This document shows positions 1 through 64,000 of a stretch of 64,000 nucleotides of DNA, piece by piece (the first letter of the stretch is position 1; every line of letters starts with the position of its first letter). The stretch comes from Mobula hypostoma (lineage: Eukaryota): contig NC_086097.1 in the NCBI RefSeq assembly GCF_963921235.1, forward strand, positions 146,446,001 through 146,510,000. Direction: 5' to 3'. Position numbers and translations under genes: made by a program. The notes under the pieces were generated by a model. That model saw only the letters and a program-made list of their open reading frames with translations, was not told where the DNA came from and made no database searches.

Positions 1-414
1 TAGCATTAATGAAAATAAAACTAGATAAGTATGAGACTAAACCTCCCCCTCCACAAAAAAAAACCCAATTATCTACACTGTAGATACATGGATTATCATC
101 TTACAAATATCTACAGATTCTGGAATGCTGGATAACAAATGTGAGCTGACTGTCCTTCTAGCACAGCTGGTTCATATTTCTGTAAGTGGAATGAGCCATT
201 CATTCCTTCATTCCACTTTACATTAAATTCTTTCCCCTTAATGACCAGCTGACCCTTTGGCTATTGTACTTCTCATTATATTCTTTCTCCCACTCACAGT
301 TGTTAATGGTCATTCCACAGAACATTTTCTTCTCTGGTTCGACATCCACAAACACATTATGAATTTTAAATAGAAATAATTCAGAAAATGTGTAGCTCAG
401 ATGGTTGATGGCTG

Positions 415-1730
415 GGTTGAGTTGTTCTCCGATCTTGGCAATCCATTTGTAAATGTTTCATCACCATACCAGAAAACATCATCAGTTTAGGACACAACCT
501 TATCAATCACCCCTTCTGTGGGCACTTTCTGGAGGTCCAAGATCTGTATGCTCCACGAGCACTGGACTAAGTGTGTAAATGTAGGAGGGGACTAAGTTGA
601 AAAATAAATGTGCTAGGTTTTCTAGAATTGACTCCTTCTACCTTAGGCCATAAACTTATCAATCACCCCTCATATCGATGAATGCTTTGCTTTTATATAT
701 TTATCAATCAGTTGATTGGTCATCATTATGGAAACTCAATTATGATGTAGAGAGGGGGTCTTGTCACTGATTGGTTGTGTGGTAAACCCTGTGTGTGGTC
801 TGGAATTTTGCCCGCATTGGCTTATTAATGGGATTGCAGTCTACGTGTCTGTTTATAGAATTGTTTATGGAAAACCACACTCCTAGGAACTCTCTTGCAT
901 GCCGTGTGTTTGTCTGCACCATGCCTTTCACTGACGCCCAGTAGAATTTGTGCCACTCTCGATCTTTGGAGCTAAAGGATGAAGAGGAGAAACATCTCTT
1001 CGGAGTATTCACATGAAACCAATACCCACATAGCTTCATACGTAGATGCCTACGATGTAGACAATGTACCAACCAAGAAGCGACCAAATGGGTTGTCCCA
1101 TAGATTCGAAATATCTCAGAAAAGACAGCCTGACTGCTCCAAGAACATAAAGTTTTGGTCGCACATGAACCACCTGCAGCATTGAGGAGAGTACTCTGCA
1201 GACCTAAAGAACAAACCAAGCAATTGGACAAGACCAATGTGGTCTACAAAATCCAGTGCAGGGACTGCAGTAAATATTACATCGGCCAAACTGGGAGAAA
1301 ACTATCCACAAGGAACATCAACTGGCTATAAAGCGCCATGATCAACTCTCCTTAGTCTCTACCCATGAAGATTGAAAGGGGCACAAATTCGATTGAGCAT
1401 CATTGAGAGTCCTGGTGCAAGCAAGCACGCGGCATGCAAGAGAGTTCCTAGAAGCATGGTTTTCCACAAACAATTCTATAAACTGACATGTAGACCACAA
1501 TCCCATTTATAAGTCAATGCAGATAAAATTCCAGACAATGCACAGAGTTCACCACGCAGCTAATCAGCGATGAGAACCCCTCCCTACATCACAACTAATT
1601 GATAAGTATACAAAAGCCAAGCATTTGGAGGGCATACCACAAGTGAACAGTGCTCTGATGATGTCTCGTCATATAATGATGAAACGTTTGTAAATGGATT
1701 GCCAATATCAGAGAACAACTCAACTCAACC
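415..1730. mobile_element. Penelope-like retroelement remnant with inverted 3' arm
   Basis: Plus strand from 1233 reads TNVVYKIQCRDCSKYYIGQTGRKLSTR (GIY-YIG); 765-920 is the reverse complement of 1413-1570, and 415-485 of 1656-1729. Confidence 0.85.
487..673 (+). mobile_element. Mariner-type DNA transposon 3' remnant nested in the Penelope arm
   Basis: WTKCVNVGGD*VEK* resembles a mariner transposase C-terminus; TIR-like CTTATCAATCACCCC occurs twice; ends ...CCCCTCA followed by TA. Confidence 0.65.
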
Positions 1731-2090
1731 GGAATTTTAAATATTTTATTTTGGGACATTTTCCCATTAACAGTGTCAAGTAATGCAAAGTGCTATTGTG
1801 GTTAGATACCGGTTGATAAGAGGTAAAACAATGTTTACAGTGCCATCTTCTGTTTACACGGTTTAGTGCAAGTACAGGTTTGCAAATGGGATTTGGCAAG
1901 TTAAGAGCAAGTGTACTGAGTACAAGAGAATAAATATGAAGAAATGATAGGTCATTGTGGGGCAGATTATAAGACATGAAAATTTTTGACCAAAAAAATA
2001 ATATATAACTCAAAAATAATAATATACTATATTGTGTCTTCAAATGGTAGGTTAGCTTAAAGCCTGTAGCCAAAAATGGAAGGGCCAAAG

Positions 2091-2562
2091 CTTTCTTTGT
2101 TTCTTTCTTATTCTTTTTATCGATTTAAAAGGAGCATAAATACAATCAAGAGGAGAATTATCTCAAATATGTATATCAGTAACAATATAAACCGGGATTA
2201 AGATAGACATTGTCAAAATCATAGATGTTATTAAACTAGTATAAATATATAATAAAAAAATGAAAATAGCAATTCTCCTCTTATCAGTTTATGAAGAGAA
2301 AAGGAAAAAAAACATTGAGTTTTAAATGATGAGGAAAAAAATCCCACTACACTATATAAAAAAAAAACAAAAAAAAGGGCTGGGCAGTCCATTTTGAGGA
2401 TATGACCAAAAAAAAGACTTTCTGATCAAATCTAAAACTTCGAAAAAAAAGATTGAAAGAGTAATAAATCAAATTAAATGAAAATATTGGATAAAAGGTC
2501 GCCAGATTTGCTCAAATTTAAAAGATCTGTCAAATGTCCGACTTCTTATTTTCTCTAAACTT
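2091..2562 (-). mobile_element. 5'-truncated L1-clade LINE with TSD
   Basis: Minus strand LSLEKIRSRTFDRSFKFEQIWRPFIQYFH (fish L1 ORF2-like C-terminus), A-rich tail, 11-bp TSD AAGGGCCAAAG at 2080-2090 and 2563-2573. Confidence 0.7.
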
Positions 2563-2721
2563 AAGGGCCAAAGTTTATAAGGAGTAGTAGGAATGATGAA
2601 CTTAGTCAGGAAGTAATATGTGATTAATCCCAAGCTTGGCCATAAAATCTTTTTGATAATAGAAATCTTGAAAGTGTGTGCATTGCCTATTTAACTACAC
2701 TGGTGACATTCCAAAACCGAA

Positions 2722-3564
2722 GATTCAAAGTACATTTATTATCAAAGTATGTATGCCGTTTCCAACCCTGAGATTCATCTTCCAACAGACAGGCATAAAA
2801 TAAAGAACCACCATGGAACCTGCTCAAAGAAATCATCTAACACCCAATGCAGAAAAAAAGAGAACAAATTGCGCAAATGGCAAAAAAAATGAGTGAAAAA
2901 CAGAATATAAAACATCATACCATTGAAGCAGTCTAGGATGGTTCTGTTTAGTTCAGCTCAATTTAGTGCTGTGTTGTTCGTTGACTACGGGCCTCAGAGC
3001 CATTCCACCCCAATCAAAATCACACAAAATAGCAATAAAAAGGAGTAATCAGAAACCAGAAACACAGTGTAACATGAACTGCAGAGTCCAATCCACAAAC
3101 TGCATCAATTAAACCTGTCCAAGACCCAATGCTTTGGCACCGTCCTCTGATAGCATCGAGCAAAAGGGGAGGGGGGGAGAGAGAGAGAGAGAGAATGGTC
3201 AAACACAACCACCTTCCTCTGGCAGCAGTGAGTGAGAGCGTTCAGTCAAATTCAGGCAAACGCCGCTGAACACTCACTCACCTTCGATTTCAATCTTGCT
3301 GGACGCTTTAATCAGCGAGATCAGCAAGAAATGGAGTTGATCATGAGCATGCACCCTGTATACAGGCTTCTTGTCATCTAGGCCACACACTCAGAAACAG
3401 CAAAGAGCCAGATTGCTCAATCGGCATGAAAACACACCATCGAAATGTAAATCACAGGTTCCAATAGTAGCAGAATCATATTTGAAAGAAGAAGTAAAAG
3501 AGGCAGTTTCGTGAACTGTCTGAAGGATGTCGCTTTTGGTTGCGTTGTCGCTAGGGCCATCTTC
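2722..3564 (-). mobile_element. Non-coding LINE-derived element, copy 1
   Basis: Starts GAAGATGGC on the minus strand, ends AATAAATGTACTTTGAA; colinear with 14635-15453. Confidence 0.6.
3170..3193. repeat. G-run plus (GA)n microsatellite
   Basis: Seen directly: gggggga followed by gagagagagagagaga. Confidence 0.8.
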
Positions 3565-3929
3565 AGAAAATAATTACAATACTAATAATAAGAAAGGTAA
3601 TGCTAGTGTAGAAAAATAAAATAATTATGAGAAAAGAATTGTCTCTCCATATAATCTGTGTAACATAGTAAAAGAAGTAATGGTCTAATTAACAGGATTA
3701 CAATTTGTATGGGTAGAAGAGTTTCTATGTGAAGAAGCTAAGGCAAACAATAGGTGACAATAAGAGATAAATTAGCAATTAGATTCACTATAGAGGAGGA
3801 GTTATTGAGGGAGGCCTACTGAAGCCCATTTGTTAAGTAAATTCAGAGTACAAAATTAATACATTTTCTGGTCTCCAAGGAAGTCTATAGATATGGAGAT
3901 GAGTGGAAAAAAAAGGATGACTGAGACTA

Positions 3930-4520
3930 ATGATTATGTGACAGGAATCTGTTCTGGGACCTCTACTCTTTATGATTTTTATAAGTGATTTGGGATAAGG
4001 AAGTGGAAGGGTGAATTAGTAAATTTGCCAATGATGTGGAGGTTGGCAGTGTTGTGGATAGTGTAGAAGGGTGTTGTATGTTACAGTAGGATATTGATAG
4101 GATGCAGAGCTGGGCTGGGATGTGGCAGAAATTGTGAAGTGGTTATAGTATTCACTTTGAAGGGTTAACAGCAGGACTCTCTGCAGTGTGTAGAAAAAGA
4201 GAGATCTTGAGGGATTCACATCAAGATCTCTCAAAGTTGCCATGCAGGTTGGTAGAGTTGTTAAGAAGGTGTATGGTGTGTTGGTCTTCATTACTCGTGG
4301 GATTGATTTCAAGAGCAGTGAGGTAATATTGCAGCTCTATACAAGACAGGTGAGACCACACTTGGAATATTGTATTTAATTCTGGTTGCCTCATTATAGG
4401 AAGGATGTGAAAGCTTTAGAGAGGATGCAGAGGAGATGTATCAGGATGCTACCTGGATTTGAGAACATATCTTATGAGGAAAAGTTGAGTGAGCTAGGGC
4501 TTTTCTCTTTGGAGGGAAAG
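3930..4520 (+). mobile_element. CR1 LINE RT 3' fragment
   Basis: Degenerate SKFADD-like motif; PHYRKDVKALERMQRR...YEEKLSELGLFSLE. Confidence 0.85.
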
Positions 4521-5229
4521 ACCATGAGACCTGATAGTCCAATAGTGTATTATGATTACTATGGCTCTGCTGAATATGTCAGACTTCTCCCTGAGTGATT
4601 CAGATAGTTCAGTTATGTTATTGACAGACCAATGGTCTGCTCTATCATGTTTAATGCACTAAATGGTTTTCACTGCATTACCTTTAAATGTAATATCATC
4701 CTTCCCACAACTTACATTTTGTTTCTTGTTGCTTATGATTGCTGTCTACTTGGACACTATGGAAGAATTGCAGCCAAAACCAACAAAAAAATGAAAACTA
4801 AAGTATTCCATATTGCATAAGAGATATCAAATGATCGCACTTGTGCATCTTTTCTGAGCCAGCCACTCACGTTCTTTTGCATAGTCTGATGCTCCTAGTC
4901 AACACTGTAGGATGACAAATGACAGACTGTTCATTTTCTGAGAAGAAGGATGGCCTTGGACGACCCATAATGAGAATAAAGGAGGCCCTTTTCAGACCAC
5001 AACTTTTCTGTCCGGCCGCAGTCAGGGAAGGCTAGCTTTCTAATAGGCAACGTGGGAATATGAGAGGTGAGATCATAAACCTCAGAGAGGAATGCAGGTT
5101 TTGTTTGATCTTTATCAAATCAATGTCAGTTCCATGGGCGGACTCACAGCAAATCTAATTCATTGGAGTTCAGTCTGGTACATTGCTGTGTGACACATTG
5201 CAAACTCTGATGGAGGGAACATTTGGATG

Positions 5230-6448
5230 AGGCCAACATGATTGCTTACAAAGCTGCTTTTATTGATTACTGCTCAGCATTCAATGTCATCATGCCATCA
5301 GTTATAATCAAGATGCTCCAAAGCCTGGTCCACTGTACCTCCTCGCAGACATTCAGCACTGGCACACCTCAAAGATGTGTGCTTACCCCCCTGTCCTACT
5401 CGCTCTATACTAACGATTATGTGGCTCGTCACAGATCAAACACCGTCTATAAATTTGCTGATAATACAGCTTTTGTTGGCAGAATTTCAGATGGTGATGT
5501 GGAAGCATACAGGAGTGAGGTAGATGAGCAGGTTGAGTGGTGTCACAACAACCACCTTGCACACATCGGTAAGATCAACAAATTGATTGTGAACTTCAAG
5601 CAGGTGAAGTCAAGGGAACACACAGCAGTCCTCATCAAGGGATCAGCAGTGGAAAGGGTGAGCAGTTTCAAGTTCCTGGGTGTCGACATCTCTGAAAATT
5701 TATCCTGGGTCCAACATATTGATGCAGTTACAAAGAAGGCATGACGATGGCTATATTTCATTAGAAGTTTGAGGAAGTTTGGTATCTCACCAAAATCACT
5801 TGAACAATTCAACAGTTGTACCATGGAGAGCATTCTATCTAGTTGCATCACTGTCTAGTATGGAGGGGCCATTGTACAAGATCAGAGAAAGCTGCAGTAA
5901 GTTATAAACTCTGCCAGCTCCATTATGGACACTAGCCTCTCCAACCTCAAGGACATCTTTAAAAGGCGGCATTCATCATTGAGGACTCCCATCACCCAGG
6001 ACGTGCCCCCTTCTCGTTGCTACCATCAAGGAAGAGGTATAGAAGCCTGAAGGCACATACTAAACATTACAGGAACAGCTTCTTCCCCTCCGCCATCAGA
6101 TTTCTGAATGAACAATGAATGCACGAACGCTACATCACTATGTTTTCCTACGTTTTCGCTACATATTTAATTTTATTTTTTATATATACCTCTTATTGTA
6201 ATTTATATTTATTATGATTATGTATTGCAAAGTACCGCTGTTGCAAAACAACAAGTTTCTTGACATATGCCCATGATATTAAAACAGTCCTGCTGAAGGG
6301 TTTCAGCCCGAAATGTCGACTGTATTTTTTTCCGTAAATACTGCCTGGTGTGCTGAGTTCCTCCATATTTTGTGTGTGTTGCTCAGATTTCCAGCATCTG
6401 CAGATTTTCTCTTGTTTTTGATATTAAACCTGATTCTGATTCTGATTA
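5230..6448 (+). mobile_element. L2/Rex-type LINE RT 3' fragment
   Basis: FIDYCSAFN, TGTPQRCVLTPLSYSLYTND, YKFADN, FKFLGV motifs with stops; (CTGATT)n tail. Confidence 0.85.
6284..6418 (+). mobile_element. Short Penelope-3'-derived element with degenerate hammerhead motif
   Basis: CAGTC-CTGCTGA-AGGG..CCC-GAAA-TGTC-GACTG; 10-bp TSD TGATATTAAA at 6274-6283 and 6419-6428. Confidence 0.8.
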
Positions 6449-7244
6449 TATTGAGGTAGTTGAACCCCTTTATGTTGCTCTATATCCCAAAGTTGATAAG
6501 GGAACTCACAAAATATATGAATGATATTCTGTATAAAATTGTAATCTGCAAAACTCACCTAACCATATACTCACTCTCCTGTTGCTCTTTGAAGGCAAGA
6601 ATGAAATGTAGCTGGCTATCTTTGAAAATAAAACTTTGCTATGTTTTCATTGAAACATTTGACAACAAAATGAAATGCTACAGGTATCATCAACTTCATC
6701 CTGAGTTCACTAAAATTTCAGAGGCATGGACACTTTGACTCATACTGATAATAAGATCCTTTCTCTGATTGGAAATTGTGTCTTCAGGAGGTGATAGATT
6801 CACCAATGACTCACATGTTGTTCCTCATTAGCAGGAAAATTGTTCCATAAAATCTTGGTGTATGTTAGTCTTTCTCAGACCTCTTCCCACCCTTCTCTCA
6901 GGTTGAACAGTGTGCCTTTTGCCTGGTCTCCCCATTGTACTATAATTGAAGGGAAATTTTGACCTGTGCACTAGTCCAGAAGTTGCTTGTTTCTGCATGT
7001 CTAAAAATTAGGAGTATATCCTTCGGTGGCACTGTTACCTCTAAGCTGCATGGGTGCGTGGACATGCAATAAATAAAATGCTCCTGCACACCTAACCTTT
7101 GTTGCCACATAGCTGGAATAAAGACAGACAAGAAAGTTTACAAAACATGAAAGAATTTCTTTGTACTGTATTTAATTCTACCCTTCAATGAATAAATCAA
7201 ATCAAAAGTTTGTGATTTTTCAGTTTTCATTCTGAATATTCATA

Positions 7245-8278
7245 GATAAGGAACCTGGGCCTTAGCACCCAGATCTGCAGCTGGATCTTCAACTTCCTCA
7301 CAGACAGGACCCAGGCTGTAAAAATAGGGGACAAGCTCTCCTCTACAATCACTCTGAGCACCGGTGCCCCACGGGGCTGTGTACTCAGCCCCCTGCTGTA
7401 CTCATTGTACACCCATGATTGTGTAGCCAAGTTTCCATCAAACTCAATATATAAGTTTGCTGATGACACAAAAATAACCTATCCCTCAATGTCAGCAAGA
7501 GGAAGGAATTGCTTGTTGACTTCAGAAGGAGTAGTGGACCGCACCACCCCATTTACATCGGTGGTGCGCAAGCGGAACAGGTCAAAAGCTTTAAATTCCT
7601 CGGGGTCAATATCACAAGTGACCTGACTTGGTCCAATCAAGCAGAGTCCACTGCCAAGAAGGCCCACCAGCACCTTTACTTCCTGAGGAAGCTAAGGAAA
7701 TTTGGCCTGTCCCCTAAAACACTCACTAATTTTTATAGATGCACCATAGAAAGCATTCTTCTGTGGTGCATCACAACCTGGTATGGAAGTTGTCCTGTCC
7801 AAGACCGGAAGAAGCTGCAGAAGATTGTGAACACAGCACAGCACATCACACAAACCAATCTTCCATCCTTGGATTCACCTTACACTGCATGCTGTCGGAG
7901 CAGTGCTGCCAGGATAATCAAGGACATGGCCCACCCAGCCAACACACTTTTGTCCCTCTTCCCTCCGGGAGAAGGCTCAGGTGCTTGAAGACTTGTATGG
8001 CCAGATTTGGGAACAGCTTCTTTCCAACTGTGATAAGATTGCTGAACGGATCCTGACCCGGATCTGGGCCATATCCTCCAAATATCCGGACCTGCCTCTT
8101 GGTTATTTTGCACTACCTTACTTTCCCTTTTCTATTTTCTATTTATGATTTATAATTTAAATTTTTAATATTTACTATCGATTTGCACTCCAGGGAGCAC
8201 GAAGAGCAGAATCAAATATTGCTGTGATGATTGTACGCTGTAGTATCAATTGTTTGGTGACAATAAAGTATAAAGTAA
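7245..8278 (+). mobile_element. L2/Rex-type LINE 3' fragment
   Basis: [61 protein letters not shown] tail. Confidence 0.9.
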
Positions 8279-8589
8279 CGTATGCATATTATGAAAAAAA
8301 AACATTTAATGTGCCACACCGTTTTCAGGTCCTGTAAAAATTTCCTGCTGTTGGTCTGCACAGCTCTAAAAAAAATTAGAGGGAACATTGTTCAGTGGAT
8401 GCACACTAAACTTTAGAAACCACAAAATATTTGTGTAATAATAACACCGCCAAGAAATTTATCAGCTACTGGCCTGAAAAGGATTGATGATCCCTTTCAG
8501 TAATGTTTGTGGGACTTTTTTTCTGCTACTGCATTCATACTTGGCAGTGAGGTTAAAACAGTATATGAGCCAAAATATTATACCATTGG

Positions 8590-9030
8590 GCAGGTCTTCA
8601 AGGAGTGCTGTCATAGGAAAACAGCATCCATTATTAAGGTCCCCCACCACCCAGGACATGCTCTCTTCTCACTGCTACCATTGAGAAGGACATACAAGAA
8701 CCTTGGGTCTCACACCACCAAGTTCAGGAATAGTTACTACCTTTCAACCATCAGGCTCCTGAACCAATGTGGTTCTCATCTCAACTATGAACTGATTCCA
8801 CAACCAATGCACTCACTTTTACGGACTCTACAACTCACATTCTCAGTATTATTTATTTACTTTTTTAAAGTTTGCAAAGTTTGCCTTCTTTTACACATTG
8901 CTTGTTAGTGTGTAGATTTTCATTGATTCTATTGTATTGTATTTCTTTGTCTTACTGTGAATGCCTGCAAGAAAATGAACGTCAAGGTGATGTATACATA
9001 CTTGATGATAAATTTACTTTGAACTTTGAT
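8590..9030 (+). mobile_element. L2/Rex-type LINE 3' end
   Basis: HHPGHALFSLLP...FRNSYYLSTIRLLN; tail TTTACTTTGAACTTTGA. Confidence 0.8.
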
Positions 9031-9179
9031 ATGCTAAATAGTAATATTGGTTTAAAATCTGTTTTGTCCACAGTAATGTCTGAAACTATTTATTTGGCGC
9101 ATTACTTTAGTGTCATGAGTACTAACATTCTCACCAAAACAGGGTCAGATGCAACTTTAACATCTTTAACAACTTTAAC

Positions 9180-10110
9180 TCATAGAACATAGAACATAGA
9201 ATAGTACAGCACATTACCGGCCCTTCGGCCCACAATGTTGTGCCGACCCTAAAACCCTGCCTCCCATATAAGCCCCCAGCTTAAGTTCCTCCATATTCCT
9301 GTCCAGTAGTCTCTTAAGTTTCACTAGTGTATCTGCCTCCACCACTGACTCAGGCAGTGCATTCCACGCACCAACCACTCTCTGAATAAAAAACCTTCCT
9401 CTAATATCCCCCTTGAACTTCCCACCCCTTACCTTAAAGCCATTCCTCTTGTATTGAGCAGAGGAATATTAGGGGAAGAGGCGCTGGCTATCCACTCTAT
9501 CTATTCCTCTTATTATCTTGTATACCTCTATCATCTCTCTTCTCAACCTCCTTCTCTTCAAAGAGTAAAGCCCTAGCCCCTTAATCTCTGGTCATAATGC
9601 ATACTCTCTAAACCAGGCAGCATCCTGGTAAATCTCCTCTGTACCTTTTCCAATGCTTCCACATCCTTCCACATCCTTCCTATAGTGAGGCGACCAGAAC
9701 TGGACACAGTACCCCAAGTGTGGCCTAACCAGAGTTTTATAGAGCTGCATCATTACATCGCGACTCTTAAACTCTATCCCTCGACTTATGAAAGCTAACA
9801 CCCCATAAGCTTTCTTAACTACCCTATCCACCTGTGCGGTAACTTTCAGGGATCTGTGGACATGTACCCCCAGATCCCTCTGCTCCTCCACACTACCAAG
9901 TATCCTGCCATTTACTTTGGAGTTTGTCCTTCCAAAGTGTACCACCTCACACTTCTCCGGGTTGAACTCCATCTGCCACTTCTCAGCCCACTTCTGCATC
10001 CTATCAATGTCTCTTTGCAATCTTTGACAATCCTCTACACTATCTACAACACCACCAACCCTTGTGTCATCTGCAAATTTGCCAACCCACTCTTCTACCC
10101 CAACATCCAG
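9180..10110 (-). mobile_element. CR1 LINE 3' fragment
   Basis: KFADD; WAEKWQMEFNPEKCEVVHFG; LYKTLVRPHLGYCVQFWSP; (GTTCTAT)n tail. Confidence 0.92.
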
Positions 10111-11421
10111 ACTGCCCCAATATCCAGACTGTAAAACTCATGCATTAGTAATATCTCATGCAAAACAGGGTCCATTTTGGTACTACTTCATTTTCATAGT
10201 TTCCAAGGAACCTCCACTATTGATCAAAATTTTGCTGCCCAGATTTTGAGAACCAATTGCCAGTTCTACGCACTTTGTCTCTGCAGTGCCATGCCCCGTG
10301 CCACATTTTTATTGTGTATTGTGGCTGTCTTGCTTCTTGATGCCATAAGGCCTTTGTTCTTTGCATGTTCAATAACTAATTTTATCATCAATATATTTCA
10401 TTGTCATATGTAGGCAGTTTGGTAGTGCAAGTTATGAGTTAGTTTGGGAAAGCAACATGTAGTTCAAATTCCTGGTTTTGATCTAAAAGGCCTTTAATAA
10501 AAACAATTGCGTTGTTACCTTTCAAATCAGCAGCGTATTTAAGAAATGGTGCATTTATTCTAGCTCTTGTCATGATCTTAGAATTTCAAAACAATTCAAA
10601 GATTCTGGATTGTTTATGAAGTTACATGGGAAATACGACACACAAATACCTTGCGGTTATTATCACTTCACTTTTAATATGTTATCTCAGAACATATATT
10701 GATTGGTTAGGGTATTGAGTTAGGCTTTGGGCTATTTTTAGAAATCAAGGCAGCTGTTTGAAATAAAGCAAAAAGAAAGAAAGCAGTCTTAACAAAGGCT
10801 GTCCGTTTGAAAATTTAACATGCTTATTTCTCACACATCAACTGGTGGAGCCGATAGAGTTCACAGCATTCTCTGTTTCATTGCTGTCCAGAGAGAACTT
10901 ACTTTCAGCAATATTTTTAGCTTTATTTACAGGACTCTGTAGGATAAAATAGACAGGTGGTGAAAAGTAGAATTAAGAAATGCAGAGTTAAGAAAGTCAA
11001 TAGTTAGGTTGTACCACTGCTTTTTTTTCAGGGCTCAGTTGTTGGAATGTACTGAGAGTCACAGGGTTGTAGATTTAGTTGTTACAGCCGGGACCTGAGG
11101 ACAGACACCAGAACACCGAAATGACAAGGTAATGGAACACTGGCAGAGATGACACCTTTTGGATAAGGTATTACCTGACTGCAGATTGTAAACTATCCCA
11201 TCATACCATTCCAAAGAAGACCAAGAACATTACATTATCTGTTTGTTTTGCATTGCTTGTGGGCTTCACTAGAATAGCCTTTCTTTCTACTTTATTAGAG
11301 TGTAATGTTCAAAAACTTTAATGATCCTTTGGGTGTCCTGAAAGGTACCATATAGCTTTCTCAAAAACATTATTGGAGGCACAGTGTCAAATTCTGAGGA
11401 AAGGATGCCAAATACAAGACT

Positions 11422-12470
11422 GAAGTTCAAAGTTCAAGATACATTTATTATCAAAGTACATATAAGTCACCATATACTACCCTGAGATTAATTTTTTACA
11501 GTAGATACAAAGAAACACAAAATAATCAATGAAAGACTACACACCAAGACAGACAAACAACTAATGTGCAAAAGGCAACAAATTGTGCAAATACAAAAAG
11601 AAAAAAACAATTGTAATAGTAACTAAATGATTAATAATATTGAGAACTTAAGTTGTAGAATCCTTAAAAGTGAGTCCATAGTTTGTGGACAGCACATACA
11701 GAATGCTGGAGGAACTCAGCAGGCCAGGCAGCATCTATGGAAAAGTGTACAGTCAGCACTTCGGGCCGAAACCCTTCAGCAGAACAAATGGAAAAGAGTA
11801 CAGTCGACATTTCAGGCCGAAACCCTTCGGCGTGACTCGTGTGTGTTGCTCAGCTTTCCAGCATCTGCAGATTTTCTCTTGTTTGTGGAATCAGTTCAGT
11901 GTTGAAGTGAGTGAAGTTATCCACTCTGGTTCAGGAACTGGGTGGTTGGAGGTGGAAATTGTTACTGAAGCTGGTGGTGGTGTCTCCTGTACCTCCTTCC
12001 CAGTGGTAGCAGCGAGAAGAGATCATGGCCTGGAAGGTGGGGGTCCTTGATGATCAGTGCTGCTTTTTTGTAACAGCGGTCTTTATAGATGTACTCAATG
12101 GTGGGGAGGGCTTTGCCTGTGATGGACTAGGCTGTATCCACTACTTTCTGTAGGGTTTTCTTTTAAAGGGCATTGGTGTTTCCATACCAGGCTGTCATGC
12201 AACCAGTCAGGAAACTCTCCACTCTGCATCTATAGAAGCTTACCAAAGTTTTATATGGCATGCCAAAGCTTTGCAGACTTCTAAAAAAGTAGAGGCATGC
12301 TGTGTCTTCGTTGTAATGGCACTAACGTTCTGTTCCCAGGACAGATCTTCGTCGAGGAATTTAAAGTTACTGACCCTCTCCACCTCTGATCCTCTGGTGA
12401 GGTTTGGCTCATGGGCCTCCTGTTTCCTCTCCCAGTAGTCAATAATCAGCTTTTTAGTTTGGTTCCTTTG
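11422..12470 (-). mobile_element. L2/Rex-type LINE 3' part, interrupted by a short element
   Basis: Minus-strand remnants of VERVSNFK, CLYFFRSL and KDPHLPGH motifs; CTTGAACTTTGAA tail. Confidence 0.75.
11690..11880. mobile_element. Short Penelope-derived element: tandem degenerate hammerheads plus inversion
   Basis: 9-bp TSD GTTTGTGGA at 11681-11689 and 11881-11889; two hammerhead-like units on the minus strand (11747-11838), then a plus-oriented tail. Confidence 0.75.
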
Positions 12471-12489
12471 GGATGTTGTAATGTTTCAT

Positions 12490-12605
12490 CAGCCTGAAAT
12501 GTCGACTCTTTACTCCGTTCCATAGATGCTACCTGACCTATTGAATTCCTCCAGCATTTTGTGTGTGTTGCTCTGGATTTCCAGTATTAATGCAGAATTT
12601 CCTGT
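12490..12605 (+). mobile_element. Short Penelope-3'-derived element
   Basis: GCCTGAAATGTCGACT...GATGCTACCTGACC...TTCCTCCAGCATTTTGTGTGTGTTGC matches the family. Confidence 0.75.
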
Positions 12606-12905
12606 GAGTACATTGTAGTGCTATCATTGGTCAGTTAAAAGTTGTGGCTTCTTGACTGTGCCACAGACATTCCAAAGGAGGATGAAGTGGAGCCTGCATC
12701 ATTAAATGTGGCAGCTCAATGGTCAAACCTACTTATTAAAGTAGTTCATCCACAAAACCATTTAAAGACCATCTAAACAAGACCAACACAAGAGAACTAT
12801 TATTCATGTCAGCCTTGGTTTTATGTTCCTCTATGGTGTATTTGTACATTGTAAACTTTATCAATTCCCATATCCTTCCAATAATTCTGGCTACTTACTT
12901 ATCCT

Positions 12906-14139
12906 CAGTTGGTGGGGTCTTGTTGAAGGTGGCGGAAGTAGCGGAGGATAATGTGCTGGATCCAGAGGCTGGTGGGGTGGTAGGTGAGGACAAGGGGAAC
13001 TCTGTCCCTGTTGTGGTGGTGGGAGGATGGGGTGAGGGCCGAAGTGCGGGAAATGGAGGAGTTGCGGGTGAGGGCATCATTGATGATGGTAGAAGGGAAA
13101 CCACGATCCTTAAAGAAAGAGGACATTTGAGATGTCCTAGAACAGAAAGTCTCATCCTTGGAGCAGATGCCGTGGAGACGGAGGAACTGGGAATAGGGAA
13201 TGGCACCAGCCTCCACCCCACCAGCATCCGGATCCAGTACATTATCCTCTGCAACTTCCGCCACTTTCAACAGGACCCCACCACTAAGCACATCGTTCCC
13301 TCTCCACCCCTCTCCGCTTTCCGCAGGGATCTGTCCCTCCCCACGGATCTCCCACCTGGCACTTATCCCTGTAAGCGTAATTGCTACACCTGTCCCTACA
13401 CCTCCTCTCTTGCCACCATTCAGGGCCCCAAACAGTCCTTCCAGGTGAGGCAACACTTCACTTGTGAGTCTGTTGGGGTCATCTGTTGCATTCGGTGCTC
13501 CCAGTGCGGTCTCCCCTACATTGGTGAAACCCAACGCAGATTGGGGGACCACTTCGTCGAGCATCTCCGCTCCGTCCGCCAAAACAGACAGGATCTCCCG
13601 GTAGCCACCCACTTCAGCTCTGCTTCCCATTCCCATTCAGATATGTCCATACGTGACCTCCTCTACTGCCATGATGAGGCTAAACTCAGGTTGGAGGAGC
13701 AACACCTCATATACCATCGAGGTAGTCTCCAGCCCCTTGGTATGAACATAGAATTCCCCAACTTCCGGTAATTTCCTCCCCCTCCTTTCCTCTATCCCTA
13801 TGTCACTCTGCCCCCTCCCCCAGCTGCCTATCACCTCCCTCATGGTTCTGCCTCCTTCTACTACCCATTGTTTTCCTGCCTATCACCTTGCTGCTTCCCC
13901 TCCCCCACCCCTTTGTCTTTCAGATTACTGGGTTTTCAACTGAACCTACCAGACTTCTCCTTCCAACCCTCCCCCACCTTCTTTATAGGGCCTCTGCCCC
14001 TTCTCTCTTCAGTCCTGACGAAGGGTTCCGGCCCGAAACGTCGACTCATTGTTTCCACGGATGCTGCCTGACCTGCTGAGTTCCTCCAGTGTGTTGTGAG
14101 TGTTGCTTTGATCCCAGTATCTGCAGATTATTTTGTGTT
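12906..14139 (+). mobile_element. Penelope-like element (GIY-YIG with Cys-rich linker) with inverted 5' segment
   Basis: Plus 13213-13771: GTYPCKRNCYTC...CIRCSQCGLPYIGETQRRLGDHFVEH...PVATHF...LQPLGMNIEF; minus 13204-12906: AIPYSQFLRLHGICS...FFKDRGFP (RT thumb); pyrimidine-rich 3' UTR. Confidence 0.92.
14011..14046 (+). ncRNA. Minimal type-I hammerhead ribozyme motif
   Basis: AGTC-CTGACGA-A-GGG TTCCGG CCC-GAAA-CGTC-GACT: core boxes intact, stem I AGTC/GACT, stem II GGG/CCC, palindromic ACGT in place of stem III, predicted cut after GUC at 14042. Confidence 0.7.
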
Positions 14140-15950
14140 CAGTGACTCAAAGCAGTCCTGTAAGCACTCCTCCACCTTACTTGACCATACCTTCTTGGTC
14201 TTCACCAGTAGTGCTGTGTTCTTTAGTCTCTGTAGTCTCTGCTAGGAGTAGAAGTACAGCCAGGTGGTTGGACTTTCCAAAGAGTTAGCATGGGATGTCA
14301 CGGTAAGCATTTTTGACGATGATATAACAGTGATCAAGTGTATTGGCTCCTCTGGGTCCATAGGCGATATATTAGTAGATGTTCGGTGACTTCTTCAAGC
14401 TAGCCTGGCAAGAAGTGGGAATGAATGGGAAGGCATCAAGGTGTACTGTTTCATGCCTGTTGATTATGGAGCTCAGTTCCTCCAGTGCCTCCTTGATGTT
14501 TGCCTGAGGTGGACTGTACACCGCCACCAGGATGATGGCGGAGAACTCTGTGGCAGATAAAAAAGAGGATGTTTGACCACTAGATGTTCCAGGTTGGGTG
14601 AGCAGAACTGCCATGTCAGTGCACTACAAGGGGTTCAAAGTTTCCAAGATTTAAAGTACATTATACAGAATACTACTCTTGAGATTCATCCGCCCACAGG
14701 CAGTCACAAAACAAAGAAGCACCATGGTACCCGTTCAAGAAAATATCAACCATCCAACGCGTGAAAAATGAACAAATTGTGCTAATGGCAAAAAGTGGGT
14801 GAAAAACACATACACTATCAAACCAGGAGTCCAATAGTACCGTCTCGTTCAGTTCAGCACAGTGCTGCTGGCCAATTGCAGGCCAGAGAGCCATTCTTCA
14901 CCGGAGCACCCCAGTCCACATTGAATGCTCGGATCAAAAACAGCAAAGCAAGGAGGAACCAGAATCCAGAAACACATGCAAGGTGAACCTCAAAGTCCCC
15001 CAAAACAAACCACAGCCACAAGCCTCACCAATTAGTCCTTGCAGCATGGATCCCAAGACTCCTGCACTTCCCTCTGACAGCAGCTAGCAAGAGGGATAGG
15101 AAGACCTGTCAAGTGCAGGCAGGCGGCACCGAACACACGCCCATCCTCTGCTCTTATCTTTGTCGACTTCAACCTTGCTCGACGCCTCTTTTGGAGAGAA
15201 ATATGGAACCAAACATCAGCTCATGCCCCTTCTCCAGGCCACCCACTCCGCTTTCAACCTCACCAAACTCTCTCAGAGACAGTACGGTGCCAGAATGCTT
15301 AATCAGTGCAACACCACACCATCAAAATGTAAATCATAGGTTCTAGTTGCATACAGCTTAATACTAGAATCATATCTGAAAGTAGCTAAAGAATTAGTTT
15401 TGTGAACAGTCTGCAGTACGTCACCGTTAGTTGTGTTGTTCGTTGGCACCATCAATCATAAAACCTACTCCGCCTATGGAAGACTGAGCGGTCCTGTCTT
15501 CATGCAGAATGATGAAGCCATTGGGCTACAACACTGTGTCTGAAATGGCAGGGGACAGCCATGATTCCATGAAGCAAAGTACACAGCAATCCCTCATGTC
15601 CCTCTGGTAAACCAATCTTGCTCTTGGGTCCTCAATTTTATTTTAAGAGACTGTACATTCACTAGCAGGAGTCAAGAGTGGTGGTATAAGAACTTGGTAT
15701 TTCCAATTGTACCTGTAAACCAGCGCGCCATCCCCCTACTGTTTTCTTAAAGGGGAGCTGCTCTCGTGACACAAGTCTCCCTTCCAGGGTCCGCTGATAT
15801 CACTGCAATTGAGTATCAATAGTTTTTTCAGATGTTTTAAATACCCATGCTTGTGACTGTGAATTTCAGCTGTAGTCGTTCTGATTCGAATGTTTGATGA
15901 TTCCTATTAAAGCCGCACGCAGAGTTGCCACTTATCAGCGCCACCTTAAC
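14140..15950 (-). mobile_element. L2/Rex-type LINE 5' part (APE endonuclease), decayed, with nested insertion
   Basis: EFSAIILVAVYSPPQANIKEALEEL; LDHCISS-like motif; AAGGTGGCGC 5'-end-like motif near 15948. Confidence 0.7.
14635..15453 (-). mobile_element. Non-coding LINE-derived element, copy 2
   Basis: Colinear with 2722-3564 (e.g. GAGATTCATC, CACCATGG, AAATGTAAATCAYAGGTTC); splits the endonuclease remnant. Confidence 0.6.
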
Positions 15951-16444
15951 CTACAAAGTTAAATTAACAAAATTTTAAAGCCATTTAGACAAGTAACAAG
16001 TGGGAGACTTTTAGAGGACTGCAAGCCAAATGCAGGCAGAAGGTACAAGCTGATTGCTGATATGGACGAAATTGGACTGAAAGGCCTGGTTCCATGATCT
16101 ATAACACAAAGCCACAAACTCTTTGTGCAATATTTTTTTCTCTCTGACACTTCGTGGAATGTCTTTTGTTAATTCAGTTTTGTACTTCCATTGGCCCCCT
16201 TTCATTCATCCTCACAAACACAACTTCCCTTTGACAAAACCATAAGTAAATTTTTTTTAAAACGTCTTCCATGTGAATTTGATTTACTATACAAGGCAGT
16301 GTTATGATAACAATCATTAGAAATTGATAAACAAACTTCCGCAAAGTGTTTATTGGTGTTTCGAAAAAAGGAAAACAAAAATTGTGTAAAAAAGTGATTT
16401 TATTAATAATGCATAAAACCATAGCAAAAAAATTGAACAAATAA

Positions 16445-16550
16445 CATCAACCGTATTCTTTTCCATAGATGCTGCCTGGCCTGCTGAGTGCTTCCAGCAT
16501 TTTGTGTGTGTTGCTTGGATTTCCAGCATCTGCAGATTTTCTCTTGCTTG
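16445..16550 (+). mobile_element. Short Penelope-3'-derived element lacking most of the hammerhead
   Basis: 11-bp TSD TGAACAAATAA at 16434-16444 and 16551-16561; family body sequence. Confidence 0.8.
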
Positions 16551-17342
16551 TGAACAAATAAATGTGCAGGTTAAAAGTTATACCCACAGTGTCAAAAGGA
16601 AAAAGCCTACTTTCTATTGCATTTTCTAAAATGCAGATGAAATTATTAATGTTCCAACTATTGACTACAAATTCTCTGTCAGATAGCAAGCTCTCATTCA
16701 CTGATATGGACACCATTAGTGAAGGTAGTTTTCACCTCATTTCTAGTTGCCCTCGGAAGTATTGACAGGAGCTTGATACAACTGAATAGTTAAATAAATC
16801 ACTTCAGAAAGCAGTTTGGAATCAACAATAATGGTTTGGAACTGGTATAACAAATAGGCCATTGAACAAGGATGGTAGATTTTATACTCCACAAAACATT
16901 ATGGTTTTCCATAATGCCTTAAAGCTAACCTTTAACGAATTTTCAAGCCAATCAGCAAATTTTCCACATAAGCCTCTTCTTTCCCTTCTTCGTTTACTAA
17001 TTCAACATTTTCTCCTCCTCTTCGCAGCTCCTGTGTTCATGTAATTTCCACTTCAATGAAGTGCACACCTCAACGATACACATTACGCAATGTGGAAAAA
17101 TATTTCACAGATTCAACTGTTGAAATTATTAGTGAATGTCTTTTGTTTATGGCCTCCCATCTTGGAATTCTTGCGAAAAGTGGAAATGGTTTAATGTCTA
17201 CTTTAATTAAGTCTTTTTTTTACAAATTTAAGTGCTTCTTCCCTTGGTCGCATTTGTAGAAAATAAACAAATTTTGAACTCTCACTCCCTGGATTGTTAC
17301 TCTAGAATAGCCTATTAATACAATCATTAGAGAATGTATGTA

Positions 17343-17348
17343 TTTATT
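17343..17348 (-). terminator. Candidate MYD88 polyadenylation signal
   Basis: AATAAA on the minus strand about 700 nt after the stop; further candidates at 16399-16404 and 16349-16354. Confidence 0.35.
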
Positions 17349-18039
17349 CCAAACTAAATGGATATTATTTGCCACTTTATGCAATTTGTGATATCAGTTA
17401 GGAGTACATGTGCCACTTTGAAAGAAGATCATCATTTGACATCAGGTCAATTTTTAACCTGAAGTCTGAAGAACTTGCAACAAATAACAATTGTACTACC
17501 TTGTCTGCAACTGTATTGCTTGAATTTTCAGTAACCATGGGGACTATATGGCTACCTTCAATAAAGCCAACATTTTAGATTGTGAAGTAATTTATAATGT
17601 AAGTTATCACAAAATAACTAGCCACTATCTTCTCATGGGTTGGAAGAGGTAAAAGAAAGAAGCAGGTGCTCTATTTTGAGCCCGTGAAAACACAATTGGT
17701 CAAATAGAATATCTAATCTAATTACAGGCTTTTCGGTTGCTTGATTTAAAGGCACAGATATGGTGTTTGATGTTTCCATGTGGCAGTTCACAGTTTGCAT
17801 TTCCTGTGCAACATGTTCTAAACCATTATTATACTTGCTCCAAAACTTCCTTTCATTTAAATTAAATCTGGCCCCTGGATGAAAGGTATTCAGTTATTTT
17901 AACACTGAAGAAAGCATAAAGTAGTTAATATAACAGAGCCAGTCCTTGAGTATAGTTCACTGAGTGATCTTATTGTAGAATCCCCATACAATTTTTACTC
18001 CAATCAACTTGAGTGGTTTCATTCCTTGTCTAGGCACTC

Positions 18040-18240
<201 letters not shown>

Positions 18241-18952
18241 CTACATCCAGTCGACTACCTTACTTCTCCACTTATCTTCACTTAAGACTATACCTTAGAT
18301 AGAATTTGAATTACAGCAAGTCTGCAGAAAATGCAAACCAGAAACCAGCTTTTATCCAGCACCACACTGAAAATGCCAGAGGAACTCAAGCAATTGAAAT
18401 GGGTAGCAATTCGGGAAATCCCGCCTTTTGGGCAGACAGAGCAATGGAGCTTCACGAAGCAGTCCCAGCACACTCAGAATCTCTGCCTGAAATTGGTTCA
18501 ATGCTGAGCACACATATCCAGAATCAGCTCTGTATGGTTTGGTTCAGTGATATACCCTGTAGAGTACCAAGGAGGTAGCTAGTAAGCTGCTTTACTCCCT
18601 GCCACACCTTGTTGTTTGCATGGCTCTACTGCTTCCACGAAGATGCATTTTTGCCATAACTGCTATGGAAATCGGAAAGGCTTCCCAAGGCATCATTCAA
18701 TGACGGAATGGAGGAGAGTGCCTATGCACTCACAAGTGAAAAACAGAAAAACTTTGTGGTAAATATCACTTCTTAAAAAATAAAACAGTATTCAATTAGA
18801 GAAAAATTGAGAAGCTCCAAGGTTGAAGCAAGAGATCAAATGTTGAACAACCCAGTGAAAAAGATGAATTGGGGTGAAATTCGTAAAGGGAAGATGGAAA
18901 AGTTAATAACACAGCACACAAAAGAAATGAGTTGATGATAATATATAATTTA

Positions 18953-19120
<168 letters not shown>

Positions 19121-19344
19121 CTAGTATTTAATTTTAGTATTTTAGTCATTACCTCGAACTTCCTTCCCTGTCTGATGTCAATTTCAAGTAGGAAAAGTTC
19201 CCCACAAATGTAATCAATTATAAAAAGATTATTTGTTATAGATCACTGGAGTCCACAGATAAAATATAATTACTGGCAAAATGTGATGAGGTGGCCTGGA
19301 ATAGAAGTGAGGGCAATCCTCACCCTGAAGTCATCATCCGAACA

Positions 19345-20010
19345 CAGTGGTGTCAGAAAAAAAACACCTCTCCCTCAATGTCTCCAAAACAAAGGAGCTG
19401 GTTGTGGACTACAGGTAGAATGGAGACAAGGTTAACCCCTGTTGACGTCAATGGATCTGGAGTTGAGAGGGTGACGGCTTTAAGTTCCTTGGCATACATA
19501 TCACCGAGGACCTCAACTGGTCTGTACATACCAGCTGTGTGGTGCAACAGCGCCTCTTTCACCTCAGATGGTTGAAGATGTTCAGCATGAGTGCCCAAAT
19601 CTTAAGGACTTTCTACAGGTGCACAATTTAGAGCATCCTGACTGCCTGTACCACTGCCTAATATAGGAAATGTACTTCCCTCAATCGCAGGACTCTGCAG
19701 AGAGTGGTGCGGACAGCCCAGCACATCTGTGGATGTGAACTTCCCACAGTTCAGGACATTTGCAGTGACAGGTGCGTAAAAAGGACCCAGAGGATCACTG
19801 GGGACCCAAGTCATCCCAACCATGAACAGGCCATCAGACTGACAATTGTATTTCTCAGCTATATTGACTGTTCTGTTGTACATCTTACTATACATACTAT
19901 TTATTACAAATTACTATAATTTGCACAGTGCACATTCAGACAGAGACGTAACATAAAGATTTTTACTCCTCATGTATGTGAAGGATGTAAGAAATAAAGT
20001 CAATTCAATC
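19345..20010 (+). mobile_element. L2/Rex-type LINE 3' fragment in MYD88 intron 3
   Basis: LSLNVSKTKELVVDYR and VRTAQHICGCELP motifs; AATAAAGTCAATTCAAT tail. Confidence 0.85.
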
Positions 20011-20883
20011 AAAACATTTCAACATGCAAAAATGAGGAAGTAAGTGACCATTCTAATTCATCTTTTCAGTACTCATCCTTGGCATCAATCCATGCTAAAA
20101 AAGCTCTCAATATTGATTACTAACACATTTTCTTAATTGAACGAACATATTTATCACGGTTATGGAAATGTACTTTCAGATCTCAATCCACCATTCAAAA
20201 ATATTTCAGTTTGACTTCCTAGTGCTTGAATCACATCCCACAAATGACTCAGCGAACTTTTCTGGCTGAGGCACTCTGAGTGCTTCCAATTTCAATCTTT
20301 GAAACTCTGTTGCATTTATTGCTTACAAGATGAAATATCTAGGGAGAATATATTCGACTGGGGTGAAAAAGACATATTAACTCTGGGTTCTGCTCCTCAT
20401 TGCTACTCAATGATCTGTGCAGAGGAACCTGAATTATGTTAGCAGATGATCTTCCTTGATTTTGAGCTTCCTGCCAAGCCATGTTGTTAAGATATACTTA
20501 TGAATAAGAATTCTGAGTAGGGTATCAGAAAAGATTCCAACATATTTTAATTTCAGAACAATGCTGTACGAAGCCTAAGAAGACATAATATCCAGGAGGT
20601 ATTGCATGCTTGGGAAGACATGGTGTCATGTGTCTTCCTAAGGTTTTAAATGTTGGAAGGCTGGGATCCAGACCTTGTGTCTGGATCTGTTGTAGTCTAG
20701 TAAATGGGGACTAATTGCTAATGATTGGTTAACAATTTCATTTGCGATGGACCATCTGATTAGGAAGGTTAATAGAAGGGAAAGATGGGCCTGAATGCCT
20801 CAATCTCAAGAAACATAGTGAACAACTCTCCTTATTCCCCATGGCAAACTACTGACACACTAAATTCTCTGTTAATGTGGTCA

Positions 20884-21135
<252 letters not shown>

Positions 21136-21194
21136 TTATTAATCCATCACCTGGTACATGCATATCCTACAGCTCTGAAAGAATTCCTCCGCTA

Positions 21195-21400
21195 ATAGTT
21201 TTCCCTCACCTGATATCACCTATCACTTGCCAGCTTGTACTCCTTCCCCTCCCCCACTTGCTTATTCTGGCTTCTTCCCCCTTCCTTTCAAGTTCCCATG
21301 CAGGGTCTTGGCGATGTGTCAACTGTTTGTTTCTCTCTGTCCTGTTGAGTTCCCCCAGCACTTCTGTATGTGTTGCTCTGGGTTTCCAGTATTTACAGAA
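21195..21400 (+). mobile_element. Decayed Penelope 3' UTR / short element in intron 2
   Basis: Pyrimidine-rich TCACCTATCAC...CCCTCCCCCAC then CTGTTGAGTTCCCCCAGCAC...GTGTTGCTCTG, similar to 13870-14139. Confidence 0.6.
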
Positions 21401-21419
21401 TAGATTGTGCTTCACATTT

Positions 21420-21920
21420 CAGTCATACAGGTCCTTCAGCCCAACTTGTCCATGCCGACTTAGGTGCCTTCCTGAGCTCATTCCATTTGACTTCATCAGG
21501 CCCATTTTCTTCTCAACCTTTCCGATCCAAAAACCTCCCTAAATGTTTTAAATGTTGTAATTCTACCCATCTCTACCACTTCTTCTAGCAGCTACCCGCC
21601 ACCCTCTCTATGAAATATGTTTTATTCAGCTCCCTTGTAAATTTTACCCCTCTCACCTTTAACCTATGCCCTTTAGCTTTAGAGTACTCTACCCCAGGGG
21701 GAGGGGAACTACCTTTCCACATAACCTATGGTACCCATAATTTTATAAATCTCTACAAGGTCACCCCTCAGCATCCTTCAAGAGAAATGGTCCCAGTTTA
21801 TCCAGTATTCAAGCCCTTCAGTCCTGGCAAACATCCTTGTGATTATTTTCTGTATCGTGTAACTTAATCATATCCTTCCTATAGTATAGTGACCAAAACT
21901 GCACATAGTATTCCAATGAT
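21420..21920 (-). mobile_element. Decayed CR1 3' fragment in intron 2
   Basis: Reverse CR1 hallmarks: ACAGGTCCTTCAGCCCAAC and ATCCTTCCTATAGT...GACCAAAACTGCACA. Confidence 0.7.
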
Positions 21921-23143
21921 GCACTAACCCTTGTAGTCAATGCATCTGCTGTGGATCAACTGATTAATTACTAGCTATAGTCAACAACTCCAGCAATATT
22001 GGGTCCTTCCAGCTACCAAGAAGTAGTTGGGAAACCAGATAGATTCCATTTTTTTCAAGTAAGTGCTGACCATTAAAATGAAGGACAGCTGAAATTTTAC
22101 CACGCACAAAACCTATTATTTTGATTAGATGATTTTACACTATGTTACCTCTCGCTATCTTTGTAAACAAAGGAAAAGCTGAATCCCTTTCATCAGATGG
22201 CTTCCTATTGATCAGGTGGAAATACTGAATTTACCTTTAGGTTTTATGTATGACATAGACAGCAGAAATGAGCTAGCTGTATTATATTTTCAGAGGTGCA
22301 TCACTATAGCCAAGAAAATAAAATCCTAAATTTGAAGCATTAGACCATTATGTTTCTCTGTAAATATGTTTACATTGCTTTAGTTCTCTGCTTTGGACCA
22401 ATAGTTGCATGTTATTACATAAAATACACATGATAGCAAGGTTATCATTTCACGTTCATCCTCAATATACTTCATAACTTACAGTCTGATTTAATTTTGT
22501 CTAAACAAGCTAAAACAAATTAACTTTTTGAAATGATTCTTCACTATCTCATAAACCCAACAGAGTTAGTAATTATTATGAAATTTCTCCATCATTGTCC
22601 AAAACCTTTTCTCATAATAGTTATTTAGCTTTTAGTTAGGAAGCAGGTCTATATTTCCACGTAACATCAAAAGCGGTCATTTCAGTCCGTTTTGTCTTTG
22701 CTGGTTCAGAGAGCAATATTATTCTCCCACTCAGTTTTCCTGTGATTTATTCTTCCCATTTTTCATCAAGTCCCTTCAGCTTTTAACCACCTATCTATAT
22801 GTAAGGTGCAATTTATAGTGGCTAATTTTATCTACACCTGGCATGTCTTAGAAATATTGCTATGTGATTCATATATTTGGTTCAATCCTACGGTTGAAAC
22901 ACAGCCAAAGGAAGAATGTACGAACTTCACTCAAACAGTACCAGAGTTATGAAATTATCTCAGGTGCATCATAGTACTGTCCTCAGCTGCAATCAAGGCC
23001 ATACATTAGGGTTATAGCCAAGAATATTTATTTTTAAAACTCATCCTTGGATGCTTAGATCTTTAAACGGAAGGAAGAACAATCCTCGCTGTGACAAATA
23101 TTAACAGCGTTACTTTGTTCTCCTGTAAGAAAAATGATCTTAC

Positions 23144-23230
23144 CTGAAGTACCACATGTGCTCTTTGGGCCACTACTATCCACTGATGGCACCTGAACTG
23201 GTTTATTGAGGTGTTCTCTGCAGTACTTTT
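23144..23230 (-). CDS. MYD88: MyD88 coding exon 2 (intermediate domain)
   Basis: Acceptor TTTTACAG|, donor CAG|GTAAGA; 87 nt, phase 1-1; (E)KYCREHLNKPVQVPSVDSSGPKSTCGTS matches the KPLQVxxVDSS motif. Confidence 0.93.
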
Positions 23231-23489
23231 CTGTAAAACACAAATAAAGATGGATTATGATACTTAAACACTGATACAAATTTTTAGACTTAAATTCCCT
23301 TTATCTTTGAACCCAATTTTCTGCCAAGTGATCTTATTCTTCCAAATTTGTTTCACATATTACTCTGATCAAAATGATTTACCCTTCCAAGTTAAAAGAA
23401 AATAGCTGTTTGAGGGTTTTGTAATTATTTTTAAACTCAGACACTTCAGGGTTTTTCTTAAGAATAACACTTTAATATTTTAAGAGTTA

Positions 23490-24043
23490 ACAAGTAGGTC
23501 ACAATTGTTACAGCTATTCAAGATCTTGGTCAGACCCCACTTGGAGTACTGTGTTCAGTTCTGGTCACCTCACTACAGGAAAGATGTGGATACTATAGGA
23601 AGGGTGCAGAGGAGATTTACAGGGATGTTGCCTGGATTGGACAGTGTGCCTTAGGAGAATAGGTTGAGTGAACTTGGCCTTTTCTCCTGGGAGCAATGGA
23701 CGATGAGAGGTGTATAAGATGATGACAGCATTGATCGTGGCTTTTTCCCAGAGCTGAAATGGCTAACACGAGGGGGCATAGTTTTAACGTGCTTGGAAGC
23801 AGGTACAGAGGAGATGCCAGAGATAAGTTTTTCACACAGAGAGAGGTGGGTGCATGGAATGCACTGCCAGCAATGGTGGTGGAGCCAGATAGAACAGGGC
23901 CTTTTAAGAGATAGGTATACAGAACTTAGAAAAATAGTGCGCTATGCGGTAGGGTAATTATAGGCAGTTCCTAGAGTAGGTTACATGGTCAGCACAACAT
24001 TGTGGGCCAGAAATGTGCTGTAGGTTTCTATGTTCTATGTTCT
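23490..24043 (+). mobile_element. CR1 3' fragment in intron 1
   Basis: LVRPHLEYCVQFWSPHYRKDV; (TTCTATG)n tail. Confidence 0.88.
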
Positions 24044-25124
24044 AATTGGCTAAGTTTGCCTGGTTTCATCTGCTTATGGACTGTAGTTTATCACTTGGAC
24101 TCTTGCAATACCCCAACAGCTCTATTATCACTGTTACCTTCTTTTCCATTGCTATATTGGGATTCAAATTCACCATCTCCAGAACATTAATTTTAGATAA
24201 TGGGTACCACACTACATTTTAACTCTGTGGTACAGGTCTAGCTTTACTTTTGCTAAGTATCTTATCTCTTGCCATAGGGTTTCCTTAAAGTCATGTATAT
24301 TTAAAGAGGCATGGATAACCCAGTTCCTTATTACTTATGGGTCTTACAAGGATACTTGGGATCAGAATGTTACTCCTGTCTTTACGACCGTACAGCGGTT
24401 CTAACTCCCCTTCATATTTTGCTGGGTCATTATTTGTTTGGCAATATTCTCCAGCTCCAAGGGCAAGGTGACCCTTGATTATTGCCAATCTTTGAAAGGT
24501 CCTCCACGTGTAACGGTAGTATAATGCCTACAGTCAGCAGAGGTTTGATACCATTGTGAACTATTCAACATATCCAATCTTCAGTTGTCAGGAGGTGCAA
24601 TAAAACAAGCAGTAACAGATATCCACTGCATCAAACTAGATTCCCCAATAAGATATTAAAATGCTCAGGTAAAAACAAGTTTTTGTGTAATTTCTGCATT
24701 CCGGTATTAAGTGCCATCGAATTCAATCAGTAGTTTTATCAATTGTCAATCATGTGTTTCTAGGTTTGAGTTCTATTTCAAAAGGAATCATACAATCTGT
24801 AAACATTCATTCCACTGTGAGGCTGTTGCCTCAAAGACAAAGTTAAACATGATACCTAAATCAGCCACTAGGTTTTAATATTTTCTGTAGGGGAAAATAT
24901 TAAAACCAAGTTTGGTCTCACCTTCATTATATCATCTACACATTAAGACCCTCTATTACAAAGTGCAGGAATCCTGGCCTAATGTCTACGGCGGCTTCAA
25001 CAATTCTTTTTCTGCATTCAGGTATCCGTTCCTTATTGCCCAAAGTAATGTCTGTCAGTATGGTGATCAACCAGAAATGAGAATGAGCATGGAATAGCTC
25101 AGATATTAAAAGCACCAAGTCAAC

Positions 25125-26016
25125 TACTGCACAGAATTTTGTCATCTTCGGAAGTTTTCTGATGACTCTGCCATAGTTGGATGCATCAGCAAGGGAGATG
25201 AGGCTGAGTACAGGGCTACGGTAGGAAACTTTGTCACATGGTGTGAGCAGAATTATCTGCAGCTTAATGTGAAAAAAACTAAGGAGCTGGTGGTAGACCT
25301 GAGGAGGGCTAAGGCACCGGTGACCCCTGTTCCCATCAAGGGGGTCAGTGTGGACATGGTGGAGGATTACAAAATACCTGGGGATACGAACTGACAATAA
25401 ACTGGACTGGTCTAAGAACACTGAGGCTGTCTACAAGAAGGGTCAGAGTCGTCTCTATTTCTTGAGGAGACTGAGGTCCTTTAACATCTGTCGGACGATG
25501 CTGAAGATGTTCTACGAGTCTGTGGTGGCCAGTGCGATCATGTTTGCTGTTGTGTGCTGGGGCAGCAGGCTGAGGGTAGCAGACACCAACAGAATCAACA
25601 AACTCATTCGTAAGGCCCGTGATGATGTGGGGATGGAACGGGACTCTCTGATGGTGGTGTCTGAAAAGAGGATGCTGTCCAAGTTGCATGCCATCTTGGA
25701 CAATGTCTCCCATCCACTACATAATGGACTGGTTGGGCACAGGAGTACATTCAGCCAGAGACTCATTCCAACGAGATGCAACACAGAGCGTCATAGGAAG
25801 TCATTCCTGCCTGTGGCCATCAAACTTTACAACTCCTCCCTTGGAGGGTCAGACACCCTGAGCCAATAGGCTGGTCCTGGACTTATTTCCTGGCATAACT
25901 TAAATATTACTATTTAATTATTTATGGTTTTATTACTATCTAATTATTTATGGTGCAACTGTAATGAAAACCAATTTCCCCCGGGATCAATAAAGTATGA
26001 CTATGACTATGACTAT
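25125..26016 (+). mobile_element. Rex/Babar-type LINE 3' fragment, relatively well preserved
   Basis: KFSDDSAIVG; KKGQSRLYFLRRLRSFNIC...RKSFLPVAIKLYN; (GACTAT)n tail. Confidence 0.9.
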
Positions 26017-29004
26017 TCACTTTAAACCTTCAACTTATATGGTTACCAGATGGAACCCTGCTTGAATTGTGCTATCCTTTGCCATCCAGGGTCAATAAGA
26101 GTGATCCATCTTGCCCTACCAAAGTTAACCAATCCATGATGGAGGAGAAATCAAACCTCGGATCTTCTTACTGGTACTGCAATGAATATACCTTAAGATT
26201 TTAGCTACTAATCTGTCATCTCAGGATCTGGTATCAATTGAATCTGTAGTTCTGCAGACTCAAAATGTTAGCAGTTCCTATTTATTTCTGGCCACCCTTA
26301 AGTTGTAATGAATCTTATCTTCTTGCTATTCACTACCTACTCCAGTACTGTAGTTCAATTTACCTTTGTTTTCTGACTGTATGGAATGTATGATTGCTTT
26401 CGGCTGATTTAGTTTCTACTTTTGTTTTCATTATTCTCTAATTTTAGTGTTTAAAAGTAAAATAATGCATATTTCAAAAATATTCTTCATAATGCTCTGC
26501 AATTCCTCTGAAAAGTTTGTATCAAGTTCTCTCGTCTACATGTATATTAACGTATTTCATCTCATAATATACAAGGAGTAATTCACTCTTCTCTCACTCA
26601 GTATGTTTCTACAACTTTTCTACTATTGAAATATCACTCAGGGAAATTCAACAAAGTAAAAATCAGGTAAAATGGATGCCAAACCAAAGAAATGTGATTA
26701 GACAAAGTAATCAATAGCCTTCACAAAGAAGTGGGCAATGAGGAAGAGAGTAAGGTGAAAAGAGGATATTCCAAGAATTCAAAAATTCCTTGATTCAGAA
26801 GGGTCCTTTCATTGACAATGATGCTGTAGCAGTGCCTAGAGAAAGAGTGGCTATCAGTGGCTATATTAATGGATCAGGGTTCTTGAATTTTGAAACACCA
26901 ACTTCAAATTTCAAATGGGGAAGATGGAAGAGAGAAGGAAAAGGAGAAAACAAGTAAATGAGAGTAGAAAGAGCGAGAAATAGTTAACGAGAATGAGAAA
27001 GAGAAAGAATGATAGATGTCCACAAAGCTGCAGTATTCTTTTAAATTTTATGGCTGATTTTTTTCATTTTTAGAAAAACTGATATCCAGGAATTGTCCAT
27101 TGCAAGTGGCATTGAGTTAGTTTTTAAATCGACTGAGAGAAATCATTTTTTTAGTTTTTATTTCCCCAAGCTAAAATGAGTAAAACAGATGTGAAATTGT
27201 TTTGCTCCGCCTACACATTTAAAAATTGACTGAGATCAAGTCATTACAGAACTATTGAATTTGTATTTAATCACCTGGAATGTGTATCTGAATTATGACT
27301 TTGTATTCTTAAAAAATGTTATCAAACATGTAACAGATAAAAATATGAGAAAGGAAGATAGTTGAAATCCTGTTTGCTCAAACTAGGGAAGTGAAATGTG
27401 AAACTTACTGTTACTTCGAAATGTAATCTGTACTTTTTATTGGCGATGGAAGTGCAGCTTTACATTAAAGATGAGACCTCTCAGTTACTAAGGTATTCCG
27501 ATCTTGCCTAATCATATTGTTGGTGGATTGAGCTCCAGGACAATGATGAGAATGTACAGGGTCCAGCTTGTGCAAAAATGTGATCAGTACCAGCTGATGT
27601 ATTCAAAGTTATCATAAGTAAATATACATAAAATGAGGAATTCTTCACTTCTATTCGTTTGTTAAAAGTCACCAGCTATGATTTCTGCATAGCCAGCAAA
27701 AATGCAATTACTAGTCCGCTGTAAACAAAGGTATGTAAAGGGAGACATCAGTCATTGAGGCAATGGGAATTAGAGGGGCACAAGATGCTAGGGTCAGTGG
27801 AAGAGTTCTCAGAGAATTGTAGGACGATAGAGAATTACCGCAATGGTGAGGAAAACTAATTGTAAAGAAACACAATAGGAAAGTGACGTTTCACAAGAGA
27901 TACCAGGTTGTATACTGCTGTATTGAGATATACATGCTTGCCACTATTTTACATCTTTATACACATGTATAAGGGAAATGTCCTGCAAAGCACGACCTAG
28001 GTAGTAGAAATTTTGCTCTCTTTAAATACATTATAAATATCGTAAATGAATAAGCAAGGATGCGCGTTATTACTCAGCAATTAGGTTGAATGCAGAAACC
28101 ATGGGAAACTGGCCTTGCAGTAAAATTACAAACTAAAAATAGCACCTTTAAGATTCACTTCCTTTTCTTGATAATAGGTACCAAAACTAAAGTTGTAAAG
28201 CTCCTGCTGAACAACAGTAAACATCTCTGTCTTTTACCAGCTTTACAATAAGTCACAGGGTTTACCTTATTTTTTTTTGCTGTGAGATAAGGATTTTTGC
28301 TAAGTCTTCAGTTATAAACTTCCTGAAGCAACAATTTCGAGTTTACACTGTTATATGCTTTAATTTGTGATGGTGACGTATGCATAAGCAATTCCCTCAT
28401 TTCAGTTGGTGGTACTCCTATGCCTTGCAGCCCGACGAAGACATCGGAGAGAGTGGTATTCAATTCATATAGGGAATAAAGGCATTCCAAAGATTGCTCC
28501 AACGTTTATGTTGTCAAAGAATGATTTTTATAGGTTATTCTGGGATCATAAACAATTCAAAAACTATAGCAATGCAGATGGCAGAGTTATAAATTAAATA
28601 TATTTCAAACTTTTTAGCATATCACTGGTCATTAGGACTCTAAAATATCTACAGCATTAATACGAGCTATATTAAAAATTGTCCAGTCCAAAATTTGCTG
28701 TTGTTAACGTGGACAAATTGATAAATTGTTTAGAAAATTGAAATAATTCATCATTAAAGTAGGAATATAGGGTACAGGTTTGGTTCCATAATCTATGCTG
28801 ATTCTTAAAAATAACACTTCAATGAAACTGGCAAGAAATTTGAGTGCAAGTAGATCTTGTCCACAAAAGCACACCGATGTGTATAATTTACACCCCACAG
28901 GAAAGCACACACGCCAGTAAATTTAACAGTTCCATGTTACATACTCCTGTAGCCCGTGTTAAATTCAAAGTTAAATGAGTGGACCAGCATCTAGATTAGT
29001 GACA

Positions 29005-30972
29005 TTCAAGTCATAAAAGCAAAAAAGAGGGCATATAATATAGCAAAAAATGAGAAGTTAGAATATTAGGAAGCTGTTAAAAGCCAGTAGAAGGTAACTA
29101 AAAAAGCATGAGGATAGAAAAGATGAAATATGAAGGTAAGTTAGCCAAGAATATCAAAGAGAAAACCAAACGATTTTTCAGATATATAAATGGCAAAAGA
29201 GAGGCGAGAGTGGATGGACTGCAGGAAAATTATGCTGGAGAGGTAGTAATGGGGAACAAAGAAATGGCAGACAAATTTAGTAAATATTTTGTGCCAGGCT
29301 TCACTGTGGAAGACACAAGCAACATGTCAGAAATTCAAGAATATCACGGGGCAGAAGTGAGTGTAGTTGCTATTACTAAGGAGAAGATATTTGGGAAGCA
29401 GAATGGTTTGAAGTTAAATATGTCCCGGACCAAGTGGACTTCACCCCAGGGATCTGAAAGAGGTAGCTGAAGAGATTATGGAGGCATTAGCAATGATCTG
29501 TCAATAATCACTAGATTCTGGTGGACTAGAACTTTGCAAGTGTCTCTCCACTATTTAAGAAGGGAGGGAGACAGAAGAAAGGAAATTATAGGCCATTTAG
29601 CCTAACTTCAGTGGTTGGGAAGATGTTGGAGTCAATTATTAAGGATGAGATTTTGGGCTAAGAGGCTCATGATCAAGTAGTCCAAAGTCAGCATGGTTTC
29701 CAAGTGGAAATCTTGCCTAACAAATCTGTTGGAATTCTTTGAGGAAATAACAAGCAGGATAGACAAAGAAGAGTCAGTGGATGTTGTTTACTTGGATTTT
29801 CAGAAGGCTCTTATCAAGGTGCTGCACATGAGACTGCTTAAGAAGATAAGAGCCCATGGAATTACAGGAAAGCTAGTAGCATGGATAGAGCATTGGCTGA
29901 CTGGAGGAGGCAAAGAGTCAGAATAAAGGAGGCCTATTTTGGTTTACTGCCGGTGACTCGTGGTACTCTGCAGGAGTCTGTATTTGGATTGCCTCTTTTC
30001 ACGTTATATGCCAACCATTTGGATGACAGAATTGATGGCATTGTGGCCAAGTTTGCAGACAATACAAGGATAGGTGGAGGCACAGGTAGTGTTGAGGAAG
30101 CAAGGAGTTTGCAGAAGGACTTGGACAGATTGGGAGAATGGCAAAGAAATGGCAGACGGAATATAGTTTAGGGAAGAGTGTTGTCATGCACTTTGTTAGA
30201 AAGATTAAAGGTGTGTACAATTTTCTAAACTGGGAGAAATTTCAAAAGGTGCAAAGGGACTTTGGAATCCTTGTGCAGCATTCCCTAAAGGTTAACTTGC
30301 AGATTGATTCTGTGGTGAGGAAGGTAAATGCAATGTTAGCATTAATTTCAAGATGATGAGAATCCAAGAGCAAGAATGTGATGCTAAGGCTTTATAACAG
30401 ATTGGCCAGAATGCATTGGTGTATTATGTGCAGTTTTGGGCCTCTAATCTACAAAAGAGATGTGCTGGCACTGGAGAGCGTCCAGAGAAGGATCACAAGA
30501 ATGTTTCCAGGAATGAAAGGGTTAATGTTTGAGGAGCATTTGATGGTTCTGAGATTATACTCACTGGAACTTAGAAGAGTGAGGGGGAATCTTACTGAAA
30601 CCTATCTGATATTGAAAGGTCTAGATAGAATGAATGTGGAGAGGATGTTCCCTATAGTGGGCGAGTCTAGAACCAGAAGACACATCCTCAGAATGGAGGG
30701 ATATCAATTTAGAACAGAGATGAGAAGGAATTTCTCTAGCCAGAGGGTAGGGAACCTGTGGAGTTCATTGCCATGTATGGCTGTAGAGGCCAAGTCATTG
30801 AGTGTATTTAGAGCAGATATTGATAGGTTACTGGTTAGTCAAGGTGTCAAAGGTTACGGGAGGAGGCAAGAGAAGATGGTTGAGAGAGATAATGAATCAG
30901 CCATAATGGATTGGAAAAGGAGTCGTGATTGGCTGAATGGCCTAATTCTGCTCCTATGTCTTATGGTCTTAT
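29005..30972 (+). mobile_element. CR1 LINE ORF2 remnant in intron 1
   Basis: NYRPFSLTS, KSCLTNLLEFFE, VDVVYLDFQKA, KFADN with frameshifts; CTCCTATGTCTTATGGTCTT tail. Confidence 0.92.
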
Positions 30973-30979
30973 AGTCTAA

Positions 30980-31446
30980 AGGCTGATTTATACTTATGCG
31001 TACGGGCTACGCAGTAGGGCTGATTTATACTTTTGCATAGCCCTACACCATAGCGAGCATGCGTAGTTGTGTCTGCATTGCTCTGCAATTCACTGCCAAA
31101 ACGCTAGTTGGCAGTGGGGTTTCTATGCCACTCCGTTGAGTTTCTTTGTGAGAGACATGGACGAAGAAATGCATTACAAATATTTTCGGATGTCGGCAGG
31201 TAGATTTGACGAATTGGTTCATTGTCTCCAAACATTTATTTTGCATCAGTGTACAGACATGGCGGAGAAAAGCAACTGGAAATGTGTAGGAGGAAATGTG
31301 ATGCTACCAAGCGGACCAATCACAGTTGTTGTGGTCTGCGTCGCCGCAACGTGCGAGTTACATTTTTGGGGAGCTGCACATCACCCTACAGCGTAGGGTA
31401 CGCGGTACCTACGGCGTACATTTGACGCAGAAGTATAAATTGGGCT
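30980..31446 (+). mobile_element. Non-autonomous PIF/Harbinger DNA transposon
   Basis: TAA TSD at 30977-30979 and 31447-31449; imperfect TIRs AGGCTGATTTATACTTATGCGT / ACGCAGAAGTATAAATTGGGCT; internal [21 protein letters not shown] resembles the Harbinger transposase YFRMS motif. Confidence 0.8.
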
Positions 31447-32303
31447 TAAGTCCTTCCACAGCAGTTGGAGAATGCACTGAAAATGTAATTAAACAAATTT
31501 GGAAATAAAAATTTGGAATTGCAAAAGGTGACCATACGATCACTGGAATGCTGTAAAATCCATGTCCTCATAAGCAAACCTACTACTCTTCCTCTGGTTT
31601 GCCAGAACGTAGCTGCAGATCTAACTATGTGGTTCATTCTCAACTTCCATCTAAAATGACAGTGTAATCCATTCATTTCAAAGGGAAATTGGGATAGACC
31701 CTCAATGTCCGGCCTTCCACTGGTGACCACACTATGTGAATGAGCTAAAAAGAGACTTACCTTTATTTTATTTATTTCCAATTTTAAGACTTCAGCAAAC
31801 TTATTCACAAGGAAATACAACATCATCAAAGATTGTCTCAATTGGGTAAGGAATTTATCTTTCACCAGATCCTCGATTTGACTTCTATGCATTTTTCACA
31901 TAAGTTTCTGAGACACTGCACTGAGAATGGCGAAAGAACCAGATGCTTTGTGAAACTACAGAGACAGATGGCCAGATTCAGCACAATTTCCAATGTCTCC
32001 ACATTGCACAAGAAGTAGAACTTCTCTATTCATAAATGTTCTTCCCCAAACTACTTTATAATCAATGAAGCACATTTAATCTGCAAGCACTATTGTGTAG
32101 AAGACACAACATTTGATTTATGCAGGGAAATATCTCAAAAACAGCAGATGGTTTATGCAATGGAAATTTCTTTGGAAAAAAACAGCAATCAACATAGAGT
32201 ATTATACTGCAGGATCAGGCTCTTTGGCCAACGATGTCTATGCCAACACTTCCTACAATTTAAACTACATATGGTCTATCTCTCTCACAGTTCCTCGATA
32301 GTT

Positions 32304-32472
32304 CAACACACAAAATACTAGAAGAACTCAGCAGGTCATGCAAGATCTATGAAGGAAAATAAACAGTTGATGTTTGGGCTAAGATCCTTTATCAGGACTT
32401 GGACTAAGATGTCCATTGCTTATTTCCCTTCATTGATGCTGCCTGACCTGCTGAGCTCCTCCCGCATTTTGT
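32304..32472. mobile_element. Inverted pair of short Penelope-derived elements
   Basis: ACAAAATACTAGAAGAACTCAGCAGGTCA and TGACCTGCTGAGCTCCTCCCGCATTTTGT are mutually inverted arms. Confidence 0.7.
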
Positions 32473-32509
32473 ACGTTGATCTCCAATGTCTCTCATGTCC
32501 TTCACAGTT

Positions 32510-33105
32510 TTCAAGATTGTTTAATGTCATTTCCGGTACTTAAGTGTAAAGGAGAGCAAAATAACTGTTACTCCAGATCCGATGAAGCACAAAAAATCAA
32601 TTAAATAAAGAACATAATAATAAAAATGCAATACATATAAATATATGGCTTACATACATAGATTATTTGCACATCCATAAAATAATGCTAGACACATGAG
32701 TGTTTGTACATTAAGGTGACTGACAAGAAATAATAAAGTAATGGTGGTGTGGGGGGGGTGAGGTGGGGTGAGTTAGTGGGTGAAGGTGTTGGTCAGCCTT
32801 ACAACTTGGGGAAAGTAACTGTTTTTGAGTCTGATGGTCCTGGTGTGGATATTACACAGCCTCCTCCCTGAAGGAGTGGGACAAACAGTCTATCAGCAGG
32901 GTAGGTGGGATCCTTTAAGATGCCACTGGCCCTTTTCCAGCACTTTTCTGCACTTACGTCCTTAATGGTGGGGAGGCTGGTGCAGGTGATGCATTGGGCA
33001 GTTTTGACTACCTGTTGTACAGCCTTCCTGTCCACCACAGTGCAATTCCCATACCATGTAGTAATGCAATTTGTTAGGATGCTCTGTACTGTGCATCTGT
33101 AGAAT
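32510..33105 (-). mobile_element. L2/Rex-type LINE 3' fragment
   Basis: DRKAVQQVVKTAQCIT...KRASGILKDPTYP. Confidence 0.8.
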
Positions 33106-33114
33106 GACAGTTCA

Positions 33115-33995
33115 TATATCTACCTAAATGCCTCTTAAGCACTGATATCCTGTCTCCTTCCACCACTTGCCCCGACATTGTGTACCAGGCACCTACCACA
33201 TTGTGTAAAATATTGCCATGTAAGTCTCCTTTACACTGCCTGCCTGCCTTAAAGCTATGCGCTAGGAAAAAGACAATCTCCCCCTCATAATTTTATATAC
33301 TATCTCCCCAAGATCCCTCACTACGTCAATTCTCTTAAGGATTTTGCCATTTACTGTATACTTAACTCTCATATTTGAGTTCTCAAAGTGCAACACCCCA
33401 CACTTGTCCAAATTAAACTTCATTTGCCATTCCTCTGCCCATATTGCCAATTGGTCAACATCCTGCTATATCATTTGACAACCTTCTTCATTGTGCACAA
33501 CTCCAACAAGTTTTTTTTTAAAATCATATATTTTTGTCCAGATCAGTGGTCCCAGCACCACTGATTATTGATCTGTAGTCAAAATAACTCCATTCCAACA
33601 TCTCTTCTGTCTCTATGGCCACGCCAATTTTGAATTCAATCTACCAAGTTTTCATGAATACTATTAGCCTATTGGACCAGTCTACTATGAGCGATCTTGT
33701 CTAAAACTATATTAACAGGCATTTACGTAGACGTGTACTTCCACTGCCATACCATCAATCACCTTTGTCATCTCCTCAAAATATTCCAGCTTCTCAGACA
33801 TGAACTCGTCCATGCAAAACCACATCGACTCTCCCTAACAAGTCTATACTCATCCAGATGAAAGTAGATGCTATCCCTGTTTTGTCTCTACTGCCCTTCT
33901 TAAACAGAGGAACAATACTGGCTATTCCCCATTCCTCGGGACCTTCCCTGACACTAAAGAAAATACAAAGATCTCTATCAAAGCCCCAGTAAACT
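33115..33995 (-). mobile_element. Decayed CR1 fragments
   Basis: WAEEWQMKFNLDKCGVLHF and upstream RT remnants. Confidence 0.75.
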
Positions 33996-34937
33996 CAGAG
34001 ACAGCTTCTGCTTTCTAATTTACTGCCTCTCTTTGCAGGACCACATCTCGCTTTCTGCTTGTCATAGGCACCATCATGGATCATGATCTCTGACTGCTTG
34101 CCCTCCTCTTTCAGAATGACCTGTCCCTTCTCAGAAACATTATTGGCCCTGGCAGTCTCACTCGCAGCCACAGAATCACTTATCTGTGTCTGAGACCACT
34201 ATCACTATTGCTTGTCGAGTACTTGACCTAGACTGCCACACAAGAGCCAGTCATGGTGCTACTCATCTGGCCACTGCTGTCATTTTCTCCCAAGAGGACA
34301 TTCCCGCAACTTCATCCAAAACAGTAGTTTATACTTGTTTGAGAGAAAGTGCCAAAGGAGACTCCTGCACGATTTTTCTCCACCCTCTTAGCTGTCACCC
34401 ATCTATTTGACAGAACCTTTGGTGTAGCCACCTTCCTATCTTTATAAATCTCTGCCAGAGTGAGTCCAGCTGCTGCTCCAATCAATTCACACAGTCTGAG
34501 AGGAGCTGCAGCTGGATACTCTCCCTGCAGACAAAATCACCAGGTCACAAGATTTCTCTCTGACTTCACAACTCACAAGATGAGTGTGCAACTCCACTGT
34601 CATTTAACAACTCAAGAAAAATGTCTTACTTTTCAGCTGTTTGCTCTCCTCACTGAAAACTGAGCTTCACCAAAGCACCATCTTGCACTTCCACCAGCTA
34701 GATACCATTGGGTCTTCTTCCAAATCGTATTGGGGAATCTTTTATGTTCACCTACTACTGCTGATTCGACTCTGGTTTAATGTTTCATTTGAAGTACTGA
34801 AAGGGTAGACCCACTGTCAGTTGAGGATGGCAATTGAAAGGCAAAATGCAAAAGAAGTATAACATGCTCCCCAAGGTGTAAAATAATAATACTGCACATA
34901 CAAGAATGCAGGGGAAACTTGAAATCAAGAAGCTTAC

Positions 34938-35274
34938 CAATAGGTATCATGAGGTCTTCAAGGATATCTTCTCGCTCTATCTTCCTCAGCAGCTCCAGCA
35001 ATTTGCCCACGGAAGAACCCTCTCTAGATCCCCATTCGTCCAACAGTTTACCGGTAGGATTCTCTAACCTGTCGTAGTTCCTAATCTCGAGGTAATGAAA
35101 ACCCATCTCCTCAGCGAGCTCCGTCCAGTCTGCCGCCACTACACTCTTGGGATTGAGGAAGAGTGCCAGCTTCTTCCTCACCGCGACGTTCAGGGCGCTC
35201 AGAGGGACAGAGTAGAAGTCAATGGGCGTGGATGAGTCTGCACTTTCCTCACCTTTCTTCGTGCAACTTGACAT
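34938..35274 (-). CDS. MYD88: MyD88 coding exon 1 (death domain)
   Basis: ATG at 35274; translates MSSCTKK...ALNVAVRKKLALFLNPKSVVAADWTELAEEMGFHYLEIRNY...SVGKLLELLRKIEREDIL, a recognisable MyD88 death domain; ends at donor G|GTAAGC; 337 nt, phase 1. Confidence 0.97.
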
Positions 35275-35649
35275 CCTGTGAGTTCACAGGACTCTGCACT
35301 GGGGTGGAGAGAGGGAAAAAATATAATTTCTATAATCGGCCCCGCTTATTTATCCTCTCCAAAGTATAACGATAACACATTTTCCCAACTTCATACTGAA
35401 CTCACGGGAAAGACAGAATATTTAACATCATCCCGTCAATGCAAAGCAATAATTTGCTTCATTAAAAACAGATTAAAATTATCTCCGCCTCTAGACCCGC
35501 CAAGGTGTTAACTCGACAAATACAAGAGGAACATATTAATCTACTGTATTGTGTAATACATGTTGCAGAGAACAACCAAAGATTCTTTTTAAACTTCGAA
35601 ACCATCAACGCTGAAAATAAAACATACCGACAAAAAGACCATTACAGAA

Positions 35650-35790
35650 ATCTTCTCTCCGGAAACAAAACAGCAAATAATTCCAGTTTATATTTCAGGA
35701 AGCGAAAACTTTAATGTTGAAAAAATCTCCGATGACACTTCCTAGGTCTCCACTCAGCTCCGGGAAGTGACGTGCTGGAACTGACGAGAA
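35650..35790 (-). promoter_or_regulatory. Probable MYD88 core promoter
   Basis: Local CpG enrichment 400-500 bp upstream of the ATG; GGAAGCGAAA (ETS-IRF composite consensus) 35698-35707, CACTTCCT 35736-35743, GGAAGTGACGT (overlapping ETS/CRE) 35763-35773. The TSS is not determinable. Confidence 0.55.
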
Positions 35791-35889
35791 ATCAACTCTT
35801 TTGGGTGGTACACAAATAACCAACCAACAGTTGAGAAGAGAAAGGTTGGGATTATCTGCAAGATAAATAAAAAAAAAGTATGTGCATTT

Positions 35890-35970
35890 GATACTGCCTG
35901 ACTTGTTGAGTTCCCCACGCACTTTGTGTCTGTAGCTCAAGATTTCCAGTATCTGCAAGATCTCTTGTTT
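35890..35970 (+). mobile_element. Short Penelope-3'-derived element next to the MYD88 promoter
   Basis: GATACTGCCTGACTTGTTGAGTTCCCC...GATTTCCAGTATCTGCAAGATCTCTTGTTT. Confidence 0.7.
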
Positions 35971-38509
35971 CAATTCATTTAAATTACTCTTTTCAAAAGT
36001 CAGTTAACATTTCTAACAATTAAATTAATACAAAAGAATATCGGGGATTTCAAAGAAATATGTTGAGATTGGTTATAAAAGCTGACGTTTATTGCCAATC
36101 TTCAACTAATCTTAAAGGGTGGGGCTCTGATCTATCTCCTTGGATTGCTGTAGCTAAATGGTAAAAGAAAACTTCCAATGTAGGCGGAGTTCCAGAATTT
36201 TGCAATCGATAGAAATGTTTTATGTGTAAGTCAGAATGATATGGGACCTAGAGGGAGCCCTGAAAATGATGATATTTTCATGCTCCGATTGACTTCAAAT
36301 GCTGGAAATGTCATAAGTTTGTTTAGAACTCTTGGTGACAAATCAAGACTGTGCCATGGAATTGAGCTGTAGATTAGCTGTGATCCATTTAAATGGAGAA
36401 GGTGGTTGACAGTCGGGTAACTCATGGAGGAAACAGAATTAATCAATCTTTCAGATGTTTCTGCAAGTGACACTGGAAAATAATTTGGAGTGATGAAAGA
36501 CGAAAATGTAAAGAGTGGAAAGGTATAAAAATTAGGAGTTAAAGAATCAGCCACTTCCTTTTCTTTTCAAATCTTTTCAAATCAACCACTTCCAAAACCA
36601 TGCATCTACTTGATGCCAGTTGTCATTTGAAAATGGTCAACATGTGGATGGAAGTGCATTGTAAACAGGAGATTGTTCAACCTAACCACATTGAGAATCC
36701 CCATCCTTTGCTTGCAATATGAATCTGATTGTATGCAAGCACAGCCTATTTATCTTGACAGTTGATCAGTTAATCCCCTGTCAGTTTTGAGTGAGGCTTG
36801 CAATTTCATTTAAAAATGGGAAATTATTATCAGTTTAGAGATCTGCTGTGGAAAGAGAAGTAGAGTTAATATTACCAGTTGAAAACCTTTTGTCAGTTCA
36901 GTTCTGAAATGCTAACTCCGTTTTTTCTTTCCTCCCACAAATACCTGGCCATCTAGTATTTCACGTTTTTATTTCAGATCTCCAGCATCTGCAGTATTTT
37001 GATTTTCAATTGGGCTGTCATCCTGTAGTTCAAAACCCACAGAGGTACACAATGGGGTGTGTAATCAAAGGATTAAGATTAGAATTAATGTATGGCAGAA
37101 TATCAGTTTATTCTTTCTACATGCTTCAGAACATTTTAAAGCCACATTGTGGCTTATGTACTATGTCTCACATACACAGATGATATGCTAAAGAAAACAA
37201 ATAGAGGGAAGATTCTGTGAGATAAAGTTTTTGAAAGTAGTGAGAGACGTTGTAGTATAAATGTTTTGACAATCTGACAGGAAATATGTGGTTAACAGAT
37301 AATCTTCAGTTTGGCAAATTGGGAACAAACAAAATGCAGAGATATTCACTATTAGAAATGTTCTTCACAACCACTTGCATCTTTTATATTTAAGAACATT
37401 ACTTGATAAATGGAATGAAAATAGAGATCTGCTGATGAAAGGTTGGGAAGCTACTCCATCAGTAAATTTGAAATACACAGCTGCTGGAAACTGTGAATTT
37501 TATAAATTTTCAGCTTTCATTACAGGTTTCCAATAGATTAACAATATAATTTTGAAGGTCTTCCCTGAATTGCATTTGGACAAATAAAGAGTTTGCATTT
37601 AAAACAATAACTTGCATGTTCTCAGATGGTCCCAAAGAATGTCATGGCCAATTAAGTGGTTATTGTTCTAGTAAAGGGGAATATTACAATGCAAAGTACT
37701 TCCAAAATCAATGTGATAACTACAAGAGGTTATTTTGATGATCTTGGTAAAAAAAAATACTGTCCTGTAACATCAATCACTCTACTTTGAATAGTATTAT
37801 CGGATATTCTATGTCTAAAGGGCAAAGAGCGTCTCAATTCAATCTCCCAACAATGGTACCTCTGACAATGAAGCTTTTTCTTGGTGTTCTGAATAGTTTC
37901 TTACTGTGCAATATGTGTCTTTGCTTCTATTAAAGTATCAGCCTTAATTATTGTTGGAGTCTCTGGAATGGCAAGCAAACTACAACCATCCAAATGAGGG
38001 ATGAAGATGTTGAAAGTATGATGATCATGAACTAGAAAGGATCACAAACAAATTTCAATATGTGGATCTCATCAGCAGCATCATTATATGCCGTGTTGTA
38101 TAACGTGAGCAATCCTGGTCTCCAAGACCATGATAGTTCATGGCAATTTTTTCTGCAGAATTGATTTGCCAGTGCCTTCTTCTGGGCAGTAACTTTACAA
38201 CACTGGTGACCCCAGCCATTATCTATATTCTTCCGAGATTGTCTTCCTGGCTTCAGTGATCGCATAACCAGGACTTGTGATATGCACCAGCTGCTCATAT
38301 GACCATCCACCACCTGCTCCCGTGGCTTCATGTAAGCATGATCAGTGGGGGGAAGGGGGCTAAGCAGGTGCTACATCTTGCCCAAGGGTGACCTGCAAGT
38401 TAGAGGAGGGAAGAAGTGCCTTACACCTTCTGTAGTAGAAACGTATCTCCACCCCACCACCCAGGTGGATCGCATGGAGGAGCAATATCAAGATATGGAA
38501 ACATGGGTA

Positions 38510-38980
38510 TTAAAGAGGAAATTTACAAGGATGTTGCCTGGATTGGGGAGCATGCCTTATGAGAACAGGTTGAGTGAACTTGGCCTTTTCTCCTTGGAGT
38601 GGTGGAAGATGAGAGGTGACCTGATAGAGGTGTATAAGATGATGAGAGGTATTGATGGCATGGATAGTCAGAAGCTTTTGCCCAGGGCTGAAATGGCTAG
38701 CACAAGAGGGCACAGTTTTAAGGTGCTTGGAAGTAGGTACAGAAGAGATGTCGGGGTAGGTTTTTCATGCAGAGAGTGATGAGTGCGTGGAAAGGGCTGT
38801 CGTTGACGGTGGTGGAGGCGGATACGATAGGGTCTTTTAAGAGACTCCTGGACAGGTACATGGAGCTTAGAAAAATAGAGGGCGATGGGTAACCCTAGGT
38901 AATTTCTAAAGTAAGTACATGTTCAGCACAGCATTGTGGGCCGAAGGGTCTATACTGTGCTGCAGGTTTTCTATGTTTCT
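38510..38980 (+). mobile_element. CR1 3' fragment
   Basis: FTRMLPGLGSMPYENRLSELGLFSLE...MRGDLIEVYKMMRG; TTCTATGTTTCTA tail. Confidence 0.88.
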
Positions 38981-39758
38981 AAATACAGTACTACACATTT
39001 CCATAGCAATCAATTGGTAATTGTTTACTATTGTCACATGTACTAAAGTACAGTGTAAAGCATTGTTTTGTACGCCATCCAGACAGACCATTCATTCCAA
39101 TTATAAGTATATCAAAGTACTACAAAAGACAAAATAATAACAAAATATAGAATATAGTGTTACAGAGAATATAGTAGTTAGACTAACATACTGAGATTGA
39201 TTGAGAAATCAAGAGTTCATCTTTATTGTACAAGAGATTTGTTCAAGAGTCTTATAACAGCAGTATAGAAGCTATTCTTGAGCCAGGTGGTACGTGTTTT
39301 TAAGCTTGGTATCTTCTGCACAATGGAACAGGGAAGAAGAAGGAAAGCCTTCCTACTGGGCAGGGGCTTGTAGTTCAGAGCTTACTCTCATACAAAGATA
39401 ATGGATGATTTTCTGGATCTGGGCATGATGTTGGAGCAGAACAGTCAGCACCTGACTGTGCTACAACTTGCCCTAGGGCCCCTTGATCATAAATTACTGG
39501 CCTGAGATTGTGCCATTTCACTTTCTTTCAGTTTAACCAGCTCAAAGAAGGTGAGAAAAAAATTAAAAGGGGAATAAGTATATAATTGTCACTGTATTTT
39601 CATTAAAAAAATTATTTTGAAATATCCTGTACTTCTTTTTCTTATGTGCACTCACTCTAGGTTTTCAATGGTGGGGCTATAGAGCCAGTTTAAGTTTGAT
39701 TTACTCAATTGCATCATCATCAGGCATTTTGTATTTACTACAGGTCCACATCAAAGCA

Positions 39759-40595
39759 CAGTAGATTCAGATAAATTGGGACACTTCGGGACTAGTACAC
39801 GTTAGCCCAATTGAGCGCCTGCCCCAAGTTTCATGGACGTAATTAAAAAGGTATGAAAAAGACAAACTACCATTTAACTGAGAAACAAATTATGTAATTT
39901 GAATAAATTAGAAATTTAGAATAAATTAGAACTCTGCCAAAGCTACTACAATATTATTTAAAAAGTGTTGTATTAGTTCCCAGTAGTTATCAACAGAGGA
40001 ATATATTCAGTATACACTGACAGGTTCTTTTGATTGACTATAAGTGAACAAAATTAATGCTGATACATAGTGCAGATGGTGGACTGCCTTCAAATAGTGC
40101 TTTCAAGGATTGCATCCTCCAAATCTTCACTGTAAAATTTAAGATGATTGTTGATATTTTCAACTTCTTCATAGTTTCTAACTTATTGAAGTACAGAAAT
40201 CATTTAATTTGCACTGTCAGCCATTTCTGGCACCTCCAAGCCTGAATGTTTGAAACTGCAGAGAGCAAAATATTTTCTGAATTGTCTTACTGTTAATTAC
40301 TTGCCAACTATCAGTACCAAAAATTACCACTCTGAACACAAACACACGCAACTGACTATATTTAAGAACTATTCGCACTAAACACAGTGTAGTTTCTAAC
40401 GGCCACACAATGAGCACCGTGACTCACACTAGTTAAAAATGTTCGGCAATCGTCTCCAGCTCCAATTAAACGGCATAGTGTCCAAAATAAATGAAGGAAA
40501 TCACGGCTATTTTCTTGATTCTTTTTCTTCTTTAAGAGTTGTCCCATATGTGGCTGCCCTGATCAACTGATTGCTTAATTAACTGGAATCCACTG
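39759..40595. mobile_element. Probable pogo/Tigger-like (Tc1/mariner superfamily) non-autonomous DNA transposon
   Basis: Imperfect TIRs CAGTAGATTCAGATAAATT / AATTAACTGGAATCCACTG followed by TA; no intact transposase. Confidence 0.5.
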
Positions 40596-40769
40596 TATAT
40601 TGTGTAATAGAATTTCTCTGCTTATATCTGTTTTCTAATTTTGTCTGTGAGTATTATGATATAAGTATTTGGTATTCAGCCATGACATTGAAATATACAG
40701 AGAATATTAAGCAGTTTAACTGTATCTGCAACGAGAAAAGCTGGTGTAGTATGAGAGCATTTTGGATCA

Positions 40770-41190
40770 GAAGACCATAAGAGATAGGAGCAGAATTCTG
40801 CCATTCAGCCTATTGAGTCCACTCCACCATTTGATTGTGGCTGATTTATTTTCCCTCTCAATCTCATTCTCTTGCTCTCTCCCAGTAATCTTTGACACAC
40901 TGACTAATCAAGACCTTATCAACTTCCACTTTAAATATCCCAAATGACTTTGTCACCACAATCAGCTCTGGCAATGAATTTCACAGTTTCACTACGCTTT
41001 GACTAAAGATATTCCTCCTCATCTCATTTCTAAAGGTAGGTTCTTTCACTCTGAGGCAGTGCTCTTTGGTTATGAACTCTCCCACTATAGGAAACACCCT
41101 CTCTATGATCACTCCATCTAGACCTTTCAATATTCAGTAGGTTTCAGTGAGATCCCCCCTCATTCTTCTAAACTCCAGTGAGTACAGCAC
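40770..41190 (-). mobile_element. CR1 3' fragment
   Basis: Reverse tail AGACCATAAGAGATAGGAGCAGAATT and reverse LYSLEFRRMRG remnant. Confidence 0.8.
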
Positions 41191-41472
41191 TCGTATGTTA
41201 ATCACATCTTATTAAAGACTAAATGGCCTCTTCCTGATTTTTCTTGCTATGTTCTTAGTTCTAAATTTTCTTAGTTCATAGAATCAGAAGATACAGAATC
41301 CTTGTGGGTAGAGTTAAGAAACGGCTAGGTAAAAAGACCCTGATGGGAGTTATATGCAGGCCTCCGAAAAGCAGCCAGGATGTGGGGTTCAAGTTTTAAA
41401 GGGAAACAGAAAAGCCATGCAAAAATGCTTTAAATTACAATGGGAGAATGAAAAGCCATGTAAAAAGATCAG

Positions 41473-41606
41473 TAAACACGAGGAAATCTGCAGATGCTGG
41501 AATTTCAAGCAACATGCATAAAAGTTGCTGGTGAATGCAGCAGGCCAGACAGCATCTCTAGGAAGAGGTACAGTCGACGTTTCGGGCCGAGACCCTTTGT
41601 CAGGAC
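41473..41606 (-). mobile_element. Short Penelope-derived element with near-intact hammerhead motif
   Basis: Minus strand GTC-CTGACAA-AGGGTCTCGGCCC-GAAACGTC-GAC; one core substitution; no clear TSD. Confidence 0.8.
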
Positions 41607-42539
41607 CTGTTATGGGGTATTCATGAGGTATTTCAGTATGTCGGTAAATTGGGAAAATCACATTGATGCTGTATCCCAAGAGAAGGAATTTGTAGAATGC
41701 TTAGATTGATTTTTAGAGTAGTATGTGGTTGAGCCCACTTAGGGAAAAGGAAATTCTGGCATGGGAGGGGAATGTAATGAACAAGATTTGATTAAGGAGC
41801 TTAAGGTAAAGGAACCTTTAGAAGACAGTGATCATAATATGATAGAATTCACCATGCAGTTTGAGAGGGAGAAGCTGAAATTGTTTGCGTCAGTTAGTAT
41901 GGGAAGTGAAAACGTAAAAGCAAATGAGAGGGCATACAATATGGTAAAAATTTGTGGGAAATTAGAGGACTGGGAAACACTTGAAAACCAATACAAGGCA
42001 ACTGAAAGAAAGCAATATGGTGAGAAAAGATGTGATATGAAGGCACGGTAGGCAATGATATAAAAGAGAATACCAAAAATTTTCAGGTACATGAAGTATA
42101 AATGAGAGGCAAGAGTAATTATCAAACTGTTGGAGAGGTAGTAATGTGGGACAAGGGAATAGCAGACAACATGAATAAGTGTTTAGCATCCTACTTCACC
42201 TGAGAAGACACCTGCAGAATGCCAGAAGTTCAAGCGTGTCAGGGGAAAGAAGTGAGTGAAGGTGCTTGGGAAGCCAAAAGGTCTAAGTTACCTTGAAAGA
42301 TGGACTGCACCCAGAAGTTCTGAAGGAATTAGCTGAAAAGACTATGGAGAAATTAGTAATGATCTTTCATGTATCAGTGAATTTTGTAATGGTTCTGGAG
42401 GGATTGGAAAATCGTGAATATCATTCTACTCTTTAGGAAGGGAGGGAGGCAAAAGACAGGAAATTATATGCCTGTTAGCCCGACATCAGTGGTTAGCAAT
42501 ATGTTAGCATTCCAGTATTAAGGAAGAGGTTTTGAGGTA

Positions 42540-43121
42540 CATAAGAACATAAGAGATAGGAGCAGGAGTAGGCCATCTGGCTGGCTGAGCGTGCTCACCA
42601 TTCAATAAGATCATGGCTGATCTGGCCATGGACTCATATCCACCTACCTGCCTTTTCCTCATAACCCTTAATTAACTTACTATGCAAAAATCTATCTAAC
42701 CTTGTCTTAAATGTATTTACTGAGGTAGCCTCCACTGCTTCATTGGGCAGAGAATTCCACAGATTCACCACTCTCTGGGAAAAGCAGTTTCTCCTCATCT
42801 CTGTCTTAAATCTACTCCCCTGAATCTTGAGGCTATGTCCTCTAGTTCTAGTCTCACCTACCAGTGGAAACAACTTTCCTGCCTCTATCGTATCTATCCC
42901 TTTCATATTTTTATATGTTTCTATAAGATCTCCTCTCATTCTTCTGAATTCCAGTGAGTACAGTCCCAGGCGACTCAGTCTCTCCTCATAGTCTAACCCC
43001 CTCATCTCTGGAATCAACCTGGTGAACCTCGTCTGTACCGCCTCCAAAGTCAGTATATCCTTCCTCAAGTAATGAGACCAGAATTGCACACAATACTCCA
43101 GGTACCTCCTCACCAGTACCC
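42540..43121 (-). mobile_element. Younger CR1 3' fragment nested antisense in the older CR1
   Basis: LVRRYLEYCVQFWSHYLRKD...RRMRGDLIETYK; splits host sequence GGTAC|CTGGAGGCAC. Confidence 0.88.
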
Positions 43122-44389
43122 TGGAGGCACTCAATAGAATAGGCTGAAGTCAGCATGGTTTCCTTAAGGGAAAAACCTTGCCTGACAAATTTGTTGAAAT
43201 TCTTTGAGAATAGCACAAGTAGGGTAGACGAAGGAGAATTGGTGGATGTTATTCACTTAGATTTTCAGAAAGCCTTTGATAAGTTGCACACATGAGGCTG
43301 TTAAGAGCCCATGGTATTACAGGAAAGATACAAGCATAGCTAGAGCATTGGCTGGATTGGCAGGAGGAAAGAGTGAGAATAAAGGGAGCTTTTTCTGGTT
43401 GACTGCCAGTGACTTGTGTGTTCTGCAGAGGTCAATGCTGGGGTCCGCTTCTCTTTACATTGTATTTCAATGATTTAAATGGCAGAAATTATGGTTTTGT
43501 GGCTATGTTTGAAGACGATACGAAGATAGGTGGAGGGGGAGGTAGTGTTGAGGGAGAAGGGAGGCTACAAAAGGACTTAGACAGCTTAGGAGAATGGGCA
43601 AAGAAAGTGGCAGATGGAATACAGTGTCGGGAGTGTATGGTGTTACACTTTGGTAGAAGGAATAAAATCAGACTTACTTGGAGTATTGTAGGCAGTTTTG
43701 AGTCTCTTTTTTTAAAAGAATGTTCTGACATTAGAAAAGGTGCCTGGGAAGTTCACAAAAATGATTCTGGAAATGAAAGGCTTATCATATGAGAAGCGAT
43801 TGATGTCTCTAGGTCTTTACTTGCTGGAATTTAGAAAAATGAGGCAGGATGTGGTGAGGATGTTTCCAATGGTGAGGGAGTCTAGGACCAGAGGGTATAG
43901 CCTCAGAATAGAGGAACGTCCATTTAGAATGGAGATGAGGAGGAATTTCTTCAGCCAGAGGCTGGTGAATCTGTGGAATTCATTGTCACAGGCCACTGTG
44001 GAGGCCAGGTCACTGGGTGTACTTAAGGCAAAGATTGATAGTTTCTTGATTAGTCAGGGTGTGAACAGTTACAGGGAGAAGGCAGGTAAATGGGGTTGAG
44101 CCATGATGAAATGGTGGAGTAGACTTGATGGGCCAAATGGCCTCATTCTGCTCCTAAGTCATAATTTATGTATTTTTTTTGTGTCTGCGATGTTGCTGAA
44201 AGCAAGTTTTTCATTGTACCTGTACCTCACTGTGCTTGTGCACGTGACAATACACACCACTTGGACAAAAAATCTTGAAAATTAAGCATCTATATATTAA
44301 CAATCTATTTCAGTTATGCCTAAAGTTAATGCTTAATTTTTTTTTCCTGACAGCTGTGGGTTGACTTCAGTTGATGTTAACTAAGTAAT

Positions 44390-44979
44390 TGGTGCTCGCC
44401 GCCTAATACCTGGGACAATTCAGCGGTGTGCAGTCTTTTCTCCATCTAATACAGTACGGTACGGGTGTGTATGTGTGCAGTGCCAATTACAGAAGATGAG
44501 GCGGTGTGCGCCACGTCATGGTTTTCTGGTGCTCATATTACATTGACGCACGCATATGCCGAACTTTCACACGGAAAAAAACAGTGGGGTGGTTGAAAGT
44601 AAGAAACAGAGATTGAGGGTCGAAGTTAGGCAGCTGAAGAAGACGAAGTGCGATTTTGGGGTGTGGAATTTTGCATTGATTTATTTGCATTGGAGAAAAG
44701 AAAAAAGAAGTTATATAAAGACCGGATGAGCAAGGAAGTTTTGCCCTATTCAGCTTTTCTTTTAGTTGGGATCTGCAAAGTTGCAAATGAGTAAAGGAGA
44801 GAGTTGTGTCCCGGAGACCCGAATAGTGAGGAACTCGTAGCCGCTGGCTTCAGGTCACTAAAGCTAGCGGAGCTGGTTCCTGTATCGTAACACATACAGG
44901 CACGCAGTCCAGTGAAGAGGAAGGCACTCCGGACGTGAGCAAGTGAAAAAAAAACACTGCAGAAAACTCGACGATTAAA
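44390..44979 (+). promoter_or_regulatory. TATA promoter and probable non-coding first exon of an unidentified divergent gene
   Basis: Non-repetitive CpG-enriched stretch; CCAAT 44483, CCACGTCA 44511-44518, TGACG near 44544, ATTTGCAT 44683-44690, TATATAAA 44712-44719, consensus donor AAA|GTGAGT at 44979/44980. Confidence 0.6.
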
Positions 44980-45859
44980 GTGAGTCGGAAACCTGGGGTA
45001 AAACCTAAATTTTGATACTTCGATGATTGGTGTTTTTAGGATTCTTCAAACTAGGAACACTTTAAGCTGCAAGCCAGTCAAAGGTTGGTTGTCTTTTTTT
45101 ATGTAGCTGCTAATGTCGAAAAATTGTCTGTTCTGCAATCTTTTTAACTTGTCCAGGAAGTGAATCGGCTTGCTTCACTAAGATATTTTCTGTCCGGTTT
45201 GCTATGTTTAAATAAATAAAAATTTACGCAAGTTGGTCTTCAACTTCGGCGAGTGTATTATAATGTGCCTGTACATATTAAACAATAATTTAAATTTGCG
45301 ATCTGCTCCCTGAATGATCTGATAATGTCTACACTTGTTCATGGTAGGTAGAAAAAGCATGCTTTTAAAAAAAACGGATCCTAGCCTGAACTTTGTTTTC
45401 TTGCAATGAGGTGGTTTTTGGTCACTTTCAATTGATTGTAAGTATTTCGAGAAGATTGTTGTTGAGTGGGAAGGCTGAGGAGCAGGATAAAAATTCTGCG
45501 ATTTGAACGGCGGACCTTGTCAGTCGTTGAAAAATCTGCTGAAATAGGGTTATGTCCGGACTATGCAAACATCCATAAATTATAAACAAATGCATTTCCT
45601 CACATGTTAGACGTCCCTTTGCAACAACTTATTTACAAGCTTGAGAAGCATTTCTTTGTCACAACAAATTTCTTCAGTATTTGCATGAACAAAATGGAGT
45701 AATCATTGTGCAATAACGAAATATTAATTTCTAAACTCTCAGATTGCTACGCACACTGCACATTCCTCTGGTGCAATGAACTTCTTAACATGAAAGTGCA
45801 GTAATGAATATTGGTTTCTTGAGGATTTTAAGGATATTAATACAAAGCAATTACTTTTA

Positions 45860-47328
45860 AAGACCATAAGATATAGGAGCAGAATTAGTCCATTTGGCCC
45901 GTCCAGTCTGCTTTGCCATTTCATCTTGGCTGATCCAATTTTCTTCTCAGCTTCAGTCTTCTGGCGTGTATCACTTCATCCTCTGACCAATTAATAATCT
46001 ATCAACCTCTGCCTTAAATATACATAAAGACTTGCTCTCCAAAGCAGGCTGTGGCAAAGAATTCCACAGTTTCGCCCCTCTCTGGCTAAAGAAATTCCTC
46101 CTCATCTCCATTCTAAAAGGATGCCCCTCTATTCTGAGGCTGTGTCCTCTGTTCCTAGACTGTCCCACCACAGAAACCATTCTCTCCATATCCATTGTAT
46201 TAAGGCCTTTCACTATTAAATAGATTTCAATTAGGTCCCTTCTCCTTCTGAGTTCGAGTGAATACAGGCCAAGAGCCATCAAACACTCTTCATATGACAT
46301 CCACTCAGTCCTGGAATAATCTTTGTGAAACTCCATTGAACCCTCTCCAATTTCAGCATATCCTTTCTAAGATAAGGGGCCCAAAATTGCTCACAATAGT
46401 CCAAGTGAGGCCTCACCAGCTTGTAAAATTTCAGCATTACATCCTTGCTTTTATATTCTAGTCCTCTTGAAATGAATGCTAACGTTGCATTTGCCTTCCT
46501 CACCACCGACTCAACCTGCAAATAAACCTTCAGGGGATCCTGCACAAGAAGTCCAAGTTGCTTTGCGCCTTAGTTTTTTTTTGTATTTTCAATCCATTTA
46601 GAAAATAGTCAATCCCATTCATTTCTTCTACCAAAGTGCATGACCATATACTTCCCAGCACTGTATTTCATCTGCCATCTTTTACTGTCTATAAATTTTC
46701 CAATGAAGCCATCAATGCCAATATCCAAATCATTAACGTAACGTAAAAACAATCGGTCTCAACACAGACCCCTCTGGAACACTACTAGTCACTGGCATCC
46801 AGCCAGAAAAGGCTCCCTTTATTCCCATCTTTTCCTCTTGTCAAGCAGCCACTGCTTTATCCATTCTAGAATCTGTCCTGTAACACCATGGGCTCATAGC
46901 TTGTTAAGTAGCCTCATGTGTGGCACCTTGTCAAAAGCCTTCTGAAGATCGAAGTACATCTACTGATTTTGCTTTGTTTATCCTGCTTGTTATTTCTTCA
47001 AGGAATTCCAACAGTTTTGTCAGATAAAATTTTCCCTTGGGGAAACCATGCTGACTTCAGCCTATTTTATTATGTGCCCCCTGAGACCTCATCCTTAATT
47101 GGGGCATAATACTTTTCAGTTTGTCTTCCATTTTGTTGTCCCCCATTATTACCTCTCCACCCTCATTTTCCAATGGTCCAGTATCCACCTTTAGTTCTCT
47201 TTTACACTTTATATATCTGAAGAAACTTTTGGTATCTTCTTTAAGATTATTGGCTAGCTTACTTTCATATTCCACCCTTACCTTCTTAATGACTTTTTTA
47301 GTTGTCTTCTGTTGGTTTTTAAAAGCTT
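45860..47328 (-). mobile_element. CR1 ORF2 remnant
   Basis: [43 protein letters not shown]; reverse CR1 tail. Confidence 0.88.
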
Positions 47329-47439
47329 ACTTCCTATTAAAGCTACACTGTCTTAACCCTGGATGTGCTGTCATTACCTTTGTAGCCGAAGGGTATACTT
47401 GAATTGCTTCTGCACGTGATGTTTTGAGCAATAGCTCAA

Positions 47440-48570
47440 TCCCACCTTTTTAGGTGATTCATTGGAGCCAATGATGACCTGCTTTCACACCAGTACTGTA
47501 GATTCTAATGAAGCTATTGTGGGATCCTGGACTTGCCACTGTTGAGGCAGGTACCTGCTGGGAGATGGTGCACTCTTTCCATCATTCATGCTGGGCTTTG
47601 ATATGTTCTGAACACAAGGTCTCATGGTTCTCAAACTACTCCAGCTCTTCATTGAGCAGCCATGGACTAGGAATTCCTGCTTGATGGTGAGAATGCTGCA
47701 CATTTTCAAACAGACTGAGAATATCTTTGAATCTTTTCTGCTGTTCACCTGGCAATTCCTTGCCATAAAGTAACTTGAAGTAAAGTGCCTGCTGTTGGAA
47801 TTTGGTATCAGCAATGTCCTGCCCATCAGAGCCAACTGAATTAACGGCGCCTCAGTGCTGGGGTTGTACGTGTTGCTTGCTTACTTAAGCCCTTTACCCC
47901 TACTGGGGCACAGGTTAATGACAGCAGCTTCCCAGTCCAGAGCTAGTCTTTCAAGTTGTCCGTATGTTAGCCCATCTTTGAAGACCCTTCCTCTTCCAGG
48001 AATGAGATCTTTGGAGCGACTCTGGGTTTTCAGTGGGATATAGTTGCTAGCCCCATGCCCAACCTGTCTCCTTTCACGGTCAAGTTTGGGACCATCCACG
48101 GCAGAGTAGTTGTAGGTGTAAGGCTGCTCACAATAATTCACTTGTCAATTTGGAAGTATTATGAAGGGAAAGTCTGTGGTTATCTTGCATCACCTTGAGA
48201 TATTGTCTATAGATAGTTCAAGTTCAGTTTCTCCAACATCCGACCTATTGGTCATTAGATTTTCCGTTGAACCTCATTGTTCAGGTGTCTGTAGAAAGGA
48301 CTTGCTTCCCTTTGGGCAATTTCTAATCCAGGGACATTTCATTTACAATGAAATAGCGCTAAAGTAACCCGGTCGTTCTCATCAAACTAGTCCAAGTGTT
48401 TTCTTCTGGGAAAATCAAGAGTCCCTTCATAGGTGTTCAAAATGCTGGATTTTGTAGAGATCCAACTGTTGTGGCACCACAATTTTGGGGCATGCTACCT
48501 CAAGATGACAGAGCAACCTAGGTGGTAGTCAGCTCTATCAAGCTGATGGTAATGCAGATGCCTTTGTAAT
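47440..48570 (-). mobile_element. Decayed RTE-type LINE fragments
   Basis: Minus strand QALYFKLLYGKELPGEQQKRFKDIL resembles the RTE ORF C-terminus; boundaries uncertain, probably composite. Confidence 0.5.
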
Positions 48571-50169
48571 TTCACGTGAGTGTGAGGTTGGGATTATTTA
48601 CACCTACTATGCAAAGAACTGGAGGTGTGTCAAAGCCAAAGTCAATGTTGAGTTTATTGTCAAATGCATAAGTTCAGTAATGAGCTTACTCACAGCAGTA
48701 TTTCAGGCACATAGCATCACATAAGCAGTATTTACAAGAAAAACATCAATTGAACATAAGTTATATATAATTTTTACAAGAAGAAACACAATTAGAACAA
48801 AAAAATGAAGTCTATTTTAGTGCAAAATGATCAAAGTGACCATTCTTGCTGTTTCCACAACATTCTCCAAATCCACTGGAGGATGAGTGAATCAATGTTG
48901 GCATCCTTTCCAGTCCACGATTGAGGTCCTGGGCAGGTAAATTGCATTCATGACTTCAGACTCTTAAAATAGTTAATCTGTTCCAATCTGGTGTGATAGA
49001 TAATCCATTGTGGGAAGAAATCGCTAGGTAGACACTGAAAAAGTTCCAGTATGTTTCCAAAGCCTCCTTCAAAAACTGCAGCTTCTTACTTGTTCCGTGC
49101 CTCATGAAACACTGAGAATGCAAAGAGAGCATTTCCCAAATTGCTCACCTAAGGCGGCTCATGAGGATCTCATATTTGCTTCTATCGAAATTTAGAACCC
49201 ATAGAACAAGAGTGGAAACAAATACTAATGGACTGCCCAGGAAGTACAGTATGGTCTTTCTTTCATATATTACTTCTATGTGATTATTTCCTTAAGTCAT
49301 CATTTAGAATATGTTAGTCATCATTTCAATTAATATCCTAATACATTTATGTATTACATTGTCAATCATCATTATGTTTATATGATACCACCATTGTTAA
49401 TCAACATTGTCTTATTCAATTCAAATGGTAGTTTGTTTAGTATACAGTAATAAGAACATTGTGAAAATTTAGTACAATAAAGGTATGAGTGGAATCCTTG
49501 TGGTCTCAGTGTGTTCAATCAATGATTGATAAGTAATTGGCTTTTTAATGTGTTTTGTAAGTCTGGTTTTAATTGTTCCTCACTGATGCTCTGTTCAAAT
49601 GTGCAAAATGTGAAGTATATGGCTAAATACTTGCAACTTCTTTCTATCATTATTAAAAATGTTTTCTGCACTTATTTTGGTAGCTTAACATAATTTTGTT
49701 CGGTGAGCTCACTCCTTCGAAAGTCTGTTAATGCTGAGACAGTTTCAGCCTTCAAGGCAGACACTTTTTGTTTGGTGATGGCCTCAAGGCAAATGGAATA
49801 AAAATGGGAAAATAGAGTTGGGATGCCGATCAACTAATATCTGACTACATGATGTTGCCAGTCTGAGAGAGTGAATGACACAGTATATACTGTCACTATT
49901 TTTCCATGAAATCTTTTGTAATAGTGATGGTGAGAAAACCCTAGATTTTAGTTCTTCTTTTCCAGTCCCCATGCTTTCAAGAGTATGTTTTCATGAATAC
50001 TTAGAATCCACACTCGGAAATTACAGTTTTAATATCCTCCACCTCTCTACCTCTTGGAAAGAAATCGTAAGAAACCTTTGGTCAATGCCCTTAATGGACT
50101 GGCATCCATTTTGTTTAATTGTTTGGGCTCTTTTGCAATTTTTAAAGGATATATCAAGTTGTTGCTTTG

Positions 50170-53035
50170 TTTACAATATTGATGAATTGACATAATGCAA
50201 CATTACCAGGTAGATGAACTTGTAGCACAGTTACAGATTGGCATGTTTGATGTTGTAGGCATCAGTGAATCATGGCTGAAATAAGATTATAGCTGGGAGC
50301 TTAATGTCCAATAAAAGATATTATATAGAAAGGACAGGCAGGAAGGCAGAGGGTGTAGCATTGCTCTGTTCATTAAAAAGTGAAAAGTAAAAAGTGAAAT
50401 CAAATCAAATGACATAGGGTTGGAAGGTGTTGATTCACTGTGGATAGAGCTAAGGATTTGCAAGGGTAAAAAGATCCTGAAAGGAGTTTTATACAGACCC
50501 CCAAACAGTAGTAAGGATGTGGTCTGCAAATTACACAGGGAGTTAGAAAACGTATGCCAAAAGGGCAATGTTACAATCATCATGGGGGACTTCAATATGC
50601 AGGTAGATTGGGAAAATCAGGTTGGTGCTGGATTCCAAGAGAGGGAAATCCTAGAGTGCCTATGAGATGGCTTTTTGGAGCGGCTTGTGGTTGAGCCCAC
50701 AAGAGGATCAGCTATTCTGGATTGGGTGTTGTGTAATGAACCGGACCTGATTATAGAGCTTAAAGTAAAAGAACTTCAGGGAAAGTGATCATAATATGAT
50801 TGAAGTCACACTGAAATTTGAGAAGGAAAAGCTAAAATCAGATGTACAGTATCAGTATTATAGTGGAGTAAAGGGAGTTACAGAGCCATGAAAGAGGAGT
50901 TGCCCAGAATTGATTGGAAAAAACACTAGCGGGGATGACAGCAGAGCAGCAGTGGTTGGAATTTCTGGAAGCAATTTGGAAGGCAGAGGATATATGCATC
51001 CCAATGAGGAAGAATAATTCTAAAGAAAATATGACACAACTGTGCCTAACAAGTTAAATCAAAGCCAACATAAAAGCCAAAGAGAAGACATATAGTAGAG
51101 GAAACATTAGTGGGAAGTTAGAGGATATGATAGGTTTTAAAAAACCATCAGAAGGCAACTAAAAAAGTAATTAAGAAGGTAAAGATTGAATATGAAAGTA
51201 AGCTAGCCAATAATATTAAAGAGGATGCCAAAAGTTTCTTCAGATACATAAAGTATAAAAGAGAGGCAAGAGTGGATATCAGACTGCTGGAAAATTATGC
51301 TGGAGAGGTAGTAATGGGGGACAAGGAAATGATGGATGAAGAAAATAAGTATTTTGTATTAGTCTTCTCTGTGGAAGACACTAGCAATATGGTGGAAGTT
51401 CCAGTTGTCAGAAGTGATGTATTATGTGAAGTTACATTTCTAGAGAGAAGGTTCTTGGGGAAACTGAAAGGTCTAAAGGTAGATAAGTGACCTAGACTAC
51501 ATGGTGTATATCCCAGGTTCTGAAAGAGGTGGCTGAAGAGATGGTGGAGGCATTAGTTATGATCTTTAAGAATCAATAGATTCTGGAATGGTTCCAGAAG
51601 ACAGGAAAATTGCAAATGTCGTTCTACTCTTCAAGAAGGGGGAAAGGCAGAAGAAAGGAAACTATAGGCCAGTTAGCCTGACTTGAGTGGTTGGGAAGAT
51701 GCTGAAACGGATTATTAAGGATGTGGTCTCAGGGTACTTGGAGGCACATGATGAAATACGCAGTAGTCAGCATGTTTTCCTCAAGGGAAAATCGTGTCTG
51801 ACAAATGTGTTGGAATTTTTTGAAGAAATAACAAACAGGATAGACAAAAAGAGAATTGGCTGATGTTGTGTAGTTGGATTTTCAGAAGGCCTTTGCCAAG
51901 ATGCCACACATGAGGCTGCTTAACAAGCTATGAGTTCATGGTATTATAGGAAAGATTCTAGCATGGATAAAGCAGTGGCTGATTGACTAGAGGCAAAGAG
52001 TGGGAATAAGGGGAGCCTATTCTAGTTGGCTGCCAGCGACTAGTGGTGTTCCTCAGGGGTCTGTGTTGGGACCAATTCTTTTTACGTTATATGTCAGTGA
52101 TTTGGATGATGGCTTTGTTGGAAAATTTTGCAGACAATATGAAGATAGGAGGAGGTACAGGTAATTTTGAGGAAATGGAGAGACTACAGAAGGATTTAGA
52201 CGGATGAGGAGAATGAGCAAGGAAACTGCAGATGGAATACAGTGTCGGAAATTGTGTGGCCATTCACTTTGGTAGAAGAAATGAAAGAGTTGACTATTTT
52301 CTAAATGGAGTGAAAATATAAAAAACTGAGGTGCAAAAGGACTTGTAGGTCCTTGTGCAGGATTCCCTAAAAGTTCATTTGCGGTTTGAGTCTGTGGTGA
52401 GGAAGGCAAATACAATGTTAGCTTTCATTTTGAGAGGACTAGAATATAAAAGCAAGGATGTAATGTTGAAACCTTAGAAGCTGGTGAGGCCTTGCTTGGA
52501 GTATTGTGAGCAGTTTTGGGCTCCTTATCTTAGAAAGGATGTGCTGAAACTGGAGAAGGTTCAAAGGAGGTTCAAGAAAATGATTCCATGATTGAATGGC
52601 TTGTTATATGAACAGCATTTGATGCCTGTATTCACCAGAATTCAGAAGAATTAGTGGTGACCTCTTTGAAACCTATCAATTGGTAAAAGGCCCTGATAGG
52701 GTGGATATGGAGATGTTTCCTGTGGTGGGAGAGTCTTAGACCAGAGGACACAGCCTCAGAATAGAGGGGCGCCCTTTTAGAATGGAGATGAGGAATTTCT
52801 TTAGCCAGGGAATGGTGAATCTGTGGAATCCTTTGCCACAGGCAGCTGTGGAGGCCAAGTCTTTATGTATATTTAAGGCAGTGGTTGATTGATTCTTGAT
52901 TGGTCTCTGCATGAAGGAATATGGGGAGAAGGCAGGAGATTGGGGCTGAGAAGAAAATTCAATCAGCCATGATTAAATGACAGTGCTTACTCAATGGGCC
53001 AAGTGGCCTTATTCTGCTTCTGTCGTTTATGGTCT
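50170..53035 (+). mobile_element. Near full-length but decayed CR1 ORF2
   Basis: APE endonuclease (GVLYRPPN, IIMGDFN) then RT (NYRPVSLT, PQGSVLGP) and 3' tail; many stops and frameshifts. Confidence 0.92.
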
Positions 53036-54919
53036 ATTACTGTTTAAATTGTTAGTTGGTTACTTTGTTCACATGTTATTTTTGCCCAAGTATGATTTCT
53101 AAGCTTAAATGGATAGCATAGAGATCAGATCTAGGATAACTTTGCCTTTAGCTGATGTTAGTTCAGTCTATTTTAAAACCTTCTAATTTGCATTTCACTA
53201 TTCTGAAGGAAATAGTGAATCCTTTTCTGACAATGATACAGACTCTCATGTGTTAATCTCTCTGATGGATGCATAGATAGTCCTGTTAATTGTTGTTGAC
53301 AGCCAAGACTGCTTAATCTTACCTGATTTTCAGATTTGTGTACTTTCTGGCAGAAACTAATGGCTGACGCATAGGATGAGGCCACTAGTCTAGCCCTTTT
53401 TTTTATTTCCTTAATAAGAGGCTAGGGAAGCACGTTGTTGCAACATGTTTTGTTATCCTGGCTTGAAACAAAACAATTCATTTCAGGTTGAATATTGTAC
53501 TTGGAATCATTTAAGCAGCTAAACTGGGTCCTTGATACCTTTATCTTCTGGATAATATTTGGATTCTTTCTGGGAATATTAAACTTATGATAACTGGTTA
53601 GATAATTGTATAAAGCCACATACTGAACTGGAATTAAAAGTGAATGGGGAGTCAGAATTTGGACTGTAGTCCGGATGAGTACATTTGGTTATAGAGCACA
53701 TTTCAAGTGTTCTATAGATGTTAACAAGCAACAAATATTTAACTATGCTTCCTAAATGCCTGACGATATTTTATATGATAGCGTATCACACCTAACTGCT
53801 GTTTATTCACCCACGGACTGTGCATAATTTTGTGTTAAATAAATAGGCTGTTTCCTTATATTCTTTCACAGTGTAAGAGGGATTTCAATTTTTCTTTTCA
53901 AAGCGTCCCTGCAATTTGATTTTGTTTTGAAAATAGACGGAGTTGTGAAGAGAGAGTCCAGGTACTGCATGGTTTTCCCTGTGCTCCGAAAGGCAAAATA
54001 AAATGGAAGAGCGTATAAGAAAGATCAAAGTCCAGGGAATTCAAAAATCAGTCCTTTTGTGGCTACGTGTGGGCTGCAGAATATTTTGGCTGTGGGTAGT
54101 TGTGCAATTCCAAGAAACAGAAGGGAAGAATGATACTGCAGTCAAAATAAATCTGGCAAAGTCTGTACTGCTGTGCAGTTATTTATTCTTCTTATGTGAC
54201 CCTCTCCCTATTCGTTAGACAGAGGCATTGACCTAAAGAAGTTTAAAAAGAATCATAAGCCATTTGTAAGTTTTAAGGCTAATTCTCCGGTATTGTGTTT
54301 CTATAAAAGGATAAGCAAACTAGCAATTAGTGACCCTTTTTACAATATTCCATATGTACGATGGCCAGTGAAGTTATTCTTACAAGTAGTAATGAGATAA
54401 TGATGGAATAATGGAAAGGATGACAGAGAAACACCCCTTCTTTCCAAAAGAGTCCAGTGAGATCTTTTAGATCTCCTTGAGAAGCGAGCAGGGACTGAGG
54501 TTTAATGAATAATCTGAAAAATGACAGGGCCTTCAGTCAGGTGGGTGAGTGTTAGTTAGGACCATATTAATAAAACATTCCACTTCTGAAAATTGTTTTG
54601 TGGCAATGGAAGCATTCGTTTGCAAGATTTCCATTTGGTGCAGTGGATTTCCAACTTGATACCTCCAATAATGCAGCATTTCCTTAGTAATGCACAGGAA
54701 AATGAGTAAATTTTGTTTATTTTTATAATCCAGGCCATTCTAACAAGGTCAGCAATTATTGCCCATCCCTATTGGTCTTGAGAAGGTAACGTCCATCCAT
54801 TGAGAAAACACTTACAATGGTGCTAATTAGAAAGATCCAGAACAGTGAAGAAATCTGATATATTTTCAAGTCAGATGATATGTGATATGAAGAGAAATCC
54901 TCAGGTGACAGTGTAAGAT

Positions 54920-56132
54920 AAAACTTTATTTATCCCAAAGGAAATTAATGTTACAAGTTTGCTCAGTCAGAAATATATACTTTAAAATACAAAATGTAAC
55001 CATTGAGATATGAAAAAGAATACAAAATGTGCATTAAAAAGTAATAGTGCCAGATTCACATGTCCAATGAAACCATATACTTATATACTTAAGGAGGAGG
55101 AGTTGTAGAGTCTTAAAGCCACAGGGAGAAAGGATCTCCTGTGGTGTTCAGTGGTGCACTTCAGTGGAATCAGTCTATTACTAAAGGTGCTCCTCTGTTT
55201 GTCCAGTATGTCATGGAGGGGGTGAGAGGGATTGTCCATAATATTCTGTAGCTTCTGCAGCATCCTCCTCTCAGACACAACCTCCAGGGAATCCAGTTCC
55301 ACCCCCAGAACAGAACCGGCCTTCCTGACGAGCTTATCGATCTTATTGGCGTGAGCTGCTCTCACCCTGCTGCCCCAGCAGACTACGGCAAAGAACAGAA
55401 CGTTGGCCGCCATTGAGTTGTAGAGCATCTGCAGCAAAGTACTGCAGATGTTGAATAACTGGAGCCTCCTCAGGAAGTACATTCAGCTCTGTCCCTTCTT
55501 GTACAGAGCCCCTGTGTTTTTATTCCAGTCCAGTTTATTGTCTAGGTGAGTTGCCAGGTATTTGTAGTCCCAGACGACTACCGCATCGGTTCCCTTGATG
55601 GAGATGGGAATGCAGGGTGTTTTCACCTTTCTGAAGTCCACCACCAACTCCTTTGTCTTAGTGATGTTGAGCTGCAGGTGATTCAGCCCACAACTGCCGA
55701 ATCGTCTGAAAACTTCTGCAGGTGGCAGGACTTGGAGTTGTATCTGAGGTCGAAGGTGTAGACGGTGAACAGGAAGGGGGACAGGACAGTCCCCTAAGGT
55801 GCCCCTGTGCTTCCAACCACAGTGTCTGAATCACAGCTCTGCAGTCTCACATACTGTGCCGTCTGGACACGTAGTCTGTAATCCAGGGCACTAGTAGAGC
55901 ATCCACCTGCATCTCCATGAGCGTACTCCCTAGTAAAACATGTTGTATGATGTTAAAAGCACTGGAGAAATCAAAGAACACAGTGCTGCCCAGTTCATCC
56001 AGATGGGTGTAAGCCCATTGAAGCAGGAAGGTAATGGTGTCCTTAACTCCAATAGGTGGTTCATAAGCAAACTGCAGGAGCTGGAGTGATGGATTTACGA
56101 TGGTACAGAGGTGTCTCCGGACCAGTCTCTTC
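54920..56132 (-). mobile_element. Rex/Babar-type LINE RT 3' fragment
   Basis: FFDFSSAFN, GAP*GTVLSPFLFTVYT, KFSDDSA, MYFLRRLQLFNIC; GGGATAAATAAAG tail. Confidence 0.9.
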
Positions 56133-56139
56133 TCGTGAT

Positions 56140-56900
56140 TTCATGATTTGTAATGGTTTCCATGTGCTTTCTGCTGTTGTCCTCCTTGGTAGTGGAGTTC
56201 ATGCATTTTAGTCTGATATAGCAGACTTGTGGAGGTGCACAGCATTTTGCAGATCATACACACTGCAGCCCTGGTGACCCATTGTTGCGAGGCATGAACG
56301 TTTAGAGTGGTAGGTGTGAATGTCAGTAGGTTGATTTGCACTGGATGGTGCCAAGCTTATTGCATGCTGTTAGAGCTGCATCTGCAAAGGCAATTGGAAC
56401 ACATTCCATCTCATTGCCTTTGGGCTGTCAGGTGGTGAGTCACTCCTTACAGGAAACTCAGCCTCTGACCTGTTGTAGCTACGTTACAACATTCATAAAG
56501 TTGATCCAGATTACCTCTTGTCCAGTTGATGGTGAAGGATTTGGCTACAGGCATCTCATTACATGTAAAGGGTAGGTGGCCAAATTTTCCCTTTATGGAG
56601 TTGGCAGTTTGATGTTCAAATGTTTCCAGCCACTTAGCAGTCCATGTTTGAATATTCTCTTGAAAGCTGTGATGCAGGTTGAAGATGTGTGGTTTTGGCA
56701 TTGGTAAGCACATTATTAGTAGATGCTGTTGATTATACTTTCACTGATAATTGATGATTAACTGTTTTGCATTTTCCCTGTTTAATGCAGTCAGAAAATA
56801 GCTGGGCATCTTTCCATTTGGAAAGGATGCTAGTGTTGTAACTGTACTGGAACAGTTTTGCTAGAGGTGGAGCTAGTTCTGGAGCACCAATCTTGTGACT
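56140..56900 (-). mobile_element. Highly decayed LINE fragment (CR1/L2-like)
   Basis: IQTWTAKWLETF and AAVCMICKMLC remnants. Confidence 0.45.
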
Positions 56901-59900
56901 TCTTAGCCTTTGCTACACTGAATGCTGAACAACTGTATGACCATTCTAAAAATATTAGATCACTGCCATTTTGGAAAATAAGGAAACAAAACACTAAATA
57001 ATACAGCTTGCATTGAGCCTTGATGTTTTTGAAAAATATAATAAATGGTACAATTGTTTCAAGACCATATACCTAAGTTCATTTGGCTGTTAATAAGAAA
57101 ACTATAGTGATTTTATAATTGGCTCAGTTTTACAATGTTTTTGACTTCCTTTTGGATCTTTAAAGCTTGGGCAAAGTTGGTTTAGTTTCATCCATCGATT
57201 TATAAAGGGAACTTATGCCATGAGTAACTGTATTCTTTGTACATCAGAATTTGCAAAAACTTGTTTCATTCATTTTGGCACCATTTTAGAGCTGAATTTA
57301 TTCTTAGTTTTGTTTAGTCTTTTGCTGGTTGGAGTTATTCCAGAAAACATGCCAAATTTTGTTAATTATAATCTACCCTGAAAGATTTGGGAACCTTTTG
57401 ACCAGATAGTGGTTCAGTAAGTAGATTCACTATATTCTTCTGATAGAATCATCTAACACAGAAGGAACCCATCTGGAGGAATAACAGGATTCCATTCTTT
57501 ACCTTGCCACTGAACCTGTTTCCATCACAATTTTAGCTATACATTCTAAATCTTAAAGACAACTAAAAAAAAGTCAATTTAAACGTCAATTATTTTAAAG
57601 ATAAGAATGGTCTCTATTATTTCCATTGCCAGTAGGTGCAGCAATCGCCATTCATACCTAAATCCCATAGATTAAGGATTAAGGTCTTTCATTGATTCTG
57701 TTATGGATTTATTGGGTATGCCTGCAAGAAAATAAAACTCAGGGTTGTATATGGTGACGTATGTGTGCTTTGATAATAAATATACTTCAAAATTTTTGAA
57801 CCTTCATTAAAAATATCTGGTCTCATCTAGTAAACGATTTTTATACTTTTTATACCCAAGGATTTGTCAATCACTGGTCTTAGAGATGATGTGATCTTTA
57901 GAACAGCATTTAGTTCAGCGAACATCTAAACCAGTGAGACGTTCTCTATCGGAATCTGGAGCTTATCTGAATCCAGCAAGTAAGAGTGTAGCTTCTCAGA
58001 TGATCAATTTGAAATATCTTCAGTGAAATATTTATAGTTACTAATTTATAAGCTCATAAAATCATGCTAATGAGATGCCATTGTTGAGGAAGATTGGAAA
58101 AGGAAATTGTTAAGTCTTGGATCTCCAGGTTTCCAAACTACTCCAACCACCATTCACCATTCACCAACCAGATGGAGAGACAGACAAGTAAGTTGTCCAG
58201 CTAGAAAATGTTGTGAGCCATCACCTTGTATAAACAGGGCAGCTTAGGATGCTGTCCATTCAGTGTGTTAGCAGATGATTCAAGATTATTTGAAAATTGA
58301 TAGCCTGATGATGTGGATGACTTAATTCCTTGCCCTGATGATGGTTTAATAACTTGACGGGGAATTGCTTGTACATTAGATTTGTGGAATTGAAAAACAG
58401 ACTGCATATATGACTCACTGCAACTGTCTGTACACTCCTAAATGGGCAAGTGTAGTCTCTCATATTTCCTGTCAGTTGAGGGGTTAGCCACTCATAACGG
58501 GAGATCCCTCATTTTACTATTTAAATCAGGATGTATGCTTCATATATTTTTCACTTTTCCAGTTTTACTAGTGAGCAGTTGGGTTTCCCAGATCTAGGCA
58601 AATCTAGCAGTTATCAAGCAGTGTAAGATATTCATGGAAGGGGCGGGAGCATTGTAATGCTGTGGATGATAAAGAGCAGGAGTGCTTTCCCCAGTGCTCC
58701 AACAGATTATTAACCATCCCAACAATAGTCTAATTGTGTTCTCATAGTTTATCCTATGGTCTCCTTGGCTCATGATGTACCCCTTTTGCTTATTCCATTT
58801 CCTTGCTCCTTCCTGATACTCACAGTATTTGCCTTACTTTTCTTGAATTGAATTCCCTTTTATTTTCAAGCTTCTCTGTTGCAGCCTTGTGCCACGGGCT
58901 TGCCTACTTGACATCAGCCAGTTTCTCAAGCAGGCTGGCTGCGGTCAAACAAAAGATTTTAAAATTAGCTCTCAGTTCCTGCCTTTACATTTAGCAGAAC
59001 ACGCTGTAGCCATTCTTCCAGGTTTGCTAAGGCAAAACATCTTCCCTGTCTCCCCTAAGTTATCAGGACCATAATGTAAGAAGCCATTTTATGAATTTGT
59101 GTCTGTGTGTGTGTTTGTGATTAATCTGATTTCAAACTCAATGAACTTTTGTAAACAGATACATAAATCAGAAGTAAAATGTCCCTGTAGTTTTCTTTCT
59201 GGTATTTTTCTTTTGGTGTAATGGAACATTTGATGGTGAGATTTGGCTGCAGTTGAAGAACCTGATTCACAACAGATGGACTGTAACATCACTCGTTCTC
59301 ACATTGTGATTAGAGGGCACAGTAATACTGTTTTCTGCAAACATTGCCAAAGTTGCATAGTGTTCTGTTAATGAGAGCAAAATATATTTAGTCACCCAAG
59401 GGGATTGATTGCATTGAATCTGCTTCGTAGTATTCACTAGTTCCACAATTGGAATTAAAGTAACTACCCTGGGAAATTTGGATGAAATCAGAAAGCTTCA
59501 TTGCATATTTTAAAAAAAGTTGGTACTTCTGTGTTTTGAGAATTTGCAACTCAACAAATTCTTTCTCTCTGGTAGCAATGACATACCGCATAGACTTTTA
59601 TGTACTCAATGCACATCTTCTTTCTTTCTGTGTGAGTTCCAAAAGCAATGGTTACTTGGATGTTCCACTGTTGAGTCATAGAGTTGTGCAGCACAGAAAC
59701 AGGCCCTTCAGCCCAACTGTTCAGTGCTGACCAAGATGCCCATGATAGAGGGGAATGTTAAAGCCAAATCCAATCATATTCTAACCAATGATCTTTTTCC
59801 ATTGGAGCCATGGTATGTGTATACCAGCAGAATTCCAGAAGTGTTGAGAGCAAATGCTTTGACTTTACCACTGTCTGGCAGAGACCAATTAAAAAGATTG

Positions 59901-60099
59901 GAGTATGACTGGGTCCTTGGACTGTATGGATTAGGCACTCGCTTAATGTCAGTTTAACAACAGAGTAGATTTAGGGTTGACATAAGTTTTTACTTCGATG
60001 CAACTGGGAAAGTCGATGCAAATGGCAGAACTACTATATGTTGCACTGATTTCACCGTCTTGTATTTGTTTTATTATCTAGAATTTATTTAAATTTTAC

Positions 60100-60855
60100 A
60101 TCCATCCCGCAACATGAGGGAGTAAAAATCTTTGCATTATGACTCTGTTGCAATGTACAGACATGTGAATTTAAAAGTTTGATGGCTTGTAGAAAGAAGC
60201 TATCCCATAGCCTGCTGGTCCTGCTTTAATGCTGCGGTACTGTTTGTCAGACGGAAGTAGCTGAAATGGTTTATGGTTGGGGTGACTGGTGTCCCTGATG
60301 ATCTTCCAGGCCTTCTTTTTGCACTTGCTGCTATAAATATCCTCACAGGAGGGAATTTCACATCCACAGATGCACTGCGCTGTCTGTAGCACTCTTTGCA
60401 TTGCCATGCGAAAAAGGTTGGTGCAGTTCCCATACCAGGCGGTGATACAGCCAGTCATTATGCTCTCAATGGTGTCCCTGTAGAAGTTCTTGAGGATTTG
60501 GTTGCCCATGCCGAACTTCTTCAGTCGCCTGAGATGGAAGAGATGTTGTTCTGCTTTTATTTGCCACAAAGCCACTGTGTACAGTCCAAACAACAGGAAT
60601 TCTGCAGATGCTGGAAATTCAAGCAACATACATCAAAGTTGCTGGTGAACGCAGCAGGCCAAGCAGCATCTATAGGAAGAGGCGCAGTCGACGTTTCAGG
60701 CCGAGACCCTTCGTCAGGACTGTGTACAGTCCAGGTGAGATCATTGGTGATGATCATTACTGAGGAACTTGAAACTATTCACCCTGTCAACTGCAGACCC
60801 ATTGATATTGATCAGGCCAAGTCTGTCCTCGTTCCTCCTGTAATCCACAATCAGA
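60100..60855 (-). mobile_element. L2/Rex-type LINE 3' fragment
   Basis: INGSAVDRVNSFKFL; KAEQHLFHLRRLKKFGM...TSHPNHK. Confidence 0.88.
60589..60718 (-). mobile_element. Short Penelope-derived element with intact hammerhead core and 15-bp TSD
   Basis: ACTGTGTACAGTCCA at 60574-60588 and 60719-60733; minus strand AGTC-CTGACGA-AGGGTCTCGGCCT-GAAACGTC-GACT. Confidence 0.88.
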
Positions 60856-60964
60856 TAGGCAGCAGTTAGGTTATTATATTTAACTTGAGCATCCTTAAAA
60901 CCAGGTATCAGTCCATCTTTTCTGCTATGTCCCATTGGTGGCTGTGCATGTGCCCTTCTCACCA

Positions 60965-61425
60965 TTCCTGATTTCACTGGTAGGAATGTTGAGTATTAAA
61001 GTCAGGAAGTCATGCTGTAGCCATATAACATTGTGGTTAGGCCACATTTGGAGTATTGCATGCATTTCTGGTTGCCACACTACAAGAAGAATGTGGGCTT
61101 TAGAGAGAGTGGAGATGAAGTTGACCAGGCTGCTACTTGGATTGAACTGGATTAACTGTAAGAATAAGTTAGACAAACTTGAATTGTTTTCTCTAGAATT
61201 TTGGAAACTGAAAGGGCTACCTGATAGAGGTTTAGAGAATGATGGGTGGTATACACAGAGTAGATAATCGGAGTCTTTTTTTCTCCCCCAAGGTGGGAAT
61301 GTCAAATACCAGAGGGCATTGATTCAAGGTGAGAGAGGATAAGTTTAGAGGAGGGTTATGAAGATTTTCCGCAGACAATGCTTAGTGCCTGGAATGTACT
61401 CTCTAGGGAGGTCGTAGAAGCATGT
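60965..61425 (+). mobile_element. Decayed CR1 3' fragment
   Basis: ALERVEMKLTRLLLGL...LDKLELFSLE. Confidence 0.75.
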
Positions 61426-61784
61426 TCAGTCTTTTTTAGGTACTCAGTAAATGTCCTATCATTCACAGGATGCAAGAAATAAATGGATGTTATTCTGCCC
61501 GTTCAGATGTAAAAATCTCTGCAAAACCCAGAGATTAAAGGTGGTGGCAAATCCGGTATTAGCATTCCCTGACAATTGTAGTCTGCAGACTAATCCGAGC
61601 AGAGGAGTATAGCACAATGAATTAAGAGGCACGTATAATTATGGTAGCAGAAAAAACATAGTTACGAAAATATTAAAATAATAAAATAATTATCTAGTTG
61701 TCAGTCTAATTATCGACTAACATTTTAAACACAATATACAGAAGTATACAAGTATACTGAAGAGAAATTAAACTGTGGCCTTGG

Positions 61785-62870
61785 CCTCTTCCTTAGGCAG
61801 TCGCTTGAATCAAGGGTGGCTTGCTTTTATTCCAGTTCTGTGGGTTCTGAAGAGACTGATGATGCCAAAACAGGATCCGTTCACTTTGCCATAATCCATC
61901 TGGAGGCGTTTGATTGAGCAGTGTGTCAGTACTATGAAACATTATGTGGATTTATCTGGTCTTTTGGCCTTCTGGATCCAAGAAGGGATTTCAAGGTATT
62001 CAGTGTTGTCCCAAATACAGCATCTGTATTTTGATCAGCCAAGATCCGGGGAATTCCACAAGTGAGTGAAGGTGTTATATTCTTCAAAGATACATCATTG
62101 AATTGTTTCCTTTGACCAGAGTCTGATCATGGGCTTGCAAATAATGCCCATCAGAGCAGGTTGAGTGCATCTACGGCCTGAATGCTTGTGATGCTAGAAA
62201 GATTGAGAATGGTATTTGGTGATGACACAGCTTACCTGGCCAGCAAGAATATAGCAGACGTAGGATAGGGATGAATTTCTGTGGGAAGCGAGAATGGGAG
62301 GAATATTACACAGACCCTCTTGATTCATGGAGTCAAAGCTTTTTTTGGAAGTCAAGCAAGCTGGTATAGAGTGGTAATTGTGCTCACTTTGTTGAATAGT
62401 AATGCGCTCCAATGTTGTACCTCCTGATGAGTGGAAAAACTTGAGGAGTAGCTGTGAGGCCACTGGAAGAAGATGGTTGAGGATCACCCATAGTGTAAAT
62501 TTCCCAGTGGCACATAGCAGGGAGCCCACTGTGTAGTTAGCACAGCTGGACAGGTTCCACTCTAGTGAAAGGCCTGTTAGTCTTAATAATAGCTATTCTT
62601 TCTTAAGATTCTTCAAAGCAAACACAGTACCTGTTGAGGTTTCAAAGATATTCAGTTGTTGGCAATTTGACTGCACCATCAACCTCTGATTAGTCAGTCA
62701 TTATTTTGCAATAAAGCTAATCTATGAACCAGCCAATGTGGACTGGAATGCAGGAATTCTTCAGTGGACTGAGAAAAGAGACAAAGCAAATGATATATCA
62801 GATGAAAGATTCCATCCATAGTGCTCCAGTACATCAGGCAGATATAAGAACTCGTCCTTGGTTGTAATTT
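61785..62870 (-). mobile_element. Highly decayed LINE, possibly RTE type
   Basis: Weak resemblance of the tail and broken ORF remnants only; boundaries uncertain. Confidence 0.35.
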
Positions 62871-63069
62871 CTGGAACTAAATGTGTGTCTATTGTACATA
62901 GGTGGAGTGACCACTCTTTCAAAGTTATAAAGTAGGCCACTTAGGATTTATAAGATAAAGGCCATGGTCAAAACATTTTAATAGTGGGCTTGTTTGAGGC
63001 CCTATGCTATTGACACTTTTACAGAATGTACAGGATCTTACCATTAAGGATCGAGCAATCTCTGGGCAG

Positions 63070-64000
63070 TAGAAACATAGAAACCCTACAGCACAATACA
63101 GGCCCTTCGGCCCACAAAGTTATGCCGAACATGTCCCTACCTTAGAAATTACTAGGCTTATCTATAGCCCTCAATTTTTCTAACCTCCATGTACCTACCC
63201 AAAAGTCTCATAAAAGACCCTATTGTATCCGTTTCCACCATCATTGCTGGCAGCCCATTCCACGCACTCACCACTCTCTGAGTAAAAAAACTTAACCCTG
63301 ACATCTCCTCTGTACCTACTCCCCAGCATCTTAAACCTGTATCCTCTTGTGGCAACCATTTCAGCCCTGGGAAAAAGCCTCTGACTATCCACACGATTTA
63401 TACCTCTCATCATCTTATACACCTCTGTCAGGTCACCTCTCATCCTTGTCGCTCCAAGGAGAAAAGGCCGAGTTCACTCAGCCTATTCTCATAAGGCATG
63501 CTCCCCAGTCCAGGCAACATCCTTGTAAATCTCCTCTGCACCCTTTCTATGGCTTCCACATCCTTCCTGTAGTGAGGCGACCAGGACTAAGCACAGTACT
63601 CCAAGTGGGGTCTGACCAAAGTCCTATATAGCTGCAACATTACCTCTTGGCTTCTAAATTCACTTCCACGATTGATGAAGGCCAATACACCATACGCCTT
63701 CTTAATTACAGATTCAACCTACGCAGCTGCTTTGAGCGTCCTATGAACTCGGACCCCAAGATCCCTCTGATCCTCCACGTTGCCAAGAGTCTTACCATTA
63801 ATACTATATTCTGCCATCATATTTGACCTACCAAAATGAACTACTTCATACTTATCTGGGTTGAACTCCATCTGCCACTTCTCAGTCCAGTTTTGCATCC
63901 TATCAATGTCCTGCTGTAACCTCTGACAGCCCTCCACACTATCTACAACACCTCCAGCCTTTGTGTCATCAGCAAACTTACTAACCCATCCCTCCACTTC
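63070..64000 (-). mobile_element. CR1 LINE 3' portion running off the window end
   Basis: WVSKFADDTK...WQMEFNPDK; MRGDLTEVYKMMRG; TTTCTATGTTTCTA tail. Confidence 0.93.

What the first reader, a model, noticed from the sequence alone, without database searches (positions are those of the whole stretch)
60574..60733. Independently mobile ~130-bp hammerhead-bearing retroposon family derived from a Penelope 3' end
Seen: at least eight short copies (6284, 11690, 12490, 16445, 32304, 35890, 41473, 60589) match the last ~130 bp of the Penelope-like element at 12906-14139. Four have their own TSDs (10, 9, 11 and 15 bp), and several sit inside other LINEs. The 6284, 41473 and 60589 copies begin almost exactly at hammerhead stem I and end in ...GTTT, with no poly(A) and no tRNA-like head that I can see. 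Known: Penelope-like elements carry minimal hammerheads in their terminal repeats. Inference: the shared 5' boundary suggests a discrete non-autonomous, ribozyme-defined SINE/retrozyme-like unit mobilised in trans by the Penelope RT/GIY-YIG, rather than random 5' truncation. It may already be catalogued under another name.
Basis: partly seen in the sequence, partly recalled or inferred. Interest (0 to 1): 0.7.

Follow-up and report, generated by a model that had tools for sequence, protein, structure and literature searches.

The report
Penelope retroelement stubs sharing one edge
These ~130-base repeats in a ray-like fish genome are most likely short by-products of the copying of a Penelope-type jumping gene, a known kind of insertion, but many of them stop at one spot, where the element's hammerhead motif meets a likely splice acceptor, and that stop is not yet explained.

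Summary
All eight copies and four TSDs (10, 9, 11, 15 bp) are real. The shared 5' edge is also real: 6 of 13 arms start within about 4 nt of hammerhead helix I, unlikely under smooth truncation (P at most 0.004 by arm, 0.046 by insertion). The 'independent ribozyme-defined family' reading is weaker. No arm (0 of 13) starts at the cleavage site, 31 nt further in; 5 of the 6 helix-I arms have a broken core; there is no tandem array; copies are only 68-78% identical to the 12906 element, and two are fold-back composites. Their 3' ends lack poly(A) and fall at two sites about 35 nt apart, the Penelope 'tail' made by internal RT priming. Best reading (0.6): solo terminal-repeat insertions made on the RNA of several autonomous Neptune-type Penelope subfamilies, with cDNA ending at a strong stop. 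That edge coincides with a textbook 3' splice site (candidate intron 13768-14012), as in D. virilis Penelope. Independent re-mobilisation is not excluded (0.2): no genome, Dfam or raw RNA reads were available. Known kind; the strong stop is the testable lead.

The parts
60589..60722 (-). Focal solo pLTR-plus-tail insertion (subfamily B); its first 4 bases overlap the TSD (microhomology)
60574..60588 (.). TSD, left copy, 15 bp
60719..60733 (.). TSD, right copy, 15 bp
60685..60722 (-). Minimal type I hammerhead motif: helix I 60722-60718/60689-60685, CUGACGA 60717-60711, helix II, GAAA, predicted cut between 60690 and 60689; core intact but closing pair of helix II is G-U
   Evidence: motif layout from PMC4209133
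60589..60624 (-). Optional ~35-nt tail beyond the shorter 3' end; 3' half of a predicted stem-loop
41474..41606 (-). Solo copy, subfamily B (89% to focal), starts at helix I, no TSD, core G8->A, inside a CR1-like LINE
6284..6418 (+). Solo copy, subfamily C, starts at helix I, 10-bp TSD, core A6->C
11690..11887 (.). Composite insertion under one 9-bp TSD: minus arm 11785-11690 (unit 1-96, tail-less), minus arm 11836-11788 (unit 1-49), plus arm 11836-11887 (unit 84-end, tailed)
12489..12606 (+). Copy truncated inside the hammerhead (unit ~17), no clear TSD
16443..16550 (+). Copy truncated at unit ~26, 11-bp TSD
32306..32478 (.). Head-to-head pair: minus arm 32398-32306 (unit 1-92) and plus arm 32397-32478 (unit 15-96), both tail-less, no TSD
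35889..35970 (+). Old copy truncated at unit ~50
21200..21412 (+). Old longer copy that keeps the pyrimidine tract upstream of the hammerhead (homology to the long copy from 21240)
13202..14139 (+). 5'-truncated Neptune-type Penelope: CX3CX2C linker and GIY-YIG domain to the stop at 13769-13771, pyrimidine-rich UTR, hammerhead and tail
12908..13207 (-). Inverted 5' segment of the same insertion (RT thumb region), 71 bp duplicated at the junction
13768..14012 (+). Candidate 245-nt intron: donor GTAATT at the ORF stop, branch-like yUnAy with A at -28, pyrimidine tract, CAG at the helix I edge (inferred, splicing not shown)
   Evidence: gene model P0002

Best explanation
The short repeats are solo pseudo-LTR (pLTR) insertions made by the ordinary copying cycle of several autonomous Neptune-type Penelope subfamilies, not a separate SINE. 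Steps: (1) a partial-tandem element is transcribed through its pLTR into the body (known for D. virilis Penelope and anole Poseidon; inferred here). (2) The GIY-YIG domain nicks the target, often 9-15 bp apart on the two strands (TSDs shown). (3) RT primes inside the RNA at one of two sites about 35 nt apart, giving tail-less or tailed 3' ends without poly(A) (two end classes shown; internal priming known from PAc in vitro, inferred here); priming from both target ends gives head-to-head composites (shown; cause inferred). (4) After 95-131 nt the cDNA very often ends at the 5' edge of helix I (shown), 31 nt beyond the predicted cut, and is joined with 0-4 nt microhomology or switches template. 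(5) The stop is a property of the template, not of ribozyme cutting. Of its possible causes I favour the 3' splice site that lies exactly there: on unspliced RNA, factors bound to the pyrimidine tract and AG (or the folded helix beside them) block RT or protect an RNA 5' end (inferred; about half the weight), ahead of a start site at an initiator-like TCAGT (about a third) and cDNA fold-back (the rest). The copies lack the RNA downstream of the priming sites and are probably dead on arrival (analogy with PAc).
For: 3' ends: 9 of 12 printed junctions end near unit 130-131, 3 of 12 near 92-96, matching the optional 30-40-bp tail between two RT start sites (PMC11167929; PMC8557442); two Mobula gene models leave the unit at the shorter end. 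PAc extends both target strands and runs to the template 5' end. 5' ends: 6 of 13 arms within ~4 nt; simulated P 0.0038-0 by arm, 0.046-0 by insertion over mean lengths 30-800; upstream flanks of all six are unlike the long copies' UTR. The edge is met twice inside one insertion (11785, 11836) and at both fold-back joints, as expected of RT run-off. It holds across copies 60-89% identical and in arms sharing A6->C; ribozyme mutants do not change PAc insertion size. Both long copies have branch-like motif, 81-86% pyrimidines and AG at the edge; the D. virilis intron ends at helix I. ORF-bearing relatives are many and varied: contigs cover 30 of 30 bins of 13209-14208 in 4 of 4 runs with loose-end consensuses of other ORF variants; 9 of 14 protein hits are ray or shark gene models at 55-79%.
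Against: Short insertions dominate the window: 8 of 10 carry nothing upstream of the hammerhead and only 1 of 10 has ORF sequence. No long partner of subfamily B (41474, 60589) is in the window. The tree needs only one change of the 'helix-I start' label (support 25/78; 28% of bootstrap trees), so one origin is not ruled out. PAc is a Poseidon, not a Neptune.
Confidence: 0.6

Rival explanations
1. Independent non-autonomous unit (first reader, minus the catalytic claim): some solo copies are transcribed from their own 5' edge or from host transcripts and are re-inserted in trans by Penelope proteins, forming short families such as B.
For: 8 of 10 insertions are short; B pair 89% identical, 100/99 support, no long B copy in the window; pLTR sequences suffice for trans-mobilisation in Adineta (PMC3846280); non-autonomous Chlamys such as MRC1 and short non-autonomous butterfly Penelopes exist.
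Against: Same edge in copies 60-89% identical and inside composites; in PAc the RNA needed for insertion reaches about 55 nt past the first RT start, which solo copies would lack (analogy); both Mobula B-type gene models have the same residue just before the unit, which hints at conserved upstream element sequence (weak); no transduced flank seen beside the 4 TSDs.
Confidence: 0.2
2. Plain 5' truncation with a local pile-up: RT simply loses processivity as it leaves the structured pLTR and enters the pyrimidine tract, and microhomology joining sharpens the apparent edge; no discrete RNA end or bound factor.
For: 5 of 13 arms end at scattered inner positions (15, 17, 26, 50, 84) and 2 run upstream; per-insertion P is only 0.046 at the shortest mean tested; most PLE insertions are 5'-truncated.
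Against: No arm ends in the 90 nt upstream of the edge; the short mean that gives P 0.046 cannot produce the two long copies; cDNA of the hammerhead folds weakly as DNA (-3.7 to -7.8 kcal/mol; 1 of 4 better than shuffles).
Confidence: 0.15
3. True retrozyme: tandem units self-cleave, circularise and are reverse-transcribed; dispersed monomers are their offspring.
For: Monomers of retrozyme families are dispersed in frogs and retrozymes derive from pLTRs; one chondrichthyan was positive (bioRxiv 10.64898/2026.07.22.740005).
Against: 0 of 13 arms start at the cut; no tandem array of the unit; the only same-strand pair has broken cores; no arm is preceded by the unit's own tail as a circle would give; the motif is the minimal, dimer-dependent type, not the canonical one of retrozymes.
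Confidence: 0.05

Closest known systems
Solo pLTRs and 5'-truncated insertions of EN+ Penelope-like elements (PMC3846280 passages; PMC8557442 passages and section 15)
   Same: Optional 30-40-bp tail, inverted/partial-tandem composites, 8-15-bp TSDs or microhomology joins, hammerhead in the pLTR.
   Different: I found no report of 5' ends piling up at helix I; solo copies here outnumber ORF-bearing ones 8 to 1 in the window.
Minimal hammerheads of metazoan PLEs (PMC4209133, parts 1-2 of 4 and supplement parts 1-2 of 3)
   Same: CUGANGA-H, unpaired base before helix II, GAAA-C-G-U-H with no helix III loop; most motifs occur singly, genome-wide.
   Different: No chondrichthyan in the alignment of Fig. 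S3 that I read; the paper does not map insertion ends.
Poseidon of Anolis carolinensis, PAc (PMC11167929, parts 1-2 of 4)
   Same: Two internal RT starts, both strands extended, hammerhead cleavage dispensable, start sites in a stem-loop.
   Different: Poseidon clade; its ORF starts in helix II, whereas here indels of 1-2 nt between subfamilies suggest the unit is non-coding; genomic 5' ends not described in the text read (Fig. S2 not readable).
D. virilis Penelope (PMC2377424 parts 2-3 of 4; PMC4209133)
   Same: A UTR intron whose acceptor lies at the 5' edge of helix I (intron 416-491, hammerhead C3 at 496); genomic copies keep the intron.
   Different: Intron shown by RT-PCR there, only predicted here; 75 versus 245 nt.
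Non-LTR retrozymes (PMC7229834 passages; bioRxiv 10.64898/2026.07.22.740005 parts 1-3 of 5)
   Same: Short, non-coding, hammerhead-bearing, pLTR-related.
   Different: Defined by tandem units with intact ribozymes and circular RNAs; none of that is seen here.

Membership tests
EN+ Penelope-like element (Neptune type), parent element | C-terminal GIY-YIG endonuclease after RT | tested here: met
   13202-13768 aligns at 75% to the C-terminus of RT-bearing ray gene models; GIY-YIG motif read from the translation; Pfam gave no hit to these fragments
EN+ Penelope-like element (Neptune type), parent element | CX2-5CxxC linker between RT and EN (Neptune/Nematis/Naiad) | tested here: met
   CX3CX2C; definition
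EN+ Penelope-like element (Neptune type), parent element | RT phylogeny within Neptune | not tested
Solo pLTR / truncated PLE insertion | Optional 30-40-bp tail, no poly(A) | tested here: met
Solo pLTR / truncated PLE insertion | Inverted or partial-tandem composites | tested here: met
   11690-11887, 32306-32478, 12908-14139
Solo pLTR / truncated PLE insertion | Each short subfamily has an autonomous long partner | tested here: inconclusive
   long copies at 14012 and 21292; none for subfamily B in the window; tree unresolved; no genome
Minimal type I hammerhead | Core CUGANGA / GAAA / UH with helices I and II | tested here: met
   intact in 2 of 8 arms that cover it (14012, 60720); 88.6% of cells paired, but no covariation above shuffles
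Minimal type I hammerhead | Self-cleavage | not testable with these tools
   needs an in vitro dimer assay
Non-LTR retrozyme | At least two tandem units with complete hammerheads | tested here: not met
   (window only); 11788-11835/11690-11785 pair has broken cores
Non-LTR retrozyme | Unit-length linear and circular RNA bounded by the cleavage site | not testable with these tools
   only contigs were served; 0 of 13 genomic arms start at the cut
Pol III SINE | tRNA/5S/7SL head with A and B boxes | tested here: not met
Non-autonomous PLE derivative (MRC1-like) | Own lineage of short copies, re-mobilised without the ORF | tested here: inconclusive
   needs genome-wide subfamily analysis

The most novel reading that the evidence does not exclude
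The unit is a discrete RNA species whose 5' end is set where a spliceosomal 3' splice site meets hammerhead helix I, and some solo copies (subfamily B) are re-mobilised on their own, even with a dead ribozyme: a dispersed, monomeric, Pol III-free SINE equivalent of Penelope elements in a vertebrate. Its genomic footprint would tie the splicing machinery directly to where Penelope RT stops, and bear on why these elements keep their introns and what their hammerhead is for.
Probability: 0.2. Interest if true: 0.62.

Novelty: new member of a known kind. Interest (0 to 1): 0.33.

Why it matters
How Penelope-like elements finish an insertion, why they keep introns and what their hammerhead does are open questions (PMC8557442 section 15). 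A very abundant vertebrate family whose short copies end at one position gives a natural read-out of where RT stops in vivo. In this window that position is not the ribozyme cut but the edge of helix I and a likely splice acceptor. A genome-wide end histogram, which is cheap, would settle whether it is an RNA end, a protein block or an independent family. As an object the repeat itself is ordinary.

Tried and rejected
No genome is held for this window, so the decisive 5'-end histogram could not be made. Pattern scans for more copies found 0 loci in metagenome contigs, genome contigs and viral contigs. Run search: no RNA holder listed; this says nothing on expression. Laying 4 runs (all contigs) on 13209-14208 gave no usable end map: table 6 empty, 24 of 2519 loose-end rows shown and none at 14008-14013, 15 of 403 joints shown and none from 13767 to 14013. 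I computed depth ratios of the two guessed-RNA runs to the two DNA runs: median ratio is lower over 13787-13990 (0.007, 0.003) than over the ORF (0.036, 0.008) or the unit (0.091, 0.020). It would fit an intron, but contig depth cannot rank parts of a gene, the RNA label is a guess and the UTR is subfamily-specific, so I do not count it. Spliced-RNA template rejected: a copy made from RNA spliced at the ORF-stop donor would have C at -2; 0 of 6 do. Lariat stop rejected: it would end near -28. L2-type mobilisation: a weak Rfam hit of the focal tail to the UnaL2 3' element (E 2.9, 15.9 bits against 55) did not recur in 3 of 3 other copies; treated as chance. Rfam has no hammerhead hit even at E<=10. 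Covariation tests on helices I/II and the tail stem (0 of 12 pairs compensated) are uninformative. Whole-unit folding is no better than shuffles in 3 of 4 copies. Pfam did not recognise the ORF pieces. Dfam and Repbase could not be searched; literature searches listed no paper naming this ray family (titles and abstract starts only), so an existing name is not excluded. Supplements of the bioRxiv preprint (retrozyme consensus tables) and the PAc Fig. S2 picture were not seen and may bear on novelty.

Full report
Coordinates: unit position +1 is the G of GTCC just before the hammerhead core (14012 in the long copy, 60720 in the focal copy). The predicted cut lies between +31 and +32.

1. Setting. 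The window is repeat-rich vertebrate DNA (40% G+C). The Penelope fragment's best protein matches are gene models of Mobula and Hypanus (64-79%) and of two sharks (55-58%), so the host is probably a ray. No genome is held.

2. The copies. A profile finds 13 arms in 10 insertions at E<=1.5e-8, including all eight listed places. Four insertions have exact TSDs of 10, 9, 11 and 15 bp; 0 of 150 random pairs reach 9 bp. Three are whole solo units (6284, 41474, 60589), three are truncated inside the unit (12489, 16443, 35889), two are head-to-head composites (11690-11887, 32306-32478) and two run upstream (21200-21412; 12908-14139). Only the last carries ORF sequence. The arms are not one young family: 41474/60589 are 89% alike and 73-75% to the long copy; 6287, 11785, 11835, 11836, 12489 and 16443 are 79-92% alike; 21292, 32398, 32397 and 35889 are older. 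A tree of 11 arms (two under 75 nt left out) resolves only the first pair.

3. The parent. 13202-13771 encodes a CX3CX2C linker and a GIY-YIG domain ending at a stop, 75% identical to the C-terminus of an RT-bearing Hypanus gene model; 12908-13207 is an inverted piece of the same ORF. The linker marks Neptune/Nematis-type elements (PMC8557442, passages). Contigs of 4 of 4 runs cover all 30 bins of 13209-14208, with about 84,500 records laid in each DNA run and loose-end consensuses of other ORF and pLTR variants: the lineage is very abundant and has several subfamilies. A zebra-shark gene model reads through its UTR into the same hammerhead frame (P0008), so the arrangement is old.

4. The 3' ends. 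None of 12 junctions has poly(A). Nine end near +130 and three near +92 to +96; the remaining arm ends at +49 where it abuts another arm. Two ends about 35 nt apart are the Penelope tail, which in anole Poseidon (PAc) is the distance between two internal RT start sites (PMC11167929, parts 1-2 of 4). The shorter end lies at the top of a predicted 12-bp stem (no compensatory changes). PAc also extends both target strands, which explains one TSD around two opposed arms at 11690 (inference). So these copies were made by Penelope RT primed inside a longer RNA.

5. The 5' ends. Six of 13 arms (6287, 11785, 11836, 32398, 41606, 60720; 5 of 10 insertions) start at -1 to +1; five start at 15, 17, 26, 50 and 84; two run upstream. 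The six have no trace of the pyrimidine tract seen in the two long copies (local scores 9-16 against 36; 35-59% pyrimidine against 81-86%), so the edge is not an artefact of the profile. Under exponential truncation the chance of six ends in any 5-nt window is 0.0038 at mean extra length 30 and 3e-5 at 120; per insertion 0.046 and 4e-4 (arms treated as independent; pattern chosen after the fact). One contig of run X5 restarts at 14011 after 14045 (table 5c), a single further example.

6. Is it ribozyme-defined? Not by cutting. No arm starts within 5 nt of +32. Only 1 of the 6 helix-I arms has an intact core (60720), and three share A6->C, which suggests that the change was in their template. 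In PAc, core mutants give insertions of the same size and no RNA-seq reads end at the cut. There is no tandem array, the defining trait of non-LTR retrozymes (bioRxiv 10.64898/2026.07.22.740005, parts 1-3 of 5; PMC7229834, passages). No tRNA head or B box.

7. What lies at the edge. In both long copies it is a textbook 3' splice site: branch-like yUnAy with A at -28/-29, pyrimidine tract, then AG (motif recalled). A donor-like GTAATT overlaps the ORF stop, giving a 245-nt candidate intron (13768-14012); a Hypanus gene model leaves the ORF exactly there (P0002). In D. virilis Penelope a proven UTR intron ends five bases before the hammerhead core (PMC2377424, parts 2-3 of 4; PMC4209133). Against over-reading: of 9 ray gene models that exonise the unit, 2 join at this edge and 4 at an AG about 50 nt inside (automatic models, read as protein), and no splice joint was among those printed. 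The same bases also fit an initiator (TCA+1GT) with a TATA-like stretch 29 nt upstream (recalled consensus; an Inr-like TCACT is described in an Adineta pLTR). All six arms keep G at +1, four keep A before it and none has the C expected from spliced RNA, so the template was unspliced or began there.

8. Mechanism. Most likely (0.6): RT primes near the end of the 5' pLTR on the RNA of an autonomous element, copies 95-131 nt and meets a strong stop at the acceptor/helix I edge; it is then joined to the target, folds back or switches template; a minority pass the stop and give long copies. Shown: end classes, TSDs, composites, clustering, broken cores. Inferred: template identity, cause of the stop, death on arrival (PAc needs RNA about 55 nt past its first RT start). 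Rivals: independent short masters (0.2; short copies are 8 of 10, subfamily B has no long partner in the window, the tree does not exclude one origin, and non-autonomous PLE derivatives are known); plain truncation with a pile-up (0.15); retrozyme circles (0.05).

9. Novelty. Single minimal hammerheads scattered by truncated PLEs, solo pLTRs, tails and fold-backs are all described (PMC4209133, PMC3846280, PMC8557442). I found no paper on this ray family or on 5' ends clustering at helix I in searches (open-access library only; Dfam and Repbase not available). Earlier notes of this scan describe the same repeat as ordinary, and one from another genome also reports stubs beginning with the motif (unchecked, not support). 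Verdict: new member of a known kind, interest 0.33; the strong stop at a likely splice acceptor is the part worth a genome-wide test.

Noticed in passing
window 410-1730: A second, unrelated Penelope (Poseidon-like GIY-YIG at about 1235-1310) with an inverted arm and its own hammerhead motif at 1655 (+) and 485 (-); a piece with a repeated 14-bp terminal word (about 496-670, mariner-like by recall) interrupts the arm.
   Followed up: partly
window 13768-14012: Candidate intron that would remove the ORF stop codon; a Hypanus gene model uses the donor.
   Followed up: partly
P0016-P0024: Nine ray gene models carry the unit as an exon or exon part, mostly through two acceptor positions; the repeat may be a common source of exonisation in rays.
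   Followed up: partly
window 6287, 11785, 11836: Shared A6->C change in the hammerhead core, suggesting a subfamily that spread with a mutated ribozyme.
   Followed up: partly
window 6419, 11885, 16551, 60588: All four TSDs begin with or contain TG(A/G) right at the tail end, overlapping the element's last bases; may be primer-template pairing at initiation.
   Followed up: no
window 60591-60644: Weak likeness of the tail stem-loop to the UnaL2 3' element (E 2.9); not repeated in three other copies.
   Followed up: yes
window 41410-41473: A local ~17-bp duplication and about 48 extra bases in the host LINE next to the 41474 copy, which has no TSD.
   Followed up: no
window 12910-12980 and 13213-13283: 71-bp duplication at the inversion joint of the long copy, only 90% identical: age or two different templates.
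   Followed up: no
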